Shown: one piece after another, positions 1 through 64,000 of the stretch | Position numbering within the stretch: position 1 is the stretch's first letter | How the letters are laid out: the number at the start of each line of letters is the position of its first letter | DNA from: Dehalococcoidia bacterium | Lineage (GTDB): Bacteria; Chloroflexota; Dehalococcoidia; SHYB01 | Reading direction: 5' to 3' | NCBI GenBank assembly: GCA_965220155.1 | Contig: OZ244810.1 | Span: 626,728 to 690,727 of the forward strand | DNA length: 64,000 bases | Notes under the pieces: generated by a model | Database searches by the model: none | What the model was told of the DNA's origin: nothing | The model's input: the letters and a program-made list of their open reading frames with translations, nothing else | Made by a program: the position numbers and the translations under genes

Positions 1-1094
1 CCTTCCCGGTCCAGCACCGTCCCGATATCGTGAGGATGGATGTCCTCGATCACGAACGATAAGATACTCGCTTTCTCCTCGGCAGTCCCGATGAGCCGGA
101 CGCCTTCAATGCCGCCTACCTGATCAGTCGCATACTCCAGAAGGCCGTTCTCGTAGGCGGCTATGCCTTCCCACCCGATCCCCGAAAGATAGTCCACCGC
201 CGCCCCTAGTCCCACTACTCCGGCGATGTTGGGCGTCCCAGCCTCGAATTTATAAGGCAACTCGTTGTACAACGTCTTTTCGAAGCTCACCGAGCTGATC
301 ATGTCCCCGCCGCCCTGGTAGGGAGGCATCTTGTCCAGCAGCCTCTCCTTGCCGTAAAGCACCCCGATGCCGGTCGGCCCGAACAACTTGTGACCTGAGA
401 AGGTGTAGAAGTCGCAGTCCAACTCCTGGACATCGACCGGGAGATGACAAGCGGCTTGGGCCCCGTCCAACAGCACTGGGACGTCGCGTTGGTGGGCAAA
501 CTCGATGATGCGGCGGACCGGGTTGATCGTGCCAAGGGCGTTGGACATGTGCACGATGGAGACCAACCGTGTCCGAGGGCCGAGCATTGCCTCAAACTGG
601 CCCATATCAAGCTCGCCGGTATCGGTGACGGGCACGACTCGAAGCTGGGCCCCTGTCTGCTGGCACAGGATCTGCCACGGCACAATATTGGAGTGGTGCT
701 CCATCGCTGAGACGATGATCTCGTCCCCTTCCTTCGCGTTCGTCCGCCCATAACTGTTGGCCACGAGATTGATGCCCTCAGTCGTCCCGCGGACGAACAC
801 AATCTCACAGGTCGAGGCGGCGTTTAAGAACTGCTGGAGCTTTTTGCGAGTTCCCTCATAGGCCTCCGTCGCGACCTCGCTGAGGTAATGGACTCCCCTG
901 TGGACGTTCGAATTCTCCGTCGAGTAGTACCGTTCCAACCGGTCGATGACCGCTTGGGGCTTCTGTGCCGTCGCCGCGTTGTCCAGATAAACGAGCGGCT
1001 TTCCTCGCACCGCGAGGTCGAGGGCCGGGAAGTCGGCCCGGACCGACTGGGGATCGAACGGGAGTGCCGCGGTAGCTTGCCTGTGCAGCGTCAT
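1..1094 (-). CDS. sufS: Cysteine desulfurase SufS (N-terminal about 364 aa; 3' end beyond the window start)
   Basis: Reverse translation from ATG at 1094 gives [27 protein letters not shown]...[23 protein letters not shown]...HRGVHYLS, a class-V aminotransferase / SufS signature. Its ATG overlaps the sufD stop (ATGA). Confidence 0.85.
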
Positions 1095-2472
1095 CCGGCT
1101 CTCCCCGCTGCCACCGTTTCCGGCCGCTTCCCATCCGCCACGCCGGCGTCGAGTCTGGCGAGCTTTCGGGCAAGGGACCTGCCGGCCCGAGCCTGGAGCG
1201 ACCTCAGCCCAATCCGGTCGATAACCTCCCTGGCGAATGCATGGGCCAGGATGTCGCGCGCCTGGAGCTGATCCAGACCTCGGGCCCTCAGGTAGAAGAG
1301 GGCCTGATCGTCGAGTTTCCCGGCGGTGGCGCCGTGAGTGCAACGCACGTCATCGGCAAAGATCTCAAGATGCGGCTTGGTGTCGACCTCCGCCCCCGCA
1401 GAAAGGACCAGGTTCCGGTTGGCCTGATGGGCGTCGGTCTTCTGGGCGTTGGGCCGAACGAGGACCCGGCCGCTGAACACTGCGTGCGACTGTCCCGCCA
1501 CCAGCCCCTTGTAAAGCTGACGGCTCGACGTATGCGGACTCTGATGGTCAACGAAAGTGGCGTTGTCCACATGCTCTTGCCCGGACGTAACGTAGAGACC
1601 ATCGAGGTCTGCCTCCGCTCCCGGGGCTTCAAGCCTGACGTTCAAGTTGTGACGCAACAGCCGGCCTCCTAGAGAAAGAGAGACCGCCTTGAAACGGCTG
1701 TCGCGCCCCTGGCGCACCTCGGTCCTTCCGACGTGCGACGCGCCGTCCCCTTCCTGGGCAACCCTGTAGTACTTCAGAATCGACCCTTCTCCCAGCACCA
1801 CCTCCGTGACGGCGTTGGTGAAGCTGGGGCCTGGTGCCAGCCTGTGGTAGCTCTCGATAACAGTCGCTTCGGCGCCATCCTCGATAACGATCAGGGCTCT
1901 CGGATGCGTCACCGGGTCTGTTACCGTTCCCGTACTCAGGTGCAATACCTGCAAGGGGGGCTCCGGGGCCATTCCAGCCGGGACAAGCACAAGGGCGCCA
2001 TGATGAATGAAAGCCGTGCTGAGAGCAGTAAACCCATCCCCGTTGAGTTCAGCCAGCGATCCGAGATTCCTCGAAACGCCGTCGGGGTCGCGCTGAAGAG
2101 CTTCCACCAAGTCCGAAACAATGGCGCGAGTTGGGACAGGGTTGGCCGACGACAGGTCTAGAGAGTAGGCCCCGTCGACGAATACAAGCAGGGCCCCGGA
2201 GCCATTCAAGGCGAGGCCCTTGAGCATCGATGCCGAGGGGGTCTCGTTGGCCTCGAAAGGGTAGCGGAACCCGCCTCGGGCAATGCCGGCCACGCTGGTA
2301 TATTTCCACGCCTCGTTCCCGCGGCGTGCGGCGGGAAACCCGACCTCTTGAAACCGGGCGATGGCTTGCTCACGAAGCCGCCGCAGCCAGGGGACGTCCC
2401 CGCGACCCACTTCCTGGTCAAATCGCTGGAAATCGGCCACATAGGGCCCAAGGTCGATGGTGTTCGAGGCCA
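1091..2472 (-). CDS. sufD: Fe-S cluster assembly protein SufD
   Basis: The track ORF 1091..2590 contains [23 protein letters not shown]...[30 protein letters not shown], typical of SufD. Start taken at the internal ATG (MASNT); the upstream part is a TTG-initiated extension. Confidence 0.8.
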
Positions 2473-2489
2473 TGGCAGCGATCAAACCC

Positions 2490-3278
2490 CTAAGGGGCAC
2501 TCCCCGCCCCGACCTCAGTCTGGGCCTTGATCCACTCGTACCCCCTGGCTTCGAGCTCCAGGGCCAGCTTCCGGCCCCCCGACCGTTCAATACGGCCCTC
2601 GATCAACACATGCACGTAGTCGGGCTGGATGTAATTGAGCAGCCGCTGGTAGTGGGTCACGATGAGGGTCGCGTTGTCGTCCCGGCGCAGCGCCTCGACC
2701 CCAGAGGCCACGGTCTTGAGCGCATCGATGTCGAGCCCCGAGTCCGTCTCATCCAGAATGCCGAGCGACGGCTCGATCAGGGCCATCTGGAGAACTTCGT
2801 TCCGTTTCTTCTCCCCGCCGGAGAACCCCTCGTTTACTGACCGGCTAGTCAGCCCAGTCTTCATATTCATGAGTTTCATCTTTTCGCGCAGCACCTTATC
2901 AAAGTCCCTGAAGCTCAGCTCCTCCTGCCCCCGGTGTGTCCTTATGGCGTTTAGACTGGCCCGCAGGAAGTGGGAGTTCCGCACCCCTGGCAGCTCGATG
3001 GGGTACTGGAACGCCAGGAACACGCCCTCTCGCGCCCGTGCATCAGGAGGCAAGGCCAAGAGGTTGGCCCCTTTGTATTGGACCTCGCCACCGGTGACAA
3101 GGTAGGAGGGGTGGCCCGCCAGGACCATCGCAAGGGTACTCTTTCCGGACCCGTTGGGGCCCATGAGGGCATGGATCTGCCCCTCGTGGACCGTCAGGTC
3201 GACACCTTGGAGGATTTCCTTGCCGTCTACTGAGGCTCGCAGGCCGGAGATTGCCAGCAGCGGGGGTTTCTTCCCCAT
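2490..3278 (-). CDS. sufC: Fe-S cluster assembly ATPase SufC
   Basis: MGKKPPLLAISGLRASVDGKEILQGVDLTVHEGQIHALMGPNGSGKSTL... with Walker A and ABC signature. Start set at the internal M of track ORF 2490..3347. Confidence 0.85.
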   Translation of the reverse strand: MGKKPPLLAISGLRASVDGKEILQGVDLTVHEGQIHALMGPNGSGKSTLAMVLAGHPSYLVTGGEVQYKGANLLALPPDARAREGVFLAFQYPIELPGVRNSHFLRASLNAIRTHRGQEELSFRDFDKVLREKMKLMNMKTGLTSRSVNEGFSGGEKKRNEVLQMALIEPSLGILDETDSGLDIDALKTVASGVEALRRDDNATLIVTHYQRLLNYIQPDYVHVLIEGRIERSGGRKLALELEARGYEWIKAQTEVGAGSAP

Positions 3279-3283
3279 CTCGA

Positions 3284-4732
3284 TTAACCGACGCTCCCTT
3301 CGAGGCTGACCTGGAGCAGCTTTGACGCCTCCACTGCGAACTCCCATGGCAGCTCTTTGAAGACCTCTTTACAGAAGCCGTTGACGATCATCTGGTGCGC
3401 TTCTTCGGGCGAAATTCCCCGCTGCATGCAGTAGAAGAGCTGGTCGTCGCTTACCTTGGATGTTGACGCCTCGTGCTCGACGCTGCTGTCCGCGTTCTTG
3501 ACTTCGATATAGGGCACGGTATGCGCGCCGCTGGTGTCCGTCAGGAGAAGCGAGTCGCACTGGGTGTAGTTCCTGGCGCCAGCAGCGGTGGGCTGGACCT
3601 TCACCAGTCCCCTATAGGTATTGCTGCCATGGCCGGAGGAGATGCCCTTGGAGATGATGGTGCTCTTGCTATTCTTGCCTAGGTGCACCATCTTGGTCCC
3701 CGTGTCAGCTTGCTGCCGGTTGTTGACGACAGCCACTGAGTAGAACGCGCCGACCGAATCGTCCCCTTGGAGAATGACGCTAGGGTATTTCCACGTAATA
3801 GACGACCCCGTCTCTACCTGCGTCCACGAGATCTTCGACCGAGGCCCTGCGCACTTGCCCCTCTTTGTCACGAAGTTGAACACGCCTCCCCGGCCATCTT
3901 TGTCCCCCGGGTACCAGTTCTGGAGCGTCGAATACTTGATCTCCGCACCTTCGAGGGCCACCAATTCGACGACCGCCGCGTGGAGTTGATGACTTTTCCG
4001 TACTGGTGCAGTGCAGCCCTCGAGGTAACTCACATAGGAGCCCTCATCCGCCACAATGAGCGTGCGCTCGAACTGCCCGGACCCCTCGCTGTTGATTCGG
4101 AAGTAGGTCATCAGCTCGACTGGGCAACGGACCCCCTTTGGGATGTAAGCAAAGGACCCATCGCTGAAGACCGCGGAGTTCAGGGTTGCGTAGAAGTTGT
4201 CGGTGTACGGTACAACCGAGCCCAGGTACCTCCGCACAAGGTCCGGGTGCTTCTGGACCGCCTCGGTCAAGGAGCAGAAGATGACTCCTTCTTTTTGCAG
4301 GTTCTCCTGGTAGGTGGTGCCGACGGAGACACTGTCGAAAACAGCGTCGACTGCGACTCCAGCCAGCCGCTTCTGCTCTTCGAGAGGGACCCCCAGCTTT
4401 TCGAACGCAGCCAGAATCTCGGGGTCAACCTCTTCCAGGCTCTTCGGGGCTTCCCCCTTGATAGGCGAGGCGTAGTAGATGATGTCCTGGAAATCGATGG
4501 GTGGAAAGGTGACGTTCTGCCATGAAGGCTGCTCGCCCTGGACCTTGAGCCAATGGCGAAAGGCCTTGAGCCGCCACTCCAGCATGAAATCCGGTTCGCT
4601 CTTCTTGGACCAGATAAGCCGGACTGTGTCCTCGTTCAACCCTTTTGGGACCGCGTCCGAGTCGATCTCTGTAACCCAGCCGTGTTTGTATTCGGAGCTG
4701 GGGAGGGCAGGGGAAGTAGTCATCTTGGCCAT
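3284..4732 (-). CDS. sufB: Fe-S cluster assembly protein SufB
   Basis: 482-aa [44 protein letters not shown]..., the SufB family. Confidence 0.9.
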
Positions 4733-4770
4733 TTGTCTACAAAATCGATCGACTTAGTCGGTCTTTCCTC

Positions 4771-4800
4771 AGTATATGAATCCGCCACGGACCCTGTCAA
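4771..4800 (-). promoter_or_regulatory. Candidate sigma70-type promoter for the suf operon (-35 TTGACA, 18-nt spacer, -10 TATACT on the minus strand)
   Basis: Reverse complement of 4771..4800 reads TTGACAGGGTCCGTGGCGGATTCATATACT. The leader contains a GTCGATCGAT palindrome. A GGGGGCGCTGCAGCGCCCCC hairpin lies upstream. Confidence 0.3.
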
Positions 4801-4898
4801 ACAGGTTCGCGGCGACAGCCGGCCCCCGCTCGAACGCTGGTGGCGCCAAGCGGGGGCGCTGCAGCGCCCCCGGCAAGGCAACGTCTTTGCAGAGTCAG

Positions 4899-5282
4899 CT
4901 ACCAGTGCCACACAGAGTCATGGCTGTCCCAGAGGCCAGCCATGCCCTTGTTATCCACGACTTGAACGCCCTCGATGAGACCGCCCTTATCGATGCCCCG
5001 GGCTGCGAGGTCGTCCGAAACCGCGTAGACCTGGACCCCCTTGCCCATCAGCTCCTCCAGGTCTTTGTCGATGGTGGGAGGGACTCTCAGCGGGACCCCT
5101 CCTATGACAAGGCCACTGGCGTCCTGCCCTGGCAGGGCATAGTTCACCGCGTTTCCGCGAAGCAAGACCGACACGTCTGCCCCGGCATTCTTCACCGCTG
5201 CCGTGATCCACAATACGGTGTCATCCTGCTCTTCGATCGTCCCATGGTAGGCCCGCTCCACGATTGTGAGGATTTTGCCCAT
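4899..5282 (-). CDS. DsrE/DsrF/DsrH (TusBCD)-family sulfur relay protein, 127 aa
   Basis: MGKILTIVERAYHGTIEEQDDTVLWITAAVKNAGADVSVLLRGNAVNYAL...VYAVSDDLAARGI, a DsrE-like fold pattern. Start at the internal ATG of track ORF 4899..5381. Confidence 0.65.
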   Translation of the reverse strand: MGKILTIVERAYHGTIEEQDDTVLWITAAVKNAGADVSVLLRGNAVNYALPGQDASGLVIGGVPLRVPPTIDKDLEELMGKGVQVYAVSDDLAARGIDKGGLIEGVQVVDNKGMAGLWDSHDSVWHW

Positions 5283-5290
5283 GCTCGCTC

Positions 5291-5689
5291 CTACCGCGTC
5301 CCAATGATGAGCGTGTTGGCGCTCTCTTGCGACCACTTGAAGAGGTCCGCTGGTCCGCCCCTCCTGGGGCCGTCGATCCATGACCCGGAACCTCGTTCAT
5401 CGACACACAACCCGCAGTTGATCCAGTCGAGCTTGCCGTCGGCCATCTTAAACAGGCCGTCGATGAACTTGGACGTCGTGGGGTGGTCCTGCTGGTCGAC
5501 GTCTGTCCCTTTCACTGGGTTCGGGTGCGGCGCCTGCTCTTTCATGGTCATGTTCACCGCCCCCTCATACGCGAAGACGTTGACATTGTGCCCCTTCCGG
5601 AGGGCAGCATCGACGATCCTCATAACCGTCGTCGTCGTCTCCGACTCGTATGGAGGGTCCATAACCGCCATGGTAATGGTCTTGGTCAT
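5291..5689 (-). CDS. DsrE/TusD-like sulfur relay protein, 132 aa
   Basis: MTKTITMAVMDPPYESETTTTVMRIVDAALRKGHNVNVFAYEGAVN...INCGLCVDERG with a conserved Cys region like DsrE/TusD. Start at the internal ATG of ORF 5291..6082. Confidence 0.7.
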   Translation of the reverse strand: MTKTITMAVMDPPYESETTTTVMRIVDAALRKGHNVNVFAYEGAVNMTMKEQAPHPNPVKGTDVDQQDHPTTSKFIDGLFKMADGKLDWINCGLCVDERGSGSWIDGPRRGGPADLFKWSQESANTLIIGTR

Positions 5690-5724
5690 CGCTGGTCGCT
5701 CCTTAGCTCTACTTTGGGCCCGGA

Positions 5725-6054
5725 TCAATGCCAGACGGGCTTGATGTCGTCCTCGGCTAGCATATCTACCAGGTGATCGACGTTGCTGACCTTGACCCCG
5801 GAAAGCAGTGAGCCCAGCGCGATGGCCCGCTCCTTGAGGCAGAAATCGTCGGCCAGCACGTTCACCTTCCCACCAGTCAGGAGCCCTTGTACAGGGCTTT
5901 CCGTCCCCTGTCGGGCCATTAGCACCCCGTTTTGCAACAGGAAGAGGTTGACGTCGTTCCCTGCAGCCGCAAGGTCGCCTGCCAGGCCACACAGATAAGA
6001 AACATCCCCATATTCGAAGGGGTCTCGGGACTCGATCAACAGATACTTCGCCAT
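5725..6054 (-). CDS. DsrH/TusB-like sulfur relay protein, 109 aa
   Basis: MAKYLLIESRDPFEYGD...NLFLLQNGVLMARQG...KVNVLADDFCLKERAI matches the DsrH/TusB pattern (LLQDGV...VYVL.EDL.ARG). Start at the internal ATG of ORF 5725..6108. Confidence 0.6.
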   Translation of the reverse strand: MAKYLLIESRDPFEYGDVSYLCGLAGDLAAAGNDVNLFLLQNGVLMARQGTESPVQGLLTGGKVNVLADDFCLKERAIALGSLLSGVKVSNVDHLVDMLAEDDIKPVWH

Positions 6055-6212
6055 GGCACCTCCATTCCCATCGCGAGGCCACCGCTTCGGCCTACGGGTG
6101 CGCACCAAACACGAGCCTCGCCTAACCTCTCGCAGCAGCAGTTAACAGGGTACCACGAGGATGCTGAAGAATCAGCGTCAAGAAGATCGGACTAGGGCGG
6201 TCCCCCATTTCG

Positions 6213-6251
6213 TTAACACTCCATTAACACCGCGTTAAGCGTCCCTTAAAG
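6213..6251 (+). promoter_or_regulatory. Pho box: four direct repeats TTAACA / TTAACA / TTAAGC / TTAAAG at exact 11-bp phasing, immediately upstream of the pstS-like gene
   Basis: Sequence cgTTAACActccaTTAACAccgcgTTAAGCgtcccTTAAAGg, repeats starting near 6213, 6224, 6235 and 6246. PhoB/PhoP-type sites are direct repeats with 11-bp periodicity. A further TTAACA lies about 50 bp upstream. Confidence 0.5.
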
Positions 6252-6275
6252 GCCGTGATTCAGAGTGGGGGCAGC

Positions 6276-6860
6276 ATGACGCCAAGGGCCAACCTCGCCA
6301 GACCACGGGCACCCGCGCGTCGCATTCCTTGGATGCCTTGGCTGGCCGTGACCGTCACCGCCGCTGTCGCAGCAGGTACTCGCACTCCCGAAGGCACCGG
6401 GGGCGGCTTCAAGCGCTTCTGCTCGGGGGGGACGAACCTTTCCAGCGCCTCCCCCCGCTCCATCAAAGAGTACGAGAAGCGAGAATGCCGGCAGGCCGGG
6501 CTTGAGCACACGGAGTTTGGGGTCGCTATTGATGGGGTCTCGATTCTGGTTGACCCCAAGACCCGATTCGTGGACTTTCCGGCCACCGATGAATTGATGC
6601 GCATCCGGGCGCCGGGCTCCAAGGCTGCTTCCCCGTCGGAGGAGACCATCATTAGCGGGACCTACAGTCCGCCTTCCAGACCACTATACGTTTGTGCAAG
6701 CAACAGATCGTTGCGGGAAACGCCGGCCATTCTGGAGTTTGTCAGGTTGTACCTGGAAGGAGCAGGAGTCCTCTCGACCCGAGTCGGCTGTGCGGCCCCT
6801 TCAGACTCGTCCTACGTGAGCCGGCTGGAGCGGCTCGACGAGATAGCGGGCATGCCGTGA
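6276..6860 (+). CDS. pstS: PstS-family phosphate-binding protein homolog, abnormally short (194 aa; likely degenerate or pseudogene)
   Basis: Contains [38 protein letters not shown]...[13 protein letters not shown] and the C-terminal [14 protein letters not shown] motif of PstS (TIGR02136-like). It lacks the signal peptide / first strand and about 125 aa of the central domain relative to typical 300-340-aa PstS. Confidence 0.55.
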
Positions 6861-7807
6861 CGCTTGCGGAGCGGCCTTCGGACGAGAGCGGCCCGGGAGG
6901 GATCCCTCGGCGCCGCACCGGTCCCAGGGCGGAGGAATGGCTGGTCTCGAAGGGGCTCCTGATCGTCGCCATGGTCTCCGTGTTGACCACGGTTGGGATC
7001 GTGGTCTCTCTGTTGACCGAGGCCGTCTCCTTTTTCCGGGAGATTCCACTGTCGGAGTTCTTCGGGGATACGAGGTGGGCGCCCACCTTCGAGCCTCAGC
7101 ACTTCGGCATCTGGCCCCTGGTATCGGGGACGCTTCTCATCACAGCCATCGCCGCGGCCGTAGCGATCCCAGTGGGACTCGGTGCCGCGATTTTCTTGAG
7201 CGAATACGCTCCGGACAAGCTGCGCAGGACCCTGAAACCGATCCTCGAGGTCCTAGCGGGCGTGCCGACGGTCGTCTACGGCTTCTTTGCGCTGACGTTC
7301 GTTACGCCCACGATCATCCGTAACCTGCCGGGACCCTTCGCCGATGCCGATATCTTCAACGCTCTCAGCGCTGGGGTCGTGGTGGGCATCATGATCATTC
7401 CAATGATCGCTTCGCTCAGCGAAGACGCGATGACCGCGGTGCCGAAGTCGTTGCGAGAAGGGGCCTATGCCCTGGGCGCAACCCGGTTCGAGGTAGCTAG
7501 CAAGGTGGTGGTACCAGCCGCTTTCTCTGGGATAGTGGCCTCGTTCATCCTGGCAATATCCAGGGCCATCGGTGAAACCATGATCGTCACTCTTGCGGCG
7601 GGCGCGACTCCAAAGCTGACGGCGAATCCACTTGAGAGTATCCAGACGATGACTGCCTACATCGTCCAGATCAGCCTCGGCGAAACGCCTTTCGGCTCGA
7701 TCGAGTACAAGACCATTTTCGCCGTGGGCCTCGTCCTGTTCATCATCACGCTGGGGATGAACATCCTGGGGCATTGGATCGTCAGGCGCATTCGGGAGGC
7801 CTACTGA
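6857..7807 (+). CDS. pstC: Phosphate ABC transporter permease PstC
   Basis: TM-rich ORF with ...[37 protein letters not shown]...[15 protein letters not shown] start overlaps the pstS stop (GTGA). Start uncertain within track ORF 6692..7807. Confidence 0.75.
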
Positions 7808-8718
7808 TGCTGCGGTCATCAGTCGAGGGGGCTGCAGGATCGCGCCCCTTTGGCAGGTGGCGGGAGATCAGGTCTCGGCTCTATCCCGTTGTATTCGCTC
7901 TGGCAACCCTCGTGGGGATCGTGGTCTTGCTGACGTTGCTGGTCCAGATATCCATCTCAGGGATCCCCCAGCTCGACTGGGGTTTCATCACCAGCTTCCC
8001 CTCCAGGTTTGCCGAGCGCGCGGGGCTCCTCAGCGCATTAATGGGCACGATCTGGGTCATGGGCTTTACGGCGCTCTTTTCATTCCCGATGGGGATCGGC
8101 ACTGCTATCTATCTCGAGGAGTACGCGCCGAAGAACTGGGTAACCGGTATCATCCAGACTAATATCTCCAACTTGGCCGGCGTGCCATCCATCGTCTATG
8201 GTCTGCTAGGCCTCACAGTCTTCGTCCGCTGGTTCGCCCTCGACCGAAGCGTCCTGGCAGGCGCGTTGACCATGACGCTGCTCATCCTTCCAATTACGAT
8301 CATTGCATCTCGAGAGGCCATCAGGGCCGTCCCCGGTTCTCTGAGGGAGGCGTCGTTTGCCCTGGGCGCCACGAGGACGCAAACGGTGAGGAGAGTCATC
8401 CTCCCGTCCGCGCTGCCGGGCATCTTGACCGGGACCATCTTGTCGATGTCTCGGGCTATCGGCGAGACCGCGCCTCTCATCATGATGGGAGCGCTGACCT
8501 ATATCGCCTTCGTTCCGGGGAGTAACGGAATCCAGAACGCCCCGTTGGACCCTTTCACAGTACTACCGATCCAGATCTTCAATTGGGCCTCCAGGCCCCA
8601 GCGAGAGTTCCAGGACCTCGCCGCCACGGGGATCGTTGTGCTGCTTATCGTATTGCTGCTCATGAACGCAACGGCCGTCCTCCTGCGCGACCGATTCCAG
8701 AAGAAGTCACAGGGATAA
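7807..8718 (+). CDS. pstA: Phosphate ABC transporter permease PstA
   Basis: ATG overlaps the pstC stop (TGATG). ...[31 protein letters not shown]...[13 protein letters not shown]. Confidence 0.85.
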
Positions 8719-8750
8719 CCCCGAGATTACGACCCGCAAAGGAAGCTATA

Positions 8751-9638
8751 ATGTGCCCCATCGAAACCAAGACGCAGGCACCCGATATCTCCGTTTCTCT
8801 TGAGCCTCAGAGCGATCTCCTGGCCCAGCCCAGCCCGATCGTACCTGATGGGCCCGATGGGCTCGGTGGTGAAACCGGGGCCCTTCAAACCCAGGGATTG
8901 GGCCTGTTCTACTCCAGTCACCACGCTCTCGCGGACATCACGATGAAGGTCCCTGTCCGGAAGATCACCGCGATCATCGGCCCGTCTGGGTGCGGAAAAA
9001 GCTCCTTGCTTCGCTGCTTCAACAGGATGAACGAACTGATACCCAACGTTCGCCTGGAAGGAAAAGTCCTCTTCCACGGCCAGGACCTCTACAGCCCCGA
9101 CGTCGATTCGACCGACGTGCGGCTTCGGGTGGGAATGGTGTTCCAAAAGCCGAATCCCTTCCCTAAGTCCGTTTACGAGAATGTCGCCTTCGGAGCGAGG
9201 ATCAACGGCTTCCGCGGGTCGATGGATGAGCTGGTGGAGCGCTCGCTAGTACAGGCCGCGTTGTGGGACGAAGTGAAGGACCGGCTGAAGAAGAGCGCTT
9301 ATGAGCTGTCGGGCGGCCAGCAGCAGCGCCTGTGCATCGCCCGTGCGTTAGCAGTGGCGCCAGAGGTTATCCTGATGGATGAGCCGGCGTCAGCCCTCGA
9401 TCCACTGGCCACCCTGAAGATCGAAGACCTCATGTACGAGCTGGTCCAAAACTACACTATCGTGATCGTGACCCACAACATGCAGCAGGCGGCCCGTGTT
9501 TCCCACTTCACGGCCTTCGTGACCACCGATGGCGGAGGTGCTCCTGGCAGGCTGATAGAATTCGACTCCAAGGATGTCATCTTTACAAATCCCAAGGACC
9601 AGAGGACTCAGGACTACGTGACCGGCAGGTTCGGATAA
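8751..9638 (+). CDS. pstB: Phosphate ABC transporter ATP-binding protein PstB
   Basis: ...[43 protein letters not shown]...[17 protein letters not shown]... Confidence 0.9.
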
Positions 9639-9641
9639 ACC

Positions 9642-10310
9642 ATGACGACCAGGAGAGGTTTCGAGGCCGAGCTTCGCGAGCTTCAGGACAGCGTCCTGGA
9701 GCTGGGGAGCATGGTCGAAAAAGCAGTGAACAGGGCCATCGACGCACTCAAGCGCAGGGACGTCACTCAGTCCCAGCGAGTAATCGACGAAGACATCCAG
9801 ATTAACCACAAGCGCTTCGAGATCGAAGAGACTTGTCTGCGGCTTCTGGCGACGCAGCAGCCCATGGCCAGCGACCTGAGGACCATTGTATCGGTCCTAC
9901 ACATTACTGTGGACCTGGAGCGAATGGGCGACTACGCGGAAGGCATCGGTAAGGTAGGTGTGCTGATCGGCGATGAGCCGCTGATCAAGCCGCTGGTAGA
10001 CATTCCACGTATGGCGGAGCTTGCGCTCAGCATGCTGCGGCGCAGCCTCGACTCCTTCATCAATAAGGATATCGAGGCCGCAAAGCAGGTCTGCCGGGAT
10101 GATGACCTGGTAGACGCCCTCCACGAGCAAGTGTACCGGGAGCTCCTCACCTACATGCTTCAGGACCCCAGGAGCATCAACCAGGCTACATATTTGACCT
10201 GGGTTGGGCACAACCTGGAGAGGATCGCGGACCGGTCCACAAACATCTGCGAGCGAGTGGTCTTCACCGCGACGGGCAAGATGGAAGAAATCGGCGCGTC
10301 CAAGTACTAG
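9642..10310 (+). CDS. phoU: Phosphate signalling complex protein PhoU
   Basis: 222 aa, MTTRRGFEAELRELQDSVLELGSMVEKAVNRAIDALKRRDV...DLERMGDYAEGI, the PhoU duplicated 3-helix motif. Confidence 0.9.
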   Translation: MTTRRGFEAELRELQDSVLELGSMVEKAVNRAIDALKRRDVTQSQRVIDEDIQINHKRFEIEETCLRLLATQQPMASDLRTIVSVLHITVDLERMGDYAEGIGKVGVLIGDEPLIKPLVDIPRMAELALSMLRRSLDSFINKDIEAAKQVCRDDDLVDALHEQVYRELLTYMLQDPRSINQATYLTWVGHNLERIADRSTNICERVVFTATGKMEEIGASKY

Positions 10311-10334
10311 GCCCGTGTCACCGAAGAGCTTCTC

Positions 10335-10604
10335 CTAGCCCCCCGTCGCGACACTGAGGCAAGTGACCGTCCGGGCAACGCCCGGCACCGAGTGGACCAC
10401 TTCGCTGACGACCTTGTGGATGTCATTGGGGCCTTCCCCATCCACGATGGCGATGAGGTCGTAAGGGCCCGTGATGAGATAAGCCTCTCTGACGACCTGC
10501 TTGGTCCGCAGCGCTTGGACGACCCCGCGGGAGGCCCCGACGGTCGCCTCGATCAATATGTACGCCCGAGTAGCCAAGTGACCTCCACGCGCCTCCGAGG
10601 ACAA
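10335..10604 (-). CDS. Stand-alone Lrp/AsnC-type ligand-binding (RAM) domain protein
   Basis: 89-aa ORF ...ATRAYILIEATVGASRGVVQALRT...AYLITGPYDLIAIVDGEGPNDIHKVV, typical AsnC C-terminal domain pattern. Start may be a few codons downstream. Confidence 0.5.
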   Translation of the reverse strand: MSSEARGGHLATRAYILIEATVGASRGVVQALRTKQVVREAYLITGPYDLIAIVDGEGPNDIHKVVSEVVHSVPGVARTVTCLSVATGG

Positions 10605-10891
10605 TTATAGTACCTACGGGCCGCCTCTCCGCTCTGGGTTGACTCATCAGGCAGCGGATATTCGTTGCTGGCCCTTCCCCTCGAACCGCAGATTCGACGC
10701 ATAGCGGCCAATAACACGGACCCCTTGGTCAAGACCTCTGTCCCATGGTCGCTCCCGCGGCAGCAGCCTGGGCCACCCCCAAAACCGCCGGCAACTCACC
10801 CCTCTCCCTTATGTAGTGAACGAGTACAGTCCGTTGCCCGTCGAGAAATCGCCACGGTATACTTACTCAGAAGCGCATCTGTCGGACGATC

Positions 10892-12634
10892 GTGGCGGTG
10901 GCATCCATCTCTTCAGAAGAGCTTGCCGGTCTTCGGCACCGTATTCGGCACTCAGCGGCTCACATCATGGCCGACGCCGTCCTGGCCGACTTCCCGGAGG
11001 CCAAGCTTACCCTTGGCCCACCCACCGAGGATGGCTTCTACTACGACATCGATCTCCCGCGCCCCGTGACGCCGGAAGACCTCGAGCGAGTCGAGGGCAA
11101 GATGCGGGAGATCATCGGCTCGAACGACGCCTTTGTCTGCTCTGCCATCGACCGGCAGCGAGCACTCCAACTCTTTGCCGACAACCCTTACAAGCTGGAG
11201 ATCATCGGGCAGATCCCCGAAGACGAGGAGATCACAACCTACAGCCACGGCGGATTCAGCGATCTGTGTGAAGGCCCTCACGTCGAACAGACTGGGGACG
11301 TCATCGCCGTGAAATTGCTCAACGTCGCCGGCGCCTACTGGCGAGGCGACGAGCGCAACCCCATGCTTCAGCGCATCTATGGCACCGCCTTCGAGTCCCA
11401 AGAAGCCCTGGACGAGCACCTGGCGATGCTTGAGGAGGCCGCCCGCCGCGACCATCGGAAGCTGGGGAGGGAGCTGGGTCTGTTCATGTTCGACCCTGTG
11501 GCGCCGGCGAGCCCGTTTTTCTACCCCAAGGGCGCCACGGTGTACAACCTGTTAATCGACTACGTACGCGAACTGTACGGGCGCTACGGATACGACGAGG
11601 TCGTGACACCCCAGATCTACTTGTCCGAACTGTGGCACCGCTCCGGCCACTACGAGAACTACAAGGAGAACATGTTCTTCGTGGACATCGAAGGGCGGGA
11701 GTTCGGCGTCAAACCGATGAACTGTCCCGGGCATCTGCTCATGTACGCCTCCACTCTGCACTCCTACCGCGATCTGCCGATAAGGTACGCCGACTTCGCC
11801 CGCCTCCATCGCCACGAGCGCTCAGGGGTCACCCATGGGCTCACCCGGGTGAGAAGCTTCGCGCAGGATGACGCGCACATCTTTTGCCGGCCCGACCAGG
11901 TGCCCGGCGAGATCGCGGCCTTCATCGAGATGCTCACAGAGTCCTACCGGGTCTTCGGCTTCGACGACATCACGATCAACCTGTCCCGCCGCCCCGAGAA
12001 ACGGGTCGGCGACGACTCCCTTTGGGACCGTGCGGAGTCCATGCTCGAGCGCGCCCTGCGCGACCGGGGTGTGTCGTACCACGACCGGCCGGGCGAAGGG
12101 GCTTTCTATGGACCCAAGATCGACTTCTTTGCGAACGACGCCCTCAAGAGGCAGTGGCAGCTCGGGACCGCACAGCTCGACTTCAACCTTCCCGAGCGTT
12201 TTGACATTGAATACGTAACCGAGGAGGGCAGGGCGGAGCGCCCGGTAATGTTCCACCGGGCGATGCTAGGCTCGATCGAACGATTCCTCGGGATACTCAT
12301 CGAACATACCGGCGGCGCGTTTCCCCTGTGGCTTGCGCCCGTGCAGGCCACTGTCATTCCCATCGCCGACCGCCATCTGGACTATGCCCTGAAGGTGCAA
12401 GCCAGGCTTGCCGCCTCGGGACTTCGGGTCGACGTCGATGACCGGGGCGAGCGGATGAACGCGAAGATCAGGGCCGCTCAGATGCAGAAGGTCCCCTACA
12501 TGCTGGTAGTCGGAGACCGCGAGGCGGCGGACCAAACGGTGGCGGTTCGGCTGCGGTCGGGCGAGAACCCGGGCGCTCAGCCGCTGGAAACGGTGGCAGA
12601 AGAGCTGGCCCGAGCCGCGTCCCAGCGGCTCTGA
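10892..12634 (+). CDS. thrS: Threonyl-tRNA synthetase (no N-terminal TGS domain in this reading frame)
   Basis: 580 aa; ...RHRIRHSAAHIMADAVLADFPEAKLTLGPPTEDGFYYDIDL...class II motifs...PYMLVVGDREAADQTVAVRLRSGE. GTG start. An in-frame stop lies immediately upstream and no TGS-like peptide is seen in the other frames. Confidence 0.9.
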   Translation: MAVASISSEELAGLRHRIRHSAAHIMADAVLADFPEAKLTLGPPTEDGFYYDIDLPRPVTPEDLERVEGKMREIIGSNDAFVCSAIDRQRALQLFADNPYKLEIIGQIPEDEEITTYSHGGFSDLCEGPHVEQTGDVIAVKLLNVAGAYWRGDERNPMLQRIYGTAFESQEALDEHLAMLEEAARRDHRKLGRELGLFMFDPVAPASPFFYPKGATVYNLLIDYVRELYGRYGYDEVVTPQIYLSELWHRSGHYENYKENMFFVDIEGREFGVKPMNCPGHLLMYASTLHSYRDLPIRYADFARLHRHERSGVTHGLTRVRSFAQDDAHIFCRPDQVPGEIAAFIEMLTESYRVFGFDDITINLSRRPEKRVGDDSLWDRAESMLERALRDRGVSYHDRPGEGAFYGPKIDFFANDALKRQWQLGTAQLDFNLPERFDIEYVTEEGRAERPVMFHRAMLGSIERFLGILIEHTGGAFPLWLAPVQATVIPIADRHLDYALKVQARLAASGLRVDVDDRGERMNAKIRAAQMQKVPYMLVVGDREAADQTVAVRLRSGENPGAQPLETVAEELARAASQRL

Positions 12635-12750
12635 GCCGACAAGCTTTCAAAACGTCTAAAGAACATCGAAATTCTTTGACTTGTTTCGAGGGGTATGCTA
12701 CGGTGGTCGGGCTCTCTCGAGCGTCGCAACGCAGCTAGGGGTGCAAGTCT

Positions 12751-13308
12751 ATAGCACGGGACTACCGGGTTAATCAGCAAATACGGGTCCGTGAAGTTCG
12801 GCTCATCGGGGCCAGCGGCGAGCAGTTGGGCATCCTGCCCATCCAGCAAGCCATGGACCTGGCCCAGGAAGCGGACCTGGACCTTGTAGAGGTCGCCCCC
12901 ACTGCTGCGCCCCCTGTGTGCAGGGTGCTTGACTACGGCAAGTTTCGTTATGAGCAGTCCAAGAAAGAGCGCGAGGGAAGAAAGAGTCAAAAGGGGCAGG
13001 AGCTCCGTGAAGTCAGGCTCCGCCCAAGGACCGACGATCACGACATCGCCGTCAAAGCGCGCCTGGTGAGGAAGTTCCTTGGAGAGGGACAGAAGGTCAA
13101 GCTCTCCGTGTTCTTCAGGGGCCGTGAGATAACTCATCCAGAGCAGGGAGTGGCGTTGCTGAGGCGCGTGGCAGAGCCCCTCCAAGAAGAAGCGAAGCTC
13201 GAGAAAGCGCCAAGTATGGAAGGCCGCTCGATGACCATGATCCTGGCACCACTGCCAGGGAGAAAGGCCACACCGGCGGCGGCGGAGCAGGCGAGTGCCA
13301 AAGCTTAA
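12751..13308 (+). CDS. infC: Translation initiation factor IF-3 with non-AUG start
   Basis: Frame reads (ATA)ARDYRVNQQIRVREVRLIGASGEQLGILPIQQAMDLAQEADLDLVEVAPTAAPPVCRVLDYGKFRYEQ..., the IF3 N and C domains. In-frame stop at about 12736, so the start must be a non-canonical codon (ATA at about 12751 or ATA at 12781), as in infC of other bacteria (AUU). Confidence 0.8.
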   Translation: MARDYRVNQQIRVREVRLIGASGEQLGILPIQQAMDLAQEADLDLVEVAPTAAPPVCRVLDYGKFRYEQSKKEREGRKSQKGQELREVRLRPRTDDHDIAVKARLVRKFLGEGQKVKLSVFFRGREITHPEQGVALLRRVAEPLQEEAKLEKAPSMEGRSMTMILAPLPGRKATPAAAEQASAKA

Positions 13309-13492
13309 GACCCATAAAGGGGCCAAGTCGCGTTTCCATCGGACTGGCACCGGCAAGCTGATGCGCACCAAGGGCGGGAAAAGCCACCTGCGCAGGAAGA
13401 AAACCCGGGCAGTCCGAAGGCTCTACGACAACAAGCTCCCATTACATAAGGCCGACGAGAAGAGAATCGAGCGGCTCCTGCCTGGGATCTAG
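13295..13492 (+). CDS. rpmI: 50S ribosomal protein L35
   Basis: GTG start; MPKLKTHKGAKSRFHRTGTGKLMRTKGGKSHLRRKK...; overlaps the infC end. Confidence 0.85.
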   Translation: MPKLKTHKGAKSRFHRTGTGKLMRTKGGKSHLRRKKTRAVRRLYDNKLPLHKADEKRIERLLPGI

Positions 13493-13522
13493 GCTGGGGT
13501 AAGCAACTACAGGGATAGGGAA

Positions 13523-13882
13523 GTGCCAAGAGTAAAAAGGGGCGTGACGGCTCACGCGCGGCACAAGAAAGTGCTCAAGCTGACCAAAGGGCAGCGAGGG
13601 ACGAAAAGCACCACCTACCGGCGCGCCCACGAGGCGATGATGAGGTCGCTCAGCTACGCGTTCCGGCATCGTCGTCAGCGGAAGCGGGACATGAGGCGCC
13701 TCTGGATTGCCCGTATGAACGCGGCTGCCAGGGCGCAAGGGCTCACGTACAGCCAGCTCGTGGCAGGCCTAAAGAGAGCGGGCGTCGAGGTCGACAGGAA
13801 GATGCTGGCAGACCTGGCGGTCAGGGACGCCGGGGCCTTTGCCGAGATCGCTAGCACCGCCAAGGCCGCAGCAGCGCCGTAG
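13523..13882 (+). CDS. rplT: 50S ribosomal protein L20
   Basis: [70 protein letters not shown]... Confidence 0.9.
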
Positions 13883-13907
13883 CCGAGGCGAATCACCGCC
13901 ATCACAA

Positions 13908-13935
13908 GGGCGCCGAGACGGCGCCCTTTTTCTTG
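13908..13935 (+). terminator. Rho-independent terminator of rplT (GGGCGCC-GAGAC-GGCGCCC then TTTTTCTT)
   Basis: Perfect 7-bp GC stem followed by a T-tract. The T-tract is the IS target site. Confidence 0.7.
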
Positions 13936-13953
13936 CAGGGCCTTTCGATTATT
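13936..13953. repeat. IS left terminal inverted repeat (18 bp)
   Basis: GCAGGGCCTTTCGATTAT; perfect match to the reverse complement of 15098..15115. Confidence 0.85.
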
Positions 13954-13977
13954 TAAAAGAAGTATTAGACTTCGTGC

Positions 13978-15095
13978 ATGATTGCGAAAGGATTGGGAAA
14001 GAGCCTGCTCAAAGCGTTGGGAAAGGTGCCTGATCCCCGGTCTGGTCATGGTCGTCGTCACCCGCTGAGCGCAATCTTGGCGCTATCGGTGTGCGCGATG
14101 ACCAGCGGCGCCCGTAGTCTCTATGCCATCGCCCAATGGGGAAGGATGCAGGACCCGGATACGCTCAAGGCATTGGGGTTCAGTAGGGACAGGACCCCTG
14201 CCGTGTCCACGTTGCACAAGGTGTTTCGCAGTATGGACGTGGATGCCTTCGAGGTGGTGTTGGGTGCATGGGTCGAATCGCAGTTGGGCACAGGGGAGGA
14301 GGCCCTAGCGATAGATGGCAAGGCGCTGAGAGGGATCCACGGGGACGACGAGGTGCCTGGAGTCCGCCTGGTGGCTGCCTACACCCATCGCCAGGGTCTG
14401 GTGGTGGGCCAAAAAGGGGGGTGCGGGCTGAGCGGCATGAGTCCGAGTTGAGCATTGCGGGTGCGCTGTTGGGGACGGTCCCGCTGACGAACAGGGTGGT
14501 CACCGCAGACGCCCTGTACTGCCAGAAGCGGTGGTGCGAGCAGGTGGTTTCTGAAGGTGGAGACTACCTGCTGATCGTCAAGGGCAACCAGAAGGGCCTC
14601 TACGAGGATATCGAGCTGTGTTTCGAGGAGCCGGTGGCGGGGGAGACCTACGCCTATGCCGAGACGGAGGACCGGCATGGAGACCGAAAGGACCGTCGCA
14701 GGCTGTGGTCGACCGACACGCTGAGGACCTATCTGGACTGGCCCGGACACCAGCAGGTGATGAAGGTAGAGCGTCGGTGCCGGGTGAACGGCAAGACCAC
14801 TCGGCAGGTCCGATACGCGATCACCAGCCTGGGGGATCGGACCCCTGATAGCCTGCTCCAACTGATTCGAGGCCATTGGGGAATCGAAAACGGTCTCCAC
14901 TATGTGCGGGACGTCACGCTGGGAGAAGATGGCTCCCAGATACGGACCGGCTCAGCGCCACAGGTGATGGCCGCTGTGAGAAACCTGGTGCTCACGATCC
15001 TCAGATTGTCCGGTGCGGTCAACATCGCAGCAGCGATCAGGAACATCGGATGGCAGCCTAATGGCCCCCTCAGACTGCTCGGACTGCTCACATGA
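13978..15095 (+). pseudogene. ISAs1-family transposase, split by a frameshift in an A5G6 homopolymer run (about 14411..14425)
   Basis: ORF1 13978..14451 (MIAKGLGKSLLKALGKVPDPRSGHGRRHPLSAILALSVCAMTSGARS..., the ISAs1 N-terminal region) and ORF2 in another frame to 15095 (...VTADALYCQKRW...GDYLLIVKGNQ...HWGIENGLHYVRDVTLGEDGSQIRTG...). The junction GQKGG / VRAERHESELSIAG lies at ggccaaaaaggggggtg. This is either a sequencing error, true inactivation, or a programmed frameshift. Confidence 0.6.
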
Positions 15096-15097
15096 GG

Positions 15098-15115
15098 ATA
15101 ATCGAAAGGCCCTGC
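15098..15115. repeat. IS right terminal inverted repeat (18 bp); 8-bp target-site duplication TTTTTCTT immediately outside both ends (13928..13935 and 15116..15123)
   Basis: ATAATCGAAAGGCCCTGC followed by TTTTTCTT. Confidence 0.85.
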
Positions 15116-15186
15116 TTTTTCTTGTCCACCGCGTTGACATCGCTCACGGACCTTCTATACGCTATCCGGAAGAGGTCCTTGACGAG

Positions 15187-15951
15187 ATGACAGGCGCTAA
15201 AGACCGTAAGGGTCCTGCCCGCGAGGGAGAGATCTCCCCGGTCGCCCAGAACTATCTCCTGGCGCTCTACATGATGCAGGATGAGAGCGACGGTCCCGTC
15301 ACGATGACCCGTCTCGCCGAGGAGTTGGCCACTTCTCCCGCTACCGAGCATCTGGGGACGTCTTTGGCCTCGATCGCGGGAATGGTCCGGCGCATGAAGA
15401 GGGCCGGCCTCATCGACATCAAGCCAAACAAAGAGATCGTCTTTACCAAGGCTGGGGAGTCCGAGGCCCAAAACGTCATGCGCAGGCATCAGCTTGCGGA
15501 ACGGCTCCTGGTCGACATCCTGGGCCTCGATCTGCCAAAGGTCCACGCCGAGGCGCACCGGCTTGAGCATGCTATTTCCCCCGAGGTCGAGACGAGGATG
15601 ATGAAGCGGCTTGGCAACCCGCAACGCTGCCCATTCGGCCATGCTATTCCGGGCAGCGGTTACCGGCCTCCCCAGTCCGCTGTCCCCCTGAGTAGGGTTA
15701 GGGCCGGGCAGGAATTAGTGGTCGAAAGAATTCCGGAGAATGATCCGAGGCTGGTCGAGTACCTGGCCGAGAACGGCTTGCTCCCTGGGGCGGTGATTAC
15801 CGTGAAGGACGTTGCCACCTATCGGGGTACGGTGACCATGAATATCGAAGGCAACGAAGTGGTCGTCGGGCTGTTGGTGGCGCCTCGGATCATCGTCCGC
15901 CCCAAGGACAGCGCGGCCGCCTCGCCGGTCTCCGCAAAGCCCGAGGCCTGA
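15187..15951 (+). CDS. DtxR/MntR-family metal-dependent transcriptional regulator with C-terminal FeoA/SH3-like domain
   Basis: ...ISPVAQNYLLALYMMQDESDGPVTMTRLAEELATSP...MVRRMKRAGLIDIKPNKEIVFTKAGESEAQNVMRRHQLAERLLVDILGLDLPKVHAEAHRLEHAISPEVE.... Start at ATG 15187, since the longer track ORF runs into the IS end. Candidate promoter TTGACA-16-TATACG at about 15127..15158, right after the IS. Confidence 0.8.
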   Translation: MTGAKDRKGPAREGEISPVAQNYLLALYMMQDESDGPVTMTRLAEELATSPATEHLGTSLASIAGMVRRMKRAGLIDIKPNKEIVFTKAGESEAQNVMRRHQLAERLLVDILGLDLPKVHAEAHRLEHAISPEVETRMMKRLGNPQRCPFGHAIPGSGYRPPQSAVPLSRVRAGQELVVERIPENDPRLVEYLAENGLLPGAVITVKDVATYRGTVTMNIEGNEVVVGLLVAPRIIVRPKDSAAASPVSAKPEA

Positions 15952-16424
15952 GGCCGCAGCGGGCCCATCACGGCCTTGCCGGCTCGCGGTCTGGATGTTT
16001 CCCCCAACGATGGGGTGTAGGAGCCCGACTTGAGGTCATCCTTGGGCCTCAATAGTCATCGTGAGCCGTCGTCGCCATCGCCAGCCTCGCTTCCAACGAC
16101 CATCAGCCAGAAGTTAGCCGACAGCATCGCCTCCTGGACCGAACTCGTGGCGCTATTCGAGATGGTCCCCTCAATTCGCGTCGACGCCGGTCCCTCTCCC
16201 TGAAGGCTCCTGGATATCGGATGTCATGAGGGCGCATCGCCGTCCGTCACTCGGTCCTCTTTCTGTTGATATGGCACACCTAACGCATAGCAGGCTGGGA
16301 AAGGCCCCTTCCCCGGGTGCTACAATCGCGGAAAGCTGGCCAGGAGAGGCCGAAGAGCTCGCTGTGAGGTGATCTCGCGGTCCTGTGGCCTACAGGGCTC
16401 CAGGAAGACGCTAGGAGACTTGAC

Positions 16425-17891
16425 TTGGGCAGACACGCCACGGCTTCTGAAATCAGGTCGCGCTTGGGTCATCCCATCATCGATGTCGACGGGCACACCA
16501 TCGAGCTGGCGCCGGTCGTCCTCGACTACATCGCCCGCTTTGGCGGCAGCGACATGGCCACCCGGTACGCCAAACGCCCGGAGATGAACAAATGGTACCG
16601 GATGACCGAGGGGGAGCGCCTCGAGACCCGGACGTCCGCGCGGCCGTGGTGGGGCCAACCTGCGACGAACACCGTTGACCGTGCGACGGCGGTCTTGCCG
16701 GGTCTCCTCTACGAGCGCCTGGAAGAGCTTGGCATCGATTTTGCCATCATGTACCCCAGCGACGGCTTGACGATCGTCTCGTTGCCGGGGATCCAGGATG
16801 AGGAAACGCGGCGGGTGTGCTCGCGCGCCTTCAATACATACCAGATGGACATGTGTGGGGAGTTTGCGGACCGGCTCACGCCGGCGGCAGTGATTCCAAT
16901 GGAGACGCCCCAAGAGGCGGTGGATGAGCTGGAGTACGCCGTAAAGGTGCTGGGTTACCGGGTAATAGCGACCGGGTCGGGGGTCCTCCGGCCCCGTGAC
17001 GCCGCGCTTGCCGGACAATTCGATTTCGAACGCGACGCCGCCTGGAGCGACACCTTCGGGCTGGACAGTCAGTTCGATTACGACCCAGTTTGGGCCAAGT
17101 GCCTGGAGCTGGGGGTTGCTCTGACCTCTCACGGCGGGACGATGGGCACCGGCAGCCGCATGTCTCCCACGAGCTACTCTTACAATCATATCGGTCAATT
17201 CGCCTCGGCGGGCGAGGCCATTACCAAGTCCCTGTTCATGAGCGGCGTCGCGCACCGGTTCCCCGCGCTCAACTTTGCGTTTCTGGAGGGCGGCGTTGCA
17301 TGGGCCTGCCGGGTTTACGCAGACATGCTCGGGCACTGGGAAAAGCGTAACGGAAAGGCGATTCTGGACCTGGACCCCGGAAACCTGGATGTCGATCTCT
17401 TTATGGACTTGGTCCATCGATATGGGGGGCAAGGTGTCCGAGGACACGCCGAGTCCGTGCGTCGACGCATGACCCGCAGGTTGGCCCATCCGGACGTCTT
17501 GGACGACTGGGCTGCTTGCGGAATCCAGAAGGCGGAAGACATCCGAGACGTGTTTGCCTCGCAGTTCTATTACGGATGCGAGGCGGACGACCCGCTCATC
17601 GGCTGGGCCTTCGACACAGCTGCCAACCCCCTCGGGGCCAGGTTCCGCGCGATGTTCGGCTCCGACATCGGCCATTGGGACGTGCCTGACATGCGGGAGG
17701 TCGTGCCGGAAGCCTACGAGCTCGTCGAGGCCGGAAGGTTGACCGATGAGGACTTCCACGACTTCGCATTTGGAAATGCCGTGCGACTCCATGGGCAGAT
17801 GAACAGGGATTTCTTCAAGGGGACCGCCGTCGAGCAGGAGGCCGGTAGCGTGCTGGAGAGGGAAAGGTCCCAAGTGGAAGCCTCGGCCTGA
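16425..17891 (+). CDS. Amidohydrolase-2 family (PF04909-type) metal-dependent hydrolase/decarboxylase
   Basis: ...HPIIDVDGHTIELAPVVLDYIARFGG...AIMYPSDGL...HIGHWDVPDM...; TTG start presumed. An extended -10 (TGcTACAAT) lies about 110 bp upstream. Confidence 0.75.
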   Translation: MGRHATASEIRSRLGHPIIDVDGHTIELAPVVLDYIARFGGSDMATRYAKRPEMNKWYRMTEGERLETRTSARPWWGQPATNTVDRATAVLPGLLYERLEELGIDFAIMYPSDGLTIVSLPGIQDEETRRVCSRAFNTYQMDMCGEFADRLTPAAVIPMETPQEAVDELEYAVKVLGYRVIATGSGVLRPRDAALAGQFDFERDAAWSDTFGLDSQFDYDPVWAKCLELGVALTSHGGTMGTGSRMSPTSYSYNHIGQFASAGEAITKSLFMSGVAHRFPALNFAFLEGGVAWACRVYADMLGHWEKRNGKAILDLDPGNLDVDLFMDLVHRYGGQGVRGHAESVRRRMTRRLAHPDVLDDWAACGIQKAEDIRDVFASQFYYGCEADDPLIGWAFDTAANPLGARFRAMFGSDIGHWDVPDMREVVPEAYELVEAGRLTDEDFHDFAFGNAVRLHGQMNRDFFKGTAVEQEAGSVLERERSQVEASA

Positions 17892-17988
17892 CACGGTCCA
17901 CGCGCATCGGTACGAGCGGTTACCTGCTACGTGCCGTGGGCAAGCGGCTCACGGCTCAGAGGCCAACCGGCTCCAACTCCGTGGGCGA

Positions 17989-18951
17989 TCAGTGTTCGCC
18001 CTGAGTAACGTCCGTGCCATACCCCATGGAACCCATAATCCGGCCATCTTCGGCCATGGGGTGCATCGCGGCCGTTCTGGCCTGAAGCTCTGTGCCGCCA
18101 GGACCGAAGAGGGGATTGCGGCCCCTGCTCCGAAGGGTCAGGACCAAATCGGCAAAGATATACCAGTCCTTCACTATCCTGTTTAGCACGGTGATGCCCA
18201 GCACGTCCACCGCGTCGAACATCGCCTCCAGGGTTTTACTGACCTCGGCCTTCCCAACCGCTGCCACCATTGGACCGCCACCCCCAAAGTAGTTGCGGCC
18301 CACCCATAGGCAGTTGTCATCCAGGGGTCTGAGGACCTCGCTTACATTTGCTTCCTGAACGGCCTCCAGGAAGGAGTCGTGAATCTGGGTGTTCCGCTGC
18401 TCCTTGACAGGAAGATGATGCGTCAGCTGGCGGATGGGAGCAGTCCCCTGGAGGATGTCTTGCTGCCTATAGCGACTCAGGGGCATCTCGCCGATGATCC
18501 CATCAGGAGCAGCGGGAAAGAACGCGATCGAGTTCCCCGTGGTCTCCTCTCCTAACCGTCTGCCGCCGGCAGTCCGCTGGACCTGCCGTGTGGTCGCGGT
18601 GCTCTCGTAGAACACGTACCAGTCTGTCGTGATCTGCTGGAGATGCAGGGAGCGGACGATCTCGTGCACAAACTCGCGGGAATGCACGTAGTAATCGCGC
18701 ACTCCGTCGTGGGTAGTGGTCACGCTGAAGGAAGGGCTCTCTTCCAGGGTACTGCCCAGCGCATAGCGGGGCTCTTTTGCGATTGTGCCCATGAGGACCT
18801 CAATGTCGTTGGTCTCCTCCGCGGCCACGTGCTTCTCCACGATAGCCAGGTTCCTCATGGGCAGCTCGACAGCGCCGCTCGGCCGGTTGTCCCCGACGAA
18901 CGCCGTATAGTGGCACCGGTCCAGAGGCCACCCGATTCTCTTGGTCGCCAT
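17989..18951 (-). CDS. Hypothetical protein with two NTF2/SnoaL-like domains
   Basis: 320 aa, MATKRIGWPLDRCHYTAFVGDNRPSGAVELPMRNLAIVEKHVAAEETNDIEVLMGTIAKEPRYAL... and a second similar half ...ANVSEVLRPLDDNCLWVGRNYFGGGGPMVAAVGKAEVSKTLEAMFDAVDVLGITV.... Weak fold-level recognition only. Confidence 0.5.
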   Translation of the reverse strand: MATKRIGWPLDRCHYTAFVGDNRPSGAVELPMRNLAIVEKHVAAEETNDIEVLMGTIAKEPRYALGSTLEESPSFSVTTTHDGVRDYYVHSREFVHEIVRSLHLQQITTDWYVFYESTATTRQVQRTAGGRRLGEETTGNSIAFFPAAPDGIIGEMPLSRYRQQDILQGTAPIRQLTHHLPVKEQRNTQIHDSFLEAVQEANVSEVLRPLDDNCLWVGRNYFGGGGPMVAAVGKAEVSKTLEAMFDAVDVLGITVLNRIVKDWYIFADLVLTLRSRGRNPLFGPGGTELQARTAAMHPMAEDGRIMGSMGYGTDVTQGEH

Positions 18952-19183
18952 GCCGCACCTCTCTCAGAGCCACCCTTACGAGGCTAAGCTCGGCCCGAGA
19001 ATACACGGTCGGTTGGCCCAGAGGAAGAGGCGCGGCGGCCAGTGAAATCCCCGGACACGGGCCCCGAGCGGCCACCCGGTGCGCCCCCCGCGGGGGTCCA
19101 GTGGGTCGATCCAGCGCCACCACCCAAAAGCCGAGGGCGGCCTGGTGGCCGCCCTCGAGGTCCGAGTTTTCCTTGGGGAGAGG

Positions 19184-20317
19184 TTAGCTTAGCCCATACA
19201 GACGGGCTGGGTTGTCCCACATCAGCTTATGCTTGCTGGCCTCCGAGACACCTTCCAGACCGAAGATGTCCTGGATTGCGTGGACGTATCCCCGGCCCTC
19301 GGGGTGGCCGAAGTCCGTGGCAGTGGCGACATTATCATCACCTAGATAGTCGATCACCCACTTGATGCCCGGATCGTCGGGGTCTGCCGAGATGTAGCAC
19401 TGCCGGCGGAAGTATTCGTCCGGACTCAGGGGCGTGCCCGTGAACCTCAGGTCCCTGAAGCCTCCCTGGACTCCCGCCTGCATCCGGTCCAGCCAGAACG
19501 GCACCCACCCCGCGCCGCACTCCAAGTGCACTACTCGAAGCTTCGGATGGCGCTCGAGGATGCCGCCTGCGATAAGCGCGACACTCGCGAACATGTTCCC
19601 TATCGAGAAAGCTGAGATTCCGGAGGCGGCCATCAGGCCAGGGAATACCTGGCTCACCATGGTGTCGGCGGCGTTTCCCGCTGACACATGGACCCCCAGC
19701 GCGGCATCGAGGTCCTCCAGCTCGCTCCAAAGCGGCTCCAGCTCCGGGTCGTAGATGTGCACGCCATCCACTGGGACTGAATTAACGTGGACCGCCTTGA
19801 ACCCCAGGTCTTTGACGCATCTTCGGGCCTCCCGCACCGCTTCCTCGGGATCCCGGAGATCCACTGATCCGGCACCGATGAGGCGCTTATCTTCGGAGCC
19901 GTTAACGAAGTCGTGCAGCCAGTTGTTGTACGCCCTGCGGTATGCCGCCGCCTGCGCGGGCCTCAGCCCTGGAGCAGAGGTGATATAGATGCCGACTGTC
20001 GGATACAGGACCATGTAGTCCATCCCGGCCCGGTCCATCACAGTCGAATAGCACTCGGAGGAGAAGTTCTTGTCGATGAACTCGCCGTAGACATCTTCCA
20101 GTCCGGGGACTGCAGTTGAGCTCCCGTCCCGGCTGTACGGCATCCCGATGTTGTCCCCAATGTGGATGACATGGTCGAAAGCCAGCGGGTCGCACCGGTA
20201 GCCCGTCCATGAGTAGGGCATCTCGTCGCGGAACTCAGGGTCGAGGTAATTGACCCATATGTCCTCGGGCTCGAGGATGTGGGAGTCAGCGTCAATGTAC
20301 TTGTAGGTCTTGTCCAT
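19184..20317 (-). CDS. Amidohydrolase-2 family protein (ACMSD/LigW-like)
   Basis: MDKTYKYIDADSHILEPEDIWVNYLDPEFRDEMPY...HLECGAGWVPFWLDRM...ATDFGHPEG... Confidence 0.85.
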   Translation of the reverse strand: MDKTYKYIDADSHILEPEDIWVNYLDPEFRDEMPYSWTGYRCDPLAFDHVIHIGDNIGMPYSRDGSSTAVPGLEDVYGEFIDKNFSSECYSTVMDRAGMDYMVLYPTVGIYITSAPGLRPAQAAAYRRAYNNWLHDFVNGSEDKRLIGAGSVDLRDPEEAVREARRCVKDLGFKAVHVNSVPVDGVHIYDPELEPLWSELEDLDAALGVHVSAGNAADTMVSQVFPGLMAASGISAFSIGNMFASVALIAGGILERHPKLRVVHLECGAGWVPFWLDRMQAGVQGGFRDLRFTGTPLSPDEYFRRQCYISADPDDPGIKWVIDYLGDDNVATATDFGHPEGRGYVHAIQDIFGLEGVSEASKHKLMWDNPARLYGLS

Positions 20318-20520
20318 GGCACCGCATCCTTTCGGAGAGGCAGTCTCCAGGCAGCTTTTCGGTCCTGACCGCCTTTCGGTCTTGACGGCATTGTAGTCCG
20401 CGGCCCTACTCCCAGCAAGCCAAGGCCAAAAGTTGCGGTGCAGCCTTCAGGAGTGGACTAGAAGTCGTTCAGGAAATGAAAAGGTCCTGGTGCGCTGACA
20501 GGGTCTTTCCGTTGTCATTG

Positions 20521-20700
20521 CTATGAAAATGGGCACCGCCGCACCGTTGTTTCGTAGAGGCGGGTTTCAAACCCGCCTCCGGCCCTGTCCTGGGAAGCCG
20601 CCCTGTTTTCATCCCCTTACGTGGCCTTCACAAGGCCATAGTGATTCTGAGGAGCGTCTTGCATTGTCATTCTGAGGAGCGAAGCGACGAAGAATCTAAA
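20521..20700. repeat. Copy A of a novel repeat of about 170 bp (core about 125 bp at more than 96% identity to 59639..59766 in inverted orientation), containing the perfect 23-nt palindrome GAGGCGGGTTTCAAACCCGCCTC (20557..20579) and a TGGCCTTCACAAGGCCA hairpin
   Basis: ctatgaaaatgggcaccgccgcaccgttgtttcgtagaggcgggtttcaaacccgcctccggccctgtcctgggaagccgccctgttttcatccccttacgtggccttcacaaggccatagtgattctgagg... matches the reverse complement of the 59.7-kb copy with 3-4 mismatches. The flank gattcYgagg...gaRgaatctaa is also shared. Confidence 0.8.
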
Positions 20701-20931
20701 GAGCCTCCTCAACATCTCCGTACCATTCCAGCGACAGGTCTTTCCATTTGGGGTCCATCGACTCGATCAGTGCCACCTTCTTGCTCCGTCGCCAACCCTT
20801 GACCTGCTTCTCCCGCTCGATGGCGGCCACAGCGTCCGATGTCTCCTCACGGTGAACCAGCCAGGTGAGGTTGTACCCACCCTGTTGGTCATGATGTGGA
20901 CGTAGTAGTGGCTATCCGGTCTTGTGGTCAT
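20696..20931 (-). pseudogene. Decayed GIY-YIG nuclease-family gene (internal deletion of about 30 aa plus frameshift)
   Basis: Frame 1 gives MTTRPDSHYYVHIMTNRVGTT..., which is the GIY-YIG N-terminus (YYVYIL...G.LY). A shifted frame gives LVHREETSDAVAAIEREKQVKGWRRSKKVALIESMDPKWKDLSLEWYGDVEEAL*, the conserved C-terminus of small GIY-YIG proteins. The YIGxT...R..EH middle is missing. Confidence 0.5.
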
Positions 20932-21298
20932 GGGCTTTAGATTCCTCGCTGCCTGCATCAGGCAGGCAATCTGGGCGCGGCGCTGGCCGGATCATCGATA
21001 GAACCCCCGATACATACCCCTATCAGCCCGTCAAGGGAGGGGAGGCCGCCGCTAACCCGGCTCCGACCTCGGAAGGCCGGACCCCGCACCCGCTCGGCGC
21101 GGCTGCGGACTCTCAGTGCCGATAAAGAAGAAACCCCGGGTGCGCTGACCCTTTTCTTGACCCAAGTTTAGCCGAGTGCTACTATGCCCCGGCTCTCTTG
21201 TCCACGCATCCCGCCCTCCGGGGCGAATGCCGCGAGCGTCGGCGCCGGCGCTCAACGGACAGGTTACCGCCCCTGTTCATTTCCCTGGGATCAGCCCT

Positions 21299-22246
21299 AT
21301 GCCTCATGCGATAACCTGTGAGGGCCTCACTCGGCGCTTCAAGCGCGTCGTCGCTCTGGATGGGCTCGACCTCCAGGTCGATGAGGGAGCGATCTTCGGA
21401 TTCCTCGGGCCCAATGGCGCTGGAAAGACGACAACGCTGCGTCTGTTGGCCGGCCTCACCAATCCCACTGAGGGACGGGTCTGGATATCGGGCCAGCCGG
21501 TTTCCGCAGGCTCACTCGACCTCCGGTCGTCCATCGGCTACCTTCCGGAAGCGCCGGCGTTCTACGGATGGATGACGGGGCGCGAGTTCCTCAGGTACAC
21601 CGCGGAGCTCTATGGCATGCCGGTCCGTGAGGCGCGTGAACGCGGGGACTCCCTACTGCTCCAAGTTGGCCTCGGCGAGGCGGCCGATCGCCGGATTAGG
21701 GGCTATTCCCGGGGCATGCAGCAGCGGCTGGGTATAGCCCAGGCCATGATGAACCGTCCCCGGGTCTTGCTTTTGGACGAGCCAGCCTCGGCGTTGGACC
21801 CAGTAGGCCGCCGGGACATGCTCGAATTGATAGCGGCTCTAAAGGGTCAGACAACCGTGTTCCTTTCGACGCACATCCTGGGCGACGTCGAGCGAGTCTG
21901 TGACCGGGTGGCCATCATCGACAAAGGCCGTATGGTTGCCCAGGGAAACATCGAAGAACTCAGGGCCCAGCGCCAAGCAAACCGCTTCGTGATCGAGGCT
22001 GAGGAGGACCTTACGCCTGTGGCCGAGGCCCTCGGCGCTGTACCGTGGATCGCTTCCGCAGGCATCGCGCACCGGCAGGGACACCAGGTCCTGGAGGTGG
22101 ATGCGAGAGACCTCGACGAAGCAAAGCGGGCCCTCCCAAGGCTCCTGCTGGAACACGGCGTCACCTTGCTGGGGTATCGGCTGGCGTCGGTGAGCCTGGA
22201 GGACATCTTCGTCGAGCTAGTCGGCGGGGAAGCGATTCAGCCGTGA
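21299..22246 (+). CDS. ABC transporter ATP-binding protein (ABC-2/CcmA-like)
   Basis: MPHAITCEGLTRRFKRVVALDGLDLQVDEGAIFGFLGPNGAGKTTTLRLLAGL...[33 protein letters not shown]... Confidence 0.85.
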   Translation: MPHAITCEGLTRRFKRVVALDGLDLQVDEGAIFGFLGPNGAGKTTTLRLLAGLTNPTEGRVWISGQPVSAGSLDLRSSIGYLPEAPAFYGWMTGREFLRYTAELYGMPVREARERGDSLLLQVGLGEAADRRIRGYSRGMQQRLGIAQAMMNRPRVLLLDEPASALDPVGRRDMLELIAALKGQTTVFLSTHILGDVERVCDRVAIIDKGRMVAQGNIEELRAQRQANRFVIEAEEDLTPVAEALGAVPWIASAGIAHRQGHQVLEVDARDLDEAKRALPRLLLEHGVTLLGYRLASVSLEDIFVELVGGEAIQP

Positions 22247-22977
22247 CCGGCTTTTTTCCTTTGCTGCGAAAGGAGTTGCTCGAGCAGCGACGCACCTGGA
22301 AGTTCCGGACCATGCTCATCGTTTTCGTGCTCATCTCGGTCCTGGTGCCGGTCATCACCCGCATCGTTCTGGCGGCGCTCGGAGATGAGGCCGGGAGGGC
22401 GGAGGCAGAGGGCATGCTCAGGGCCGTCTCCGGAACGTTGTCCGGCGTGGGGATGTTCCTTACGATCATCTTGGGGATGGGCGCAATCGCGAGTGAGCGG
22501 GATAGCGGCACCGCCGCGATGACCTTGAGCAAGCCGGTGACCCGCAGCGCCTTCGTCTCGTCCAAGTCCTTAAGCCTCTCGTTGATCGGGTTCGCCGCTC
22601 TGGCGTCGGCTTCGATCGTCGCTTACCTTCTCGTCCTTGGCTTGTTCGATGCCGTCCCCGTGGGCCGCTACGCCGTCGGCGTGATCGTCGTAGGCGCCTA
22701 TCTCACCTTTGTCGGCATGCTCACTCTGATGTTTAGCGCAGCATTTTCGAACCAACTCGCGGCAGGCGCTACGGCGTTTGCTTCTGTGATCATCATGGGG
22801 GCGCTTAGCAGCATCCCCCACACCGGGCGCTACTTCCCGACATCCGTGCCGGACTACGCCGACAGCATTCACAGCGGGCTGACGAGTGACCGGTGGCCCG
22901 CTCTCGCCATCGCTTGCGGCTGCATCGTGGTGTTTGGCGTCTTATCCTGGCTCATCTTCCGCCGCAAAGAGCTCTAG
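22243..22977 (+). CDS. ABC-2 family transporter permease
   Basis: GTG start overlapping the ATPase stop (GTGA). VTGFFPLLRKELLEQRRTWKFRTMLIVFVLISVLVPV... with 6 predicted TM segments. Confidence 0.75.
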   Translation: MTGFFPLLRKELLEQRRTWKFRTMLIVFVLISVLVPVITRIVLAALGDEAGRAEAEGMLRAVSGTLSGVGMFLTIILGMGAIASERDSGTAAMTLSKPVTRSAFVSSKSLSLSLIGFAALASASIVAYLLVLGLFDAVPVGRYAVGVIVVGAYLTFVGMLTLMFSAAFSNQLAAGATAFASVIIMGALSSIPHTGRYFPTSVPDYADSIHSGLTSDRWPALAIACGCIVVFGVLSWLIFRRKEL

Positions 22978-23064
22978 CCTCGTCCCTGATACGGGGATGG
23001 GAATGCTCATGGCTGCCCGTATGGCGTGGCGGCTCCTCATCCCGCCCTTACCATGTGTCAGGCA

Positions 23065-23096
23065 GGGGCAGGTCTGAGACGGTTGAGACCCGCCCC
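23065..23096. terminator. Possible bidirectional hairpin terminator between convergent genes (GGGGCAGGTCT-loop-AGACCCGCCCC)
   Basis: 11-bp stem with 1 mismatch, between the ABC-2 permease (+, ends 22977) and the crotonase (-, ends 23137). No obvious T-tract. Confidence 0.3.
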
Positions 23097-23136
23097 TACC
23101 CTACAACAGTTCCCGGGGAAGCCGTGGACTGGGCGG

Positions 23137-24033
23137 TTAGGCCGTAACCTTCTCGGCGATCTTCGGCGGGGTCGCCGTCCGCCAATCAGGAACGCCGAAC
23201 TCCGGAGTCCCGGCAGCGCGCTCTCCCTTCGTGACTTCGGCCCAATGCGCGTGGTTGAGCTGATGGATCGTGAAAGAGGCCCCCAGAGCGTTGAAGAAAC
23301 CCTGGTTGTCGACGGTCTGGTTCACGGACTCTTTGATCAGCAGCGACGTTACACTGGGACGCTCCGCGATCCGGCCGGCGAAGGCGAGGGTATCCTGCTC
23401 AAGGGTATCTTGGGGGAAGATCTTGCTTACCATCCCGAGACGGTACGCCTCCTCGGCGTCGATCGAGTCGCCTGTGAGCAAGAGCTCCTTGGCTTTGCGG
23501 GCCCCGAACTCCCACGGGTGGGCGAAGTACTCAAGTCCGCACATCCCGAGCCGTGTGCCAACGACGTCTGCAAAGAGCGCGTTGTCTCCAGCGACGATCA
23601 GATCGCAGCACCACGCCAGCATGAGCCCCGCCGCGTAGCAGGCGCCCTGAACCTGGGCCACGGTGATCTTGCGCAGGTCACGCCACCGCCGGGTGTTGGC
23701 ATAGAAGAAATGCCACTCTTGCAGCATGCGCTGCTCGGCGCCCATCTTGGTCCCGCCATAGCCCTTGAAGCTGTCATGCTGGTTGGGGCCTGGGTTGCGC
23801 TCCTCCATGGACCCCTTCGTCCCCAGGTCGTGGCCCGATGAGAATAGAGGACCCACCCCGCCGAGGATCACGACCCGGACGTCATCGTCGGCTTCGGCAT
23901 GCAGAAATGCCTCGTTCAGGTCGACCAAAAGCCCCCGGCTCTGGGCATTCCTTGTCTCGGGGCGGTTCAACATGATCCGAGCGACCTTACCGTCGTTCAG
24001 GGGCTCGTACGTCACATATTTCCATTCCGGCAT
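23137..24033 (-). CDS. Enoyl-CoA hydratase/isomerase (crotonase) family protein
   Basis: MPEWKYVTYEPLNDGKVARIMLNRPETRNAQSRGLLVDLNEAFLHAEADDDVRVVILGGVGPLFSSGHDLG... Confidence 0.85.
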   Translation of the reverse strand: MPEWKYVTYEPLNDGKVARIMLNRPETRNAQSRGLLVDLNEAFLHAEADDDVRVVILGGVGPLFSSGHDLGTKGSMEERNPGPNQHDSFKGYGGTKMGAEQRMLQEWHFFYANTRRWRDLRKITVAQVQGACYAAGLMLAWCCDLIVAGDNALFADVVGTRLGMCGLEYFAHPWEFGARKAKELLLTGDSIDAEEAYRLGMVSKIFPQDTLEQDTLAFAGRIAERPSVTSLLIKESVNQTVDNQGFFNALGASFTIHQLNHAHWAEVTKGERAAGTPEFGVPDWRTATPPKIAEKVTA

Positions 24034-24114
24034 CGGCTCACCTTCTTTTCCTGGCTACACGCCATACATTGGGTACCCGGAGCGGGCCGCGGCAAGTATA
24101 CCAACTGTATCGGT

Positions 24115-25041
24115 CTAGGTGCCGTGGAAGACAGGAGCGACTGCGCGCGCCAGCTTTTCGTTCTGGGCCAGGGTCTGCTCGGGCGGGCAGCACGGCCGAA
24201 GGACGAACTTCGTCGCCCCTTGGGCCACGTATTCGTTGATCAGCCCAACGATATCTTCCGACGAGCCCAGGCCGCAGTAGGCGGGCGGCGGCAGGTCCTG
24301 CCGGACCCGGAACATGTAGGGTTTGGCCAACTCGGCAGCCTCATCCTGGGAGTCCGCGAAACAGTAGCTGACGATGATACCGTAATGGTCCTCGGGGACC
24401 TGGCGCCCCGCTTCCGCCGCGTATTGCTTGGCCCACTGGATCCCCTGTCCCACCTCCGGCGGCGAGAGGAACGACGTCAACCACCCGTCGCCCATGCGGC
24501 CAACGCGGCGGCAGGCGGCTTCCGTCCGTCCACCGATCCATACCGGAACAGGCTGCTGGTGAGGCTTTGGCGTAACCGTCACCTCGGTGGTGCGGTAGAA
24601 CCGCCCCTCGAACGTCACGCTCTCTTCTTCCCAAAGGCGCCTCATCAGGGTGATGAACTCATCGGTGCGGGGCCCTCGCTGCCTCATCTCAACGCCGCAA
24701 GCCTCGTACTCGTTGGGGGAATCGGTGCCCAGGCCAACGGCAGGCAGCATGCGCCCACCTGACAGGAAATCGACTGTGGCGATCTCTTTCGCCAGGACGG
24801 CTGGATTCCGAAGGGGGAGCGACAAGACGCTGTTCCCAAATTTCATCTTCTTCGTCCGCGCGGCGACGGCGGACATGAAGGTCATGGACTCCATGCTTAT
24901 GGCGGACGAGACGATCCTGTCAGCCAGCCAGATGGAATCGAGCCCAAGGTCTTCGGAGGCATCGATGTATTCCCATAGATAGGCCGGGTCCATGGTGGGG
25001 AAGGGCCAGCCACTGAGCCCGGCCCCGATGCGCACTTTCAT
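24115..25041 (-). CDS. LLM-class (luciferase-like) flavin/F420-dependent oxidoreductase
   Basis: MKVRIGAGLSGWPFPTMDPAYLWEYIDASEDLGLDSIWLADRIVSSAISMESMTFMSAVAARTKKMKFGNSVLSLPLRNPAVLAKEIATVDFLSGGRMLPAVGLG.... Start at the internal ATG of ORF 24115..25218. Confidence 0.8.
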   Translation of the reverse strand: MKVRIGAGLSGWPFPTMDPAYLWEYIDASEDLGLDSIWLADRIVSSAISMESMTFMSAVAARTKKMKFGNSVLSLPLRNPAVLAKEIATVDFLSGGRMLPAVGLGTDSPNEYEACGVEMRQRGPRTDEFITLMRRLWEEESVTFEGRFYRTTEVTVTPKPHQQPVPVWIGGRTEAACRRVGRMGDGWLTSFLSPPEVGQGIQWAKQYAAEAGRQVPEDHYGIIVSYCFADSQDEAAELAKPYMFRVRQDLPPPAYCGLGSSEDIVGLINEYVAQGATKFVLRPCCPPEQTLAQNEKLARAVAPVFHGT

Positions 25042-25318
25042 GCTCCCCTCCTCTGTCCCGAATCTGCCGGCATTATAGACGAAGACCCGCTGCCGACCGG
25101 GCTCGCCATGAAGCACACGACAGGGGTTGCCTGGACCCAGACCAGGATCGAGGCCAGAAGGCCCTCGGGAAGACCCCATGAAACGGTTCCCGCGGTCCGA
25201 GTGCGAACAATCCTCCACTTATTAGGGGCCGGCCTGGAGCGCAGAGAGCGGCTTTGTACCGCGCCAGAGCCCGGACTACCGGGAGAGCAGCATCCACCGC
25301 GCGCGCCACCCCGAGCTG

Positions 25319-26227
25319 TCAGCCCGTGCCAACCCAGACTGAGACCTCAACGGTAGAAGGGGGCCGGCCCCCTCCAGAGACCGTCCCTTTCACCTTCCAG
25401 CTGACAGAGGAATACTGCGTCGAAAGAGTCGGGCAGCAGGGGTTGGGGACCGGCAACTCAAACGGGAACTCCTGGGACACCCCAGCATCGAACAGCACGC
25501 GCCTGGAGAGTGCTGCTTCTGAGACCGTCTCGACGGCGGGTTCCATTCCAGCCAGCTCTTCACGGACCAGGCCCACAGCCACGCTGGAAGGGCCGAAATC
25601 CCGGGCAGGCTTGATACGGAGGGTCCCCCTTAGCACATCAGCCGGACTCGCCGCACCGGCCCGGAGGAACAAGCTCATGGCGCAGTCGGGAAAGTTCTCG
25701 ACGCTATGGGCGCTGGACGCACCACCGTACCTTCTGGCCGGCCGATGCGTCACGACGTTCAAACCCCGCTCAAGCTTGAGGGCCCGCCGGCCGAGCACGT
25801 TGAGAGTGGCGGTCAGTTTCCAGTCGATCCTGACCACTTTGCCCGGCGCTGAAGGGGGTCCCCGGGACGGTATCTCGACCGCGACGTCCTCAATGTAGAG
25901 CCCTTCTCTAACCCCCCGCGCATCCCGAAGAAAGCGGTGCTCCGCGTGGAACGGGACGGCTGTCACCGGCTGTTTTCGCTTTCTCGAGGTCTTGTGGATC
26001 ATCTGCGCCTGTTGCACGCTCGGGTCATAGCTGCCCACGTAGGCGTCGGTCTCCAGCACCTCCCAATAGCTCTCCTGACACCAGACCTCGATGCAGCCAT
26101 CCCGTACATGGATATCCTTCAGCGGCCTGATGGAGACCCTGGTCTTGAACGTCTCGCCAACTTCCACTTGCCTGCCATTGAGGTCGACCTCGATGATCGC
26201 CGGGGCGCGGGACAGTCGTGAAAACAT
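25319..26227 (-). CDS. Hypothetical 302-aa protein (no confident family; possible arrestin/Spo0M-like beta-sandwich)
   Basis: MFSRLSRAPAIIEVDLNGRQVEVGETFKTRVSIRPLKDIHVRDGCIEVWCQESYWEVL...RRYGG.... The ORF sits inside the catabolic cluster with the same orientation as neighbours. Confidence 0.5.
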   Translation of the reverse strand: MFSRLSRAPAIIEVDLNGRQVEVGETFKTRVSIRPLKDIHVRDGCIEVWCQESYWEVLETDAYVGSYDPSVQQAQMIHKTSRKRKQPVTAVPFHAEHRFLRDARGVREGLYIEDVAVEIPSRGPPSAPGKVVRIDWKLTATLNVLGRRALKLERGLNVVTHRPARRYGGASSAHSVENFPDCAMSLFLRAGAASPADVLRGTLRIKPARDFGPSSVAVGLVREELAGMEPAVETVSEAALSRRVLFDAGVSQEFPFELPVPNPCCPTLSTQYSSVSWKVKGTVSGGGRPPSTVEVSVWVGTG

Positions 26228-26245
26228 CGTGCTCGGTCAGCCTCG

Positions 26246-26285
26246 GTTAGTCCGTGCAAACGTTAGCAGTTCGTGCAAACGTTAG
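26246..26285. repeat. Tandem direct repeats (CGTGCAAACGTTAG twice, 19-bp period; GTTAG three times) 20-60 bp upstream of the 25319..26227 gene start
   Basis: gttagtcCGTGCAAACGTTAGcagttCGTGCAAACGTTAGtgag. Confidence 0.45.
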
Positions 26286-26385
26286 TGAGCGCGGCGTCTC
26301 CGAACTGAGTCCCGGCGCGAGGAGGACCGGCCTCGTCGGCATCGGCGATGTCCCTCGTTTGGCCGGATCTCCCCTGGGTTTTCCA

Positions 26386-27717
26386 TCAGGCGATATGCGG
26401 AGCAAAGTCCATCCCCACATGGCCCTCGGACTCCAGCGCCGCGTAGCCCTCCGCGTCGACACCCAGGAGCCCCTGATAGACGTACTCGTTGTGTTCTCCC
26501 AGAGCGACAGGCGGCAGGCGGAATTCCACCGGCGTCTCGGAGAGTTGCCACACGGGGCCCGGGTACCAGTGCGTCCCGGAGTCCGCCTGGGTCATGAGCC
26601 GGAAGAACCCTCTTGCCCACAGGTGCGGGTCCCCCCACAGGTCGCCATCGTTCATGACCGCGCCGGCGGGCACCCCCACCGCCTGTAGGAGGTGCATGAT
26701 TTCTTCCGGCGCGTGCCGGCGCGTCCATTCGGTAATCTTGGGATCGATCTCGTCCTGACGCTTCCATCTCCCGATAGCTATGTCCAACGCAGGGTCCCTG
26801 GACCACTCTGGGGCACCCATCGCTTGCCGCAGCGCCCCCCACTGGCCATCCGTGGCGACGCTGATCGCCACCCACCGGTCGTCGCCCAGGCATGGATAGG
26901 CGCCGTGAGGAGCCATCGAGGGGTGCCGGTTGCCGATGGGCCCACGGACACGTCCATTCATGGTGAAGTCCATGACGGCCGAGGCGATCTGGGGTATCAA
27001 GTTTTCGACCTGGGACATGTCCACCCATTGCCCCCTGCCGGTGCGATCTCGATTGTGTATGGCGGCCACGCAGGCAAACACCATGGCCGCCCCGGCGGCG
27101 GCATCCGAATGCGTCGTCGAAGGAGCGTCGGCAAGATCGCGGTCCGGATAGGAGCGAAGCCAGCCGAATCCGCTAATATCCTCGAACTGACTTCCGAATC
27201 CGCGCTGCTCGGTATAAGGCCCGGACCCTCCCATCCCAGCCGAGCTGACCATGACCAGGTCGGGCTTGACTTTGACCAGATCTTCATACCCCACGCCGAG
27301 TTTGTGCATGATCCCAGGAGTCCCATTTTCGATGACCGCGTCCGAAGCCGAGACCAGCCGCTTGAAGAGCTCGACCCCATCCGGCAGGGTGAGGTCGACG
27401 GTCATCCCAAGCTTGTTGCGGGCATGGGAGTTGAACAAGCCGTTGCGGTTCCAAGGCCGATCGCCCGGCTCTTTATCGACGTAGCTGCCGCCCGTCGTCC
27501 CCATTCCCCGGATGACTTCCCGGCTGGGGCGCGGGATATAGCCCCGCGTGTTCCACTGCCAGTGCTGGGTCGATTCAATGAGGATGACTTCGGCGCCCAG
27601 GTCCGCCAGCATCATGGCAGCATAGGGTCCAGCCCAGGTGTAGGTGTTGCCCAGCACGCGGAGCCCATCGAGAGGAAGGCCGCGGGTGTCGCGGGGTCTT
27701 TCTGTAGGCCGGTTCAA
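26386..27717 (-). CDS. CaiB/BaiF family III CoA-transferase
   Basis: ...LPLDGLRVLGNTYTWAGPYAAMMLADLGAEVILIESTQHWQWNTRGYIP.... TTG start overlapping the stop of the upstream paralog (TTGA). The long N-terminal extension in the track ORF is discounted. Confidence 0.75.
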   Translation of the reverse strand: MNRPTERPRDTRGLPLDGLRVLGNTYTWAGPYAAMMLADLGAEVILIESTQHWQWNTRGYIPRPSREVIRGMGTTGGSYVDKEPGDRPWNRNGLFNSHARNKLGMTVDLTLPDGVELFKRLVSASDAVIENGTPGIMHKLGVGYEDLVKVKPDLVMVSSAGMGGSGPYTEQRGFGSQFEDISGFGWLRSYPDRDLADAPSTTHSDAAAGAAMVFACVAAIHNRDRTGRGQWVDMSQVENLIPQIASAVMDFTMNGRVRGPIGNRHPSMAPHGAYPCLGDDRWVAISVATDGQWGALRQAMGAPEWSRDPALDIAIGRWKRQDEIDPKITEWTRRHAPEEIMHLLQAVGVPAGAVMNDGDLWGDPHLWARGFFRLMTQADSGTHWYPGPVWQLSETPVEFRLPPVALGEHNEYVYQGLLGVDAEGYAALESEGHVGMDFAPHIA

Positions 27718-28928
27718 ACGATCCCCGCCTGGCGAAGCGCAACAACCTCTGCGGCGGAGAACCCCAAACGGCCCCGAAGGACCTGGGAGGTGTGCTGCCC
27801 CAACATCGGCGCGGGCCGCCAGTCCCCGGAGGGAGTCTCCATCATCTTGAACGGGGGCCCCGGATACTTCACTGGTCCGGTGGCGGAATGGCAAACTTCC
27901 TGAAAGTAACCCCGGGAGACGAAATGCGGGTCCTCCGTTACGTCCTGAATAGTGAAGAGGGCACCCGAAAGTATCCGCGCTCCGCGGGCTGCCTCTAGAA
28001 ACTCACGCCGCGTCTTGTCCACGACCCAGGAGTAGAAGTGGACCATGAAGTCCTCTCGCGCTTCCGAATCGAACTGGCCCTGCCGACTGTTGAATCTGGG
28101 CTCTTCGGCCAGCTCCGGCATGCCGATCATCGCCGCCGAGTTGGGGAAGTACTGAAGGCCTCCCCAGAGATGCACGAACCCATCCGCGCAGGGGAACAGC
28201 CCGCAGGGATAGCCGGTGCTACGGGACGCCGGCTCGGTCTTCGCCATCGACTCACCGTTGTACTGATAGCTCGTCAGGCCGGTCAGCCGGCGGTCCACGT
28301 CCGCGGCCTGCGTCTCATGGATCGAGCAGTCGACGTGCTGGCCAATGCCGTGGCGGCGGCTGCCATGGAACGCCATCATGGTGACGGCAGCCGCGGAGTA
28401 CCCGGCTTGGAACTGGGTCGTCTCTCCCGGGAGGCGGAGGGGATAGTCACCCAGGTTGCCGGTACAGTGCATCGGCCCTCCCATGGCATTCAGGACCATG
28501 TCGGAGGCCAGGAAATCGCGGTATGGGCCGGTCTGACCAAAGTTGGAGATCGAGGTCATGATGAGGGAGGGGTTGATGTTTCTCAGGGTGCCATAGTCCA
28601 GCCCCAGCCGCTCCATGACGCCCGGGCGGAAGCTTTCCACGAGGATATCGGCGTCCGCCACCAGCTCTTTGAGGAGTCGCTTCCCAGGGGCGGTCTTGAG
28701 GTCGAGAACGATGCCGCGCTTGTTGGTGTTCAGATGCAGGAAGAGACCGCTCGTGTCCAGCGCCGGTCTGTCGTGCCGAAACGGCGCCATGTTGCGCGCA
28801 GGATCACCCCAGGGAGGCTCCACCTTCACGACGTCGGCGCCGTAATCAGCCAGGAACTTGGTGCAGGCAGGCCCGGCAACGCGGTGCGTGAGGTCCAGCA
28901 CCGACACGTCTGAAAGGGCCTGGTCCAT
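27714..28928 (-). CDS. CaiB/BaiF family III CoA-transferase (paralog)
   Basis: MDQALSDVSVLDLTHRVAGPACTKFLADYGADVVKVEPPWGDPARNMAPF... Confidence 0.85.
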   Translation of the reverse strand: MDQALSDVSVLDLTHRVAGPACTKFLADYGADVVKVEPPWGDPARNMAPFRHDRPALDTSGLFLHLNTNKRGIVLDLKTAPGKRLLKELVADADILVESFRPGVMERLGLDYGTLRNINPSLIMTSISNFGQTGPYRDFLASDMVLNAMGGPMHCTGNLGDYPLRLPGETTQFQAGYSAAAVTMMAFHGSRRHGIGQHVDCSIHETQAADVDRRLTGLTSYQYNGESMAKTEPASRSTGYPCGLFPCADGFVHLWGGLQYFPNSAAMIGMPELAEEPRFNSRQGQFDSEAREDFMVHFYSWVVDKTRREFLEAARGARILSGALFTIQDVTEDPHFVSRGYFQEVCHSATGPVKYPGPPFKMMETPSGDWRPAPMLGQHTSQVLRGRLGFSAAEVVALRQAGIV

Positions 28929-28935
28929 CAGGGGG

Positions 28936-29739
28936 TCAGTCGGACCGCGGAGCGGGGGCCCACCGGGGTTTCCGCTTTTCGGCGAAGGCCCTGCCGCCCT
29001 CCTGGGCATCCGGATGACCCCCATGGGCGTTCAGGATCTCCCACCCATGCTCCACGGCATCGTGGAGGCCGTAGTTGAGTCCCTCCCAGATCGCCTTTTT
29101 CGATGCCATGAGCGTGGCCGGGGAGCTCTCCATGATGGCCCTGGCCGTATCCCTGGCCCGCTCCATGAGGCGCTCTTTGGGGACCACGTCGCCGACCATG
29201 CCGACCTCGTACGCCCGTTGGGCGCTGATCCGCTCGGCGCCGCCCAGCATGACCATCCGCATAATGGTTTCCAGCGGCATCCGGCGGGCAAGGGCGATGG
29301 GCTCGGTGACCGATGGGCGGCCGACCCGGACGTGGGTGTCGAAGAAGGTGGCGTGCTCGGCGGCGATGACCAGGTCGCTGTCCGCTATAAAGTGAAGTCC
29401 GCCTCCCGTGACCATCCCGTTGACTGCAGTGATGACCGGCTTCCAGCAGCTGTTTTGGAGCGCCGTAAACAGCAACTCAAAGTGAGTGTCAGTCTTGTTT
29501 TGCGCGGGATGTCCCTCGCCGTCCGCCGAGGCGGCCATATCAAAGCCTGTGCAGAAGGACCGGTCCCCCGCCGCCGTGACGACGGCGACCACGATCTCCT
29601 GATCCTGCTTGATGTCCCCCCAGACATCCGCCAACTCCTGGTTCATGCGGTAGTTGATGGCATTCAGGCGGTCGGGCCGATTGAGGGTAATGGTAGCGAT
29701 GCCCTCGCTCTTGTCGTACAGCAAGGTCTCAAGATGCAT
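28936..29739 (-). CDS. Enoyl-CoA hydratase/isomerase (crotonase) family protein
   Basis: MHLETLLYDKSEGIATITLNRPDRLNAINYRMNQELADVWGDIKQDQEIVVAVVTAAGDRSFCTGFDM... Confidence 0.85.
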   Translation of the reverse strand: MHLETLLYDKSEGIATITLNRPDRLNAINYRMNQELADVWGDIKQDQEIVVAVVTAAGDRSFCTGFDMAASADGEGHPAQNKTDTHFELLFTALQNSCWKPVITAVNGMVTGGGLHFIADSDLVIAAEHATFFDTHVRVGRPSVTEPIALARRMPLETIMRMVMLGGAERISAQRAYEVGMVGDVVPKERLMERARDTARAIMESSPATLMASKKAIWEGLNYGLHDAVEHGWEILNAHGGHPDAQEGGRAFAEKRKPRWAPAPRSD

Positions 29740-29806
29740 ACAGCGGACTCCTTCGCCGGAAGAGGTCGGTATCAGGCTGGGACGTCAGAGAACAGCGGGC
29801 ATTATG

Positions 29807-30925
29807 TCACAAGCCCGCGTCAAGCCTGTAAAGGCGCGCGGCGTTGTCCCGGACGATCTGTCGCTTCTCCTCCGGGGGAATGTCCTTGAACTCATATGCC
29901 ACCGCCCGCTGTGAGTCCGGCCAATTGGAGTTCGTGTGCGGGTAATCCGTAGACCACATGATGCGATCGACGCCTATTCGATGCCGGTTGTCCAAGCCGT
30001 GGGCGTCGTTTATGAACGTGGCCCAGACATGCTCTCGGAAGGACTCACCCGGCATTCGCTTTAGCTGGATGCCGGCCCGGAAACGTCTCCGAAGGAAGTT
30101 GTCATCCAGTACCTGCAGGTAGTGCGGTATCCACCCGATCCCGGTCTCGACCGCAACGATGCGTAGACCGGAGTGCCGCTCGAACAGACCGTCGTAGAGC
30201 ATCTCGGCGATGGGACGGAACACGCCGGTGCCCATATCTATGAGGCCCGATGAAGTGAGGTACGCCAGGTCGCTGCCCCACTTTTGCGGCCCCTCTCCGA
30301 AGAAGCCGAAATGGATGTGCACCGGGTATTCCCAGTCTTCGACTTCAGACCAAAAGCGGTCGTCTTCTGGGGAGGGTTCCGGGTTCCCGCTGGGGTATGT
30401 GCTGATGACGAACCCCCTGGCGCCTCGTTCCGCGACCCGGCGCCACTCGAGGAGGGTATCTTCGATCCCGGTGACCGGAGAGATCGGCATCCCGATGAGC
30501 CGATCCGGGGCCACAGAGCAGAACTCGTGGATCCAATCGTTGTAGGCCCGAACGCAGGCGAGCTGAAGGTCCCGGTCGCCGCCGTACCCGTGCGCTCCGC
30601 CCAGGGCGACTCCGGGGTAGATGACCTGGGCCTGGATCATGTCCAGCTCCATGTCCTCCAGCCGAGCGTGAGGGTCGTAGCTGGCAGGCCGGACCTCGGA
30701 CCATCTAGCGCCTTCGCGGTTATAGGCGGTCACGTCGACCCCGGCAAGGGCCGTCTGGACAGGCGTAATCCGCTTCCCGCCATCGTAGGACCAGGCGATC
30801 CTGCCGCCATCCAGCTCCACCAACTTGGGGGCGCGCTCCTTGAGAGCCGAGGGAACTCTGGACTGCCACACGTCGGCGGGCTCGTTTACGTGGCTGTCGG
30901 CATCAATCATCCGGTATTCCACCAT
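29807..30925 (-). CDS. Amidohydrolase-2 family protein
   Basis: MVEYRMIDADSHVNEPADVWQSRVPSALKERAPKLVELDGG...HIHFGFFGEG...STDYPHTNSNWPDS.... Start at the internal ATG of ORF 29807..31066. Confidence 0.8.
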   Translation of the reverse strand: MVEYRMIDADSHVNEPADVWQSRVPSALKERAPKLVELDGGRIAWSYDGGKRITPVQTALAGVDVTAYNREGARWSEVRPASYDPHARLEDMELDMIQAQVIYPGVALGGAHGYGGDRDLQLACVRAYNDWIHEFCSVAPDRLIGMPISPVTGIEDTLLEWRRVAERGARGFVISTYPSGNPEPSPEDDRFWSEVEDWEYPVHIHFGFFGEGPQKWGSDLAYLTSSGLIDMGTGVFRPIAEMLYDGLFERHSGLRIVAVETGIGWIPHYLQVLDDNFLRRRFRAGIQLKRMPGESFREHVWATFINDAHGLDNRHRIGVDRIMWSTDYPHTNSNWPDSQRAVAYEFKDIPPEEKRQIVRDNAARLYRLDAGL

Positions 30926-31046
30926 GCTCCATCTCCCCCTTCGGATGAGTGCCGTATTATACCCAACCCTTGGACCGGCACCGGTAGAGCACCCCTGGAG
31001 CCCTTGTGCGGTATCATCCGCCCAGTCTCGAGAGAGGTGCTCCAAG

Positions 31047-31919
31047 ATGAAATTCGGGTTCAGCATTTTCCCAACCCAGGGCGGCCCTCAGGGCCTGGCG
31101 GCCATCGCCAGGAAAGCCGACGAGCTCGGCTACGAGTCGATCTTCTCCGCCGACCATCTCGTTTATCCGACAGAGATGCCCCGCACCTACCCCTATTCAG
31201 CAGACGGCACCTCGCCGATCAGCCCTGATGCCCCGAGGTATGACGCCTGGGTGCTATTGGCCTACCTGGCGGCGGTTACGACCCGAATCAATCTGGGGAC
31301 CAATGTCTTCATCCTGCCTCTTCGCGACCCCATCGTCACCGCGCGGGCCGTCACAACGCTGGATAACGTCTCCAACGGTCGGTTGCTGATGGGGGTCGGC
31401 GTCGGTTGGCTGGAAGAGGAGTTCCAGATTGTTGGCCGAGACTTCGCTACTCGCGGCCCCGTCGCCGACGAGATGATCGATCTCCTCAGGGCGCTGTGGA
31501 CCCAGCGATCTGTCGATTTCAACGGCAAGTATCTGACGTACAGCGGATTCATGTTCGAGCCCAAGCCGGTGAGTAAACCGCACCCTCCCATCCTCATCGG
31601 GGGCACCACGGGACCGGCACTCCGGCGGGCGGCCCGCCTCGGCGACGGCTGGGCCAGCACGGGGGACGACCTGGAGACGTTAAAGCGGCGGATCGCCAGG
31701 CTCCACTCCATGCGCAAGGAACACGGAAGGGATACCCTCCCGTTCAGCGTCACCGCCAGCGCTCCCGAAGCGAACGCGGATACGGTGCGGCGCTATCAGG
31801 AGGCGGGCGTAGACCGGATGCTCATTACTCCGTCAACGGCTGGCCGACAGGCAACGGCCAAAGAAGTCATCGAAGGGCTGGAGCGCTTCGCGGAAGAGGT
31901 GATGGCCAAGGCCGCGTAG
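31047..31919 (+). CDS. LLM-class flavin/F420-dependent oxidoreductase
   Basis: MKFGFSIFPTQGGPQGLAAIARKADELGYESIFSADHLVYP...NLGTNVFILPLRDPIVTARAVTTLDNVSNGRLLMGVGVGWLEEEF... Confidence 0.8.
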   Translation: MKFGFSIFPTQGGPQGLAAIARKADELGYESIFSADHLVYPTEMPRTYPYSADGTSPISPDAPRYDAWVLLAYLAAVTTRINLGTNVFILPLRDPIVTARAVTTLDNVSNGRLLMGVGVGWLEEEFQIVGRDFATRGPVADEMIDLLRALWTQRSVDFNGKYLTYSGFMFEPKPVSKPHPPILIGGTTGPALRRAARLGDGWASTGDDLETLKRRIARLHSMRKEHGRDTLPFSVTASAPEANADTVRRYQEAGVDRMLITPSTAGRQATAKEVIEGLERFAEEVMAKAA

Positions 31920-32060
31920 AGGATGGTTACCTCGTGGGTTGGTCGGCCAGAATACGATACCGTTGCGAACCATGGGGGAAGGGTTGTGCCGTGGGGGCCC
32001 CGGGCCCGCAACAGATGTGGTATAAGATAGGGGACTCACGATTGGAGGCCCGTACCGGCA

Positions 32061-32390
32061 ATGGTCGAGTTCCGGAAAGTAGCCAGGGTGGGGGATGTCC
32101 CGTCCGGCCGAGGCAAGTGCGTAATGGGCCCATTTGAGAAACCAATGGCCCTATTCAACATTGGCGGGGACTTCTACGCCACCAACTACGTTTGCCCCCA
32201 CATGGGAGGACCCATTGGCGAGGGGGTGCTAAGCGGCACCGTCGTCGCGTGTCCATGGCACGGGTGGACCTTCGACGTGACGACTGGAAAGGCGGACCAC
32301 GAGGGAGGGCACGCAATCTCCGCGTATGAGACGAAGATCGAAAACGGCTTCGTCTACGTCGGATGGCTCAGGAAGGGGTCCGAAGGCTGA
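32061..32390 (+). CDS. Rieske [2Fe-2S] domain protein (small, NirD/ferredoxin-like)
   Basis: ...YVCPHMGGPIGEGVLSGTVVACPWHGWTFD... has the CxH...CxxH Rieske ligands. GGAGG RBS 12 nt upstream. Confidence 0.8.
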   Translation: MVEFRKVARVGDVPSGRGKCVMGPFEKPMALFNIGGDFYATNYVCPHMGGPIGEGVLSGTVVACPWHGWTFDVTTGKADHEGGHAISAYETKIENGFVYVGWLRKGSEG

Positions 32391-32806
32391 TGCCGGCCGC
32401 TTCGTTGACCAAGACCTTCGAGTTCTCCGCATCCCACCGGTACTATCGGGATGATTGGTCCTTGGAACGCAACCTGCAGACATTTGGCAAGTGCGTCAAC
32501 GACAATGGCCACGGCCACAATTACCTGCTGGAGGTCACCGTGCGGGGGCCTATCGATCCGGTGACCGGCATGGTCATGAACCTGGTGGATATCAAGGCGT
32601 CGGTCGAGGATGTCCTCGAGCAGTTCGACCACCGTCACTTGAACAAAGACCTGAGCTATTTCGACGAGCGGATCCCCACGACCGAGAACCTGGTAGTAAC
32701 CCTCTGGGACCTCATAGATCCTCGATTACCGGATGCCGCTCGCCTCTGCGCTCTGCGGCTCCATGAGGATGAGGACCTGTTTGTCGACTATCACGGGGGC
32801 GCCTGA
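32390..32806 (+). CDS. 6-pyruvoyl-tetrahydropterin synthase / QueD family protein (copy 1)
   Basis: MPAASLTKTFEFSASHRYYRDDWSLERNLQTFGKCVNDNGHGHNYLLEVTVRG...HRHLNKDL has the PTPS C..HGH motif. TGATG overlap with the Rieske gene. Confidence 0.8.
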   Translation: MPAASLTKTFEFSASHRYYRDDWSLERNLQTFGKCVNDNGHGHNYLLEVTVRGPIDPVTGMVMNLVDIKASVEDVLEQFDHRHLNKDLSYFDERIPTTENLVVTLWDLIDPRLPDAARLCALRLHEDEDLFVDYHGGA

Positions 32807-33237
32807 TGGACCCCGGCAACGTGTACCTGTCCCGGCGCTACCGCTTCTCCGCATCTCACCGCCTCTATGCCCAGGGGTTGTCAGACGCGGAGAACCGGCG
32901 GGTCTTCGGGAAGTGCGCGAACGACAACGGCCACGGCCACAACTACAAGCTGATCGTCACCGTCGGCGGCGAGATGGACCCTGAGACGGGCATGTGCTTC
33001 GACCTGGGCCTTCTCGACAGCATCGTCGACGAGCAACTGGTCCAACGGTATGACCACAAGCACCTGAACCTCGACGTCGAAGACTACGTCGACCGCGTGC
33101 CGACGGGAGAGAACATCGTCCGTCGGTCGTGGGAGATCCTCTCGGACGCCATCCCAGGCGGCAAGCTCCGCCGGCTGAGACTGATCGAGACCCGAGACAA
33201 TGCCTTCGAGTACTGCGGCGAACTTCCCGCGGCATGA
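32806..33237 (+). CDS. 6-pyruvoyl-tetrahydropterin synthase / QueD family protein (copy 2)
   Basis: MDPGNVYLSRRYRFSASHRLYAQGLSDAENRRVFGKCANDNGHGHNYKLIVTVGG...HKHLNLDV. TGATG overlap with copy 1. Confidence 0.8.
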   Translation: MDPGNVYLSRRYRFSASHRLYAQGLSDAENRRVFGKCANDNGHGHNYKLIVTVGGEMDPETGMCFDLGLLDSIVDEQLVQRYDHKHLNLDVEDYVDRVPTGENIVRRSWEILSDAIPGGKLRRLRLIETRDNAFEYCGELPAA

Positions 33238-33953
33238 CCACGCTGAAGGATAAGGCTTGCCTCATCACCGGCGCCTCGAGCGGCATTGGGGCCGCAGTCG
33301 CCCGCCGGTTTGCCAAAGAGGGCGCCCGGCTGTGCCTCGTGGCGAGGTCGACCGACCGCCTGAGGGCGCTGGCCCAGGAGCTGTCGTCCCCCGAGGGGAC
33401 CCCTCTGGTGGTGGAGGCTGACGTGGGCCACGAGCAGCAGGTAAAGAATGCCGTATCCCAAGCGATGGCATCCCAGGGCGGCATCGATGTCCTGGTGAAT
33501 TGCGCGGGGACGGTCTACTTCACCCCCATCGACGAAACCGACGAGAGTCAGTGGAACGACGTTATCGACTCCAACCTGAAGGGGACCTTCCTCTTCTGCA
33601 AGCACGTGGTGCCCGGGATGCTCGAGCGAGGGTGCGGCGATATCGTGAATATCGGCAGCATCGCATCCCACCAGGGCTTCGAGAACTCGACGGCGTACTG
33701 CGCGGCGAAGCATGGCGTGCTCGGGTTCTCGCGGGCGCTGGCCCTTGAAGTGCGCAAGCGCGGGCTCCGGGTGACCACCGTATCTCCGGGCTCGGTGAAT
33801 ACGCCGCTCTGGGACCCCATGGAGTGGACCCCGGACCGCTCCAAGATGCTCCATGCCGACGAGGTCGCCGAGGCGGTCCACGCCGCGTTGACCGTTTCGT
33901 CAACAGCGGCCGTCGATGAGTTGATCGTAATGCCCCAGGAAGGGGTGCTGTGA
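33234..33953 (+). CDS. Short-chain dehydrogenase/reductase (SDR); candidate sepiapterin/pteridine reductase by context
   Basis: MTTLKDKACLITGASSGIGAAVARRFAKEGARL...NCAG...Y..K. ATGA overlap with PTPS copy 2. Confidence 0.8.
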   Translation: MTTLKDKACLITGASSGIGAAVARRFAKEGARLCLVARSTDRLRALAQELSSPEGTPLVVEADVGHEQQVKNAVSQAMASQGGIDVLVNCAGTVYFTPIDETDESQWNDVIDSNLKGTFLFCKHVVPGMLERGCGDIVNIGSIASHQGFENSTAYCAAKHGVLGFSRALALEVRKRGLRVTTVSPGSVNTPLWDPMEWTPDRSKMLHADEVAEAVHAALTVSSTAAVDELIVMPQEGVL

Positions 33954-34061
33954 CCCCAGGATAGGGCACGCGGCCCGTGGGATGGAGGCGCCCTACCGAC
34001 ATCTCGCCTACCGTGACGGCAACTTCCCGGACCGAACTACCCTGGGCCGATTACCGCGGCC

Positions 34062-35141
34062 CTAATCGAATCGGAAGGTCTTTACGGCCAGCGCCGCCGT
34101 CAGCACGACCCAGCCCGCCAGCAGGCCAAGCTCAGTCGGGAAGTCCGTCAGCGACTTTGCGTCCAGGGCAATCCCCCGCATGGCCTCCAACATCGGCGCC
34201 AGGGGCAGGTAGCTCACCACGAGCTCAAGGGCTCGGGGAAGGCTGTCGGTGGGAAAGAACACCCCTGAGAGGAACATCATCGGCATGGCCACCGCGTTCC
34301 CAAGGCCGCTGGCGGCGCCGACGCTCTTGGCAATAGACCCGACTATGAAGCCAATACTCAGAAATACCAGATTGCCCAGCACGACGACCACGGCGAGGAA
34401 GAAGATGTTGCCCAGCACGTTGCCGTCCAGAATGAAGACGCCCGCTCCCAGGATCACCGCGGTCTGCAACAGGGCCAGCACCAGATGGGCCACCACCATG
34501 CCGCCGAAGAAGTTCCTCACTTTGAGCGGAGTCGCCAGCACGCGCTTCAGGATCTTCTGTTCCCGGTATGCGGTCAGGACGGAGGCAAGTCCGATGATCG
34601 AGTACATCATGACTCCCATCCCGACCAGGCCGGGCAGGAGAAAATCGAAATAGTCCAGGCGCTCCGCGCGGATGCCTTCGGCGCTCAGGTTGAGCAGCGG
34701 GGCGGCGTCGCTAAGGCCGAAGCTCACGTCGTCGAGGAAGCTGGAGATGACGCCGATGACGATAGCGGAGGTGATGCTCCCTTCGTCGTAGACAAACCGG
34801 ACGCCGGAAGGCCTTCCAGCTTGAACGGCTTCCCCCAGGCCCTCGGGGATGACAAGGAGGAACCGGAACGCTCCATCCTCGAGCTCCACCCTGGCCGCCG
34901 CCTCGTCGTTCCAGTACTCCAACTCGAATGTCTCCAGCCCCTCCAGGTTTCGCAGGAGCTCCACCGACACATCGTCTCGGGCCTGGTCCACAACCGCCAC
35001 AGTTGTCGTCGGCGTTCCATCCAGATCGAATAGCGCGAACACGGCGACGAAGATCAACGGAAACGCCAGCGCCCAAAAGAGGGACTGGCGGTTTCGAAGG
35101 ATCATCTTCAGGTTGGCGACGACCAGGGCCCAAAGGACCAT
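34062..35141 (-). CDS. ABC-2 family transporter permease (with large extracytoplasmic loop)
   Basis: MVLWALVVANLKMILRNRQSLFWALAFPLIFVAVFALF... with multiple TM segments at the C-terminus. Confidence 0.75.
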   Translation of the reverse strand: MVLWALVVANLKMILRNRQSLFWALAFPLIFVAVFALFDLDGTPTTTVAVVDQARDDVSVELLRNLEGLETFELEYWNDEAAARVELEDGAFRFLLVIPEGLGEAVQAGRPSGVRFVYDEGSITSAIVIGVISSFLDDVSFGLSDAAPLLNLSAEGIRAERLDYFDFLLPGLVGMGVMMYSIIGLASVLTAYREQKILKRVLATPLKVRNFFGGMVVAHLVLALLQTAVILGAGVFILDGNVLGNIFFLAVVVVLGNLVFLSIGFIVGSIAKSVGAASGLGNAVAMPMMFLSGVFFPTDSLPRALELVVSYLPLAPMLEAMRGIALDAKSLTDFPTELGLLAGWVVLTAALAVKTFRFD

Positions 35142-36085
35142 CAGTCCCTGTCCTCGTCATCCTCGGTCAGACCCCGACCGGTCAGCGCGAGGAACACCTC
35201 CTCCAGGTCGGCGGTCCTGACCTCGAGGTGCGACAGGCCGGCTTGGGCCCGGCCCGCCCAGTCGAGCAGCGCTGGGACCGTGCGGGCTGACTCCCGGGAC
35301 CGAAGGCTGATGGTCCAGTCCTTCCCGGCCTCGATGCCGACGACGGCCTCGAGGGTCTCCAGAGCAGAGGCCGCGTTCAGGCCGTCTCCCAGACTGACCC
35401 TGATCTCGTAGGGCGCCGGCAGGGACTGGATGAGGTTCGAGGGGGTGTCCAGGGCCACGACTTTGCCCCGGTCCATGATGGCGACGCGGTCGCAGAGGGC
35501 CTCCGCCTCCTCCATGTAGTGAGTCGTCAGCACGACGGTACGGCCGCCTTCCCGGACATCGCTGATGAAGCCCCACAGGTTTCGGCGCGCTTGCGGGTCG
35601 AGTCCCGTTGTGGGTTCGTCGAGGAACACGACCTCGGGATCGTTCACCAGCGTGGCTGCGATGGCGAACCGCTGCTTCTGGCCGCCGGACAGCTTCCTTA
35701 TCGTCGCGCCGGCTTTGTCTTCGAGGCTGACCCTGCTGAGAAGCGCCGCGGCCGGAACCCGGCGACTGTAGAACGCCCCCAGAAGCTCAAGGATTTCGGT
35801 GACGGTCAGGTAATCGAAATAGGCAGAGGCCTGGAGCTGGACGCCGATGCGGTCCTTGACCGCCGAGGCTTCTCGCTCCACATCGAGGCCCAGCACGTGC
35901 AGCGAGCCTGCGTCCGGTCTTTGGAGCCCCTCAACGCATTCCAGGAGGGTGGTCTTGCCCGCGCCGTTGGGCCCCAGGATGCCGAAGACTTCGCCTTTAC
36001 GGACTGAGAGCGAGACCCCATCGACTGCCGTCAGCTGACCAAAGCGCTTGACCAGCCCTTCGACGACGATCACCTTCTCATCCAC
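35141..36085 (-). CDS. ABC transporter ATP-binding protein
   Basis: VDEKVIVVEGLVKRFGQLTAVDGVSLSVRKGEVFGILGPNGAGKTTLLECVEGL...LSGGQKQRFAIAATLVNDPEVVFLDEPTTGLDP.... GTG start with an AGGAGA RBS is preferred over the upstream ATG 36217. Confidence 0.8.
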   Translation of the reverse strand: MDEKVIVVEGLVKRFGQLTAVDGVSLSVRKGEVFGILGPNGAGKTTLLECVEGLQRPDAGSLHVLGLDVEREASAVKDRIGVQLQASAYFDYLTVTEILELLGAFYSRRVPAAALLSRVSLEDKAGATIRKLSGGQKQRFAIAATLVNDPEVVFLDEPTTGLDPQARRNLWGFISDVREGGRTVVLTTHYMEEAEALCDRVAIMDRGKVVALDTPSNLIQSLPAPYEIRVSLGDGLNAASALETLEAVVGIEAGKDWTISLRSRESARTVPALLDWAGRAQAGLSHLEVRTADLEEVFLALTGRGLTEDDEDRD

Positions 36086-36313
36086 TGGGGGCAATCTCCT
36101 GAGGAAGACGATGTCTGAGGCTTGCGACACTGGGCCGCGAATCAATGGTACACGAGGCGGGACTATGCCAGACTCGATGACTGGGAACGGAGCGGGATGC
36201 GTCTCCCGTCCCTTCATTCGGAAGGCCCGAATGTCGCTGCCACTCGGGGGTACAGCTCAGGCTGCCTCAATGGACGGGTTGTTCCGAAGGCAACGGAACA
36301 AGCCGCCCGAGCG

Positions 36314-37111
36314 TCATGCGAACAGGGCGCGGCTCATGCCCCCGCTGACGCTGAAGATTTCGCCGGTGATGGATACGCCCTTGGGCGAAGCCAGGAACGC
36401 AACCACAAACGCCACTTCGCTGGCATCGACGATACGCCGGATGGCGTTGTCGCGGCCCACGTCGGCCACGACCTCGTCGTAGGTCCGACCTTCGCTGCGC
36501 GCACGCTCTTCAAATCTATCTCGGAGCATCTCGATCATGGTGGCGCCAGGATGGACGGCATTGGCGGTTATTCCGTACTGGCCGAGCTCGTCGGACATTG
36601 TCTTGGTCAGATGGGCCACGGCGACGTTTCGGGCGCCGGTACTGTAGGTCCCCGAGCGGCGGGCCGACATACCGCCGATGTTGACGATCCGCCCCCAGCC
36701 TTTTTGCTTCATATACGGCACGCACGATCGGGAGAACCGTAGGTAGCCCATGAACTTCGTGTTGAGATCGTCCAACACGTCATCGTCCGTTACCGTCTCG
36801 ATGGGCCCTCGCGCCAGGCCGCCCGGGACGCCCGCGTTGTTGACCAGAATATCGATGCCCCCGAGGCCATCGGCCGCCGCCTTGACCGTAGCCTCGACCT
36901 GCTCCAGCTTTGAAACGTCGCAGACGATGGGTAGGAGCTTTCGGCCAGTCTCAGCCGAAACCTCCGCGGCCGCTGTCTCGAGCTGCTCCTTGGTCCGGGA
37001 GCAGATGGCGACGTCGACGCCCTCTTGCGCCAACACTCGCGCTACCGCCTTGCCGATCCCGCGGCCGCCTCCGGTCACCATCGCTTTCTTCCCACGCAGC
37101 TCAAGGTCCAC
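36314..37111 (-). CDS. SDR family oxidoreductase (FabG-like)
   Basis: MDLELRGKKAMVTGGGRGIGKAVARVLAQEGVDVAICSR...NNAG... Confidence 0.85.
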   Translation of the reverse strand: MDLELRGKKAMVTGGGRGIGKAVARVLAQEGVDVAICSRTKEQLETAAAEVSAETGRKLLPIVCDVSKLEQVEATVKAAADGLGGIDILVNNAGVPGGLARGPIETVTDDDVLDDLNTKFMGYLRFSRSCVPYMKQKGWGRIVNIGGMSARRSGTYSTGARNVAVAHLTKTMSDELGQYGITANAVHPGATMIEMLRDRFEERARSEGRTYDEVVADVGRDNAIRRIVDASEVAFVVAFLASPKGVSITGEIFSVSGGMSRALFA

Positions 37112-37182
37112 AGCTCATCCCCCTATGTCAAAGTCTCACGGTTTCCAAGCCGTCTATCCTCCGCGCTTGTTCACAATCCTGG

Positions 37183-37983
37183 CTATGCGTAGACAGCGCG
37201 CGTCGTCCCGCCTCCCGCCGCGATGACCTCCCCAGTCACCGCCCCCGACTTGGGCGAAGCGAGGAACAGGGCCAGGTTGGCGATCTCCTCCACGCTGGCA
37301 AGCCGCCGGATGGAATTGCTCTGGGCCACGGCCCTCTCCGCCTCGTCCAGGGAGACGCCTTGCCGCTGGGCCCGGGTGTTGACCAGATTGTCGACGTACC
37401 CGGTGTCACGAGTCGGGCCGGGGTGGATCACGTTGACCGTGATGCCGGAAGGCCCCAACTCGTCCGCCAGGGTCTTGCTCAAGTGCACTATGGCGATGTT
37501 TCGGACGCCGCCGCTGTAGCTCCCCGAGCTCCGGGCGGAGAGACCTCCGATGTTGACGATCCGCCCCCAACCCTGTTTCTCCATGATTGGCGCCGCAGCC
37601 CGTGCGCATCGAAGATAGCCCATGAACTTCGTGTTGAGGTCCTCCATCATCCCCTCATCGGTGACGGTAGGCAGGGGACCGAGCGCCAAGCCTCCGGCGT
37701 GGCCAGCGTTGTTCACCAGGATGTCGAGGCGCCCAAGAGTCGAAACAACCTGGTCCACCATTGAGTCGACCTGCTCCGGCACAGAGACATCACTCTCGAT
37801 CGGCAGCACCTTTCTCCCTGTCGTCTCCGACAGCTCTTTGGCCGCCATCTCGAGGTCGCTCTTGTTCCTGGCGCAGACCGCCACGTCAGCGCCTTCCCGG
37901 GCCAACCCCAGGGCAATAGCTTTGCCGATGCCCTTGCTGCCGCCGGTGACCAATGCAGCCTTGCCAGCCAGTTCCAGGTCCAT
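37183..37983 (-). CDS. SDR family oxidoreductase (tandem paralog of 36314..37111)
   Basis: MDLELAGKAALVTGGSKGIGKAIALGLAREGADVAVCARNKSDLEMAAKELSETTGRKVLPIESDVS... is about 55% identical to its neighbour. Confidence 0.85.
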   Translation of the reverse strand: MDLELAGKAALVTGGSKGIGKAIALGLAREGADVAVCARNKSDLEMAAKELSETTGRKVLPIESDVSVPEQVDSMVDQVVSTLGRLDILVNNAGHAGGLALGPLPTVTDEGMMEDLNTKFMGYLRCARAAAPIMEKQGWGRIVNIGGLSARSSGSYSGGVRNIAIVHLSKTLADELGPSGITVNVIHPGPTRDTGYVDNLVNTRAQRQGVSLDEAERAVAQSNSIRRLASVEEIANLALFLASPKSGAVTGEVIAAGGGTTRAVYA

Positions 37984-38128
37984 GGACCCTACCTCCGCGG
38001 GAATGCAGGAGGCATCGTAGCATCGGAGCCGGAGCTGCCGCCACTCGATTCAGGGACCCACCAAACGGATGGTCCGCCAACTCGCCCCGGAGGTCCAACC
38101 AGCCCATGCTAGAATGGCGAGGTGCCCC

Positions 38129-38203
38129 GCGGGGGTAGCTCAGTGGTAGAGTACCTGCCTTCCAAGCAGGCTGTCGCGGGTTCGATCCCCGTCCCCCGCT
38201 CCA
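38129..38203 (+). tRNA. tRNA-Gly (anticodon UCC), CCA encoded
   Basis: GCGGGGGTAGCTCAGTGGTAGAGTACCTGCCTTCCAAGCAGGCTGTCGCGGGTTCGATCCCCGTCCCCCGCTCCA. 7-bp acceptor stem, anticodon loop CUUCCAA, T-loop GGTTCGATCC. Confidence 0.85.
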
Positions 38204-38547
38204 CTCTCCAACAGGTTCAAAGAAGTGCGGCTGCCGCTCATTCGTTCGATAGTGCTAACGCCTTTGCTCACGTCTTCGCGGCTGGTTGGCTTCTCCTGGG
38301 ACGGCTCAGGAGGCTGCCAGGACGGCTAGCCCCTGGGACCAGCCGCGCTCCGAAGCGAGGCCCCGAGATGCGCCCCGACCATAGCCCGGCTTCGTCCTGC
38401 TCTGCCGCTCAATACGGTTGCCGCGACGCTGGGATGCTTCGGCGCCCGTTCATGAACTCGCATCGTGTAAGAGGCGCTTTCAAGTATCATTTGCACGCTG
38501 ACTTCCCCGGGCACTGCCCAGGAACTGCTCTGCGCTTGGAGACAACC

Positions 38548-39573
38548 GTGGCCGGCATCCCCGTCGTCATTGCCTCGCCCCTGGGCGATGAGGTTATCCC
38601 GAAGCTCCAGGCTGTTTCGCCCCGGCTCGAAATTCGCAAGGCCGAGGAGCTCGTCCGGAACGAGATCAGGCTGGCCCGAGGCTCCCCGGGCAGCCCCGAA
38701 CACGCTCGGGCTATCGGAGCCCTCGACGCAGTCCTCCATGATGCAGAGGTCATGCTCTCCGGCTTCCGTCTTCCCGAGAACGTCCCGGCCCGAACGCCAA
38801 AGCTCAGGTGGGTGCAGGCCATGGCCGCGGGCGTCGAGCGGTTCCTGACCTCCGGCATCATAGAGGCCGGCGTCACGCTGACCAACGCCAAGGGCATAGC
38901 CGCGACCCCTATTGCCGAATGGGTCCTCGGCGCCATGCTCATGTTCTCGAAGCGCATGCCCGCTCACTTCGTCCGCAAGGCCCAGCATGACTACCAGCGG
39001 GCCGACGTCCTGCCGTTCAGCCTCGAGGGCAAAACGGTCGGCGTCCTTGGACTCGGCGCCATTGGGGGCGAGATCGCTCGGCTGTCGAAAGCCGTCGGCA
39101 TGACCGTGCTCGCAACGAGAAAGAATCCCTCGGGAGACCTTCCGCCCTGCGTTGACGCCTTGTTCGGGCCAGAGGGCACTCGAGACCTGCTCACCGAAAG
39201 CAACTTCGTCGCCGTCGCTCTCCCCCTTACCGGCGAGACCAGGGCTTTCATCGGCGAGGCCGAGCTCGAGGCCATGCGCCCAGCTTCCTACCTCATGAAT
39301 GTCGGACGCGGGCCCATCATCGACGAGGCTGCGTTGGTCCGCGCTCTTCAGGATGGCAAGATCGCTGGCGCCGCCCTCGATGTCTTCGAAAAGGAACCCT
39401 TGCCGCCTGACAGCCCATTGTGGGACCTCGAAAATGTCATCTACTCCCCGCATATCTCCGGGGAAGTCGACGACTATGACGACCGTGTGGTCAGCCTGTT
39501 CTCCCGGAACCTCGCCCGGTACGTCAACGGTGAGACCCTACTCAATGTCGTCGACCGGGACAAGGGTTACTGA
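38548..39573 (+). CDS. D-isomer-specific 2-hydroxyacid dehydrogenase family protein (NAD-binding)
   Basis: ...GKTVGVLGLGAIGGEIARLSKAVGMTVLATRK...NVGRGPIIDEAALVRALQDGKIAGAALDVFEKEPLP.... GTG start with a GGAGA RBS. The 5' part of track ORF 38122..39573 overlaps the tRNA and is an artefact. Confidence 0.75.
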   Translation: MAGIPVVIASPLGDEVIPKLQAVSPRLEIRKAEELVRNEIRLARGSPGSPEHARAIGALDAVLHDAEVMLSGFRLPENVPARTPKLRWVQAMAAGVERFLTSGIIEAGVTLTNAKGIAATPIAEWVLGAMLMFSKRMPAHFVRKAQHDYQRADVLPFSLEGKTVGVLGLGAIGGEIARLSKAVGMTVLATRKNPSGDLPPCVDALFGPEGTRDLLTESNFVAVALPLTGETRAFIGEAELEAMRPASYLMNVGRGPIIDEAALVRALQDGKIAGAALDVFEKEPLPPDSPLWDLENVIYSPHISGEVDDYDDRVVSLFSRNLARYVNGETLLNVVDRDKGY

Positions 39574-39639
39574 CCCGCGATAGGCCCTGCGGCGGTGAGG
39601 GCCAGCCCATTGGCCTCCTGGATGCGCTTTCGCACCGCG

Positions 39640-39700
39640 AGGGCTTTCAAGCCTGAACCTCAAGCTGTGACGCAACAGCCGGCCTTCTAGAGTTACCGCG
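39640..39700 (-). pseudogene. Relic fragment of a sufD-like gene (about 60 bp, about 88% identical to sufD nt 1626..1676)
   Basis: ttcaagcctgaacctcaagctgtgacgcaacagccggccttctagag matches ttcaagcctgacgttcaagttgtgacgcaacagccggcctcctagag in sufD. The minus-strand translation AVTLEGRLLRHSLRFRLES matches the SufD segment [21 protein letters not shown]. Confidence 0.45.
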
Positions 39701-39764
39701 GGCCCACCTCGTGCGCCCGAGCCACTACAATTGGCAGGCACCCCGATAGCCTAGGAGCAATGCC

Positions 39765-39950
39765 ATGCCCGTTGTCCGCCTCTCGATGTGGTCAGGCCGG
39801 ACCGTCGATCAGAAGAAGGAGCTGGCCCGCGCGATTACCGATGCAGTCGTCAGCATCGGCAAGACCACTCCCGACGCTACGATCGTGATCTTCGAGGAGA
39901 TTGAGAAGGAGGACTGGGCCCAAGCGGGAAGGCTCGCCTCCGAGGACTAA
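39765..39950 (+). CDS. 4-oxalocrotonate tautomerase family protein (61 aa)
   Basis: MPVVRLSMWSGRTVDQKKELARAITDAVVSIGKTTPDATIVIFEEIEKEDW... with N-terminal Pro after Met and size typical of 4-OT. Confidence 0.75.
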   Translation: MPVVRLSMWSGRTVDQKKELARAITDAVVSIGKTTPDATIVIFEEIEKEDWAQAGRLASED

Positions 39951-40008
39951 CCGGCCGTGCCACAGCCCACCTACACAGCCGTTTGTCCTTTCTGAACGGA
40001 GGTCTGCC

Positions 40009-41754
40009 ATGCCCGGCAGCCAGCGCGCCCGCTTCGAGCGCAACATCGAAATACCCATGCGCGACGGCACGGTCCTTCGGGCCGATAGGTACTCGCCGGA
40101 CGACGATGACCCGCACCCGGTGCTCCTCAACCGCACCCCTTACAACAAGCAGGGGGTTACGAGTTTCTTCGACGCCATCCGCGCCGCTGGGCAGGGCTAC
40201 AGTGTTATCGCCCAGGACTGCCGCGGCAGGTACAACTCAGATGGCGTCTTCTATCCCTTTCTGAACGAGACCGAGGATGGCTACGACACCATAGAATGGC
40301 TGGCCTCCCAGCCATGGTGCACCGGCAAGATCGGTATGTTCGGCCCGTCCTACATGGGGGTCACCCAGTGGCTGGCAGCCCTGGGCCGGCCACCTCATCT
40401 GACCACCATCGTTCCGTCCATCACCGGGTCCGATTATCACAACGGCTGGACCTACCAGTCCGGCGCTTTCCTGCTCGGGTTCTCCATGAGCTGGACCATA
40501 TCGGCCTTCGCCATAACCAACCTGGCGAAGATCAGGCCTCCTGCCGAGGAATGGACCGCCCTACGCGACTCTCTCATCGACGCCCTGGACGCGCCGGGCC
40601 CCTCGTATTCCCACTTCCCTCTGATGGAGTACCCCAGGCTCAAGCATCCCGGCCTTGCGCCGTACTTCTACGATTGGCTGGACCATCCTTCCGAGGACGA
40701 GTACTGGAAGCGCTGGAAGGTGTCAGATTTTCATGAGCAACTCACCATCCCTGTCTTCAACATCGGCGGCTGGTACGACATCTTCCTCAACGGGACGCTG
40801 GCCAACTACCAGGGGATGAAGCATAGGGCTGCCTCGGAAGAGGCCAGGAGTGCCGCGCGGCTCGTGGTCGGGCCCTGGTTCCATGGGGCCCCGCTCCTGG
40901 GCCAGGTCTCCGGCGAGCTCAACTTCGGGCTGGCTGCGTCCAGCCTTGCGTACGGACTGGAAGACCAGGTGCTCCGCTGGTTCGATTACTGGCTCAAGGG
41001 CGAAGAGAACGGCTGCCTCGACTCCCCGCCCGTCACTGTGTTCACCATGGGAGAAAACCGCTGGCGGAGTTTTGACCAGTGGCCTCCTGAAGGGGCACGT
41101 GAGGCCACCTGGTTCCTGCACAGCGGTGGCTTGGCGAACACCCTAGATGGGAACGGCCAACTCGACACCCGCAGGCCCGCCGATGAGCCCCGGGACCACT
41201 TCCTGTACGACCCTCGAGACCCGGTCCCCACCAGGGGGGGCGGTCTCTGCTGCGGTCCTACGATGTCTCCCGGAGGCGCCCACGACCAGCGCCCCATAGA
41301 GTCCCGGCCGGACGTCCTGGTCTACAGCTCCGAACCGCTCGAGGAGGATCTGGAGGTGTCGGGACCGGTCCGCGTCCACCTCTGGGCCTCTTCCTCCGCT
41401 CCGGACACGGATTTCACGGCGAAGCTGGTGGATGTCCACCCCAACGGGTATGCTCAGAACCTCATCGACAATCTGGTCCGCGCCCGCTACCGGAACTCGC
41501 TCGAGAAGCCGGAGCCCATCGAGCCCAATCGGGCTTACGAGTACACCATCGACCTTTTCGGGACCAGCAACGTCTTCAAGGCAGGGCACCGGGTACGCAT
41601 CGAGGTCTCCAGCAGCAACTTCCCCCGCTTCGACCGGAACACCAACACCGGGGGTGTCATCGCCGCGGACACGGAAATGCGTCCTGCGCTCCAGACCGTG
41701 CTCCACGACCAGGCCCATCCATCGGCGTTGGTGCTGTCCATCAGGCCGCGGTAA
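40009..41754 (+). CDS. CocE/NonD family alpha/beta hydrolase (X-Pro dipeptidyl-peptidase S15-like)
   Basis: MPGSQRARFERNIEIPMRDGTVLRADRYSPDDDDPHPVLLNRTPYNK...GYSVIAQDCRGRYNSDG...GMFGPSYMG... Confidence 0.85.
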   Translation: MPGSQRARFERNIEIPMRDGTVLRADRYSPDDDDPHPVLLNRTPYNKQGVTSFFDAIRAAGQGYSVIAQDCRGRYNSDGVFYPFLNETEDGYDTIEWLASQPWCTGKIGMFGPSYMGVTQWLAALGRPPHLTTIVPSITGSDYHNGWTYQSGAFLLGFSMSWTISAFAITNLAKIRPPAEEWTALRDSLIDALDAPGPSYSHFPLMEYPRLKHPGLAPYFYDWLDHPSEDEYWKRWKVSDFHEQLTIPVFNIGGWYDIFLNGTLANYQGMKHRAASEEARSAARLVVGPWFHGAPLLGQVSGELNFGLAASSLAYGLEDQVLRWFDYWLKGEENGCLDSPPVTVFTMGENRWRSFDQWPPEGAREATWFLHSGGLANTLDGNGQLDTRRPADEPRDHFLYDPRDPVPTRGGGLCCGPTMSPGGAHDQRPIESRPDVLVYSSEPLEEDLEVSGPVRVHLWASSSAPDTDFTAKLVDVHPNGYAQNLIDNLVRARYRNSLEKPEPIEPNRAYEYTIDLFGTSNVFKAGHRVRIEVSSSNFPRFDRNTNTGGVIAADTEMRPALQTVLHDQAHPSALVLSIRPR

Positions 41755-41757
41755 CGG

Positions 41758-41787
41758 TTTGACCGTCCTGACCGGTCATACCTATAA
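41758..41787 (+). promoter_or_regulatory. Sigma70-type promoter of rpmH (-35 TTGACC, 18-nt spacer, -10 TATAAT)
   Basis: tTTGACCgtcctgaccggtcatacc-TATAAT-atggaggtcttccaGGGGAGaatggGTG. Confidence 0.5.
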
Positions 41788-41813
41788 TATGGAGGTCTTC
41801 CAGGGGAGAATGG

Positions 41814-41951
41814 GTGCCAAAACGGACCTACCAGCCGAAAGTCCGGCGCCGGGCGCGCCGCCATGGTTTCCGTCACAGGATGACGGACAGAGGCGGGCAG
41901 GATGTGCTCAGGCGCCGCCGTCTCAAGGGCCGTCAACGGCTCACGGTGTAG
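41814..41951 (+). CDS. rpmH: 50S ribosomal protein L34
   Basis: GTG start; [45 protein letters not shown] (45 aa). Not in the ORF track because it is under 60 aa. Confidence 0.85.
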
Positions 41952-41971
41952 CGTCGGGCCCCCCGGAGGCA

Positions 41972-42340
41972 ATGCAGCGGCAGAGGCGTCTGCGCAAGAA
42001 ATCGGAATTCCTTGAAGTCCAGCGCAGGGGCAGATGGTGGGCGAACGATCTGCTTGTGCTCCGGGTCCTCCCGAACCGGTCCGATACGAGTAGATTCGGC
42101 TTCCTGGTCAGCGGCCGCGTTGGGAATGCGGTTGTCAGGAACCGTGTCAAGAGACGGCTGAAAGAGATAACCAGACGCGAACCCGTGCGCAACGGGTGGG
42201 ACGTAGTACTGATCGCCAGGGCAGGCTCGGCCAAGGCCACCTTCGGCGCTCTGCAGTCTGCCGTCCGTGACCTCCACCGCAGGGGACGGTTGTTGTCCCC
42301 CGGGGGTGACGAGGGCACGGGACCAGAGGTCCGAAATTGA
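41972..42340 (+). CDS. rnpA: Ribonuclease P protein component
   Basis: [66 protein letters not shown].... GGAGG RBS 3 nt upstream. Contained in track ORF 41432..42340. Confidence 0.85.
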
Positions 42341-42546
42341 AAGCATTGGCGGTCGCCGGAATCCGGGTCTATCGGGTGGCGCTTTCTCCCCTCCTCATGT
42401 CCTCCTGCCGCTATTACCCAACCTGCTCACACTACGGCGAGGAAGCGATCCAGAAGCATGGCCTCTTCCATGGTGGATGGCTGGCCGTCAGAAGAGTAGC
42501 CCGGTGCACTCCCTTCGGCGGCAGCGGCTACGACCCGGTGCCATGA
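42337..42546 (+). CDS. yidD: Membrane protein insertion efficiency factor YidD
   Basis: [72 protein letters not shown] start overlapping the rnpA stop (TTGA). Confidence 0.8.
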
Positions 42547-43733
42547 CCGTCCTACCGCATGATGGAGAGCAGGACTCATCGTTGGACCGGAACGGGCGCG
42601 CGGGTCGCAAAATGCTTAGCGAAAGAAAGCGCGCCCTCGTGTCGGTCCTCATCTTGGGGGTTGCCCTCCTGCTCTCCGCGTGCGCCGGGCGAATTGCTGA
42701 AGAGAAAGGCTGGTCGGCGCCGGTGGTCGAGGATGGCATCCTCTTTGTCGGCGCCCGGTCGGGCCAGTACCTCGCCTTCGATGTCCACACCCTCGCCCTG
42801 GGAGACAGGATCAAGCTAGATGATGAGCAGACTGTCGCCCGGTGGCGCTTTCCCCGGGAACGGGACGAAACGCTGCGGGCTCCTTACGGACAGGCGCTCC
42901 TCAAGGGCGGCAACGCCTACCTCGTGGTGAACCGGGAAGAGGGCCGGAGGCAGGAGTCGGCGGAGCTGTTCGCTGTGGACGCCCGTGACGGACGCCAGGC
43001 TTGGGCAGACCCCGCCAGGATCAATGCCCATGTCTTTGGCAGCCCTGTGCTCCACGGCGCCCGGGTGTACCTGGCCGATGAGGAAGGATACCTCCACTCG
43101 TTCGAGCTCGAAGACGGCCGCCGCGCCCGGGCTCCCTTCAGGGTGTCCTCCGAGCGTTTCTGGTCTTCTCCAATCGTGGCGGACGGCGCCCTCTACATCG
43201 GTTCCATGGACAAGAGACTCTATGCCGTTGACCCCGACACCCTCAGAGAGACCTGGCACTTCGAGGCCGGCGGCGCATTCGCCTCGACTCCGCTGTTCCG
43301 CGACGGCGTCATCTACATTGGGGCTTTCGACCGGAAGTTTTACGCCATCGATACCGTTACCCGCCAGAAGAAATGGGAGTTTGAAGGCAATGGCTGGTTC
43401 TGGAACGATGCCGTCGCGACCCGGGACGGCAGTTTGGTCCTGGTCGGCTCCCTCGGCGGCTTCTTTTACGCGCTGAATACTGCCGACGGGGAGCTGGAAT
43501 GGGAAGTGGAGACCGAGTCCCCGGTCCGCGCCGCGCCGGTCATCGTTGGGGACCGTGTGTACGTCACCTCGGAGAACGGCAGTATCCTGGTCCTGGACAT
43601 GGAAACCGGACAGGAGCGCCGTAAGCTGGTCCTCGACGAAAAGGCCCTGGCGACGCCGGCCTGGGCCAACGACACCCTGTATGTTCATGACCTTGACCAG
43701 CGTCTCCAGGTGCGGGAGGCCCTCCGGCGATGA
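42543..43733 (+). CDS. PQQ-like beta-propeller repeat lipoprotein (BamB-like fold)
   Basis: Lipoprotein signal [24 protein letters not shown], then repeated ...LYAVD..TG...W.F motifs ([27 protein letters not shown]..., [20 protein letters not shown]...). ATG 42543 overlaps the yidD stop (ATGA). Alternative start ATG 42612 would directly precede the signal peptide. Confidence 0.7.
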
Positions 43734-43794
43734 CCGCACTTCAAAAACGCCCCGATAGTTGGGGTCAGCCCGTAATGAGAGGACGGAGGGTCTG

Positions 43795-44916
43795 TTGGAG
43801 GTCATAAGCTTCCTCTGGACCGAAGTCGTCACCCGGCCCATGACCAACGGCCTGGTGCTCTTTTATTCCGTCCTCGCCGGGAACTTCGGCCTCGCCATCA
43901 TTGCCTTCACGGTCGTGATCCGGATCTTCATGTATCCGCTCACGATGAAACAGCTCAAGGCCACGAGGTCCATGCAGCAGCTCCAGCCGCGCATGAAGGA
44001 CCTCCAAGAGCGCTACAAGAACGACAAGCAGCGGCTCCAGCGCGAGCAGATGAAGATGTTCAAGGAGGCCGGAGTCAACCCAATAGGTTGTCTGGGGCCG
44101 ATCCTCATCCAGTTCCCTATCTGGATCGGCCTTTTCTACGCTATTCGTGATACGGTCGCCGACACCCCGGAGCGCCTCGTCGGCCTCTCGAACTCCCTCT
44201 ATTCTTGGCTGCCGATGGTGGATGAGGCTGTGCCGCTCAATGGCACTTTCCTGTGGATGGACCTGGGACTGCCCGACCCCAGTCCTATCATCATGCCTCT
44301 ATTGGTAGGCGGCAGCATGTGGGTCGTCCAGAAGATGGCCGCTACTCCGAGCCTGGACCCCAGGCAGCAGTCCACCACCAGCATGATGAACTGGATGATG
44401 CCGGTGATGTTCGGGTTCTGGACGCTCGCTTTCCCCTCGGGGCTAGCGGTGTACTGGGTAGCCTCGAACCTCATCAGCATCGCTCTCCAGTACCGGGTGA
44501 CTGGCTGGGGCGGTCTACGGAAAGAGGCCCCGGCACCAGTGCCGGCGGCTGTCGGCGAGACAACGATCGAGGGGCAGAAGGTCCCGGCGGCACGGCACCA
44601 GTCTTCCGACAGCTCAGTCCGCAGCGCCCCAACGGGGCCTGCCAGCGGCGGACTCGGCGGCATATTGAAACGCATTTTCCTGGGCACGCCGCCCACCCCT
44701 GACGCGAGCTCAAGCGCCAACGCGGAGGGGGCCCAACCCCAGCTCGAAGCCGGTGAGGAGCCGGCCTCCGATGGGGACGGGGCAGCGCCTGCCCCAGAGA
44801 GGGAACGTGATGCCACCAGTCGAAAAGACCGGCAGGACAGTAGAAGAAGCTATCGACAAAGCTCTGGAGGAGCTCGGGGTCGATCTGGAAGACATCGAAG
44901 TCGCCGTCGTCGATAA
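43795..44916 (+). CDS. yidC: Membrane protein insertase YidC (short Gram-positive-type) with a long low-complexity basic C-terminal tail
   Basis: ...MTNGLVLFYSVLAGNFGLAIIAFTVVIRIFMYPLTMKQLKATRSMQQLQPRMKDLQERYKNDKQRLQREQMKMFKEAGVNP.... TTG start after a GGAGGG RBS. The tail (...SRRSYRQSSGGARGRSGRHRSRRRR) overlaps jag by about 107 nt, so the 3' end is uncertain. Confidence 0.75.
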   Translation: MEVISFLWTEVVTRPMTNGLVLFYSVLAGNFGLAIIAFTVVIRIFMYPLTMKQLKATRSMQQLQPRMKDLQERYKNDKQRLQREQMKMFKEAGVNPIGCLGPILIQFPIWIGLFYAIRDTVADTPERLVGLSNSLYSWLPMVDEAVPLNGTFLWMDLGLPDPSPIIMPLLVGGSMWVVQKMAATPSLDPRQQSTTSMMNWMMPVMFGFWTLAFPSGLAVYWVASNLISIALQYRVTGWGGLRKEAPAPVPAAVGETTIEGQKVPAARHQSSDSSVRSAPTGPASGGLGGILKRIFLGTPPTPDASSSANAEGAQPQLEAGEEPASDGDGAAPAPERERDATSRKDRQDSRRSYRQSSGGARGRSGRHRSRRRR

Positions 44917-45649
44917 GGGCCGCCGGGGCATACTTGGCCGCGGGGCTGAAGCGGCCCGCGTGATCGTGTCCCTGAAGGACGAGACCGAGTATCTCGACGA
45001 CGACGACGACAATCCCGACGACGACGAGCTCGAGGACGACGACGAAGGAGAGGAAGCCGTTGATGACGACCTCTTCGACATGGCCAAAGAGACCATTGAG
45101 GAGCTCTTGAGCGCCATGATGGTCGACGCCTCGATAGCCCTACCGCAACGCTCCAGCCGTCGTCCCGCCGGTAGGAGCAGAGGAGGTCCAAGCGCCGATG
45201 AGGGGTCGGGAGGCCTGTCCTTCAACATCGATGGCGAGGATGCCGGGCTGCTGATCGGCCGCCGGGGAGAGACCCTGAGCGCGATGCAGTTTGTCGTCAA
45301 CTTCATCCTCAGCCGAAAGGCCCAGACCAGAGTCAACGTCGCCATTGACGTGGAGGGCTACCGGGAAAGGCGCTACGACACGCTGCGCTCCATGGCTAAC
45401 CGCATGGCCGAACGGGCCACCTCCTCCGGGCGCCGCATCAGCCTCGAGCCCATGCCGGCCCGGGAGCGCCGGATCATCCACCTAGCCCTGTCGAACAACT
45501 CACGGGTCAGTACCGAGAGCTTCGGCGAGGGACAGGAGCGGCGGGTCACCATCATTCCAAGAAGAGGTGGAGGAGGCCAGCCCGGCGGAAATCGCCGGCC
45601 GCCGGGCGACCGCTATCCCCCCAGGCCGCCCCGAGATCCGGGCCTCTGA
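44810..45649 (+). CDS. khpB: Jag/KhpB RNA-binding protein (Jag_N, KH, R3H)
   Basis: MPPVEKTGRTVEEAIDKALEELGVDLEDIEVAVVDKGRRGILGRGAEAARVIV... acidic linker ...ISLEPMPARERRIIHLALS (R3H). Confidence 0.8.
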   Translation: MPPVEKTGRTVEEAIDKALEELGVDLEDIEVAVVDKGRRGILGRGAEAARVIVSLKDETEYLDDDDDNPDDDELEDDDEGEEAVDDDLFDMAKETIEELLSAMMVDASIALPQRSSRRPAGRSRGGPSADEGSGGLSFNIDGEDAGLLIGRRGETLSAMQFVVNFILSRKAQTRVNVAIDVEGYRERRYDTLRSMANRMAERATSSGRRISLEPMPARERRIIHLALSNNSRVSTESFGEGQERRVTIIPRRGGGGQPGGNRRPPGDRYPPRPPRDPGL

Positions 45650-45681
45650 AGAAGCCGCCCCGAGGCGGCGCGGGCAGCGGG

Positions 45682-46539
45682 TCAGCCTCCCTCGATCTCG
45701 AGGCTGATATCCAGCGCCTTCATGGAATGGGTCAGAGACCCGGACGAGATTTGGTCCACGCCGGTCTCAGCCACCGTCCGGACTGTGTCGAGGTTGATTC
45801 CTCCCGAGGCCTCGGTCCGGCACCCCGCTGCCGACGCCAATGCCGCTGCGGTGCGCATCTCTTTGAGCCCCATGTTGTCCAGGAGCAGCGTCCGGGCGCC
45901 TGCGCTTATAGCCTCGCGAGCCTCTTCCACCGAGGCGACCTCGATCTCGACCGGGATGCCGGGCGGGGCGCCCGCTAGGGCCCGGCGAAGGGTCTCGGCC
46001 AGTGTCATTCCCTGCGCTCGCAGCGCGGCGATGTGATTGTCCTTGATCAGCACACCGTCCGACAGGTCCATCCTGTGGTTGCGGCCGCCACCCATCCTAA
46101 CCGCATACTTCTCCAGGCTGCGAAGGCCCGGCGTCGTTTTCCGTGTGTCCAATATCTCGGCTCGGGTCCCGCTAACGGCGTCGACGTAACGGGCTGTGAT
46201 GCTCGCGATACCGCTCAGCCGCTGAAGGAAGTTAAGGGCGACGCGTTCGCCCGCCAGCAGCGACCTCATCGGCCCTTCGACCTTCGCAGCGACGTCCCCG
46301 GGCCGCACCCGAGCGCCCTCGGTGGCCACGGGCTCCCACCGGACCGCCAGATCCACCTGCCTGAACACCTCGCCGGCCACCGGCAGCCCCGCGACGACGC
46401 CTTGTTCCTTCACGAGGATGACTCCGGACCCGCGCATCGTCTCCCCGATCAGGGCTGCTGAAGTGACGTCGTTGTCCGCGGAGTCCTCGCTGAGCGCCGT
46501 CCGGACGATCTGCTCGACACCATTCAGGAGGCTGACCAT
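45682..46539 (-). CDS. nadC: Nicotinate-nucleotide pyrophosphorylase (quinolinate phosphoribosyltransferase)
   Basis: ...LAGERVALNFLQRLSGIASITARYVDAV...LDTRKTTPGLRSLEKYAVRMGGGRNHRMDLSDGVLIKDNHIA... Confidence 0.9.
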   Translation of the reverse strand: MVSLLNGVEQIVRTALSEDSADNDVTSAALIGETMRGSGVILVKEQGVVAGLPVAGEVFRQVDLAVRWEPVATEGARVRPGDVAAKVEGPMRSLLAGERVALNFLQRLSGIASITARYVDAVSGTRAEILDTRKTTPGLRSLEKYAVRMGGGRNHRMDLSDGVLIKDNHIAALRAQGMTLAETLRRALAGAPPGIPVEIEVASVEEAREAISAGARTLLLDNMGLKEMRTAAALASAAGCRTEASGGINLDTVRTVAETGVDQISSGSLTHSMKALDISLEIEGG

Positions 46540-46557
46540 GAGCGTCCCCTTTGCGGA

Positions 46558-48150
46558 TCAGCCATCTGCGGGCCCTGAGTCTCGTGCCCCGCGGTTTGCC
46601 GTTCCGCCACCCTCGATAACCACATGGCGCAACCATGACTCCGACGTCTCGGGATAGTCGGTCCGGAAATGCGCTCCACGGCTTTCCGTACGGTAGAGTG
46701 CCGCTTCGGCCATCAACCGCCCGGTGATCACTGCGTTGCGCAGGTCATATGATGGGCGATCCGAGGGGAGCGGTAGCGTTAGCTCCCAGGCAGCAAGCGT
46801 CCGGGCCGCGCGCTCCAGCCCCTCACCCGACCGCTCGATGCCAACGTTGTCCCACATCAACTCTTGCACGGCGGCCGGGCTGGGGGATGGGTAATCGAAC
46901 GGGTCCTCGTCGCGCGACGGAAGCGTTCTCATCTCTTCGGTCCTACCGTTGGTCTCGGTCTCGCGCGCCGACATCGGCGTTATCGTACGGTCTACCATGC
47001 GCTTGCTGAACACTACCGTCTCCAGGAGGGAGTTGCTAGCGAGGCGGTTGGCCCCATGGGCTCCCGTGCACGCGGTCTCCCCCGCTGCCAGCAGCCCCTT
47101 AACGCCAGTCTCGCCGAAGCTGTTCACCTTGATCCCGCCCATCATGTAGTGGGCGGCCGGCGCCACCGGGATAAGCTCACCCGTGATGTCGAGACCACGG
47201 TCCATGCAGAACTGGAAGATCTGCGGGAAGCGGGTAGATACTCGCTGAGGAGGAAGGTGGCGAACGTCCAGGAATACGCAGTCTCCACCGGCTTTCCTCA
47301 TCTCCGTCACGATGGCCCGGGCGACAATATCCCTCGGGGCAAGGTCACCAAGGTCCGAATACTCCGCCATGAAGGCCTTGCCGTCCTCGCGGCGGAGAAT
47401 GCCGCCCTCCCCTCTCACAGCCTCGGAGATCAAGAACACCGGGGCGCCCGGAAGGCGCAGCGCCGTGGGGTGGAACTGGAAGAACTCCATATCCATGACC
47501 TGTGCACCAGCCTTGTAGCCCAGAGACACCCCATCCCCGGTGACGACCTCCGAATTGGTGGTGAGCCGATATAGACGCCCCGCCCCTCCAGTGGCCAGGA
47601 CGACGTCCCGGCAGTAGACCTCCTCTACGGACACGTTCCGGATGTCGAACACCGACACCCCTTGAACGGCTCGGTCTGCTACGTCAATGCCACTGAGGAG
47701 GCTGTAGTCTCGAAGCTCGATGGACGGTGTGTGGGCCCGCTCGGCCAGCGCCTGCTCGATGTGCTTGCCAGTCGCATCGCCACCGGCGTGCAAGACCCTC
47801 TCGAGGCTATGGGCGCCTTCTCGGGCGAGGGCGATCTCTCCATCCAGGGTGTCGAATGGGACCCCGAATCGGATCAGGTCGGCGATCCGCTCGGGCCCCT
47901 CTTCCGTGAGAATCCGGGTGTGCCGCCGGTCGTTGAGCCCGGCCCCGGCCCCCTCCGTGTCGCTTTGGTGGAGGGCAGGGCTGTCATCCGGTCCTATGGC
48001 AGCAGCGATGCCCCCCTGGGCGTACCGGGTGTTGCATTCGTCGATGCTCCCCTTGGTGACGAGGAGAACACTGCCATGTTCCTTCGCAAGCAGGGCAGTA
48101 TAGAGCCCCGCAATGCCCGAGCCTACGATGACGTAGTCGTAATAGCCCAC
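46558..48150 (-). CDS. nadB: L-aspartate oxidase
   Basis: MGYYDYVIVGSGIAGLYTALLAKEHGSVLLVTKG...YAQGGIAAAIGPDDSP... with the FAD-binding Rossmann and succinate dehydrogenase / fumarate reductase flavoprotein fold. Confidence 0.9.
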   Translation of the reverse strand: MGYYDYVIVGSGIAGLYTALLAKEHGSVLLVTKGSIDECNTRYAQGGIAAAIGPDDSPALHQSDTEGAGAGLNDRRHTRILTEEGPERIADLIRFGVPFDTLDGEIALAREGAHSLERVLHAGGDATGKHIEQALAERAHTPSIELRDYSLLSGIDVADRAVQGVSVFDIRNVSVEEVYCRDVVLATGGAGRLYRLTTNSEVVTGDGVSLGYKAGAQVMDMEFFQFHPTALRLPGAPVFLISEAVRGEGGILRREDGKAFMAEYSDLGDLAPRDIVARAIVTEMRKAGGDCVFLDVRHLPPQRVSTRFPQIFQFCMDRGLDITGELIPVAPAAHYMMGGIKVNSFGETGVKGLLAAGETACTGAHGANRLASNSLLETVVFSKRMVDRTITPMSARETETNGRTEEMRTLPSRDEDPFDYPSPSPAAVQELMWDNVGIERSGEGLERAARTLAAWELTLPLPSDRPSYDLRNAVITGRLMAEAALYRTESRGAHFRTDYPETSESWLRHVVIEGGGTANRGARDSGPADG

Positions 48151-48200
48151 GGCAGTTTAAGGAAAGTCCTTCGGCATGACGCCTTGGCCGGCCGGGCCGG

Positions 48201-49400
48201 CTACCTGATGGCCAGCATCCGCTCCAGGGCGGCCCTCGCCCAGTGGGCCACCTTGTCGTCCACCTTGACCTGATTGATGACCTGGCCCTCGACTAGCCCC
48301 TCCAGGACCCAGGCCAGGTATGCCGGATGGATCCGGTACATCGTCGAGCAAGGACAGATCACGGGGTCGAGGCAGAATATCGTCTTGTCCGGCTGCTCCT
48401 TGGCAAGCCGGTTGACGAGGTTTATCTCGGTGCCCACCGCCCAAACACTTCCGGCGGGGGACCCGGTCACGGTCTTGATAATGAATTCCGTCGACCCGTC
48501 GGAATCGGCGGCGGCGACGACCTCACGCTCGCACTCGGGGTGGACTACGACGTTGACGTCTGGGAAGCGCTGCCGCGCCTCTTCGATTTGCTCTACCGTG
48601 AAGCGCTTGTGGACCGAGCAATGCCCTTTCCAGAGAATGAATGTGGCCTGCTCGAGCTGCTCCTCGGTGTTGCCTCCCAGGGGTTGGAACGGGTCCCACA
48701 CGACGGTGTCCGATTCTGAGAACCCCACCTTGAGCGCTGTGTTGCGGCCCAGATGCTGGTCCGGGAAGAAGAGCACCTTCTGCCGCTGCTGCAAGGCCCA
48801 TTCGACGGCCGCCCTCGCATTGGACGACGTGCACACCAGCCCACCGTTGATCCCGCAGAACGCCTTCAGGGCCGCCGCCGAGTTCATGTAGGTGACAGGC
48901 AAGACGCCGTTCCGCACGCCGTCCAGCGACTGAAGGTCCTCCCAGCACGTCAGGACATCTTCGGTTGGGGCCATGTCAGCCATAGAGCAGCCGGCTGAAA
49001 GATTCGGGATGATCGTGGCCTGGTGCGGCTGGCTCAGGATATCCGCGCTCTCGGCCATGAAGTGCACACCGCAAAACACGATGTAGTCGGCCTCCGGCCG
49101 GCCGGCCGCGAACTGGGCGAGCTTGAAGGAGTCGCCGCGGAGGTCTGCATATTGGATAATCTCGTCTCGCTGGTAATGGTGTCCCAGAATGACGAGCCGC
49201 TCACGCAACGCCGCCTTGGCTGCCGAGATGCGCTCGTGCATCTCGCCCTCCGGAAGACCCAAGTAGTGTCTGGGGAGCTGGCTCCCTCCCGGCCGCAGTG
49301 ACATCTCCGTCCGGAACAGGAGATCGGCCAGCGACCGGTCCGCGTCACATGCCTTTTCAGGGGTGACTCTGTCCGCGACCGTTAGGTTGAAACTCATCAT
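48201..49400 (-). CDS. nadA: Quinolinate synthase NadA
   Basis: ...LVILGHHYQRDEIIQYADLRGDSFKLAQFAA...IVFCGVHFMAESADIL...CSM...HPEC...CPCSTMYRI.... Start at the ATG (MMSFNL...) because the longer track ORF would overlap miaB. Confidence 0.85.
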   Translation of the reverse strand: MMSFNLTVADRVTPEKACDADRSLADLLFRTEMSLRPGGSQLPRHYLGLPEGEMHERISAAKAALRERLVILGHHYQRDEIIQYADLRGDSFKLAQFAAGRPEADYIVFCGVHFMAESADILSQPHQATIIPNLSAGCSMADMAPTEDVLTCWEDLQSLDGVRNGVLPVTYMNSAAALKAFCGINGGLVCTSSNARAAVEWALQQRQKVLFFPDQHLGRNTALKVGFSESDTVVWDPFQPLGGNTEEQLEQATFILWKGHCSVHKRFTVEQIEEARQRFPDVNVVVHPECEREVVAAADSDGSTEFIIKTVTGSPAGSVWAVGTEINLVNRLAKEQPDKTIFCLDPVICPCSTMYRIHPAYLAWVLEGLVEGQVINQVKVDDKVAHWARAALERMLAIR

Positions 49401-49411
49401 TGACCCCGCAT

Positions 49412-50716
49412 CTATCGGTCCAGGGGCAACACTGCCCGGGCCCCCTGGGTGACTCTTCCCTGCAGCGACCACGGAGAAGCAGACCCGATCTCCACATCCA
49501 CGAGCTCTCCGTAGTGCCGTTCGCCCCCTTGCACATGCACCAGCCTGTTGGAGCGTGTCCGGCCTTGCCAGCGGCCGTCTTTCTCCCGTTCGATCAGCAC
49601 TTCTTCGGTGCTCCCGACGAGGGCCCGGTTGTTCTCCAGCGATATCTCCCGCTCCACGGCCTCGAGGATGTCTCGCCTGCGCCGTTTTTCCTCATCAGGG
49701 ACATCGTCCTGCATCTTGCGATATGACACCGTCCCCGGCCTGGGCGAGTACATGGCGATGTGGACCTTGTCGAACCGGGCCCTCTCCACCAGGTCAACGG
49801 TCTCGTCGAACTGCGAGGCCGTCTCGCCCGGGAACCCCACAATGATGTCCGTGGTCAACCCGGCCCCGGGCATGGCTTCCCGGATACGCCCCGCGAGGTC
49901 GAGGTAGTCCTCCCTCGTATAGCCCCGCCTCATGTTCGCCAGCACCTCGTTGTTACCGGCTTGAACAGGGAGATTGATGTACTCGCAGACCTTCTCTTCC
50001 GCCGCTACAGTCTGGATGATTTTCTCGCTCATGTCGTTGGGGTGGGATGTCAGGAACCGGACCCGCTTTATCTCCTCCACACCGCCGATGGCATGGAGAA
50101 GGTCTGCCAGGTCCGGCTGGCCTGGAAGGTCGTGACCGTAGGAGTCGACGTTCTGGCCCAGCAGCGTGACCTCTTTGACCCCCCTGTGGGCAAGCATCAC
50201 GGCCTCTTGCACCAGATCGTCGATGGGCCTGCTCTGCTCCCGGCCGCGTCGATAGGGGATAATGCAGAATGTGCAGAACTTGTCGCAGCCGTGAATGATG
50301 GGGATGAAGGTGGCGACGGACGGCCTGCTCGGCACCAGGGGCAGCGAGTTGTCGATACAGGTGCCTTCCTGTGCCTCGACCAGGCGAAGAAGGTCGCCGA
50401 ACTCCTGGGGCCTCATAAAACAGTCGACATAGGGGAAGCGCCGCCGCAGGTCATCCGTCTTGGGCCCCACCATGCAGCCCATGAGGGCGATGGTCTTTTC
50501 TGGGTGCTCTCGCTTCAACCCTCTCAACGAGCCCAGGCGCCCAGACACTTTGTCCTCGGCGCCCTGCCTGACCACGCAGCTATTCAGGACGATGACATCC
50601 GCGTCTTCCAGGACAGACGCCTCGTCACACCCGAGCCGGTCTAGGGCGTTGCCCAGCCGCTCCGAGTCGGCGACGTTCATCTGGCATCCCACTGTCCAGA
50701 TGTGATAGGTCGTCAT
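49412..50716 (-). CDS. miaB: tRNA-i6A37 methylthiotransferase MiaB (radical SAM)
   Basis: MTTYHIWTVGCQMNVADSERLGNALDRLG... (UPF0004 Cys triad) ...HGCDKFCTFCIIPYRRG (radical SAM CxxxCxxC) ... TRAM domain. Confidence 0.85.
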   Translation of the reverse strand: MTTYHIWTVGCQMNVADSERLGNALDRLGCDEASVLEDADVIVLNSCVVRQGAEDKVSGRLGSLRGLKREHPEKTIALMGCMVGPKTDDLRRRFPYVDCFMRPQEFGDLLRLVEAQEGTCIDNSLPLVPSRPSVATFIPIIHGCDKFCTFCIIPYRRGREQSRPIDDLVQEAVMLAHRGVKEVTLLGQNVDSYGHDLPGQPDLADLLHAIGGVEEIKRVRFLTSHPNDMSEKIIQTVAAEEKVCEYINLPVQAGNNEVLANMRRGYTREDYLDLAGRIREAMPGAGLTTDIIVGFPGETASQFDETVDLVERARFDKVHIAMYSPRPGTVSYRKMQDDVPDEEKRRRRDILEAVEREISLENNRALVGSTEEVLIEREKDGRWQGRTRSNRLVHVQGGERHYGELVDVEIGSASPWSLQGRVTQGARAVLPLDR

Positions 50717-50751
50717 TTTGTGAAACTTTTCACCAAGTTTACCCCTGGCCG

Positions 50752-50798
50752 AGATACAAAAACCCCTCCTGAGGTGGGCTGTCCTCTGAGGAGAGTGT
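50752..50798 (-). terminator. Rho-independent terminator after tRNA-Ser (minus strand): CCTCCTCAGAGG-loop-CTCAGGAGG then GGTTTTTGT
   Basis: Reverse complement of 50752..50798. Confidence 0.4.
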
Positions 50799-50800
50799 TC

Positions 50801-50895
50801 TGGCGGAGGGAATGGGATTTGAACCCATGGTAGGGCGATTAACCCTACAACCGCTTAGCAGGCGGCCGCACTAGACCAGGCTATGCGATCCCTCC
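50801..50895 (-). tRNA. tRNA-Ser (anticodon GCU), class II with long variable arm, CCA encoded
   Basis: Minus strand GGAGGGATCGCATAGCCTGGTCTAGTGCGGCCGCCTGCTAAGCGGTTGTAGGGTTAATCGCCCTACCATGGGTTCAAATCCCATTCCCTCCGCCA, anticodon loop CUGCUAA. Confidence 0.85.
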
Positions 50896-51009
50896 GTCGA
50901 CGGAAATATAGCACAGCCTATATGGGGTAGCAAGGAGAAAACCGCTCGCTGGTCAGGCCCCAGGTCTACGAGGGCACTCGCCCCGGGCGGGGGAGCTTCG
51001 TCTGGAAGT

Positions 51010-51387
51010 TTACCGGGTGGCCCTGGGGTCGATGAGCTTCTCCCGGTCGTACGCCAGGCGCTCCATGTGCTCCAAGAAACGCTCTATAAAAGGGGTGTTC
51101 TCCATCCGCCGCAGCGCCACCGGTGTGGGCTTCACCTGTCCCCACAGCGGGCGCAGGTCAGGCCTCGCGGGGAGAAAACTGCCCATCAGGCGTTCGATCT
51201 GGAACTCGACCACTTCGCCCGTCTGAGGATCGGCTTTCACCCTCACCCCATCGGGCAGCTCCACCCATACTGTGCCACCGCCGCGCCACGGGGCGCGGAT
51301 GGTCAGGCGGTCTGCGGGCTTCTCGTAGAAGAAGCTGAGCGTCCACGTGTGGAGCCGTCCAAACGTGAGTGCGTGGCATTCGAGCAA
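51010..51387 (-). CDS. Hypothetical protein (125 aa)
   Basis: MLECHALTFGRLHTWTLSFFYEKPADRLTIRAPWRGGGTVWVELPDGVRVKADPQTGEVVEFQIERL.... No family recognised; divergent from tenA. Confidence 0.4.
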   Translation of the reverse strand: MLECHALTFGRLHTWTLSFFYEKPADRLTIRAPWRGGGTVWVELPDGVRVKADPQTGEVVEFQIERLMGSFLPARPDLRPLWGQVKPTPVALRRMENTPFIERFLEHMERLAYDREKLIDPRATR

Positions 51388-51444
51388 GGGCCTGGACTCC
51401 GTGGGTGGGTCAGGACCGTGAACATCGGGTTCTCGGCTCCGGAT

Positions 51445-51552
51445 ATTCTACCCTACGATCGGCTGCGCCCTCTTATGGTCAGATCATGGGCGCACCCGCT
51501 TCGGTCCGGTCCCAGGTATTCCTACCCCACGATCGGCGGCGCCCTCTTATGG
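51445..51552. repeat. Two direct repeats of about 35 bp (ATTCTACCCTACGATCGGCTGCGCCCTCTTATGG / ATTCCTACCCCACGATCGGCGGCGCCCTCTTATGG), about 73 bp apart, in the divergent intergenic region between the hypothetical gene and tenA
   Basis: 51445..51478 and 51518..51552 are about 88% identical. Confidence 0.45.
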
Positions 51553-51660
51553 GGGATGTCCCGAGAATAACGGTACCACTACGGCACCTCATCGCTTGCG
51601 TGGCGAAGAACCGCCTCGTACCATCCGCCAATCCAGCCTGACCGCTACGGACAAGGTTCT

Positions 51661-52311
51661 ATGTCGCTGACGCAACAGCTTAGGGACGAAAACGCGACCT
51701 TGTGGGAGCAGATGGTCACACACCCCTTCGTTCTCGAGATGGGCGCAGGGACGCTGCCCCTCGAGAAATTCCAACGCTATCTTCTGCAGGACTACGTCTT
51801 CCTTCGGGATTTCTCGACCCTGCTGGCCCTGGCAATCGCCAAGGCCCCTGGATTCGACTCCGCGCGGCGTTTCTCCAGCTTCCTCACTGATGTCCTGCAA
51901 GGCGAGGAGGGCCTGTTCCGGCAAGCGTTTCAGGACTGGGGGCTTCCAGAGGGTGCCTACACGCCGCCAACACCTGGTCCAGCAGCATCAGCTTTCGGCG
52001 AGCTCATCAGGGAAGTAGCCTACAGCGGGAGCTTCCAGGAGGTCCTGACCGTTCTCGTCGTAACCGAGTGGACCTACCTCGACTGGGCCACGAGGTTGGT
52101 GGATGCCGGCCGGCTTCCCCAGATGCCGGTTGCCAGGGCCTGGACCGAGATCCACTCAAACCCGGAATTCACCGAGTTCGTCACCTGGCTCTTGGCGCTG
52201 CTTGATGAGCAGCAACTCTCAACCCAGCAGCGCGACAGGGTCCGCGACCTGTTCCGCCAGACGCTCGAGCATGAACTAGCCTTCTGGGAGGCCCCCTACG
52301 AGGGCGCATGA
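51661..52311 (+). CDS. tenA: TenA/thiaminase-II family (aminopyrimidine aminohydrolase) protein
   Basis: MSLTQQLRDENATLWEQMVTHPFVLEMGAGTLPLEKFQRYLLQDYVFLRDFSTLLALAIAKAP... Confidence 0.8.
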   Translation: MSLTQQLRDENATLWEQMVTHPFVLEMGAGTLPLEKFQRYLLQDYVFLRDFSTLLALAIAKAPGFDSARRFSSFLTDVLQGEEGLFRQAFQDWGLPEGAYTPPTPGPAASAFGELIREVAYSGSFQEVLTVLVVTEWTYLDWATRLVDAGRLPQMPVARAWTEIHSNPEFTEFVTWLLALLDEQQLSTQQRDRVRDLFRQTLEHELAFWEAPYEGA

Positions 52312-52372
52312 TCGACCAGCCGGGTTTCGCGAGAGCGAGGCTGCTCAGGGTGAGCGATCGAACCTGGCTTGC

Positions 52373-52636
52373 CTACGGATTCATCCCCATGTCCTTCATG
52401 GCCTTGCGGATGGCCATGTCGGCTTGGGCGCGCATCTGGGGGGCGTTCGGCATGTCGTCGAGGGGGGAATCCGGATGGTCGATGTTCCGCACGAACATCG
52501 TCGGGACCTGAATGAAGGCCTGCTTCACCTGGTTGCTGCCGCATGAGGCGCAGATGACCGCCGAATCGTCGCTCATGCTCCGGCGGACCTCGAAGATATC
52601 CTCGCACGAGAAGCAGAACATATCGTAGCTTGGCAT
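52373..52636 (-). CDS. FmdB-family zinc-ribbon protein
   Basis: MPSYDMFCFSCEDIFEVRRSMSDDSAVICASCGSNQVKQ... with the CxxC...CxxC ribbon. Start at the internal ATG of ORF 52373..52666. Confidence 0.6.
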   Translation of the reverse strand: MPSYDMFCFSCEDIFEVRRSMSDDSAVICASCGSNQVKQAFIQVPTMFVRNIDHPDSPLDDMPNAPQMRAQADMAIRKAMKDMGMNP

Positions 52637-52760
52637 CGGTCTCTCGCCCCCATCCGGCCCTACCACACTGGGTCCGGTATCCGCATCAGGGTGTGGTGGA
52701 TATTATAAGCCAGCGGCCTCAGGCGCTCCAATCGACGCGACTTCCCATGACAGCCAGGCC

Positions 52761-53741
52761 TCAGATGCTGAGGACGATCTTCCCGAAGTTCGCATTGCTC
52801 TCCATGTACCGGTGCGCCTCGACGACTTCTTCCAGGGGGAACACGCGGTCCACGACCGGCTTCATCCTCCCCGATGCGATCAGCGGCAGCACATGGCGCT
52901 TGAACTGGTTGGTGACTTCGATCTTCTCCGCCAGGGGCCTCGGCCGGAGGACGGTCCCGTGGACCCGGAGCCGTTTGGGCATGAGCGCGGCGACATTCGT
53001 TTCGAGCTTTCCACCCCCCATCGTCCCGACAAGCACCATGCGACCCTTCACAGCCAGGGATGCGATGTTGCGGTCCCAGTATGGTGCGCCGACGACGTCG
53101 AGGATCACATCGACGCCTCGGCCGCCGGTCCGCTCGCGGACCACTTCAGCGAAGTCCTGCTCCTTGTAGTTGATCCCGGCGTCGAGCCCCAGCTCGTAGG
53201 CGCGCCGGAGCTTCTCCTCCGAACCAGCAGTCCCCATTGTCTTTGCGCCCGCCGCCTTGGCAAGCTGCAAGGCCGCCACACCAACTCCGCTCCCCACCGC
53301 GTGGACCAGCGCCCATTCGCCCATGCCGAGGCCGCAGTGGTTGAAGAGTGCGTCGTACGCGGTGAAGAAGACTTCCGGGATGGAAGCCGCTTCCAAGAAG
53401 TCCATCCCCGAGGGGATGGGAATGGCCATTGCGGCGTTGATAACGGTCCGCTGGGCGTAACCGCCGCCTCCCAGTAAGGCCATAACACGGTCCCCGTTCT
53501 TGACGTCGTGGACCCTCGCCCCGGTGTCGAGGACGGCCCCCGCCATCTCAAGCCCCGGCACGTCCCCCCGTATCCCCGGCGGCGCGGGGTAGCCCCCCTG
53601 CCGCTGGCTGAGGTCGGCCCTGTTCAGGGCGGTCGCCTTTACGTCGACCAGAATGTCGTCGGGCCCTGGCACCGGGTCTTCGATTTCCTGGACCCGGAAG
53701 ACTTCGGGGCCACCGGGCGCGGTGATCACGGCTGCCCGCAT
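52761..53741 (-). CDS. NADPH:quinone oxidoreductase / zinc-type alcohol dehydrogenase (MDR) family
   Basis: MRAAVITAPGGPEVFRVQEIEDPVPGPDDILVDVKATALNRADLSQRQGGYP...LVHAVGSGVGVAALQLAKAAGAKT... Confidence 0.85.
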   Translation of the reverse strand: MRAAVITAPGGPEVFRVQEIEDPVPGPDDILVDVKATALNRADLSQRQGGYPAPPGIRGDVPGLEMAGAVLDTGARVHDVKNGDRVMALLGGGGYAQRTVINAAMAIPIPSGMDFLEAASIPEVFFTAYDALFNHCGLGMGEWALVHAVGSGVGVAALQLAKAAGAKTMGTAGSEEKLRRAYELGLDAGINYKEQDFAEVVRERTGGRGVDVILDVVGAPYWDRNIASLAVKGRMVLVGTMGGGKLETNVAALMPKRLRVHGTVLRPRPLAEKIEVTNQFKRHVLPLIASGRMKPVVDRVFPLEEVVEAHRYMESNANFGKIVLSI

Positions 53742-53751
53742 GCGCTTTCCT

Positions 53752-54627
53752 CTACGGGGTCTGCGCGCCGGTGGCGGCCAGCGTCACGCGGTATACCGCG
53801 GTCCGTGCGGTCATGTACAGCGTGCGTTTGTTGGGGCCGCCAAAGGCGCAGTTGGAAGGTGACTGCTCGCACAGGACCTTGCCGAGCAGGGTCCCGTTGG
53901 GGCTGAATACTTGAACGCCGTCCCCTGCGGAGGTATAGAGCCGCCCCTCGGTGTCAACTCGAAACCCATCGGGGATCCCGGGCTCGATGGTGCAGAGAAC
54001 TTGCGAGTTCGTGAGGGCGTTAGTGGCTGTCACTTCCAACGCACGGATGTGGGCCAGCTCTTGGTCCGAATCGGCGACATAAAGGACCGATTCGTCTGGC
54101 GAGAATGCAAGACCGTTGGGCCGAGAAAAGTCGTCCGTCACCGGGACGAGCTCGCCGCTCGGGTCGAGCCTGAACACGTAGCTCGCAGGCTGCTCTTGCT
54201 GGTCGGGCCTGATGGCGTAGGGAGGATCGGTGAACCATATCGTGCCGTCCGACTTCACGACGATGTCGTTGGGAGAGTTCAGCCGCTTTCCTCCGTAGCT
54301 TTCGGCCAGGGTGGTGAGTGAGCCATCGGGCTCTTGCCGGTACACTGTCCGGCCGCCATGGCCCGCGACAACGAGCCTGCCCTGCCGGTCCAGCGTCATC
54401 CCATTGGCGAACCTGCTCGGATCGCGGATGACGGTAAGCCCGTCCGCTTCGGACCAACGCATGGTCCGGTTCCCGCGCACGTCGCTGAAGAAGAGGCAGT
54501 CCTCGGAGGGGGACCAGACTGGCCCTTCGGTGAACTCCAGCCCCTCGCAGACTTTATCGACCTGCGAATCCGCTGTCAGGATGCCCCTGAACTCGTCCGA
54601 CCGAATATCGAAGTCTTGGGCTCGCAT
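53752..54627 (-). CDS. SMP-30/gluconolactonase/LRE family protein
   Basis: ...CEGLEFTEGPVWSPSEDCLFFSDVRGNRTMRW...NSPNDIVVKSDGTIWFTDP...PNGLAFSPDESVLYVADS.... Confidence 0.8.
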   Translation of the reverse strand: MRAQDFDIRSDEFRGILTADSQVDKVCEGLEFTEGPVWSPSEDCLFFSDVRGNRTMRWSEADGLTVIRDPSRFANGMTLDRQGRLVVAGHGGRTVYRQEPDGSLTTLAESYGGKRLNSPNDIVVKSDGTIWFTDPPYAIRPDQQEQPASYVFRLDPSGELVPVTDDFSRPNGLAFSPDESVLYVADSDQELAHIRALEVTATNALTNSQVLCTIEPGIPDGFRVDTEGRLYTSAGDGVQVFSPNGTLLGKVLCEQSPSNCAFGGPNKRTLYMTARTAVYRVTLAATGAQTP

Positions 54628-54936
54628 AGGACCTCCGGGGCGGCACGCTAGCATGGCGTCTTGGCCGAAGTCAACGAAACGGGCTCGGCGCTACCCACGG
54701 GAGCCGAGGCCCTCCGGGTGGTCTTGCAGGCGTACGCAGGAAATCTAACCTTCAGCCCCTCTCCGGGTCCGGAGAGGGGCGCCCTGGCTTTTGTCCGTCT
54801 GCCGGAAACCTCCCCGCGTCCGCGGGGTTATCGCACGTCTCCGTCGATCAGGAAGCCCTCTCCGCGGGGAGGGCCGGGTGAGGTCCCTGGCGCAGCCCCG
54901 CGCGAAGCCCCGAAGTTGACAACACAGAAAAGCGTC

Positions 54937-54978
54937 TGCTACATTTCGGGCGTAGCACTTGGCGCAGCCAAGTGCTAC
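54937..54978 (+). promoter_or_regulatory. Candidate operator: TGCTAC / GTAGCA half-sites forming nested palindromes (TGCTAC-N9-GTAGCACTTGG-CGCAG-CCAAGTGCTAC) 28 bp upstream of the second fmdB-like gene
   Basis: tgctacatttcgggcGTAGCACTTGGcgcagCCAAGTGCTACtttgatgacc. The surrounding 54.75-54.90-kb region is also rich in GC hairpins (e.g. CCCCTCTCCGG-GTC-CGGAGAGGGG). Confidence 0.3.
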
Positions 54979-55005
54979 TTTGATGACCTGACGAGGGCCG
55001 TCGCG

Positions 55006-55305
55006 ATGCCATTCTACGATTTCAAGTGCCCCAATGACCACAAATTCGAGCTGAAGCAGAGCTTTCTCGACGAGCCTGTCGCGACCTGCCCCACTTGCGA
55101 CGCCCAGGCCCGGCGCCTGATCAGCCTCGTCCCCGTCCATTACAAGGGCAGCGGTTTCTACGTGAACGACTACGGTCCCAAGAAGACCGAGCCCTCCAGC
55201 TCCCCGAGCTCCAACGGGGAAAGCAAGAGCGACTCCACCTCGAGCGACTCTCCCAAGAGCAGCGCCGAGTCCAGTGAGGAACCGGCCGCAACCGGGGCCT
55301 CGTAG
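55006..55305 (+). CDS. FmdB-family zinc-ribbon protein with Ser-rich acidic tail
   Basis: MPFYDFKCPNDHKFELKQSFLDEPVATCPTCDAQARRLISLVPVHYKGSGFYVNDYG... has CxxxH...CPxC. Internal start of track ORF 54661..55305. Confidence 0.65.
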   Translation: MPFYDFKCPNDHKFELKQSFLDEPVATCPTCDAQARRLISLVPVHYKGSGFYVNDYGPKKTEPSSSPSSNGESKSDSTSSDSPKSSAESSEEPAATGAS

Positions 55306-55782
55306 GTGCGCGCCCTCCTCCAGCGCGTCAGCCGCGCTTCCGTAAGCGTCGGGGGAGAGGAGGTAGGGGCGATCGGTCACGGCCTCACCGTCTTCGTGGG
55401 TATCGCTATGGGGGACACTGAAGAGGACGGGGACTACCTGGCTGGCAAGCTGGCGGGCCTCCGGGTCTTCCCTGACTCAGAGGGTCGGTTCAACGTCTCG
55501 GCCCTCGATATCGGGGCCGAGATGTTGCTCATAAGCCAGTTCACCCTGCACGCCGACACGCGCAAAGGGCGCCGGCCCAGCTTCGTAGGGGCGGCCCCTC
55601 CCGAGGTCGCCCAATCCCTTTTCGAGGCCTTCGCCAGCCGCATGCGCTCTACGGGGCTGACAGTCCACACTGGACGATTCCAGGAGCACATGATGGTCGA
55701 CCTGACCAACGATGGGCCGGTCACCCTCATGATCGACAGCGCCGACCGCGGTCGCTCCCGGTCCGGCAGCCTGAAGCGGTAA
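55306..55782 (+). CDS. dtd: D-aminoacyl-tRNA deacylase
   Basis: MRALLQRVSRASVSVGGEEVGAIGHGLTVFVGIAMGDTEEDGDYLAGKLAGLRVFPDSEGRFNVSALDIGAEMLLISQFTL.... GTG start immediately after the fmdB stop. Confidence 0.85.
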   Translation: MRALLQRVSRASVSVGGEEVGAIGHGLTVFVGIAMGDTEEDGDYLAGKLAGLRVFPDSEGRFNVSALDIGAEMLLISQFTLHADTRKGRRPSFVGAAPPEVAQSLFEAFASRMRSTGLTVHTGRFQEHMMVDLTNDGPVTLMIDSADRGRSRSGSLKR

Positions 55783-55892
55783 CCCGCGAGCTGCCAAGGT
55801 ATTCAGGGTTTGTCCGAAAGCCCCATCCGTTTACGGAGAGTGGAATAAGGTCTCCGTTGACCTCACTCCACCGACCTTGCTATGCTGCCTCA

Positions 55893-56163
55893 ATGTAAAA
55901 GGCGAAGACGGAGACGAGTAGCGGCCCCCAAGGGCGCTCAGCGAGCCCGGTACGGTGAAAGCGGGTACGCTCTAGGACGCGAAAATCCCTCCCGAGCCGC
56001 TGCCCGAACACGACGTCAGTAGGCGCAGCCGGAAGCCCCCGTTACCGGGCAAGGGCATGAGCGCGTGCCCGGCAGAGACGCCCCGGACCTGATTCGGGGA
56101 ACAAGGGTGGTACCGCGGGTTGATGCAGCCCGTCCCTTGATAGGGGCGGGCTTTCCTGATTTT
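55893..56163 (+). promoter_or_regulatory. T-box riboswitch leader (Ile-specific by context) upstream of ileS, with promoter TTGACC-18-TATGCT at 55857..55886
   Basis: Canonical T-box sequence AACAAGGGTGGTACCGCGG at 56100..56118. Terminator hairpin AGCCCGTCCC-TTGATA-GGGGCGGGCT then TTCCTGATTTT at 56126..56163. Candidate specifier AUC in gcgaaaAUCcc near 55985. Confidence 0.7.
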
Positions 56164-56176
56164 GAGAGGTGCAGCG

Positions 56177-59100
56177 TTGCCGGAGCAGACGAAGGAATCG
56201 GAGAGCAGGGCCCCACTGTTCGCGGCTGTTTCGAGTCATGCGCGGTTCCCGGAGATGGAAGAGCGCGTTCTGGAATTCTGGAAGCGCGAGAACATCTTCG
56301 ACAAGAGCGTGCAGCAGAGGGCAGGCGGGCCCCGGTACACGGTCTACGAAGGTCCTCCCACCGCCAACGGGAGCCCCGGAATCCACCACGTCCTTTCGCG
56401 GGTCTTCAAAGACATCTTCCCTCGCTACAAGACGATGAAGGGCTACCATTCGCCCCGGAAGGGCGGTTGGGACACTCATGGCCTTCCCATCGAGCTGGAG
56501 GTGGAAAAGCAGCTCGGCATCCGCTCCAAGGCCGAGATCGAAGAGCACGGCCTGGACCGGTTCAACGACCTGTGCCGGTCCAGCGTGTTCCGCTATGTAA
56601 AGGAGTGGGAGGAGCTCACCGACCGTGTCGGGTTCTGGACCGACATGGAGAACGCTTACGTCACCTATGAGAACGGCTACGTGGAGACAGGCTGGTGGAT
56701 CATCAAGACCCTGTGGGAAGCCGGCCTCGTCTACAGGGGGCGCCGGGTTGCCCCTCATTGCCCCAGGTGCGGCACCACCCTGAGCAGTCACGAAGTCGCG
56801 TTGGGCTATCGTGAGAATACCCGCGACCCCTCCGTTTATGTCAAATTCGAGGTGGCCGCGGAAGAGGTCCCCGAAGCCATCCAAGCCCACATCAACGACC
56901 GGACCTATCTCCTGGCCTGGACCACGACCCCATGGACTCTGCCTGGGAACACGGGTCTGGCCGTTTCCCCCGACGATATCTACGTCGTCCTCGGAGTCTC
57001 GGACTCGGGCGAGCGACTCATCCTGGCTGAGGCTCTGGTAAAGCAGGCGGTCCCCGGTGAACATCAGGTGCTGGCGAGGTTCCCGGGCTCGGACCTCGTC
57101 GGACTCCGCTACAGGCCGCTCTATGACCCACTCGAGTACGGGGCCGAACTCCTGCGATTCGTGGAGACGGGCTCCAACGAGCTCGCTCCCGTTTCGTACA
57201 GACCCCAACCGCTGACCTATCCGGTCATCTCCGCCGACTTCGTCTCGATGGACGACGGCACGGGCATCGTCCATAGCGCCCCTTCCTTTGGGGAGGATGA
57301 CTACAACGCCGGCTCCTCCAACGGCCTGTACTTCGTCCAGCCCGTCGATCTCACCGGCACATTCGTAGGGACCTACCCGTGGGCGGGCCAGTTCGTCAAG
57401 GACGCGGACGCCGGAATACTGCGCGAGCTCAAAGAAAGGGGCCTGCTTTATCGGCGCGAGACCATCGAGCATACCTACCCCTTCTGCTGGCGGTGCGACA
57501 GCCCGCTGCTCTACTACGCCAAGACGTCCTGGTACCTGCGCACGAGCCTGATAAAGGACCGTCTTCTCTCGGCAAACGAGGAGATCACCTGGTACCCGGA
57601 TCACATCAAGAACGGCAGGTTCGGGGAATGGCTCAGAGGCAACGTCGACTGGGCGATCTCCAGGGAGCGCTATTGGGGGACCCCGTGGCCGGTATGGGAA
57701 TGCTCAGCCTGCAGCGCCGTGGAGGCCATCGGCAGCCGCGACGAGCTTCGGGGCAAGCCCGGGATCGAGGGTTTCCACGACGGCATCGACCTGCACCGTC
57801 CCCAAATAGATGCCGTGACCTACCGTTGCGCAGCCTGCCACGGCGTCATGCGCCGGCTGCCCGATGTCATCGACTGCTGGTTCGATTCGGGCGCCATGCC
57901 TTTGGCCCAGTGGCACTATCCTTTCGAGAACGCGGCCCTCATCGACGGCGGCGAGTGGTACCCGGCCGACTTCATCTGCGAAGCCGTCGATCAGACCCGA
58001 GGTTGGTTCTACAGCCTCCACGCTATCGCCGCCCTTGTCGAAACGGCGACGCATGGCCGGATCTCCGCTCCCAGCTATCGGCACGTCGTCTCGCTTGGCC
58101 TCATCCTGGATGCCAAGGGCGAAAAGATGAGCAAGTCTCGCGGCAATGTCGTGGACCCGTTTGAGGTGGTGAACACCCACGGCGCGGATGCGGTCCGCTG
58201 GTACCTGTATTCGGCTGCTCCCGCCGGGAACAACCGGAGGTTCTCCGCAGACCTCGTCGCCGAGGGGGTGCGCAAGTTCCTCCTTACACTGTGGAACACC
58301 TACTCCTTTTTTGTGACCTACGCCAATATCGATGGGTACAACCCGGCCAAGGCTTCGCTGATCGAGCCCACCGAGGAGCTCGATCGGTGGATCCTGTCGC
58401 GGCTCAACGCACTCGGCGGGGAGGTCACCGGCCTCCTTGACGGCTACGACGCGACGGCCGCCTCCCGCCGTATCCAGGCCTTCGTCGATGACCTCTCCAA
58501 CTGGTATGTCCGAAGAAGCCGCCGACGGTTCTGGAAAAGCGAAAGCGACACGGACAAAGCCTCCGCCTACGCGACCCTGTACCAGTGTTTGGTGACGCTT
58601 ACCAAGCTGCTTGCTCCTTTCACCCCTTTTATTGCCGAAGAGATGTATAGAAACCTGGTCTGCTCCATCTCGCCGGATGCCCCGGACAGCGTTCACCTGG
58701 CTGACTACCCTGAGCCGGACCCCGCGAAGACTGACGAAGAGCTTTCCCGGGCAACAGACCTGGTCATCAAGGCCGTTAGCCTCGGGAGGGCAGCGCGCAA
58801 CAAGTCAAAAATCAGGGTGCGCCAGCCTCTGGAAGCCCTGAAGGTCGCCACACGTTCGAGTTCGGAGCGCGAAGCCCTGTCACGCCAGGCAAGTCACATC
58901 CGCGAGGAGCTCAACGTCAAAGAGGTCTCCTTCGTTGAGGATGAGTCGGAGCTCGTCGATATTCAGGTCCAGGCCAGGCTGGACGTTATTGGGCCCAAGT
59001 ACGGCCGGGAGATAGGCGGGGTAGTGGCCGCAGTCAAACAGGCGGACGCGGCAACGGTTGCGCCGAAGATCCGCGGGGGGACCCCGGTCGAGGTCGAGGG

Positions 59101-59479
59101 GTTCACCTTGCAGCCCCACGAGCTTCAGGTGCAGGGCATCGATAAGCCGGGCTACGCGGTCTCAGCCGATGGGCCCCTTACCGTCGCGGTAACTACCGAG
59201 ATAACGCCCGCCCTTGCGTTAGAGGGTAAGGCCCGGGAGCTCGTCCACCGGGTCCAGAACATGAGGAAGTCGGCGGGCTTCGATATTTCGGACCGCATCC
59301 AGCTCTTCTACCAAGCGGGTGACGAGATCGGTGATGTCTTCTCGAAGCACGGCTCCTACATCGAGCAGGAGACGCTAGCCGAGAGTATCGTGGCGGGACC
59401 CCCAGAGGAAGGCGCCTTCACGGAGAGCCAGAAGATCGATGGGGCGCAAGTCGAGCTAGCGGTGATGCGGGCCGGCTGA
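56177..59479 (+). CDS. ileS: Isoleucyl-tRNA synthetase (type 2-like N-terminus)
   Basis: ...FPEMEERVLEFWKRENIFDKSVQQRAGGPRYTVYEGPPTANGSPGIHHVLSRVFKDIF...KMSKSRGNVVDP.... TTG 56177 with a GAGAGG RBS is preferred because 56162 lies inside the T-box terminator. ATG 56255 is an alternative. Confidence 0.9.
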   Translation: MPEQTKESESRAPLFAAVSSHARFPEMEERVLEFWKRENIFDKSVQQRAGGPRYTVYEGPPTANGSPGIHHVLSRVFKDIFPRYKTMKGYHSPRKGGWDTHGLPIELEVEKQLGIRSKAEIEEHGLDRFNDLCRSSVFRYVKEWEELTDRVGFWTDMENAYVTYENGYVETGWWIIKTLWEAGLVYRGRRVAPHCPRCGTTLSSHEVALGYRENTRDPSVYVKFEVAAEEVPEAIQAHINDRTYLLAWTTTPWTLPGNTGLAVSPDDIYVVLGVSDSGERLILAEALVKQAVPGEHQVLARFPGSDLVGLRYRPLYDPLEYGAELLRFVETGSNELAPVSYRPQPLTYPVISADFVSMDDGTGIVHSAPSFGEDDYNAGSSNGLYFVQPVDLTGTFVGTYPWAGQFVKDADAGILRELKERGLLYRRETIEHTYPFCWRCDSPLLYYAKTSWYLRTSLIKDRLLSANEEITWYPDHIKNGRFGEWLRGNVDWAISRERYWGTPWPVWECSACSAVEAIGSRDELRGKPGIEGFHDGIDLHRPQIDAVTYRCAACHGVMRRLPDVIDCWFDSGAMPLAQWHYPFENAALIDGGEWYPADFICEAVDQTRGWFYSLHAIAALVETATHGRISAPSYRHVVSLGLILDAKGEKMSKSRGNVVDPFEVVNTHGADAVRWYLYSAAPAGNNRRFSADLVAEGVRKFLLTLWNTYSFFVTYANIDGYNPAKASLIEPTEELDRWILSRLNALGGEVTGLLDGYDATAASRRIQAFVDDLSNWYVRRSRRRFWKSESDTDKASAYATLYQCLVTLTKLLAPFTPFIAEEMYRNLVCSISPDAPDSVHLADYPEPDPAKTDEELSRATDLVIKAVSLGRAARNKSKIRVRQPLEALKVATRSSSEREALSRQASHIREELNVKEVSFVEDESELVDIQVQARLDVIGPKYGREIGGVVAAVKQADAATVAPKIRGGTPVEVEGFTLQPHELQVQGIDKPGYAVSADGPLTVAVTTEITPALALEGKARELVHRVQNMRKSAGFDISDRIQLFYQAGDEIGDVFSKHGSYIEQETLAESIVAGPPEEGAFTESQKIDGAQVELAVMRAG

Positions 59480-59615
59480 GTGCTTTCGTTGGCCAGCTTT
59501 ACTGCCAGGTCCCGCATTATGCCTCTGGACGGTCGGGCTGGTGCGTGTTCACACTAGCTGTGAGGCAAAGGCTTGCCAAAGGCGTGGCGGGGCTAAGGTG
59601 CCTGGCGGGCAGCGT

Positions 59616-59766
59616 CTTAGATTCCTCGGCTGCGCCTCGGAATCACTATGGCCTTGTGAAGGCCACGTAAGGGGATGAAAACAAGGCGGCGTCCCAGGAC
59701 AGGGCCGGAGGCGGGTTTGAAACCCGCCTCTACGAAACAACGGTGCGGCGGTGCCCATTTTCATAG
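59616..59766. repeat. Copy B of the novel repeat of about 170 bp (inverted relative to copy A at 20521..20700), with the palindrome GAGGCGGGTTTGAAACCCGCCTC at 59708..59730; lies between the convergent 3' ends of ileS and rho
   Basis: Reverse complement of 59639..59766 is ctatgaaaatgggcaccgccgcaccgttgtttcgtagaggcgggtttcaaacccgcctccggccctgtcctgggacgccgccttgttttcatccccttacgtggccttcacaaggccatagtgattc, which matches copy A with 3-4 mismatches. Confidence 0.8.
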
Positions 59767-59959
59767 TAATCGCTCATGCCGGTTGTCTCCGGCGCACCAA
59801 GGTATGAAAATCGGGGGCGCCGGTTGGGTGATGAGTTCGGTAGTCATTGGCGCTCCGAGCCCGTGCGGGAATTTGCCTGGGTGGCCAACAGGCCCTATTT
59901 TCGTACCAATGACATGGGGGAGCGCTTTTCGTGTAGCGCGAGCATAGGGTAAACAGGCC

Positions 59960-61360
59960 CTAGACCGTTGCGCCTTTCCCCTGGTTGAGGGACGCCAGGA
60001 ATTGGGCGTTGCTGGTGGTCTTTTTCATGCGGTCGAGGACCTTCTCGACTGCCTCTGTAGGGTTGTTCGGGTCGTTGTTGATCATCGAAACGATGCGGCG
60101 CAGGAGCCAGACCTGTTTGAGCGTGTCCTCTTCCAGCAGGAGCTCCTCCCTTCGGGTCCCGCTGCGAAGCATATCAATCGCCGGGTAGATACGCCGGTCG
60201 GCCAGCCGGCGCTCCAGGTGAAGCTCCATATTGCCGGTCCCCTTGAACTCCTCGTAGATGACCTCGTCCATGCGGCTCCCGGTGTCCACCAGGCATGTCG
60301 CGATCACCGTGAGGCTGCCGCCCTGCTCCATCTTCCGGGCAGCGCCGAAAAAGCGCTTGGGTGGATACAGGGCGACGGGGTCAATGCCTCCTGAGAGCGT
60401 CCGGCCACTCGTGGGGACCGCGAGGTTGTAGGCGCGAGTCAGCCTGGTGAGGCTGTCAAGCAGGATCACTACATCGCGCCCGCATTCGGCCAATCTCTTC
60501 GCCCGTTCGAGGCCGAGCTCGGCGACCCTGGTATGGTCTTCAACTGGCTCGTCAAAGGTAGAGCTGAAGACCTCTCCCTCTACGGACCGCTCCATGTCGG
60601 TGACCTCTTCGGGCCGCTCCCCGACGAGGGCGACCATGAGGTCCATCTCCGGCGCGTTCTTTGCAATGCCTTCGGCGATGCTCTTCAGCAGCATTGTCTT
60701 GCCCGCTTTAGGCGGCGAGACGATGAGACCGCGCTGGCCGCGTCCGATGGGGGCAAGGAGATCGATCAGCCGGTTGGAGAGGTTCTGAGGGGTGGTTTCG
60801 AGCGTGATTCGGGAGTTCGGGAAAAGCGGGGTAAGCTTTTCGAAGATGGGCCGTTGCCTGGCCTCCTCCGGTTCGAGTCCATTCACCGTCTCGACCCGCA
60901 ACAGGCCGAGGTATTTCTCGCCGTCCTTCGGGGAACGGACCTGCCCCATAACCTGGTCCCCGGTACGCAGGGCGAACCGCCTTATCTGCGACGGTGAGAC
61001 ATACACGTCCCCCGCACCCGGCCTCAGCCCCTCGTGACGAAGAAAGCCGTAGCCGTCGTCAATGATCTCCAGCACGCCTGTCGCAATCTCGGCTGTGGCA
61101 TCGAAGACCTTGCGGGCAAGGTCCTCCTTCTTCAGCGTAGAGATGCCCGAGAGGCCCGCCTCCTTTGCGATGTCCAAGAGCTCTTCCTTGCTCTTGGAGC
61201 CGAGCTCGGCCAGGCTCACACCTGCGTCGGCCTGAGGCTCCGCAAACCTGTTGCCTCGCCTGCGCCTAGAGCGGAGGTTGCGTCTTCCCATGTGGTTGCC
61301 GCCGGAGCTGTTACCGGAGAGCGAGCGCTCTTGGTGACCATCCTGGGTTGTGATTTCCAT
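59960..61360 (-). CDS. rho: Transcription termination factor Rho (with Arg/Gly-rich N-terminal extension)
   Basis: ...[47 protein letters not shown]...[49 protein letters not shown]... Confidence 0.9.
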
Positions 61361-61769
61361 TTTCGATGCCTTTCAGGTCCGTTCGCCCAGTCGCGTAGTG
61401 TCCGATATCGAGGCCTTATGCCCACCCAAGCCACTCACGTCACGATGGCGCCACATACCGGACTCTACTGGAGTCAGGCGGTGACCAAGATCGGTGATTC
61501 GGGAAAGGGGCCGATGGCCGTGTTGGAGGTGATCCTTCTGTCTGTGATGGGCCCCCGGCGCCTACGCGCCGCCCACCTGGACCAGTGTGGAAAGGCCTGG
61601 GAGCTTATGCCGAGCGTGTCCTCAGAGAATCGCTGGCGCACCTGGGCGGGATGTTTGGAGCTCGCAATCGAGTGCCGTACATGAAGACTCGTGAGCGCAA
61701 GGAACAGCGCTCATCGGAGGGAGGGTGCCTTCTTGCAGTATAGCACAACGTCTAATTGAAACACAGTGG

Positions 61770-63404
61770 CTATTCTCTAAACGGCAAGGGGTGCTGTCCA
61801 CCTACCGGCACGATACCCTTCGCGGCGTTCACGAATGCGCGGAACAAGGGGTGAGGACGGTGGGGCCGCGAGTTGAACTCGGCGTGGAACTGCGTGCCGA
61901 CCATGAACGGATGGTCCTCAATCTCGGTGATCTCCACGAGCCTGCCGTCCGGCGATACCCCACTCGCAACCAGGCCCGCATCCTGGAACTGCTGGCGGTA
62001 CTCGTTGTTGAACTCGAAACGGTGACGGTGGCGTTCTCTCACCATCGGGACCTGGTAGGCCTCCTTGGCGATCGTAGCAGTAACCAGCTCACAGGGGTAT
62101 TCACCGAGCCGCATCGTTCCCCCCATGCCGGATACATCCCGCTGGTCCGGCATGATGTCGATGACGGGATAGGGGGTCTCCAACTCAAACTCGGTGGAGT
62201 TGGGCTCATTAGTGCCGAACAGCTGCCTCGCGAACTCGATAACCATGATCTGCATGCCCAGACACAGCCCCAAGTAGGGGATGCGGTGCGCCCTCGCGAA
62301 ACGGGCAGCTTTGATCATCCCTTCGATCCCCCGGGAGCCAAACCCTCCGGGCACGATGATTCCGCTCACTGTCTGCAGCACCCCTTCCGCCCCGTCCTCC
62401 TCCAGGTCTTCGGAGTAGATCCAGCTGATCTCCACCTCGCGGCCATGGTAGATAGCCGCGTGGCGAAGGGCCTCTCTCACTGAGATATATGCGTCCTCAA
62501 GCTGGACGTACTTGCCAACGATCGCGATGGGCAACGGCTCCTTGGCTCTTTCCATCACCGCGAGCATCGCCTGCCAGTCGGCCAAGTCGCTGGGCCGACC
62601 CTTCAACCCCAGCTCGCCGATGATGATCTCTCCCAGCCGGGCCTCTTCCAGGATCACGGGCACGGAGTAAATGTTGGGCACGGTGGCCAGGGGGATCACC
62701 GCATCCGGCGGTACATCGCAGAAGAGGGCAATCTTCTCTCTAATCTCATCGGACACGGGGTAGTCGCTTCGGCTCAGGATCACGTCCGGCTGGATGCCGA
62801 TGCTCCGCAGCTCTTTGACGCTGTGCTGTGTGGGCTTGGTCTTCAGCTCCCGAGTGGCATTGATAAAGGGCAGGTAGGTGACATGTATGTAGAGGACGTT
62901 GTCACGGCCGACCTCATTCCGCATCTGCCTGATCGCCTCGAGGAACGGCAGCCCCTCGATGTCGCCAACGGTGCCTCCCACCTCCACCACGATCACCTCG
63001 GCCCCACTTTCCTCCGCGAGGGCGTGCATGTTCTCCTTGATCGCGTTGGTCACATGAGGAACTACCTGGATGGTGCCCCCGAGAAAATCACCCCGGCGCT
63101 CCTTGCCGATGACCGAGCTATAGATCACCCCCGAGGTCAGGTTCGAGCTCCTGGTCAGCTCGAGATCGATGAATCGCTCGTAGTGCCCGAGGTCGAGATC
63201 GGTCTCGCACCCATCGACAGTAACGAACACCTCTCCATGCTGGTAGGGCGACATCGTCCCAGGATCGACATTGAGGTACGGGTCCAGCTTTTGGACTGAG
63301 ACCGATATGCCGCGGGACTTGAGCAACCGGCCGATGGAGGCGACGGCGATCCCTTTTCCTACGGAGCTAACGACGCCGCCCGTTGCAAAGATGAATTTCG
63401 CCAC
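61770..63404 (-). CDS. pyrG: CTP synthase
   Basis: MAKFIFATGGVVSSVGKGIAVASIGRLLKSRGISVSVQKLDPYLNVDPGTMSPYQHGEVFVT...GLCLGMQIMVIEFAR... Confidence 0.9.
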   Translation of the reverse strand: MAKFIFATGGVVSSVGKGIAVASIGRLLKSRGISVSVQKLDPYLNVDPGTMSPYQHGEVFVTVDGCETDLDLGHYERFIDLELTRSSNLTSGVIYSSVIGKERRGDFLGGTIQVVPHVTNAIKENMHALAEESGAEVIVVEVGGTVGDIEGLPFLEAIRQMRNEVGRDNVLYIHVTYLPFINATRELKTKPTQHSVKELRSIGIQPDVILSRSDYPVSDEIREKIALFCDVPPDAVIPLATVPNIYSVPVILEEARLGEIIIGELGLKGRPSDLADWQAMLAVMERAKEPLPIAIVGKYVQLEDAYISVREALRHAAIYHGREVEISWIYSEDLEEDGAEGVLQTVSGIIVPGGFGSRGIEGMIKAARFARAHRIPYLGLCLGMQIMVIEFARQLFGTNEPNSTEFELETPYPVIDIMPDQRDVSGMGGTMRLGEYPCELVTATIAKEAYQVPMVRERHRHRFEFNNEYRQQFQDAGLVASGVSPDGRLVEITEIEDHPFMVGTQFHAEFNSRPHRPHPLFRAFVNAAKGIVPVGGQHPLPFRE

Positions 63405-63578
63405 AAGCTAACCTGGGCCCGAGCGAGGGGCCTGTTGGGGCCGGAGATGTCCGTGGGGGAAACCTGAGCGGTCTTTGGGGGAAGGGGTCGGCGAGATAGC
63501 GGCTTTGCGCCACATTGAAGAGGGCGTAGTGCCGACCTTCAACGGCCACCTCATGTCGAACCCAGTTCAACGGCGGCA

Positions 63579-63845
63579 TTATATGGGCACGTCTCCGCGA
63601 GTGTCAAACAGATTTGGCGGCGGGTAAGGAGAGGGGCTGGGGGAGCGGTTTTCCACGAACGCCGAGCCCTCACGAGGGGGTCTTCCGCTGTTGAATGGCT
63701 TAGCCCGCCCAACGTACAATGGGACTGTGTCCGGCTCCCTGTTCACCCCTTCGACAACTCGGACTTTGTACATGGCCCCTCCGGCTTCGGAATCGTCACG
63801 CATGCAGGTCAACTGCGGTCTCATTGGAGTTGGGACCGTTGGCAC
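63579..63845 (-). CDS. Questionable Pro-rich ORF upstream of pyrG (possibly non-coding)
   Basis: Track ORF only: ...AMYKVRVVEGVNREPDTVPLYVGRAKPFNSGRPPREGS.... No recognised family, and it overlaps a more plausible plus-strand frame at its 5' end. Confidence 0.2.
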   Translation of the reverse strand: MPTVPTPMRPQLTCMRDDSEAGGAMYKVRVVEGVNREPDTVPLYVGRAKPFNSGRPPREGSAFVENRSPSPSPYPPPNLFDTRGDVPI

Positions 63846-64000
63846 GGCGACTCTGGATTTCTTCGCCGAAGGACCCCTCTCCCTTGGTCTGGCCGGCTCT
63901 GAGATAGGGCGCAGGACCTCGGTCCCAGTGCACGTCTGGAGCGCCTCCCGAAGGTCCCGGACGAAGCAGAAGGCCGCGTCCGAGGATCTGATTCACGCCG
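63786..64000 (+). CDS. Possible 5' end of an NAD(P)-binding Rossmann-fold protein (homoserine-dehydrogenase-like N-terminus), running off the window
   Basis: ATG 63786, MQVNCGLIGVGTVGTATLDFFAEGPLSLGLAG... with a GxGxxG motif. Open to the window end, which is why it is absent from the ORF track. Confidence 0.3.

Follow-up and report, generated by a model that had tools for sequence, protein, structure and literature searches.

The cassette and the suf operon in the window

The window analysed here is a stretch of 64,000 nucleotides from a Dehalococcoidia bacterium, in which three small genes, referred to as g1, g2 and g3, are read from the minus strand directly upstream of sufB, with sufC, sufD and sufS following in the same orientation (Table 1). 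A first-pass annotation of this DNA had described three consecutive small DsrE-fold genes at this place, separated from one another and from sufB by gaps of 6-170 bp, and its coordinates and sizes proved exact; the intergenic distances are 35 nt between g1 and g2, 8 nt between g2 and g3 and 166 nt between g3 and sufB, and an AGGAG-type ribosome-binding site lies ahead of each of the three genes. The HMM comparison with the DsrE and DsrH families that it had suggested was run, and g1 matched DsrE at 23.6 bits (cut-off 22.7) and DsrH at 20.9 bits, g2 matched DsrE at 34.5 bits, and g3 matched DsrH at 37.5 bits (cut-off 24.4).

Table 1. Features of the cassette and of the adjoining suf operon, in window coordinates
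Feature	Coordinates	Strand	Size or basis
g1, first cassette gene; Cys-less (no conserved Cys) DsrE-fold subunit, DsrH/YchN-like	6054..5725	minus	109 aa
g2, middle gene; putative catalytic DsrE/TusD-like subunit	5689..5291	minus	132 aa
g3, last cassette gene; Cys-less DsrH/TusB-like subunit	5282..4899	minus	127 aa
sufB	4732..3284	minus	ORF and translation
sufC	3278..2490	minus	ORF and translation
sufD	2473..1091	minus	ORF and translation
sufS	from 1094, runs past window end	minus	ORF and translation
Sigma-70-like promoter of sufB, TTGACA-18-TATACT	4771..4800	minus	11/12 matches
GC-rich stem-loop region 3' of g3 stop	4815..4872	minus	CGGGGGCGC-TGCA-GCGCCCCCG or alternative longer hairpin; no T-run
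Four TTAAYG direct repeats, 11-bp phased, in the divergent region separating g1 from the pst-phoU operon	6211..6249	minus	

Profiles of g1, g2 and g3 compared with PDB sequences gave only marginal matches to DsrE, DsrH and MTH1491 (E 0.005-0.1), and fold comparison was therefore used instead. AlphaFold single-chain models of g1 (pLDDT 92.3) and g2 (pLDDT 88.7) have YchN, DsrE, TusD, DsrH and TusB as their best PDB matches in Foldseek, with TM-scores of 0.67-0.81; the g1 model is closest to the YchN fold (TM 0.81), then to DsrH and TusB, and the g2 model reaches a TM-score of 0.73 to both DsrE and TusD. The g1 and g3 proteins are paralogues (hhalign probability 94%). Pfam and AlphaFold agree on the DsrE fold, and the earlier description of the trio as DsrE/DsrF/DsrH (TusBCD)-like stands as far as this fold is concerned; it fails for g1, which is DsrH-like and not DsrF/TusC-like.

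The suf operon here is a complete, standard sufBCDSU set and probably a separate unit from the cassette. In sibling contigs of this species (L099-L102, Pfam annotation) the ends of the suf genes overlap, and sufS is followed by sufU, which encodes a NifU_N protein of 150 aa. SufU is the standard sulfur acceptor of SufS, and its presence leaves no vacant acceptor role for the cassette in SUF. The predicted, near-consensus promoter of sufB is the sole sigma-70-like site within 4500-6500, as had been observed in the first reading of the sequence. The 166-nt spacer between g3 and sufB folds at -75 kcal/mol (z = -2.9), with none of 200 shuffles as stable; the stem-loop region within it is conserved within the species and, under the rule that a T-run be present, was not scored as a terminator. 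The sufB leader contains the palindrome CGACTAAGTCG, of which no further exact copy exists in the 64-kb window, and thus no operator common to the cassette and sufB was found. The cassette had also been called fused to the front of the suf operon, which is right in its adjacency but overstated.

On the other side of g1, the pattern of the TTAAYG repeats gives two overlapping matches against zero expected. The repeats are conserved in sibling contigs, and in the relative L089 a degenerate TTAAAC/TTAAGG/TAAAAG array is present at the equivalent place upstream of g1; the repeats are possible response-regulator boxes. The ORF at 6255..6860, guessed by eye to be a truncated pstS, had no Pfam match and was dropped.

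Distribution and gene neighbourhood of the cassette

Matches to the cassette family occur in at least 549 species, and at the loci of the 80 best-matching species the cassette is intact in every case. As the same gene order is kept at all 80 genome loci retrieved, g1, g2 and g3 are regarded as real genes. These 80 best matches cover Chloroflexota, Actinomycetota, Acidobacteriota and Binatia and are 62-80% identical in g2 to the window's g2, while the copies on plasmids of Paraburkholderia and Methylophaga are about 51-53% identical. The hosts belong mostly to aerobic heterotroph lineages (SAR202/Dehalococcoidia, Acidimicrobiia, Binatia, Acidobacteriota and Burkholderia), with the abundant marine SAR202 group among the carriers, and the distribution is patchy and accessory, extending to plasmids and to only some Burkholderia. 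Flanking genes are heterogeneous across loci; the gene upstream of the cassette is on the opposite strand at 49 of 80 loci, and the gene downstream at 36 of 83. The cassette is an autonomous, widespread and strongly conserved three-gene unit. Cultured carriers, namely Burkholderia stabilis, in which it stands alone on chromosome 2, Paraburkholderia fungorum and Methylophaga thalassica, open it to genetics.

It had been proposed from the window alone that the trio forms a dedicated persulfide relay feeding SufS/SufBCD, or co-regulated with it, within an extended suf operon. The shared strand and short distance to sufB, an arrangement kept in at least 14 contigs from this species, speak for such a role, as do the position of sufB downstream of the cassette in one relative with 80% g2 identity (L089/L090) and the retention of the sulfur-carrying Cys in g2. 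The gene-neighbourhood survey that was to decide the matter covered the 80 species genomes with the best matches; within 10 kb of the cassette, no sufB, sufD or orthologous sufS was found in any of them, so that the conservation with suf on which the proposal depended is absent there. Among the matches examined, cassette and suf are neighbours only in this species and in that one relative. In L089 itself, g3 and sufB are 1.4 kb apart, the intervening DNA being unrelated and carrying ORFs on the opposite strand, and a TTGACC...TAGACT element comparable to the window's sufB promoter lies upstream of sufB. In the closest relatives with a putative selenocysteine form of g2 (L009, L016 and L041), the place of suf is taken by genes for CoA-transferase, DAHP synthase or ribosomal protein S2, or by CysK/M-like genes. 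With a promoter and a structured spacer before sufB, and with SufU already filling the acceptor role, a relay or co-regulated module serving SUF is largely refuted by the survey and is considered highly unlikely. That the cassette lies beside suf is an accident of local gene order, a synteny inherited in a narrow clade, and for SUF it has little consequence: the set is the standard sufBCDSU with a lineage-specific adjacency. A functional link between the cassette and SUF may exist in trans. The arrangement had not been recognised as described, and literature searches likewise found no paper on DsrE-like genes linked to suf, nor one characterising the g1-g2-g3 cassette.

Several sulfur-related genes recur near the cassette, each in a minority of loci (about 5-15%). 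A fusion of metallo-beta-lactamase and rhodanese lies less than 5 kb from the cassette at five loci in three phyla, directly upstream and on the same strand at four of the five; on the Methylophaga plasmid g1 comes after a cysJ-like gene and cysI, at a distance of 0 nt, and a CysK/M-like gene is directly upstream of the cassette at L041 and L092. In known sulfane-sulfur clusters of heterotrophs, DsrE-type proteins occur together with persulfide dioxygenase and rhodanese (PMC9918477). A sulfur-related role for the cassette is plausible from these recurrent neighbours, and the theme could partly reflect selective reading. Heavy-metal P-type ATPases are found within 3 kb at four loci in three phyla (L006, L086, L088 and the P. 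fungorum plasmid pBIL); a CsoR-family gene is present with the ATPase at L006, and on pBIL the ATPase adjoins the cassette and DUF2933 genes occur there too.

Two other candidates among the neighbours were rejected. The class-V aminotransferase near the L006 cassette is SerC and is irrelevant here, and the 800-aa downstream proteins in L077 and L083 gave no match to the P-type ATPase query. The N-terminus of the latter looks glucoamylase-like, and these proteins probably account for two GH15/glucodextranase matches among the downstream neighbours.

The g2 active site and its selenocysteine forms

Residue C92 of g2 aligns with Cys78 of both Escherichia coli TusD (2D1P_A) and Allochromatium vinosum DsrE (2HY5_A), in keeping with the first-pass annotation, which had placed a DsrE/TusD-type Cys region in the middle gene. 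In the predicted g2 structure C92 would be at the end of a strand (87-92) and C95 within the helix that follows (93-99). The motif C92-G-L-C95 is invariant among g2 orthologues, as are His55 and His69, and the most divergent family members still hold C-x-x-C-x-x-E-R-G. The g3 protein has no Cys, and the two of g1 are not conserved (most orthologues have Ser or Tyr there, with Ser at position 72 in 77 of 81). In the proposed complex g2 is the one catalytic subunit, with the Cys-less g1 and g3 as probable scaffolds. Many polar residues are invariant across all three subunits in the orthologue alignments, which suggests a more specific function than that of a simple relay.

The g2 of the window itself is a Cys form, with TGC at codon 92; the same codon is an in-frame TGA in L009, L016, L028, L041 and L105 (four species genomes and one metagenome contig), with the reading frame conserved onward to the normal stop. 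The TGA forms share a 9-bp hairpin, GGACGAGC-GUG-GCUCGUCC, located 10 nt downstream of the TGA codon, and they rank 1, 2, 9, 11 and 15 of 88 by folding energy downstream of codon 92; an Rfam scan of four of the five (L009, L016, L028 and L105) returned no SECIS and no other RNA family. These forms, found among the window's closest relatives, probably carry selenocysteine in a U-x-x-C motif. A DsrE-like selenoprotein family with PF02635 and U-x-x-C, with WP_014524487.1 and AACY01486889 as published exemplars, has been predicted from the selenoproteomes of the Sargasso Sea and of GOS, where its members are predicted redox proteins whose function is not known (PMC1088965, PMC2398784, PMC13188914). 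The likeness of g2 to this family is one of domain and motif, as g2 has PF02635 with (U/C)-x-x-C, and extends to its relatives with an in-frame TGA and a downstream hairpin; the window's g2 differs in being the Cys form, and the three-gene cassette is not described for the DsrE-like selenoproteins in those papers. The probable exchange of Sec and Cys at the DsrE active-site position marks residue 92 as redox-catalytic and gives biochemistry a handle on the protein.

The same residues allow two other explanations of the cassette. A C-x-x-C at the N-terminus of a helix together with two invariant His residues and ATPase neighbours also fits metal binding, and the complex could bind metal or take part in metal defence (for instance with Cu(I), Zn, Cd or an Fe-S cluster), with C92, C95, His55 and His69 as ligands; some database entries read 'FeS-binding protein', a putative annotation. 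Such a role is considered improbable, as divergent members lose His55 and keep C-x-x-C, an exchange of Sec and Cys points more typically to redox catalysis than to a structural metal site, and ATPase genes neighbour the cassette as infrequently as sulfur genes do. Alternatively, g2 could be a thiol-selenol oxidoreductase acting on a non-sulfane substrate (a peroxide, disulfide or metalloid), with the DsrE fold merely reused. The resemblance of (U/C)-x-x-C to thioredoxin-fold redox selenoproteins points in this direction, and the many invariant polar residues would suit a site for a defined small molecule; the JGI name 'predicted peroxiredoxin' on g1 homologues would agree as well, but is a generic COG name. 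The first Cys lies exactly at the persulfide-carrying position of DsrE/TusD, and the specific recurrent neighbours are sulfur enzymes, making this second explanation distinctly improbable.

Proposed role and comparison with known systems

The best explanation, held at slightly better than an even chance, is that g1-g2-g3 is an autonomous operon for a complex of DsrEFH/TusBCD architecture that serves in general redox-active sulfane-sulfur handling, being neither a SUF feeder nor a canonical TusBCD or DsrEFH. The three proteins would assemble as a heteromer in which C92, or selenocysteine in the closest relatives, would take up sulfane sulfur as a persulfide, the donor possibly being a rhodanese, a cysteine desulfurase or a low-molecular-weight persulfide. 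C95 may then resolve the intermediate, with sulfide released or handed on, or with the sulfur moved to an acceptor; a C92-C95 disulfide would be left behind and recycled by cellular thiol reductants. TusBCD and DsrEFH, whose architecture the complex would share, are alpha2-beta2-gamma2 heterohexamers. The complex could in this way act as a general redox-active hub in cytoplasmic sulfide/persulfide traffic or detoxification. A bolder proposal, which is tentative and rather doubtful, is that of an unrecognised DsrE-fold heterotrimer whose (Sec/Cys)-x-x-Cys redox centre takes up or gives off sulfide in the form of a protein-bound persulfide, independently of Tus and Dsr, with one hub function behind the suf, cysJI, cysK/M and persulfide-dioxygenase-rhodanese neighbours. 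If this were true, the hub would work where assimilatory sulfite reduction, cysteine synthesis, persulfide oxidation and Fe-S assembly meet, and would act in abundant aerobic heterotrophs such as SAR202.

TusBCD (E. coli YheNML; PDB 2D1P) is a sulfur relay for tRNA 2-thiouridine. Like it, the cassette consists of three small proteins of DsrE fold whose genes stand together in one operon, with C92 of the middle subunit at the TusD Cys78 position, a g2 model that superposes on TusD as given above and a g1 that matches TusB; many family members are named 'tRNA 2-thiouridine synthesizing protein D' by JGI. An orthologous trio would supply MnmA with sulfur taken from a cysteine desulfurase, for the 2-thiouridine of tRNA position 34. 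The cassette proteins are, however, only 14-20% identical to those of TusBCD, the order is H-like, E-like, H-like instead of D-C-B, and the NCBIfam equivalog cut-offs are all missed by far (TusD 22.4 vs 89.25, TusC 16.1 vs 94.15 and, for g3, TusB 36.4 vs 49.2 bits). A profile of the family collects only 337 clusters at E <= 0.001 and does not reach classical TusD/DsrE. The TusA, TusE and MnmA context was not found near the cassette; a scan for the TusA CPxP motif and the TusE/DsrC C-terminal motif across the 64-kb window and within 10 kb at about 95 loci gave only spurious out-of-frame ORFs. The second invariant Cys of C-x-x-C and the selenocysteine variants are not Tus features, and the patchy, partly plasmid-borne distribution is unlike that of a core tRNA-modification gene; orthology to TusBCD is considered highly unlikely. 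Labels such as TusD/DsrE, 'sulfur reduction protein' and 'peroxiredoxin', which automated pipelines give to the family, can lead metabolic reconstructions astray, in the direction of sulfur oxidation or tRNA thiolation.

DsrEFH of A. vinosum (PDB 2HY5) is the sulfur donor to DsrC in rDsr sulfur oxidation. The fold and the position of the active-site Cys are common to it and g2, and DsrH is a top sequence match of g1 and g3 among solved structures; a distant echo of DsrEFH with DsrAB may be seen on the Methylophaga plasmid, where the cassette directly follows cysI, a siroheme sulfite reductase gene. The differences are that no dsrAB, dsrC or other Dsr genes lie near the cassette in any locus examined, that DsrH has a conserved Cys (Cys20) where the H-like subunits of the cassette have none, and that the hosts of the cassette are mostly aerobic heterotroph lineages.

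In Fe-S assembly by SUF, SufS has dedicated acceptors for its persulfide, SufE and SufU. The cassette resembles them in this window in that a small Cys-bearing protein, which could accept a persulfide, is encoded near sufS and sufBCD; it differs in having an unrelated fold and in lacking suf linkage in other species.

A further comparison is with YrkE of Bacillus licheniformis and CstA of Staphylococcus aureus, DsrE-type carriers in sulfane-sulfur detoxification clusters (PMC9918477). Those carriers are single proteins or domains accompanied by TusA, SQR and the regulator CstR, whereas the cassette has three subunits and no TusA, and its association with rhodanese is seen in a minority of loci. 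The likeness to these clusters lies in a DsrE-family protein beside a gene for a metallo-beta-lactamase (persulfide-dioxygenase-like)-rhodanese protein, an arrangement found at the five loci in three phyla.

Three DsrE-fold genes and their subunit types

Three small genes, g1, g2 and g3, lie head to tail upstream of sufB, with intergenic gaps of 35 nt (g1-g2) and 8 nt (g2-g3), an AGGAG-like ribosome-binding site before each and a gap of 166 nt between g3 and sufB; the coordinates and sizes in the first-pass annotation were all correct on re-checking. Pfam matches DsrE in g2 (34.5 bits), DsrH in g3 (37.5 bits) and, marginally, DsrE in g1 (23.6 bits; cut-off 22.7). Foldseek comparison of the AlphaFold models of g2 (pLDDT 88.7) and g1 (pLDDT 92.3) with the PDB placed YchN, DsrE (2HY5_A), TusD (2D1P_A), DsrH and TusB at the top, the best matches having TM-scores of 0.67-0.81 at 12-23% identity. 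All three are DsrE-fold proteins, and on this the Pfam matches and best folds agree with the first-pass call. The subunit types it proposed, DsrE/DsrF/DsrH, held only in part: g1 and g3 are paralogous (hhalign probability 94%, E 1e-7) and DsrH is a top sequence match for both among solved structures; the trio is therefore H-like, E-like, H-like and not E/F/H.

Features of the window around the cassette and elsewhere
Feature	Coordinates	Strand	Remark
g1	6054..5725	minus	109 aa
g2	5689..5291	minus	132 aa
g3	5282..4899	minus	127 aa
sufB	4732..3284		then sufC, sufD and the beginning of sufS, which runs past the window edge
Sigma-70-like promoter, TTGACA-18-TATACT	4800..4771	minus	39 nt before sufB; sole such site in 4500-6500
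Palindrome CGACTAAGTCG	4750-4760		sufB leader, downstream of the promoter
GC-rich segments CGGGGGCGC, GCGCCCCCG, CGGGGGC	4815-4872		between g3 and the sufB promoter
g2 codon 92	5416..5414		TGC (Cys); TGA in some relatives
g1 Cys72	5839-5841		D-D-F-C-L-K-E-R
TTAAYG direct repeats	6211-6249	minus	four, 11-bp phasing
ORF	6255-6860	plus	201 aa, between the cassette and pstC
ISAs1-type transposase	13978-15095		two overlapping ORFs (DDE_Tnp_1_assoc, DDE_Tnp_1)
nadA, nadB, nadC	46558-49472
MiaB/RimO-type radical-SAM methylthiotransferase	49412-50716	minus	next to nadA, nadB, nadC

On the divergent upstream side of g1 lie an ORF without assignment (no match in Pfam; called at 193-194 aa in sibling contigs), in the place expected for pstS, and then pstC, pstA, pstB and phoU. 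The TTAAYG array between g1 and pst-phoU (0 expected by chance) may be a response-regulator (Pho-type) box, a candidate for either divergent unit; a degenerate version stands upstream of g1, adjoining phoU, at about 2465-2495 of L089, a locus from a groundwater relative. The window is matched by a 445-kb contig of sample ERZ25072076. Its ISAs1-type transposase is flanked by rplT and by the gene of a DtxR/IdeR-family iron repressor that has a FeoA domain; sibling contigs of the species lack the insertion and have 118 nt between the flanking genes. IleRS, Rho and other housekeeping genes come after the nad region.

Linkage to suf and other neighbourhoods

The g2 family has 5,990 matches in a 90%-clustered collection, the 120 best of which span several phyla at 64-80% identity to the window's g2, and when each GTDB species was scanned in one genome, at least 549 species proved to carry a relative. 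The cassette is complete, with the order g1-g2-g3 kept, in all of the 80 best loci, and in none of these is sufB, sufD or an orthologous sufS or sufU found within 10 kb. The trio's adjacency to sufB had been observed correctly, but its reading as a module dedicated to or fused with SUF was not supported by the neighbourhood survey; the adjacency recurs in the window's own species (at least 14 contigs, several samples) and otherwise only in the groundwater relative (L089/L090, 80% g2 identity), in which g3 is followed by a hairpin and then by 1.4 kb of unrelated sequence containing opposite-strand ORFs, ahead of a sufB with a promoter-like site of its own. In other relatives (72-78% identity) the place of suf is taken by coaBC, by a histidine kinase or by a CysK/M-like gene. 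The genes immediately beside the cassette vary widely among the loci, with methyltransferase, ammonium transporter, FtsH, PQQ-propeller and SnoaL genes among them, and an opposite-strand neighbour lies upstream in 49 of 80 loci and downstream in 36 of 83.

In sibling contigs of the window's species, sufB, sufC, sufD, sufS and sufU follow in series with gene ends overlapping by 4-11 nt; SufU (150 aa, NifU_N) has the usual Cys residues, so that no sulfur-acceptor role is vacant. The promoter is, as first remarked, the one before sufB, and lies in the 166-nt spacer, which is conserved within the species and folds at -75 kcal/mol (z = -2.9; 0 of 200 shuffles fold as well). With its own predicted promoter in a structured spacer and a complete sufBCDSU, the suf unit could therefore be transcribed alone. 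As the linkage is not conserved and suf is complete without the trio and has a promoter-like site of its own, a SUF-dedicated module is unlikely; the adjacency is best read as ordinary synteny, one of several lineage-specific placements, and what stays plausible of the original interpretation is a sulfur-related DsrE-type module.

The GC-rich segments of the spacer can pair into two mutually exclusive hairpins, neither followed by a T-run. The palindrome CGACTAAGTCG, of which the window holds no second exact copy, may be a suf-specific operator; a GACTAAG core is common to the sufB leaders of the window and L089 (about 5177-5205).

Besides generic short-chain dehydrogenases and ABC ATPases, only two specific families within 5 kb of the cassette recur in at least three phylum-level groups. 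One is a metallo-beta-lactamase (ETHE1/GloB-like)-rhodanese fusion (five loci in Chloroflexota, Acidobacteriota and Actinomycetota), which in four of the five stands immediately upstream in the same orientation; DsrE-type carriers accompany persulfide dioxygenase and rhodanese in sulfane-sulfur clusters of heterotrophs (PMC9918477). The other is a heavy-metal P-type ATPase (four loci in Binatia, Acidimicrobiales and Paraburkholderia). A plasmid of Methylophaga thalassica (NZ_CP143310.1, 4198-8800) carries a cysJ-like gene, cysI and then the cassette, with 0 nt between cysI and g1 (cysI stop 7652, g1 start 7653); the five genes look like one operon that ends in the cassette, and a divergent LysR regulator lies upstream. 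A CysK/M-like gene is directly upstream in two loci (L041 and L092). At a distance of 3-4 kb, 11 species loci from a single Dehalococcoidia subclade (with two strain contigs besides) and one Terriglobia locus encode a paralogue of the SufS family that shares 25-29% identity with SufS. The Burkholderia stabilis cassette is isolated, surrounded by SnoaL, EthD and short-chain dehydrogenase genes. In a Terriglobia locus (L068, 5599-10806) the neighbourhood is compact and sulfur-related in flavour: a rhodanese-metallo-beta-lactamase fusion ends 49 nt before g1, and with it are a short-chain dehydrogenase and a class-V aminotransferase from the cysteine-desulfurase family.

Active-site cysteines and in-frame TGA forms

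The DsrE/TusD-type Cys attributed to the middle gene is present: in alignments with E. coli TusD and A. vinosum DsrE, C92 of g2 falls on Cys78 of each, the reference sequences having been checked against PDB chains. A second invariant Cys, C95, follows three residues later; H55, N57, P58, H69, P70, D97, E98 and R99 are also invariant, and C-x-x-C-x-x-E-R-G is retained even in the most divergent family members. The AlphaFold model puts C92 at the end of strand 87-92 and C95 within helix 93-99, a predicted placement like that in C-x-x-C motifs which serve redox chemistry or bind metal. There is no Cys in g3, and neither of the two in g1 is conserved, position 72 being Ser in 77 of 81 orthologues. 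Cys72 of g1, at the position homologous to g2 C95, occurs among these only in the window, L009 and L028.

JGI metagenomes were scanned for the g2 active-site region with TGA replacing the first Cys codon, and the retrieved loci were then re-examined. The scan gave one contig, L105, on which g1 is followed by a g2 whose codon 92 is an in-frame TGA (L105:1036) and by the beginning of g3; the same TGA occurs in four species genomes (L009:9957, L016:10274, L028:699, L041:10274), which by the genome scan are the nearest relatives of the window (70-80% g2 identity). All five keep the frame to the normal stop, with synonymous differences among them, and have in common a hairpin, U-GGACGAGC-GUG-GCUCGUCC-A, with a 9-bp stem and GUG loop starting 10 nt after the UGA, in which two substitutions preserve pairing through G-U wobbles. 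This hairpin is absent from the Cys forms, and no Rfam model matched in the four of the five loci scanned; by folding energy over the stretch the TGA forms rank 1, 2, 9, 11 and 15 of 88. In-frame TGA, conserved frame and downstream hairpin together are the signature of bacterial selenocysteine insertion, and the TGA forms are probably selenocysteine U-x-x-C proteins. The probable exchange of Sec and Cys at the DsrE active-site position marks that residue as redox-catalytic.

Proposed function and comparison with known systems

In the best-supported reading, the cassette is a self-standing three-gene operon that is horizontally mobile and encodes a DsrEFH-like complex. The only catalytic subunit, g2, would capture and resolve sulfane sulfur by means of its (Sec/Cys)92-x-x-Cys95 pair, and the complex would be a general hub or detoxifier of sulfide and persulfide; persulfide chemistry, heteromer formation and the resolving role of C95 are what we infer. 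Less likely alternatives are metal binding by the complex, toward which the C-x-x-C, the His residues and the P-type ATPase neighbours point, and redox activity on a substrate other than sulfane sulfur. The DsrEFH-like cassette is uncharacterised and moderately interesting by itself, apart from suf.

Judged by sequence, the cassette is not TusBCD or DsrEFH. Orthology to TusBCD is unlikely because NCBIfam equivalog scores of the trio fall far under the TusD, TusC and TusB cut-offs; a g2-family profile run against 1.84 billion representative proteins gave 337 clusters at E <= 0.001, many of them fragments, and did not reach classical TusD/DsrE; and neither the window nor the 10 kb on each side of the cassette in about 95 loci contains a TusA-type or DsrC/TusE-type ORF. 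Published schemes that sort DsrE proteins into DsrE/TusD and DsrE2 to DsrE5 contain no description of such a cassette (PMC11094781). Catalogues of predicted prokaryotic selenoproteins already include, with function unknown, a 'DsrE-like protein, PF02635, UxxC' (PMC1088965, PMC2398784, PMC13188914), a description that the putative selenocysteine forms fit as possible members of the same family.

Follow-up and report, generated by a model that had tools for sequence, protein, structure and literature searches.

A probable pstS remnant between a Pho-box-type promoter and intact pstCAB–phoU genes in a member of the Dehalococcoidia

The pst operon and its promoter region

The window, by which the whole 64-kb stretch of DNA analysed is meant, carries on its forward strand a short ORF related to pstS, followed by pstC, pstA, pstB and phoU and preceded by tandem repeats of the Pho-box type. 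The features of the locus are given below, with scores set against the NCBIfam equivalog cutoffs for the four downstream genes; N:S denotes nonsynonymous to synonymous segregating sites.

6212–6255, + strand: Pho box, four tandem 11-nt units (sequence, with comparative support)
6261–6266, + strand: putative weak −10 hexamer, CAGAGT, 8 bp past the last Pho unit (inferred)
6276–6860, + strand: probable pstS remnant, a 194-aa ORF that is open in the window (partial TIGR02136 match, alignments, profile)
6378–6392, + strand: N-terminal deletion junction, approximate, at residues ~35–39, TRTPE (multiple alignments)
6621–6630, + strand: central deletion junction, …PGSK / AASPSEE… (alignments; residues 179–260 of the structure 4jwo unmatched)
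6857–7807, + strand: pstC, intact (TIGR02138, 279 bits, cutoff 196; N:S 10:29)
7807–8718, + strand: pstA, intact (TIGR00974, 276 bits, cutoff 193)
8751–9638, + strand: pstB, intact (TIGR00972, 366 bits, cutoff 343; N:S 6:15)
9642–10310, + strand: phoU, intact (TIGR02135, 220 bits, cutoff 130; N:S 2:8)

An earlier reading of the DNA, made from the sequence only, had taken pstC, pstA, pstB and phoU to be intact, and the family models bear this out, since all four exceed their cutoffs. Polymorphism and dN/dS place pstC, pstB and phoU under purifying selection. The remnant lies immediately 5′ of these genes, the usual operon position of PstS family members, and its stop codon overlaps the GTG start of pstC (GTGA); the Shine–Dalgarno-like sequence before pstC is only a weak one.

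In pstA, N:S is 10:10, above that of its neighbours, and codons 1–18 (7807–7860), a poorly conserved N-terminal tail, account for four of the ten nonsynonymous variants. In all strains, PstB is extended at its N-terminus by about 45 aa in which Pro, Gly and Gln are abundant; the TIGR00972 match follows this extension and begins at residue 101 when the maximal pstB ORF, of 351 aa, is numbered.

The four units of the Pho box are, in order, GTTAACACtcc, ATTAACACcgc, GTTAAGCGtcc and CTTAAAGGccg, each with a core of 8 bp followed by a 3-bp linker. The TTAA cores start at 6213, 6224, 6235 and 6246, in exact 11-bp phase, and 24 nt separate the end of the last hexamer from the ATG at 6276. The pattern TTAA-N7-TTAA-N7-TTAA occurs once in the 64 kb, at the Pho box, against an expectation of 0.00 from 100 dinucleotide-preserving shuffles of the window. 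A fifth TTAACA, at 6142, was excluded from the box, being 71 bp upstream, out of phase and not conserved in the related assembly L001.

PHO boxes are composed of 11-nt direct-repeat units (PMC4415409; PMC2275107) and were recognized here by at least two direct repeats with 11-nt periodicity, 7–8 conserved positions and a linker of 3–4 nt (PMC4415409, PMC1906773). The window has four such units with exact spacing. They occupy the −35 position, at a short fixed distance from a weak inferred −10 hexamer and with a Pho-regulon gene downstream; the box is invariant in seven strains, and phased units recur in orthologous promoters. Of the PHO boxes described, the cyanobacterial SphR type comes nearest, with three or more 8-bp CTTAACCT units joined by 3-bp linkers (PMC1906773). 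The putative operator of the window resembles it in its head-to-tail arrangement of four units, its 11-bp period, its (G/A/C)TTAA(C/G/A) core and its location immediately ahead of a pst operon and its −10-like hexamer. Unlike the described box, it belongs to a high-GC member of the Chloroflexota and has GC-rich linkers, and no gene for an OmpR-family regulator is encoded in the 64-kb window. The PhoP box of Bacillus subtilis, TT(A/T/C)ACA, also resembles these units.

Comparison of seven strain-level assemblies shows that the Pho box is identical in all of them. Among strains, the 136 aligned nucleotides 5′ of the ATG differ by a single substitution and a 1-nt indel, and no variation is seen among the seven over the final 85 nt, where all four units lie. 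Set against 4.8% segregating sites in the adjacent remnant ORF, this invariance indicates that the promoter region is under selection. In a further strain, L169, a short-read scaffold has a 10-N gap (640–655) in place of the Pho-box region, so that this assembly is uninformative on the operator; the tandem units may be hard to assemble.

Pho-type units were also found in related genomes, 5′ of pstS in four loci (L002, L006, L007 and L038) and 5′ of pstC in a fifth (L010). Phased TT[AG]AC repeats of three or more units occur only upstream of pstS within the 6–13 kb loci L002, L006 and L038. In five loci, an xAxxxT hexamer follows the last Pho unit after exactly 8 bp, always 5′ of pstS or pstC (CAGAGT in the window, TACACT in L002, TATGAT in L006, GAGTCT in L007 and CACAAT in L010). 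A strict promoter scan detected no canonical sigma-70 −35/−10 pair at the locus, as is expected of an activator-dependent promoter in which the activator replaces the −35 element. The transcription start would lie only a few nucleotides 5′ of the ATG at 6276, leaving a 5′ leader that is very short or absent. An Rfam scan gave no match at the pst locus. The sequence-only reading had described four TTAACA-like repeats with exact 11-bp spacing as a Pho-box-type site, and their uniqueness in the window and conservation in relatives uphold this: the repeats appear to form a good, comparatively supported operator, at which regulator binding is predicted.

Extent of the pstS remnant and the segments lost

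Against the PstS family model TIGR02136, the 194-aa protein scores 62.8 bits, far from the cutoff of 206.6, and matches in two separate stretches; Pfam gives no match at E≤0.01. It had been described as a PstS homologue of about 194 aa that was shortened in frame, which the partial profile match confirms. Alignment with a full-length PstS of 322 aa (P0002) covers only residues 76–157 (48% identity) and 240–313 (40%) of the latter. Likewise, a profile of 322 positions made from 12 full-length PstS proteins is matched only at positions 74–150, by remnant residues 40–117, and at positions 244–313, by residues 118–194.

About 128 of some 320 PstS residues are missing, and about 60% of the length is left. 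The earlier reading had put the loss at about 125 aa of the central domain, apparently through in-frame deletions; it in fact comprises two blocks, about 40 aa of the mature N-terminus and about 82–90 aa of the centre. The N-terminal block corresponds to DGSSTV.P..EAVAEEF....VRVTVGxS; its exact junction is ambiguous, because remnant residues 1–39 align poorly to homologues. The central block contains the DSGTFDYF loop and most of lobe II. In all syntenic relatives, 240–300 extra nucleotides (~80–100 residues) lie between the two matching segments. A translated search and inspection of the other frames of 6255–6400 revealed no frameshifted remains of DGSSTV, and no other frame or strand across the remnant has the synonymous excess of an overlapping gene under selection.

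The retained segments are themselves altered. Over them, the remnant is 40–48% identical to full-length members of the PstS family (TIGR02136/PF12849), but it differs from the family in several ways: most of lobe II is gone, as are two of the ligand-binding loops, a third of those retained positions that are highly conserved carry substitutions, and purifying selection is absent. An alignment of 62 full-length PstS proteins has 120 columns conserved to at least 90%; of these, 55 are deleted in the remnant, 26 substituted and 39 kept. The segments DGSSTV, SGTGGG, ExD..ASR and DSGTF were taken as those that contact phosphate, presumably corresponding to Thr10, Ser38, Asp56 and Ser139–Thr141 of E. 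coli PstS. The remnant has lost DGSSTV and DSGTF altogether. In the other two segments the key Ser and Asp have been replaced: SGTGGG has become EGTGGG, with Glu for the conserved Ser, and ETD has become GTN, with Asn for Asp. The substituted columns include D54N, W111R, L133P and Y140C, and in most strains R135G alters the conserved SRPLY motif. Motifs that have been kept are GTGGGFKRF, ASxR.IK, VAxDG and one like Y.P.SRPLY. The earlier reading had given the motif as ASR.IK; ASRPIK actually reads ASPRSIK, with a one-residue insertion.

The sequence-only reading had also proposed that a signal peptide is lacking, for which no support was found. Residues 1–16 include five Arg, and the 18 residues that follow (17–34) are uncharged and hydrophobic, with a peak Kyte–Doolittle value of 2.18 over 11 residues. 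Cys36 is present in most strains but lies outside a canonical lipobox. Residues 1–39 thus resemble a putative signal or anchor sequence, although the homology of this region is ambiguous.

An AlphaFold2 model of the remnant, built on a 64-sequence alignment, has a mean pLDDT of 65. Confident prediction is confined to part of lobe I (parts at pLDDT 80–94); residues 1–43 and 89–118 have values under 50, and the second lobe is absent. The sole significant PDB match of the model is a PstS protein from Planctomyces limnophilus, 4jwo (TMq 0.58), the closest solved structure; weaker matches are mostly to other PstS. Residues 95–178 and 261–312 of 4jwo are matched, and residues 179–260 and approximately 60–94 are not. 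A PstS fold is taken here to be the complete two-lobe type II periplasmic-binding-protein fold of about 270–300 mature residues, and neither profile coverage, 4jwo coverage nor the AlphaFold2 model extends to this. Structure modelling had been suggested earlier as a means of judging whether a closed cleft could form; as the model has no second lobe, a closable binding cleft is not possible in the remnant.

Variation among strains and the arrangement in relatives

Comparison of the window with six strain-level loci (~99.3% nucleotide identity) gives 20 nonsynonymous and eight synonymous segregating sites in the remnant, against 26:55 in pstCAB–phoU (Fisher P=3.7×10⁻⁴) and 45:99 in ten neighbouring genes (P=1×10⁻⁴). 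With eleven sequences the figures are 23:8 and, in pstCAB–phoU, 28:62 (P=4.2×10⁻⁵). Pairwise dN/dS is 0.82 in the remnant and 0.08–0.14 in pstC, pstB and phoU. In strain L169, codon 145 carries a nonsense allele (S145*, TCG>TAG), which ends the ORF 147 nt short of intact pstC–pstA. The nonsynonymous excess, the dN/dS value and the nonsense allele together indicate that the protein sequence of the remnant is not under selection and evolves neutrally at the amino-acid level within the species. The ORF is open in 10 of the 11 sequences, without frameshifts, and the single indel seen is in frame. As roughly one stop would be expected under neutrality with about 30 polymorphisms, the open frame weighs neither way. 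Several of these assemblies are low-coverage long-read assemblies (7–25×). Most variants of the remnant, R135G among them, are common to several assemblies, and so are not random assembly errors; the neighbouring genes, assembled likewise, show few nonsynonymous differences. The remnant is shorter than all homologues, shows no purifying selection and has a disabling allele segregating, as is expected of a pseudogene.

The short gene, of 582–585 nt, is present in at least ten assemblies that differ in sample and assembler, among them L001, L085, L086, L087 and L170, two circular contigs, L084 (3.61 Mb) and L088 (3.53 Mb), Logan contigs from two runs (L082 and L083) and the short-read scaffold L169. 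At 90% identity or more, the protein and its relatives group into a single cluster with ten members. When 1.84 billion representative proteins were searched exhaustively with HMMER, no short-form relatives appeared beyond this cluster; the other good matches are PstS proteins of 300–350 aa or tandem fusions matched in two stretches, or fragments at contig ends. Neither short nor intermediate forms were found outside the remnant's own 90% cluster among 5.8 billion clusters, and JGI metagenome contigs contained no short form, only full-length relatives at up to 55% identity. The sequence-only reading had allowed that a naturally short family might account for the length and had proposed alignment to PstS as a check; the alignments and these searches instead show the protein to be incomplete, and the short PstS appears to be species-specific.

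Single-base differences in these genomes call for some caution. In L001 (1–1146), the chorismate synthase gene is split into ORFs of 197 and 193 aa (390 aa in other strains), and in L085 (14693–16361) a 1-nt insertion breaks thrS into ORFs of 414 and 139 aa. These splits are likely to be single-base indel errors of low-coverage long reads, and frameshift calls in these genomes should be treated accordingly.

The nearest genomes by PstC are MAGs of Dehalococcoidia and other Chloroflexota (59–67% identity). Seven related loci have a full-length pstS directly 5′ of pstC (L002, L003, L006, L007, L019, L036 and L038), with a pstS–pstC spacing of 1–3 nt in the closest relatives (L002 and L003), and six have pstCAB without an adjacent pstS (L010, L015, L017, L018, L020 and L033). 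The flanking genes in L010 and L015 were confirmed by Pfam. Such pstS-less operons in related Dehalococcoidia MAGs (for example L015, OY730490.1, and L010, CAXXNJ010000009.1) encode PstC proteins 62–65% identical to that of the window. In L010, a two-unit TTAA-type Pho box, 8 bp from the −10 hexamer, lies directly 5′ of pstC and downstream of genes for an OmpR-type regulator and a histidine kinase. Unlike the window, which keeps a 585-nt relic between Pho box and pstC, these operons have lost pstS wholly. An unlinked pstS thus seems to be normal in related genomes.

No second pstS was detected in the 64-kb window, in which tblastn with full-length PstS and an HMM from 12 PstS proteins matched only the remnant. 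The E. coli PstS sequence likewise matched only the remnant among six-frame segments of the window. Among the best 120 of more than 8000 matches in a PstS-profile search of 5.8 billion proteins, none was traceable to the species, and no member of ten candidate PstS clusters lay on the species' 2.5–3.7 Mb contigs. The best non-self match of the remnant is a tandem PstS fusion of 648 aa (P0012); no such fusion was traced to the window's species among the clusters checked. Even so, the purifying selection on pstC, pstB and phoU, together with the need of PstCAB for a binding protein, implies that a functional PstS is encoded elsewhere in the genome.

PstS–PstS tandem fusions of 570–630 aa are found on many Chloroflexota contigs (P0161–P0190).

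Interpretation and surroundings of the locus

The locus is most probably a Pho-regulated pstSCAB–phoU operon whose first gene is a dying pstS, a pseudogene in progress, with the promoter kept for the intact pstCAB–phoU genes. Two in-frame losses would have removed about 128 residues, including two of the four phosphate-binding segments. Under phosphate limitation, a regulator of PhoB/PhoP/SphR type, encoded outside the window, would bind the four units head to tail; with these units in the −35 position, it would recruit RNA polymerase to the weak −10 hexamer CAGAGT. Transcription would then run through the relic into pstCAB–phoU, and the transporter would obtain its phosphate from a PstS encoded elsewhere. 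The locus may represent an intermediate towards the pstS-less pstCAB arrangement of relatives, and the window looks like an intermediate stage in the loss of the operon's own pstS.

The sequence-only reading had left two alternatives, a decayed pstS and an unusual minimal phosphate-binding protein, and the first is favoured by the neutral amino-acid evolution, the nonsense allele and the loss of ligand segments. That the 194-aa protein is functional, either naturally minimal and phosphate-binding or a neofunctionalized single-lobe protein serving PstCAB, is very improbable. An ORF at the pstS position that is open in all but one of the sequences, the kept GTGGGFKRF, ASxR.IK and SRPLY-like motifs, a signal-like N-terminus and the well-predicted parts of lobe I would all fit such a protein. 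They are outweighed by a score far under the TIGR02136 cutoff, the deleted DGSSTV and DSGTF loops with mutated Ser and Asp ligand positions, a cleft that cannot close for want of its second lobe, neutral polymorphism with a nonsense allele, Gly in place of the SRPLY Arg in most strains, and the lack of other short relatives among the 1.84 billion representatives. The minimal-protein reading is largely refuted by these results. An artefact of assembly or sequencing, for instance sequence collapsed or deleted when long metagenomic reads were assembled, is the least credible explanation of the short gene and can practically be discounted. Related assemblies are indeed of 7–25× long-read coverage and have frameshift errors elsewhere (the chorismate synthase gene of L001 and thrS of L085). 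Against this, the same gene recurs in at least ten assemblies, including two circular genomes, Logan contigs and a short-read scaffold, the losses are in frame, the retained parts are heavily diverged themselves, and there is no internal repeat to drive a collapse. The assembly collapse that the earlier reading had named as a possible cause is therefore not borne out.

A less remote, though still unlikely, explanation is that the protein is dead but its reading frame survives as a translated leader, from which ribosomes that load at the near-leaderless ATG at 6276 are handed to pstC at the GTGA overlap. Selection would then keep the frame open but not the amino-acid sequence. The overlap of the relic stop with the pstC GTG, the weak Shine–Dalgarno sequence before pstC, the 1–3 nt spacing of pstS and pstC in the closest relatives, and the lone in-frame indel with no frameshifts in 11 sequences are consistent with this. 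In L169, however, the stop at codon 145 leaves 147 nt before intact pstC–pstA, in L010 pstCAB runs straight from the Pho box with no upstream ORF, and the lack of further stops is within neutral expectation. It is, if anything, slightly more doubtful that the dead pstS is retained because its translation matters in cis, a binding-protein gene having been exapted into a leader ORF for transporter genes. Gene decay behind a retained promoter therefore remains the preferred reading, and the case is one of ordinary gene decay rather than of a new minimal binding protein.

It follows that the ORF at 6276–6860 should be annotated as a pstS pseudogene or remnant and not as a phosphate-binding protein, and that the relic is no evidence for a 'minimal PstS'. 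The locus offers a population-level snapshot of the loss of pstS from a pstSCAB operon with its promoter kept. The comparison also yields a Pho-box model for Chloroflexota/Dehalococcoidia, consisting of (G/T)TTAAC(C/A) units in 11-bp phase, a spacing of 8 bp and a −10 hexamer, which could serve prediction of the Pho regulon in these uncultured lineages.

Several other features of the window were recorded. Three small DsrE/DsrF/DsrH-like genes (4899–6054, − strand), nearly without polymorphism (0–1 nonsynonymous sites), separate the pst promoter from a suf operon that includes sufB and sufC. One of them, a DsrE/F-like gene (5725–6054, − strand), is divergent from the pst operon, with the Pho box between it and the ATG at 6276. 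Two tRNA genes are present (38129–38200, + strand; 50804–50895, − strand), the second of which, at 92 nt, has a long variable arm. A T-box leader (RF00230) at 55896–56140 (+ strand) reaches 99.9 bits, the gathering threshold being 93. Between rplT and an Fe-dependent repressor gene lies an ISAs1-like insertion sequence (13978–15095, + strand), whose transposase gene is broken into two ORFs that overlap, one for DDE_Tnp_1_assoc (157 aa) and one for DDE_Tnp_1 (275 aa). The element is absent from L084–L088, and L001 has a different transposase-like gene of 377 aa at the same spot; this presence and absence across strains marks the site as a strain-variable insertion hotspot.

Follow-up and report, generated by a model that had tools for sequence, protein, structure and literature searches.

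A recent, probably active ISAs1-family insertion sequence of Dehalococcoidia whose transposase is probably produced by programmed recoding on an A/G run

In the window (i.e., the whole stretch of 64,000 nucleotides of Dehalococcoidia DNA that was analysed), an insertion sequence (IS) of the ISAs1 family lies between rplT and the gene of a metal-dependent regulator, and its transposase gene is divided into two overlapping open reading frames. The features of the locus are listed below in the order of their coordinates.

13523–13882, + strand: rplT (ribosomal protein L20), the last gene of infC-rpmI-rplT (Pfam PF00453, E 7.8e-43)
13906–13935, + strand: intrinsic terminator of rplT, consisting of the hairpin 13906–13928 and a T-tract (terminator scan; fold)
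13936–13952, + strand: left terminal inverted repeat, 17 bp, CAGGGCCTTTCGATTAT (repeat search; conserved in 45 related copies)
13978–14451, + strand: ORF1, 157 aa, with DDE_Tnp_1_assoc followed by the opening ~40 residues of the DDE domain, among them the AIDGK motif (PF13808, E 9e-22)
14384–14408, + strand: predicted nascent-RNA hairpin, weak, ending 2 nt before the A-run (fold, 8–11 pairs)
14410–14421, + strand: putative recoding motif C-A5-G6, read in the 0 frame as CAA/AAA/GGG/GGG, leading from ORF1 to the −1 frame (copy alignment)
14412–15095, + strand: ORF2 part in the −1 frame, ~227 aa, with the remaining DDE_Tnp_1 catalytic domain (PF01609; dN/dS 0.13–0.25)
15098–15114, − strand: right terminal inverted repeat, 17 bp (repeat search; ends of related copies)
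15115–15124, + strand: right copy of the target duplication, 10 bp, CTTTTTCTTG (repeat search; single copy in the empty site of the relative L050)
15134–15139, + strand: TTGACA, resembling a −35 hexamer, in the candidate promoter of the DtxR-type regulator (sequence)
15187–15951, + strand: DtxR/MntR-type metal-dependent regulator with a C-terminal FeoA domain (Pfam PF02742, PF04023, PF01325)

The repeat search of the window found a perfect inverted repeat (GCAGGGCCTTTCGATTAT) at 13935–13952 and 15098–15115, which at up to three mismatches matches the window only twice (expected 0), at the two ends of the element, and a 10-bp direct repeat (CTTTTTCTTG) at 13926–13935 and 15115–15124. Because, in the end comparison of 46 copies, the related copies end with CAGGG...CCCTG and at most loci carry a 10-bp direct repeat, the element proper is placed at 13936–15114 on the + strand, that is, 1179 bp with 17-bp inverted repeats. 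The perfect inverted termini and the direct duplication described by the first-pass annotation are real, but their lengths of 18 bp and 8 bp were off owing to the ambiguous G/C at the edges: the former becomes 17 bp after the end comparison, and the latter becomes 10 bp, CTTTTTCTTG flanking the element on both sides and occurring once in the empty site of L050. The boundaries of both repeats thereby move by one base.

The earlier assignment to the ISAs1 family agrees with the CAGGG ends, the 10-bp direct repeat and the fused transposase, which scores 230.6 bits against the NCBIfam ISAs1 model NF033564 (cutoff 70, profile positions 1–314) and contains PF13808 (DDE_Tnp_1_assoc) at residues 12–99 and PF01609 (DDE_Tnp_1) at residues 106–339. 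It has been reported that the terminal inverted repeats of the family are 14–22 bp long and begin with CAGGG (PMC11946415), a range in which the 17 bp of the element lie, and that members such as ISArsp11 and Frankia Francci3_2330/2941 have a CAGGG inverted repeat and a 10-bp duplication (PMC11946415, PMC6305408). The family duplication of 8–10 bp, typically 10 bp, is represented here by CTTTTTCTTG. In comparison with ISAs1, IS1358 and the H-repeat elements, the element is alike in transposase HMM match, in the pair DDE_Tnp_1_assoc and DDE_Tnp_1, in inverted repeat and direct repeat, and in its size class of about 1.2 kb. For the family criterion of a single uninterrupted transposase ORF in 1200–1500 bp, two ORFs were found in 1179 bp, which is slightly below the usual length. 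To our knowledge, the described ISAs1 members (ISfinder family table) have one uninterrupted transposase ORF, and no report of programmed frameshifting in the family was found in the literature searched. The whole Dehalococcoidia-associated clade differs in having the gene interrupted at an A/G run that is conserved, and this split is the point where the clade departs from the described family.

As proposed earlier, the element was inserted into the T-tract of the rplT terminator, since the duplicated CTTTTTCTTG is the T-tract itself (direct repeat, terminator scan). The terminator stem at 13906–13928 has 10 pairs (8 GC) and a loop of 3 and is followed by the T-tract (terminator scan); the fold has −22.6 kcal/mol with z = −3.6, and the terminator is completed by the left copy of the target duplication (13926–13935). 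Because the duplication keeps this left-hand terminator intact, loss of rplT termination through the insertion is not expected. On the right-hand side, TTGACA (15134–15139) lies 19 nt past the IS end, and its TTG also fits the TTG half-site favoured by the IS group 18–20 nt outside its ends. A strict sigma-70 scan called no full promoter at 15134, where the −10 is weak (TATACG or TACGCT), so that the promoter of the DtxR-type regulator is a candidate only. Both the rplT terminator and the candidate core promoter of the regulator are spared by the insertion, which has put a co-oriented transposase gene without a terminator upstream of the DtxR-type regulator. The Rfam scan of 12400–16400 gave a single chance match (23 bits, the gathering score being 123).

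The insertion had been called recent, and an empty site in relatives had been named as the check. The predicted empty site GGCGCCCTTTTTCTTGTCCACC, with a single copy of CTTTTTCTTG, is present verbatim at 1466–1498 of L050, a 98.4% identical relative with the same regulator gene call as the window at 15187–15951; therefore, the insertion is recent. The L050-type locus carries an ISNCY element. The terminal inverted repeats are conserved in 45 related copies. A protein identical to the rplT product of the window is present in L047–L049. The exact-protein look-up with the ORF1 of the window gave no match, and the junction of IS and flank alone was matched independently (L047, L048); the Logan contigs ERR13605531 and ERR13602196 match the junction at 100% identity and extend 30 nt into the IS. 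Another locus (L046) carries a further copy, 99% identical to the window copy and differing from it by two substitutions, with a 10-bp direct repeat of its own. The element is recently transposed and probably still active.

The target sites of the IS group have a symmetric CAA-N8-[10 bp]-N8-TTG preference: TTG is found 18–20 nt outside each end in 41 of 90 flanks, compared with about 3.8 expected, and it is the sole significant shared feature. The exact position of the window copy in a T-tract, 7 nt past the hairpin, might suggest that the IS targets terminators by recognising hairpins or T-tracts, in a manner known for certain group II introns and REP-targeting IS at structured sites. The remaining exact target duplications that were recovered are neither T-rich nor preceded by a T-tract, and the only common feature is the distant TTG, so that this highly improbable preference was ruled out. 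The direct repeats are swapped between copies of the IS group; therefore, the copies already mediate inversions. Long ORFs crossing the rebuilt empty sites proved an unreliable guide to whether insertions avoid genes, as spurious ORFs in this GC-rich DNA cross even the intergenic site of the window.

ORF1 and ORF2 would be joined solely through a −1 shift at 14410–14421. The earlier observation that the transposase is split at the A5G6 run holds, while the run itself covers 14411–14421 and not 14411–14425. ORF1 stops 30 nt past the motif in the window, and 12–39 nt past it in all copies. The DDE_Tnp_1 match of the fused protein runs across the break at about residue 147, so a complete DDE domain needs the fusion. 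The motif and the −1 break are found in 45 of 46 copies (window included) of 9 IS lineages, the exception being L031 with A5G5A; CAAAAAGGGGGG is invariant, the following ~12 nt vary among lineages, and C-A5-G6 is the second-longest invariant stretch of the copy alignment. The codons of the motif are minority codons (CAA 28%, AAA 18%, GGG 23%) and are nonetheless invariant. The tblastn match length is 3n−1 in all 44 Dehalococcoidia MAG loci, and two short-read JGI contigs (L051, L052) have the same A5G6 motif and the same break. Since the motif and the break recur in this way across lineages and in short-read contigs, it can be put down neither to a mutation private to this copy nor to a homopolymer artefact.

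The related copies come mostly from long-read MAGs of one project and thus represent few lineages, about 9, all of one bacterial class. These lineages are 69–85% identical in nucleotides, copies within a genome are 98.8–100% identical, and each genome contains 2–14 near-identical copies. Both ORFs are intact in 44 of 46 copies, with other defects in the remaining two, and dN/dS is 0.12–0.31 on both sides of the break at dS of 0.5–1.3; that is to say, both ORF parts are under purifying selection. No in-frame master copy was found among the 44 loci by search patterns that were able to detect such a copy. Proteins consisting of ORF2 only make up 55 of the best 120 database homologues and originate from ENA, JGI, Logan and NCBI.

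Run-length variants, in frame and out of frame (A4G5, A4G6, A5G6 and A4G8), occur among lineages; the run has repeatedly changed in length during evolution, and a mutational hot spot would look alike. In sister lineages the reading frame is broken at the same G6 run, where the opposite (+1) shift is required; this class includes MEGAHIT and SPAdes short-read contigs (L059, L060) and a variant, CAAGC-G6, without an A-run (L053, L061). The in-frame relatives all read QKGG or QKGV at the break position, and when metagenome contigs were scanned with the fused protein, a single distant in-frame relative (L045, 43% identity) was found.

The first-pass annotation had named inactivation, an artefact and a programmed frameshift as three options, of which the last is favoured by the conservation of the motif and the break, the intact ORFs, the purifying selection and the DDE domain spanning the break. 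In a plain pseudogene, the G-run would be a mutational hot spot, the transposase dead and the copies decaying or mobilised in trans; the varying run length and the further defects in 2 of 46 copies would suit it, but it is unlikely in view of an identical break at such dS with both halves open and selected, the nearly identical copies in each genome with in-frame forms at 0 of 44 loci, and a motif kept invariant against codon bias. DNA phase variation, in which rare replication slippage from G6 to G7 in one copy transiently gives an in-frame transposase that mobilises the G6 copies, also has a rather low probability. Homopolymer tracts are classic contingency loci and natural in-frame run variants exist (L062 with A4G8; P0006), but L062 is disrupted, and its G8, taken from a long-read contig at 8x, may be due to an assembly error. 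The −1 class is out of frame in 46 of 46 copies (45 with A5G6, L031 with A5G5A), and an in-frame source with the usual cis preference should give new copies that are in frame. G6 is also shorter than typical phase-variable tracts, which counts against phase variation.

It is improbable that ORF1 and ORF2 are two separate, cooperating polypeptides, with the A/G-rich run acting like a Shine–Dalgarno (SD) sequence and ORF2 initiated just downstream. A candidate ORF2 start is available (GTG 14421 in the window, ATG in L001-type elements), several lineages have an ATG or GTG of the ORF2 frame 0–2 nt past the run, where gene callers start (P0008, P0010, P0021), and G-rich runs can serve as SD, as noted for G_GG.G constructs (PMC4066793). 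Against it, the DDE domain would be cut mid-way with its first ~40 residues, including AIDGK, in ORF1; the spacing from run to GTG is 0 nt in the window; in the L032 lineage (11 near-identical copies) the first start codon is 14 codons past the run; and the in-frame relatives encode one continuous protein. The least credible alternative is that long-read assemblies consistently drop a base from what is truly G7 (or A6). Homopolymers are the main error type of long reads, which counts for such an artefact, as does the prevalence of long-read MAG chromosomes among the related loci; but the same A5G6 and break in L051 and L052, the +1 class in L059 and L060, and the many ORF2-only homologues from four sources oppose it, and it is implausible that the same error would affect 45 of 46 copies while no copy is called in frame.

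The element is thus regarded as a recent, probably active ISAs1 IS whose transposase is probably obtained by programmed recoding on the A/G run. Under standard decoding, a 157-aa ORF1 product with an N-terminal DNA-binding-type domain would be made, which we infer to be an OrfA-like regulator. In a minority of expression events, the frame would be shifted on C-A5-G6 to give a 372-aa fused transposase (...VVGQKGG-VRAERHESEL...), which alone would have the complete DDE domain. Realignment on the run itself would be the most likely step, because in-frame relatives read QKGG or QKGV, the sister lineages would need a +1 shift at the same G6, and no downstream stimulator was found: no downstream structure is conserved (consensus fold −3.8 kcal/mol, no covariation; z = +1.4 in the window). 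An SD-like element conserved upstream of the run was likewise not found in the alignment. The hairpin at 14384–14408 was set aside as a stimulator, as it shows no meaningful covariation (1 of 17 predicted pairs, one compensatory change), its z-score falls short of significance, and in-frame relatives could pair to a similar extent.

Two routes may be considered: RNA polymerase may slip back by one position at the cost of one rG:dT wobble, giving an A5G7 mRNA, or the P-site tRNA-Gly may slip −1 on GGG_GGG, and both predict the junction QKGGV. Slippage of tRNA-Lys on A_AAA, which would give QKRGV, is less likely, as the in-frame relatives all have QKGG or QKGV. The in-phase tetramers at the motif are A_AAA and G_GGG only, and the in-phase heptamers in the ORF1 frame, A_AAA_GGG and A_GGG_GGG, are not canonical X_XXY_YYZ; the heptamer A_AAG_GGG, on which E. 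coli shifts efficiently (PMC4066793), does not fall in phase at C-A5-G6. As for the polymerase, slippage is known to follow the rule that a run spans the RNA–DNA hybrid and realigns at wobble cost at most (PMC5009743); by its sequence, the 11-nt A5G6 run would span the hybrid, and a one-position backward shift would cost a single rG:dT and add the required G. Antonov et al. described a shift direction varying among relatives as typical of transcriptional realignment (PMC3711429), and at the run considered here the direction is not conserved between the −1 class and the +1 class. For CAAGC-G6, wobble-tolerant polymerase slippage fails because the A-run is missing. Bacterial polymerase slippage usually needs at least 9 A/T or a stimulatory hairpin, and G6 is short by comparison. 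It is suggested, tentatively and with considerable doubt, that this Dehalococcoidia ISAs1 clade may use paramyxovirus-like RNA polymerase stuttering on AnG6, with +1 G on A5G6 and +2 G on A4G6, coupled to the 32-bp symmetric target preference CAA-N8-[10]-N8-TTG. If this holds, ISAs1 would gain its first case of programmed recoding, and bacteria their first AnGn editing site with G insertion.

The arrangement resembles the OrfA/OrfAB −1 frameshifting of IS1, the IS3 family (IS911, IS3, IS150) and the IS5/IS427 group: there are likewise two overlapping ORFs with the DNA-binding part upstream, the upstream frame ends soon after the shift site with ORF2 in −1, the complete DDE domain is found only in the fusion, and the motif is conserved against synonymous drift. 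However, the motif of the element is not A_AAA_AAG or A_AAA_AAA and contains no in-phase X_XXY_YYZ heptamer, neither a downstream hairpin or pseudoknot nor a clear upstream SD was detected, and its sister lineages need +1, not −1, at the same run. Among slippage systems, an IS630-family element of Roseiflexus slips on T5C5 with deletion of one C and strictly needs a 5′-adjacent nascent hairpin, and the paramyxovirus P gene gains G by stuttering on AnGn (PMC5009743). The element shares with both a two-base run of about the length of the RNA–DNA hybrid, the required +1 nt is the direction costing only a G:T(U) wobble on AnGn, the host phylum Chloroflexota is common to it and Roseiflexus, and, as in heteropolymeric slippage systems, related elements differ in the direction of the shift. 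In contrast to Roseiflexus, an insertion instead of a deletion is required and the predicted hairpin is unsupported; the paramyxovirus enzyme, for its part, is an RNA-dependent polymerase.

In summary, the enzyme is most likely produced by programmed frameshifting, which would be new for the ISAs1 family. Dozens of copies of the IS group are now annotated as two genes or as pseudogenes; the recoding site would correct this annotation and would mark the elements as active drivers of genome rearrangement in Dehalococcoidia. The site, a heteropolymeric A5G6 run of short length for which no stimulator was detected and at which sister lineages show both shift directions, would be a compact test case for recoding, useful for telling polymerase slippage from tRNA-Gly slippage.

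Profile match, domain architecture, ends and duplication all place the window element in the ISAs1 family, as had already been proposed. When ORF1 (the upstream part, in frame 0) and ORF2 (the rest of the transposase, in the −1 frame) are joined at the A5G6 run (14411..14421), the resulting 372-aa protein scores 230.6 bits on the NCBIfam ISAs1 equivalog (cutoff 70). The split had been correctly placed at this run, but its extent to 14425 was too long. Repeat search and reading of 13200-16200 revealed a perfect inverted repeat GCAGGGCCTTTCGATTAT at 13935-13952 and 15098-15115, with no further match (up to 3 mismatches) in the 64-kb window, where none is expected by chance, and a direct repeat CTTTTTCTTG at 13926-13935 and 15115-15124. 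The boundaries come from aligning the element with 44 related copies on genome contigs: the ends of this IS group read CAGGG...CCCTG, and most loci whose flanks still match have a 10-bp duplication. The inverted repeats are therefore 17 bp rather than the 18 bp reported at first, and the direct duplication, although present, is 10 bp and not 8 bp. Such CAGGG ends and 10-bp duplication are published hallmarks of ISAs1 (PMC11946415; ISArsp11 in PMC6305408).

Features of the element and its flanks (window coordinates)
13523..13882, rplT (Pfam L20, E 8e-43), upstream of the element
13906-13928, rplT terminator hairpin, 10 pairs (8 GC), followed by a T-tract
13936..15114, ISAs1-family IS, 1179 bp, ends CAGGG...CCCTG, 10-bp direct repeat
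13978..14451, ORF1, carrying DDE_Tnp_1_assoc
up to 15095, ORF2 part in the −1 frame, carrying DDE_Tnp_1
15134-15139, TTGACA, −35-like box of the regulator
15187..15951, DtxR-type regulator with FeoA domain, downstream of the element

In the protein search, 55 of the best 120 homologues (from ENA, JGI, Logan and NCBI) are ORF2-only proteins of 206-260 aa, which match no more of the query than its C-terminal 55-61%. The genome scan gave 44 loci in Dehalococcoidia MAGs with 62-77% amino acid identity; the tblastn match length is 3n−1 in 44/44 of them, and no in-frame copy was found among these loci with search patterns able to find one. DNA alignment showed the 12-mer CAAAAAGGGGGG unchanged in every copy except L031 (A5G5A), while about 12 nt after it vary between lineages. 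Both ORFs are open in 44 of the 46 copies (the window and 45 related ones), and an ORF1-frame stop follows 12-39 nt past the motif in every copy. Identity is 98.8-100% among the copies of one genome (n = 2 to 14), and 15-31% of nucleotides differ between lineages; in comparisons between lineages, purifying selection is seen on both ORF parts (dN/dS 0.12-0.31, dS 0.5-1.3). Among amino-acid-invariant degenerate codons, only 29% are identical across all lineages, whereas all four codons of CAA AAA GGG GGG are identical, though they are minority codons here (28%, 18%, 23%). Of the invariant stretches in the element, only one is longer than the motif; it encodes AIDGKAL and, judging by IS4/ISAs1-type transposases, would hold the first catalytic Asp. 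In the fused protein, Pfam DDE_Tnp_1 extends from residue 106 to residue 339, past the break near residue 147, so neither ORF alone holds the whole catalytic domain. Taken together, the conservation of motif and break, the open ORFs, the purifying selection and the split DDE domain are, at the sequence level, the signature of programmed recoding and not of decay.

The first-pass annotation had set inactivation, artefact and programmed frameshift side by side, and the conserved break and the short-read contigs favour the last. A plain pseudogene is improbable, since a conserved break with open ORFs under purifying selection is not what decay leaves behind. DNA-level phase variation of the run is decidedly unlikely: A5G6 is found in 45/46 copies and an in-frame run in 0/46, while an in-frame source should give new copies that are in frame. 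That ORF2 is translated independently is very unlikely as well, because the DDE domain is divided between the two ORFs and one active lineage has no nearby start codon. As for a sequencing artefact, short-read contigs carry the break, and the JGI contigs L051 and L052 share the identical motif and break, so it is not a long-read homopolymer error; this explanation is scarcely credible.

The junction itself can be read from in-frame relatives: P0006 and P0009 read QKGG, P0007 reads QKGV (A4G5, contig L058), P0001 reads QKGGRSAKRKSEL (C-A4-G6 with one nucleotide fewer downstream, L056 and L057) and P0003 reads QKGGDCSE (A4G8, L062), so the functional junction is Q-K-G-(G)-V. It would be expected from one extra G in the mRNA, and equally from a −1 slip of tRNA-Gly off the second GGG. 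A tRNA-Lys slip on A_AAA is judged less likely, as it would yield QKRGV, unlike these relatives. L062 (ENA ERZ25067264 ctg835842, 8x), in which the C-A4-G8 copy is truncated by an IS3-type element (HTH_Tnp_1 and rve genes), has either regained its reading frame naturally or shows a low-coverage homopolymer error.

In sister lineages (58-66% identity) the frame is broken at this G6 run too, but the shift required is the opposite one (+1); L059 and L060, both short-read contigs, have C-A4-G6 there, and L053 and L061 have CAAGC-G6. A shift direction that is not conserved at one site is associated with transcriptional realignment (Antonov et al., PMC3711429), and polymerase slippage adding one G on A5G6 is placed slightly ahead as the candidate mechanism. 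One backward step of the transcript on A5G6 would cost a single rG:dT wobble and add one G, that is, the correction required, by the same logic as paramyxovirus AnGn stuttering; A5G6 also mirrors the T5C5 deletion site of the Roseiflexus IS630 element, likewise from Chloroflexota (PMC5009743). However, the T5C5 site needs an adjacent nascent hairpin (PMC5009743), whereas the hairpin predicted at 14384-14408 upstream of the run has no supporting covariation; G6 is short for slippage by the polymerase, and the CAAGC-G6 variant would be unable to use wobble realignment. Ribosomal shifting by P-site tRNA-Gly slippage on the G-run, placed slightly behind, would fit both the −1 and +1 classes, but no canonical heptamer falls in the ORF1 phase (CAA AAA GGG GGG), where the efficient A_AAG_GGG (PMC4066793) is out of phase, and no conserved downstream structure was found in consensus and window folds. 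We commit to recoding that would occur on the run itself.

The element lies in the T-tract of the rplT terminator (fold −22.6 kcal/mol, z = −3.6) and splits rplT from the DtxR-type regulator, as originally described; because the duplication restores hairpin and T-tract on the left, the terminator is intact. The −35-like box of the regulator's candidate promoter is still in place after the insertion, but 19 nt from the corrected IS end instead of 12 bp. From the transposase stop to the start of the regulator gene, the terminator scan found no terminator-like site, so read-through from the IS into the regulator may be possible. The empty site predicted for a relative was found in L050 (contig ctg835574, ENA assembly ERZ25067264), which also encodes the DtxR-type protein, has flanks 98.4% identical to the window and reads ...GGCGCCCTTTTTCTTGTCCACCGCG... 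in a spacer without the ISAs1 element, supporting recency. Logan contigs L047 and L048, from other runs, are 100% identical to window 11653/11804..13964 and end 30 nt within the IS, as a short-read assembly is expected to do when it meets a repeat. Another ERZ25067264 contig, L046, holds a second copy at another locus with its own 10-bp duplication TGGAGTGGGC, differing by 2 substitutions and one 9-bp tandem indel. On these comparisons, the insertion is recent and real, and as an event it is ordinary.

At the 3′ end of the transposase gene, the 9-bp tandem repeat GACTGCTCG (15071-15088) occurs as 2 units in the window; L046 has 3, and the third turns the C-terminus ...LLGLLT into ...LLGLLGLLT. 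L050 carries a different IS of about 1.45 kb in the same spacer (1486-2939, ~ window 15126-15133), whose ends are TGT...ACA and whose 454-aa minus-strand transposase scores 407 bits with the NCBIfam ISNCY family; it sits 9 bp right of the ISAs1 site, where it abuts the TTGACA box and has apparently duplicated CCACCGCG. Two independent insertions have therefore struck the rplT/regulator spacer of 35 bp. Upstream, the rpmI start (GTG 13295) overlaps the infC end (stop 13306-13308) by 14 nt (13295-13308), which is ordinary for this operon; the longest infC ORF starts at TTG 12826.

Targeting of terminators or T-tracts was rejected, since the other exact target duplications are GC-rich or mixed, with 0 T-tracts. 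Position profiles of the non-redundant flanks of L001-L046 and the window gave a symmetric signal, a TTG starting 18-20 nt outside each end (peak 19), present in 41/90 flanks where control windows predict about 3.8 (p = 4e-32, binomial). This makes CAA-N8-[10-bp duplicated]-N8-TTG the preferred site; we know of no described target consensus for ISAs1. L046 matches on both sides and the window on the right only, one nt off, by the TTG of the TTGACA box (15134-15136). The full TTGACA lies 18-19 nt past the right end in 10/46 loci (L002, L004, L005, L006, L012, L013, L014, L017, L036 and the window) and past the left end in 1/46, a bias suggesting that the element inserts in a set orientation shortly before promoters, or that insertions of this kind are selected for.

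In five loci (L027, L008, L010, L034, L035), another end of the same IS group is only 9-12 bp from the end of the copy, as in the arrangement IS-GGAGCCGGAA-IS-GGAGCCGGAA of L027; these could be tandem dimers or an insertion preference beside existing ends, and may be a clue to ISAs1 transposition chemistry. In the MAG CBDANP01, target duplications are swapped (L033/L037, L034/L036/L039), the left flank of one copy being the right flank of another, which indicates inversions or other rearrangements via homologous recombination between IS copies.

Programmed frameshifting is classic in IS elements, and the signature found here resembles the programmed recoding of IS1, IS3 and IS5/IS427 elements. 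The window element shares profile, domain architecture, ends and duplication with the described ISAs1 family, but differs from it in the split transposase gene and the conserved shift site. Full-text literature searches, including within PMC4066793, PMC3711429 and PMC5009743, returned no report of programmed frameshifting in ISAs1; since frameshift clusters assigned to DDE_Tnp_1, a broad Pfam family, do appear in these surveys, they may include an overlap that is not named. What is new here is the family, the motif and the use of one G-run in both directions.

Follow-up and report, generated by a model that had tools for sequence, protein, structure and literature searches.

The inverted repeat in this window (the whole 64,000-nucleotide stretch of DNA that was analysed) is a 127-base non-coding mobile repeat, here called M, which is built around a widespread REP-type hairpin and inserted in the end-repeat of a GIY-YIG cassette. 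It is probably selfish intergenic DNA rather than a novel RNA gene or regulatory element. M forms a discrete, non-coding unit, which occupies a fixed position, in a fixed orientation, within the hairpin box of another repeat family. The same REP hairpin is found in or adjoining Y1 (IS200-like/RAYT) transposase genes in other genomes. Additionally, M and its neighbours vary among near-identical strains whose neighbouring proteins are identical. We favour the reading, at a probability of roughly 60%, that M, a small element without coding content, is non-autonomous and is mobilised in trans, with a Y1/RAYT-type enzyme as the favoured candidate.

A repeat search of the 64-kb window returned a single inverted pair, 20517-20655 on the plus strand and 59632-59770 on the minus strand, with 96% complementarity over 139 nt. 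The two inverted copies reported in the initial annotation are therefore real, and the diverged tail that it described (gattcYgagg...gaRgaatctaa) was recovered in both, at 20641-20701 and 59616-59646. The contexts also agree with that description: copy A has an amidohydrolase ORF (19184-20317, minus strand) on one side and a decayed GIY-YIG gene (20696-20931, minus strand) on the other, and copy B separates the 3' ends of the convergent genes ileS, whose stop codon is at 59479, and rho, whose stop codon is at 59960. The genes for tRNA-Gly and tRNA-Ser and rpmH were confirmed within the 39-kb interval that separates the copies. For a short ORF shared by the two copies, the diverging C-terminus had been taken to favour a non-coding function, in agreement with the homologue in L002, a Dehalococcoidia MAG, where the indels are not multiples of three; the 71-aa shared ORF gave no match when used as a protein query. 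Short ORFs across the repeat are spurious, which should serve as a warning to annotators.

In order to describe M as a unit, we compared the seven copies counted: A and B of the window, and those of L120, L121, L128, L129 and L002. M is delimited identically in all seven, which represent four independent loci in two genomes, and is a unit of 127-129 nt of the form [A/G]CTATGAAAAT...REP...TTTTCAT...second hairpin...GGCCATAGT[G/C]ATT. Copy A (20520-20646, plus strand; 127 nt, non-coding) runs from GCTATGAAAAT to GGCCATAGTGATT, its boundaries being set by the pattern match across the seven copies and by alignments, and is flanked by GTCATT on the left and by CTGAGGAGCG on the right. Copy B (59641-59767, minus strand; 127 nt) has three differences from copy A and has orthologues in L120 and L121. 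Within the core of M (20523-20612, plus strand in copy A), the predicted fold has an A/T-rich outer stem, ATGAAAATGGGC / GCCCTGTTTTCAT, which encloses the REP. A second hairpin, TGGCCTTCACAAGGCCA, is located at 20622-20638 (plus strand) and 59649-59665 (minus strand); L121 and L129 carry the allele GGCCTCCTAAAGGCC, with which the hairpin still forms. Both hairpins of M are subterminal: on the left, 34 nt separate the REP from the end of the unit, and on the right, 8 nt follow the second hairpin. The likeness of the second hairpin to the codons for 'GFTKRY' of the GIY-YIG gene was considered and judged coincidental.

A MITE-like element was one of several options offered in the initial annotation and is the best-supported class. 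Like a MITE, M is small, non-coding, multi-copy and polymorphic. Its terminal inverted repeat is limited to CTATG...CATAG, 5-6 bp as compared to the approximately 10 bp or more, matching an autonomous element, that is expected of a MITE, and no autonomous parent element of M was found. M also differs from a REPIN, in which two inverted REPs stand apart by a short spacer: there is one REP per element, and its second hairpin is of another sequence.

The 23-nt palindrome at the centre of M, GAGGCGGGTTTCAAACCCGCCTC (20557-20579 and 59708-59730), is not novel. It is a GTAG-tagged REP hairpin that folds into a 10-bp stem with a 3-nt loop. Together with its tag, the hairpin of copy A (20554-20579, plus strand) reads GTAG-AGGCGGGTT-tca-AACCCGCCT-C, and that of copy B occupies 59708-59733 on the minus strand. 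In the published definition (PMC6006769, Quentin 2018), a GTAG-type REP has a stem of 7-20 bp, paired throughout at its base, and a loop of 2-5 nt, and its GTAG (or GTGG) tetranucleotide precedes the hairpin by 0-2 nt. The GTAG at 20554-20557 abuts or overlaps the stem, and the lengths of the stem and the loop both fall within these ranges. With three mismatches allowed, the 19-nt core of the hairpin occurs at these two sites only in the window, where 0.01 are expected by chance. Both of these copies are inside M. GTAG-type REPs are expected to be numerous in a genome and mainly extragenic, and elsewhere up to seven copies of this hairpin are found per 8 kb (L106).

In a scan of one genome per species, the 19-nt core was found at no fewer than 119 loci in MAGs labelled with many phyla. 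Record titles among the listed loci include Dehalococcoidia, Anaerolineae, Binatia, Thermodesulfobacteriota, Nitrospirota, Omnitrophota, Bacteroidota, Actinomycetota and many others. The commonest form among these loci is GTAGGGGCGGGTTTCAAACCCGCCCCTAC, the GTAG/CTAC tag is present on 127 of the 147 hairpin instances, and the flanks of the REP are otherwise unrelated. At two loci, L017 and L086, the REP is associated with genes for IS200-like Y1 transposases, either as an in-frame part of the gene or immediately upstream of it; L086 was scored against PF01797 (Y1_Tnp), and L017 was assigned by its 49% identity to L086 over 183 aa. A GTAG-type REP is expected to have a cognate RAYT gene in its genome, as a rule with the REP beside it; the 64-kb window and some 35 kb from related strains yielded no Y1/RAYT gene. 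Whether the repeat belongs to a known element, a point raised in the initial annotation, receives a divided answer: the palindrome is a REP and the flank is a GIY-YIG box, while the exact 127-nt composite is without a counterpart in the searchable literature, in which REPs, REP-containing composites and MITE-like elements are established. As a separate observation, the recurrence of one REP hairpin in MAGs labelled with many phyla and inside RAYT reading frames had no description that we could find in the searchable literature. GTAG REPs and REP/RAYT (REPtron) systems are reportedly the subject of work by Nunvar in 2010, Bertels and Rainey in 2011 and Messing in 2012.

The "diverged shared flank" of the two copies belongs to small GIY-YIG gene cassettes and is their terminal inverted repeat, or box. 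At locus A this box is interrupted by M. Its left half, GTCATT (20514-20519, plus strand), lies directly 5' of M, and its right part, GTGATTCTGAGGAGCG, is followed by a 9-nt linker and a full box, GTCATTCTGAGGAGCGAAGCGACGAAGAATCTAAAG (together 20641-20701, plus strand). This downstream inverted repeat of the cassette contains the TAG stop of the GIY-YIG gene (20696-20698, minus strand). The upstream box, GATTGCCTGCCTGATGCAGGCAGCGAGGAATCTAAAG (20935-20971, minus strand), is inverted relative to the downstream box and provides a GAGGA Shine-Dalgarno-like sequence ahead of the ATG. Relative to P0001, the gene between the boxes has an internal deletion of about 27 aa, which takes out the YIG/Arg/Glu core, and a 1-nt frameshift. 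The remnant itself gave no Pfam match; its similarity to proteins of the PF01541 family reaches E = 1e-17 to 1e-28, and its homologues P0003, P0005, P0008, P0010 and P0011 carry PF01541. The remnant is a pseudogene of the PF01541 family, and its earlier description as a decayed GIY-YIG nuclease gene is confirmed by these intact homologues together with its own deletion and frameshift.

Intact GIY-YIG genes at four loci in other genomes (L130-L133) each lie between near-perfect inverted boxes of 31-43 nt. For a fifth intact gene, at L053, the upstream box matches and the downstream box is a variant. Compensatory changes, TT to CC matched by AA to GG, are seen in L133 and L053 in the small hairpin of the box. 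Each of the five intact cassettes is found in a short spacer, and the neighbours looked up for L130-L133 are housekeeping genes. Because none of the five intact cassettes carries M, M is an addition to the cassette and not a part of it. At locus A, cassette and repeat form a larger composite unit of 639 nt (20500-21138, no strand assigned) made up of an end repeat, M, the boxes, the GIY-YIG remnant and a leader of about 170 nt. The terminal inverted repeats of this unit are imperfect (AGGGTCTTTCCGTTGTC... / ...GATAAAGAAGAAACCCCG), and on each side it is bordered by a copy of GGTGCGCTGAC (20489-20499 and 21139-21149), a sequence with no further copy in the window. The arrangement of small GIY-YIG genes between inverted hairpin boxes of 31-43 nt is an observation in its own right, and we consider this surrounding system more interesting than the repeat itself; searches of the literature for small GIY-YIG families, box cassettes and the exact motifs returned no description.

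M is always found inside the box at a position of the GTCATT^CYGAGG type. Its left flank is GTCATT or, at copy B, the ...GCGATT end of a neighbouring element, E1, and TCATT or CGATT is present in six of the seven copies. The right flank is CYGAGG or CCGAAC, representing three box variants. Excising M restores the motif GTCATTCYGAGG...CGARGAATCTAAAG. ATT stands on both sides of M in six of the seven copies, an arrangement in which a 3-bp duplication and insertion 3' of TCATT by a TGATT-ended element look alike.

Copy B adjoins a solo box, GTGATTCCGAGGCGCAGCCGAGGAATCTAAG (59616-59646, minus strand), which is without a GIY-YIG gene. On its other side is E1, a diverged sibling of M (59768-59907, minus strand; 140 nt) which stands in tandem with it and has no REP. 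The 5' end of E1, GGTACGAAAATAGGG, and its 3' end, GATTTTCATACC...CCGGAGACAACCGG...CATGAGCGATT, resemble the ends of M. M and E1 have distinct left and right ends in common and no common terminal inverted repeat, CTATG...CATAG being confined to M. E1 is found in the window only, and is absent from L120 and L121. Beyond E1 lies a left half-box, CCCCCATGTCATT (59908-59920, minus strand), which, once E1 and M are subtracted, joins 59640-59616 to give a complete box. The same box is uninterrupted at its 3' end in L128, which is a paralogous empty site; no clean orthologous empty site for M was found.

To follow M in relatives, contigs of related strains (L120, L121, L124, L125, L128 and L129) were collected by exact-protein look-ups with Rho, the amidohydrolase and the GIY-YIG homologues. 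Among strains with the same neighbouring proteins, the element is lacking in some and inverted or rearranged in others. At locus A, L124 has neither GIY-YIG remnant nor boxes nor second hairpin; it keeps the core alone, set between a 16-nt inverted repeat, GTCATTGCYATGAAAA, and both the BLAST orientations and the alignment show this core to be inverted with respect to the flanks that are shared. In L129, the upstream box of the cassette is repeated as five tandem 36-nt units, and there are extra box copies. L128 is a paralogous unit of the locus A composite at a different locus, in which the box, the second hairpin and the core lie inside a GIY-YIG gene at another chromosomal site. We infer the activity of M from this polymorphism; the strain differences could instead come from recombination among the copies.

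Outside these strains M is rare, and only one other genome has a full copy among the matches listed (at least 119). This full-length homologue, in L002, is 76% identical over 142 nt and likewise occupies a solo box, again without a neighbouring GIY-YIG gene. No match to M was found in plasmid and phage collections, and a metagenome scan with the second-hairpin region gave 0 matches. A metagenome scan for the architecture AAAATRG...REP...TTTTCAT returned two loci (L126 and L127), whose similarity is loose and which were left out of the evidence.

According to the favoured reading, a putative Y1 HUH (RAYT/IS200-like) transposase would move M in trans as single-stranded DNA. The enzyme would recognise the subterminal hairpins of M and would insert it 3' of (T)CATT, as IS200/IS605 and REP/RAYT systems do. 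Copy A would have become nested in this way in the downstream box of the decayed cassette, and copy B in the solo box of the rho-ileS spacer, in tandem with its diverged sibling E1. Mobilisation by a Y1 enzyme is suggested by the identity of the REP, by the asymmetric ends with their subterminal hairpins and by a 3' end that mimics the target. Besides the failure to find a Y1/RAYT gene in the sequence covered, the rarity of M and the lack of a clean orthologous empty site, two features count against it. IS200/IS605 ends usually have similar hairpins, and the hairpins of M are only loosely alike (GGCGGGTTTCAAACCCGCC as compared to GGCCTTCACAAGGCC). Additionally, a 3-bp target duplication made by a transposase of another kind would explain the flanking ATT just as well. 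Host effects such as 3'-end mRNA protection or insulation, if any, would be secondary.

Comparison with known systems places M closest to elements of this kind. As in GTAG REP/RAYT systems, a 5' GTAG abuts a perfect G+C-rich hairpin, the location is extragenic, and the identical hairpin adjoins or lies inside Y1 HUH transposase genes (L017 and L086). GTAG REPs embedded in longer palindromes have likewise been described in Anabaena variabilis and Thermomicrobium roseum (PMC3733652, Di Nocera 2013). In contrast to these systems, the REP in the window is neither solo nor part of an inverted doublet (REPIN), being the centre of a 127-nt composite, and no RAYT was seen in the sequence covered, that is, the window and about 35 kb from related strains. 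Classical REP families are usually specific to a species or genus, whereas the 19-nt core described here occurs in MAGs labelled with many phyla.

The miniature derivatives of IS200/IS605 (PATEs) resemble M in lacking meaningful terminal inverted repeats and in having distinct ends, each with a subterminal hairpin. M is also found after a fixed TCATT, a putative target that its 3' terminus (TGATT or TCATT) resembles, and tandem arrays are possible, as with E1 followed by M. It differs from PATEs in that its two hairpins differ from each other and its transposase is putative. BIMEs share with the present loci an intergenic mosaic of short modules that are variable in number and orientation and that vary among strains. 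Unlike in BIMEs, one module here is the end-repeat of a protein-coding cassette, and M, E1 and the GIY-YIG boxes are unrelated in sequence to the enterobacterial BIMEs. Lastly, insertion that is specific in position and orientation within the palindromic repeat of another family is known for insertion sequences that target REPs or inverted repeats. IS4321/IS5075 insert in Tn21-family repeats. These elements are autonomous, 1 kb or more in length, and encode their own recombinase, whereas M is 127 nt and non-coding. Insertion in REPs has been described for ISPpu9 (PMC8450116).

The alternative that survives best, although we consider it unlikely, is that M has no transposition of its own and has spread passively, either carried with the ends of GIY-YIG cassettes through recombination or gene conversion between boxes, or by homing-like repair after the nuclease cuts a box. 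Such a route would fit the finding of M inside boxes only, and the larger unit of about 0.6-0.9 kb, cassette plus M, that locus A and L128 have in common. The unit in L128 looks recombinant in its placement of box, second hairpin and core, and the inverted core of L124 fits recombination between short inverted repeats. Against passive carriage, M sits at the identical nucleotide in the three box variants, CTGAGGAGCG, CCGAGGCGCAGCC and CCGAACGTAGC, which offer little flank similarity for conversion. The five intact cassettes are without M, and both copy B and the L002 copy occupy solo boxes away from any GIY-YIG gene. The tandem of E1 and M also looks as if it arose by successive insertions.

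Movement of M as a conventional MITE or as a site-specific derivative of an insertion sequence, by an enzyme other than Y1, is more doubtful still. The enzyme could be a DDE transposase, which would account for the ATT on either side in six of seven copies as a 3-bp duplication, or an IS110/IS1111-type recombinase. Some IS110/IS1111 members target REPs or the inverted repeats of other transposons, and the insertion of M is both site- and orientation-specific within the inverted repeat of another element. M also has the short terminal inverted repeats CTATG...CATAG, and a DDE_Tnp_IS1595 fragment is located near rho in L121. However, these terminal repeats reach 5-6 bp only and are missing from the sibling E1, no matching transposase was seen, and the REP hairpin points to Y1 enzymes.

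A host function for the repeat, as an RNA or as a protein-binding site, is improbable. The possibilities under this heading are a terminator or attenuator, a stabiliser of mRNA 3' ends, a small RNA or a binding palindrome. With convergent genes on either side, copy B occupies the kind of position in which REPs of E. coli stabilise upstream mRNA, according to references within PMC6006769, and RNA of the plus strand folds somewhat better than shuffled sequences (z = -2.57). The opposite strand, in contrast, folds no better than shuffles (z = -0.19). The strand inferred from G-U-compatible changes is contradictory, as the transitions in L002 and in the window copies favour opposite strands, and the central loop base of the REP is not conserved, being C in the window copies and G in L002. 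The absence, inversion or rearrangement of the element in strains with identical neighbouring proteins also argues against a host role.

The bidirectional terminator proposed in the initial annotation was not supported, since no U-tract follows the strong hairpin on either strand. The terminator-like matches amount to one weak site per locus with a 5-bp stem, a frequency expected by chance, although one such site (GGTGCGGCGGTGCC-CATTTTCATA) faces ileS. A discrete structured small RNA, also proposed, was likewise unsupported, given the lack of an Rfam match, the lack of covariation support and the absence of the element from most relatives. At the gathering threshold, Rfam found a T-box and two tRNAs only in the whole window, and nothing at either copy. 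The covariation analysis that had been suggested was run over eight copies and gave an RNAalifold covariation term of +0.72, which offers no support, in sequences too close for the term to be decisive. Permissive Rfam matches at copy A were rejected as being at chance level, the best of them being tRNA-Sec.

This last match, in which the core would be a tRNA-derived element or a degenerate tRNA-Sec with the loop UUUCAAA presenting a UCA anticodon, is effectively refuted: Rfam does align 20525-20610, the outer stem standing for the acceptor and the REP hairpin for the anticodon arm, but at 14.7 bits against a gathering score of 47 (E = 3.9), ARAGORN finds tRNA-Gly and tRNA-Ser only, there is no D or T arm, the centre of the "anticodon" is G in L002, and the same hairpin is a generic REP in many unrelated contexts (at least 119 loci).

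Inversion of the 39 kb between the two copies had also been proposed and is mechanistically possible. All four related assemblies that span a junction have the parental arrangement, with no inversion isomer among them. A search for an origin context bearing on the inversion gave neither a GC-skew switch nor a cluster of DnaA boxes. Exact-protein look-ups for colinearity with a 445-kb contig, using two proteins within the interval, gave no match, and P0004 and P0007 likewise gave none.

Returning to M as an element moved in trans, a broader reading that joins the repeat to its surroundings can be put forward only tentatively. In this joint reading, the widespread 'GTCATTCCGAGCG.AGCGAGGAATC' would be the hairpin-forming terminal inverted repeat of a large family of small, mobile GIY-YIG cassettes, M would be a site-specific hyperparasite of that repeat, and the REP of M would have spread almost unchanged across MAGs labelled with many phyla, with Y1 genes holding the hairpin in frame. 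If this is true, the locus contains three nested layers of selfish DNA, of which two, the GIY-YIG cassettes with their boxes and the REP shared across phyla within RAYT genes, would be entities not described before. Independently of this joint reading, what had been put forward as a novel structured RNA or an inversion switch is probably ordinary selfish DNA, and the locus illustrates clearly how very small repeats of bacteria can parasitise one another in nested fashion. Since M, E1 and the boxes vary between strains whose neighbouring proteins are the same, they could additionally serve as strain markers in uncultured Dehalococcoidia-like genomes.

Small GIY-YIG genes (94–103 aa, PF01541) were found within cassettes delimited by inverted boxes. 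In four unrelated loci (L130–L133), near-perfect inverted boxes of 31–43 nt, CTGTCATTCCGAGCG.AGCGAGGAATCTAAA, bracket the gene, with the cassettes lying at L130:1447-1850, L131:1430-1835, L132:~560-960 and L133:~560-950. A fifth cassette, at L053:~400-800, has the upstream box only, its downstream sequence being a variant, and the cassette holding the decayed gene remnant of the window occupies 20666-20971. Each box contains a 5-bp hairpin, and in L133 and L053 this hairpin carries compensatory TT-to-CC and AA-to-GG changes. The cassettes of L130–L133 are located in short spacers separating housekeeping genes, such as sdhA and sdhB or gcvH and gcvP. No published description of GIY-YIG box cassettes was found in the searchable literature. 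Additionally, in L129, a contig from a related strain, a 36-nt box unit, CCCTGTCATTCCGAGCGCCYGCCTGATGCAGGCAG, forms a tandem array of five upstream of the GIY-YIG remnant (L129:330-505); the equivalent site in the window contains one.

The 639-nt composite GIY-YIG unit of the window, which has imperfect terminal inverted repeats, is bracketed by the 11-nt direct repeat GGTGCGCTGAC, present in only two copies in the window (20489-20499 and 21139-21149). A paralogous unit in the related-strain contig L128 is flanked by the 10-mer CGCAGCGGGC, with one copy positioned 21 nt from the unit end. Both flanking repeats could represent target duplications left by a larger element.

The core of the non-coding repeat M differs in orientation between strains. 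In L124, a contig from a strain whose amidohydrolase protein is the same as that of the window, the 90-nt M core is inverted relative to identical flanks (L124:2697-2796 versus window 20523-20612), and a 16-nt inverted repeat, GTCATTGCYATGAAAA, delimits the core there. This inversion could be the product of either in-place flipping or re-insertion.

The REP hairpin carried by M, GTAGGGGCGGGTTTCAAACCCGCCCCTAC, was detected with an identical 19-nt core in at least 119 loci of the genome scan, and the labels of the MAGs carrying it span many different phyla. Such identity across phyla is unusual for a REP family. At L017:4401-4972 and L086:673-1251, the hairpin lies in frame within IS200-like/RAYT genes, whose protein reads ...MPNHxHGII...RAGLKPAPT...GLPEIVRAFKTFS....

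Other Dehalococcoidia genomes contain different, larger repeat units around the same hairpin, for example TCTTTGAAATGAGGGGTAGCCGAG...REP...CCCTTCAATACTAGGATG. A unit of ~115 nt is near-identical over four loci (L018, L038, L078 and L085) in three MAGs, and such larger units also occur at L012:1850-1960 and 3900-4010. REP-centred composites thus appear to be a recurrent design within the class.

Several other features were observed. L121, from one related strain, encodes a 71-aa DDE_Tnp_IS1595 fragment upstream of pyrG (L121:564-779), which is absent at the equivalent place in L120. A 52-nt direct repeat, GGGGCTTCAAGCCTGA..TCAAGTTGTGACGCAACAGCCGGCCTCCTAGAG, with 87% identity and unrelated flanks, occurs 38 kb apart in the window (1623-1674 and 39641-39692), possibly representing a promoter or regulatory motif common to both sites. 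The window also contains a second GTAG...CTAC palindrome, GTAGCACTTGGCgcaGCCAAGTGCTAC, with a 12-bp stem (54952-54978), which precedes by ~30 nt a small ORF encoding a zinc-ribbon-like product (MPFYDFKCPNDHKFE...). Lastly, a T-box leader (RF00230, 99.9 bits) is located directly upstream of ileS, at 55896-56140.
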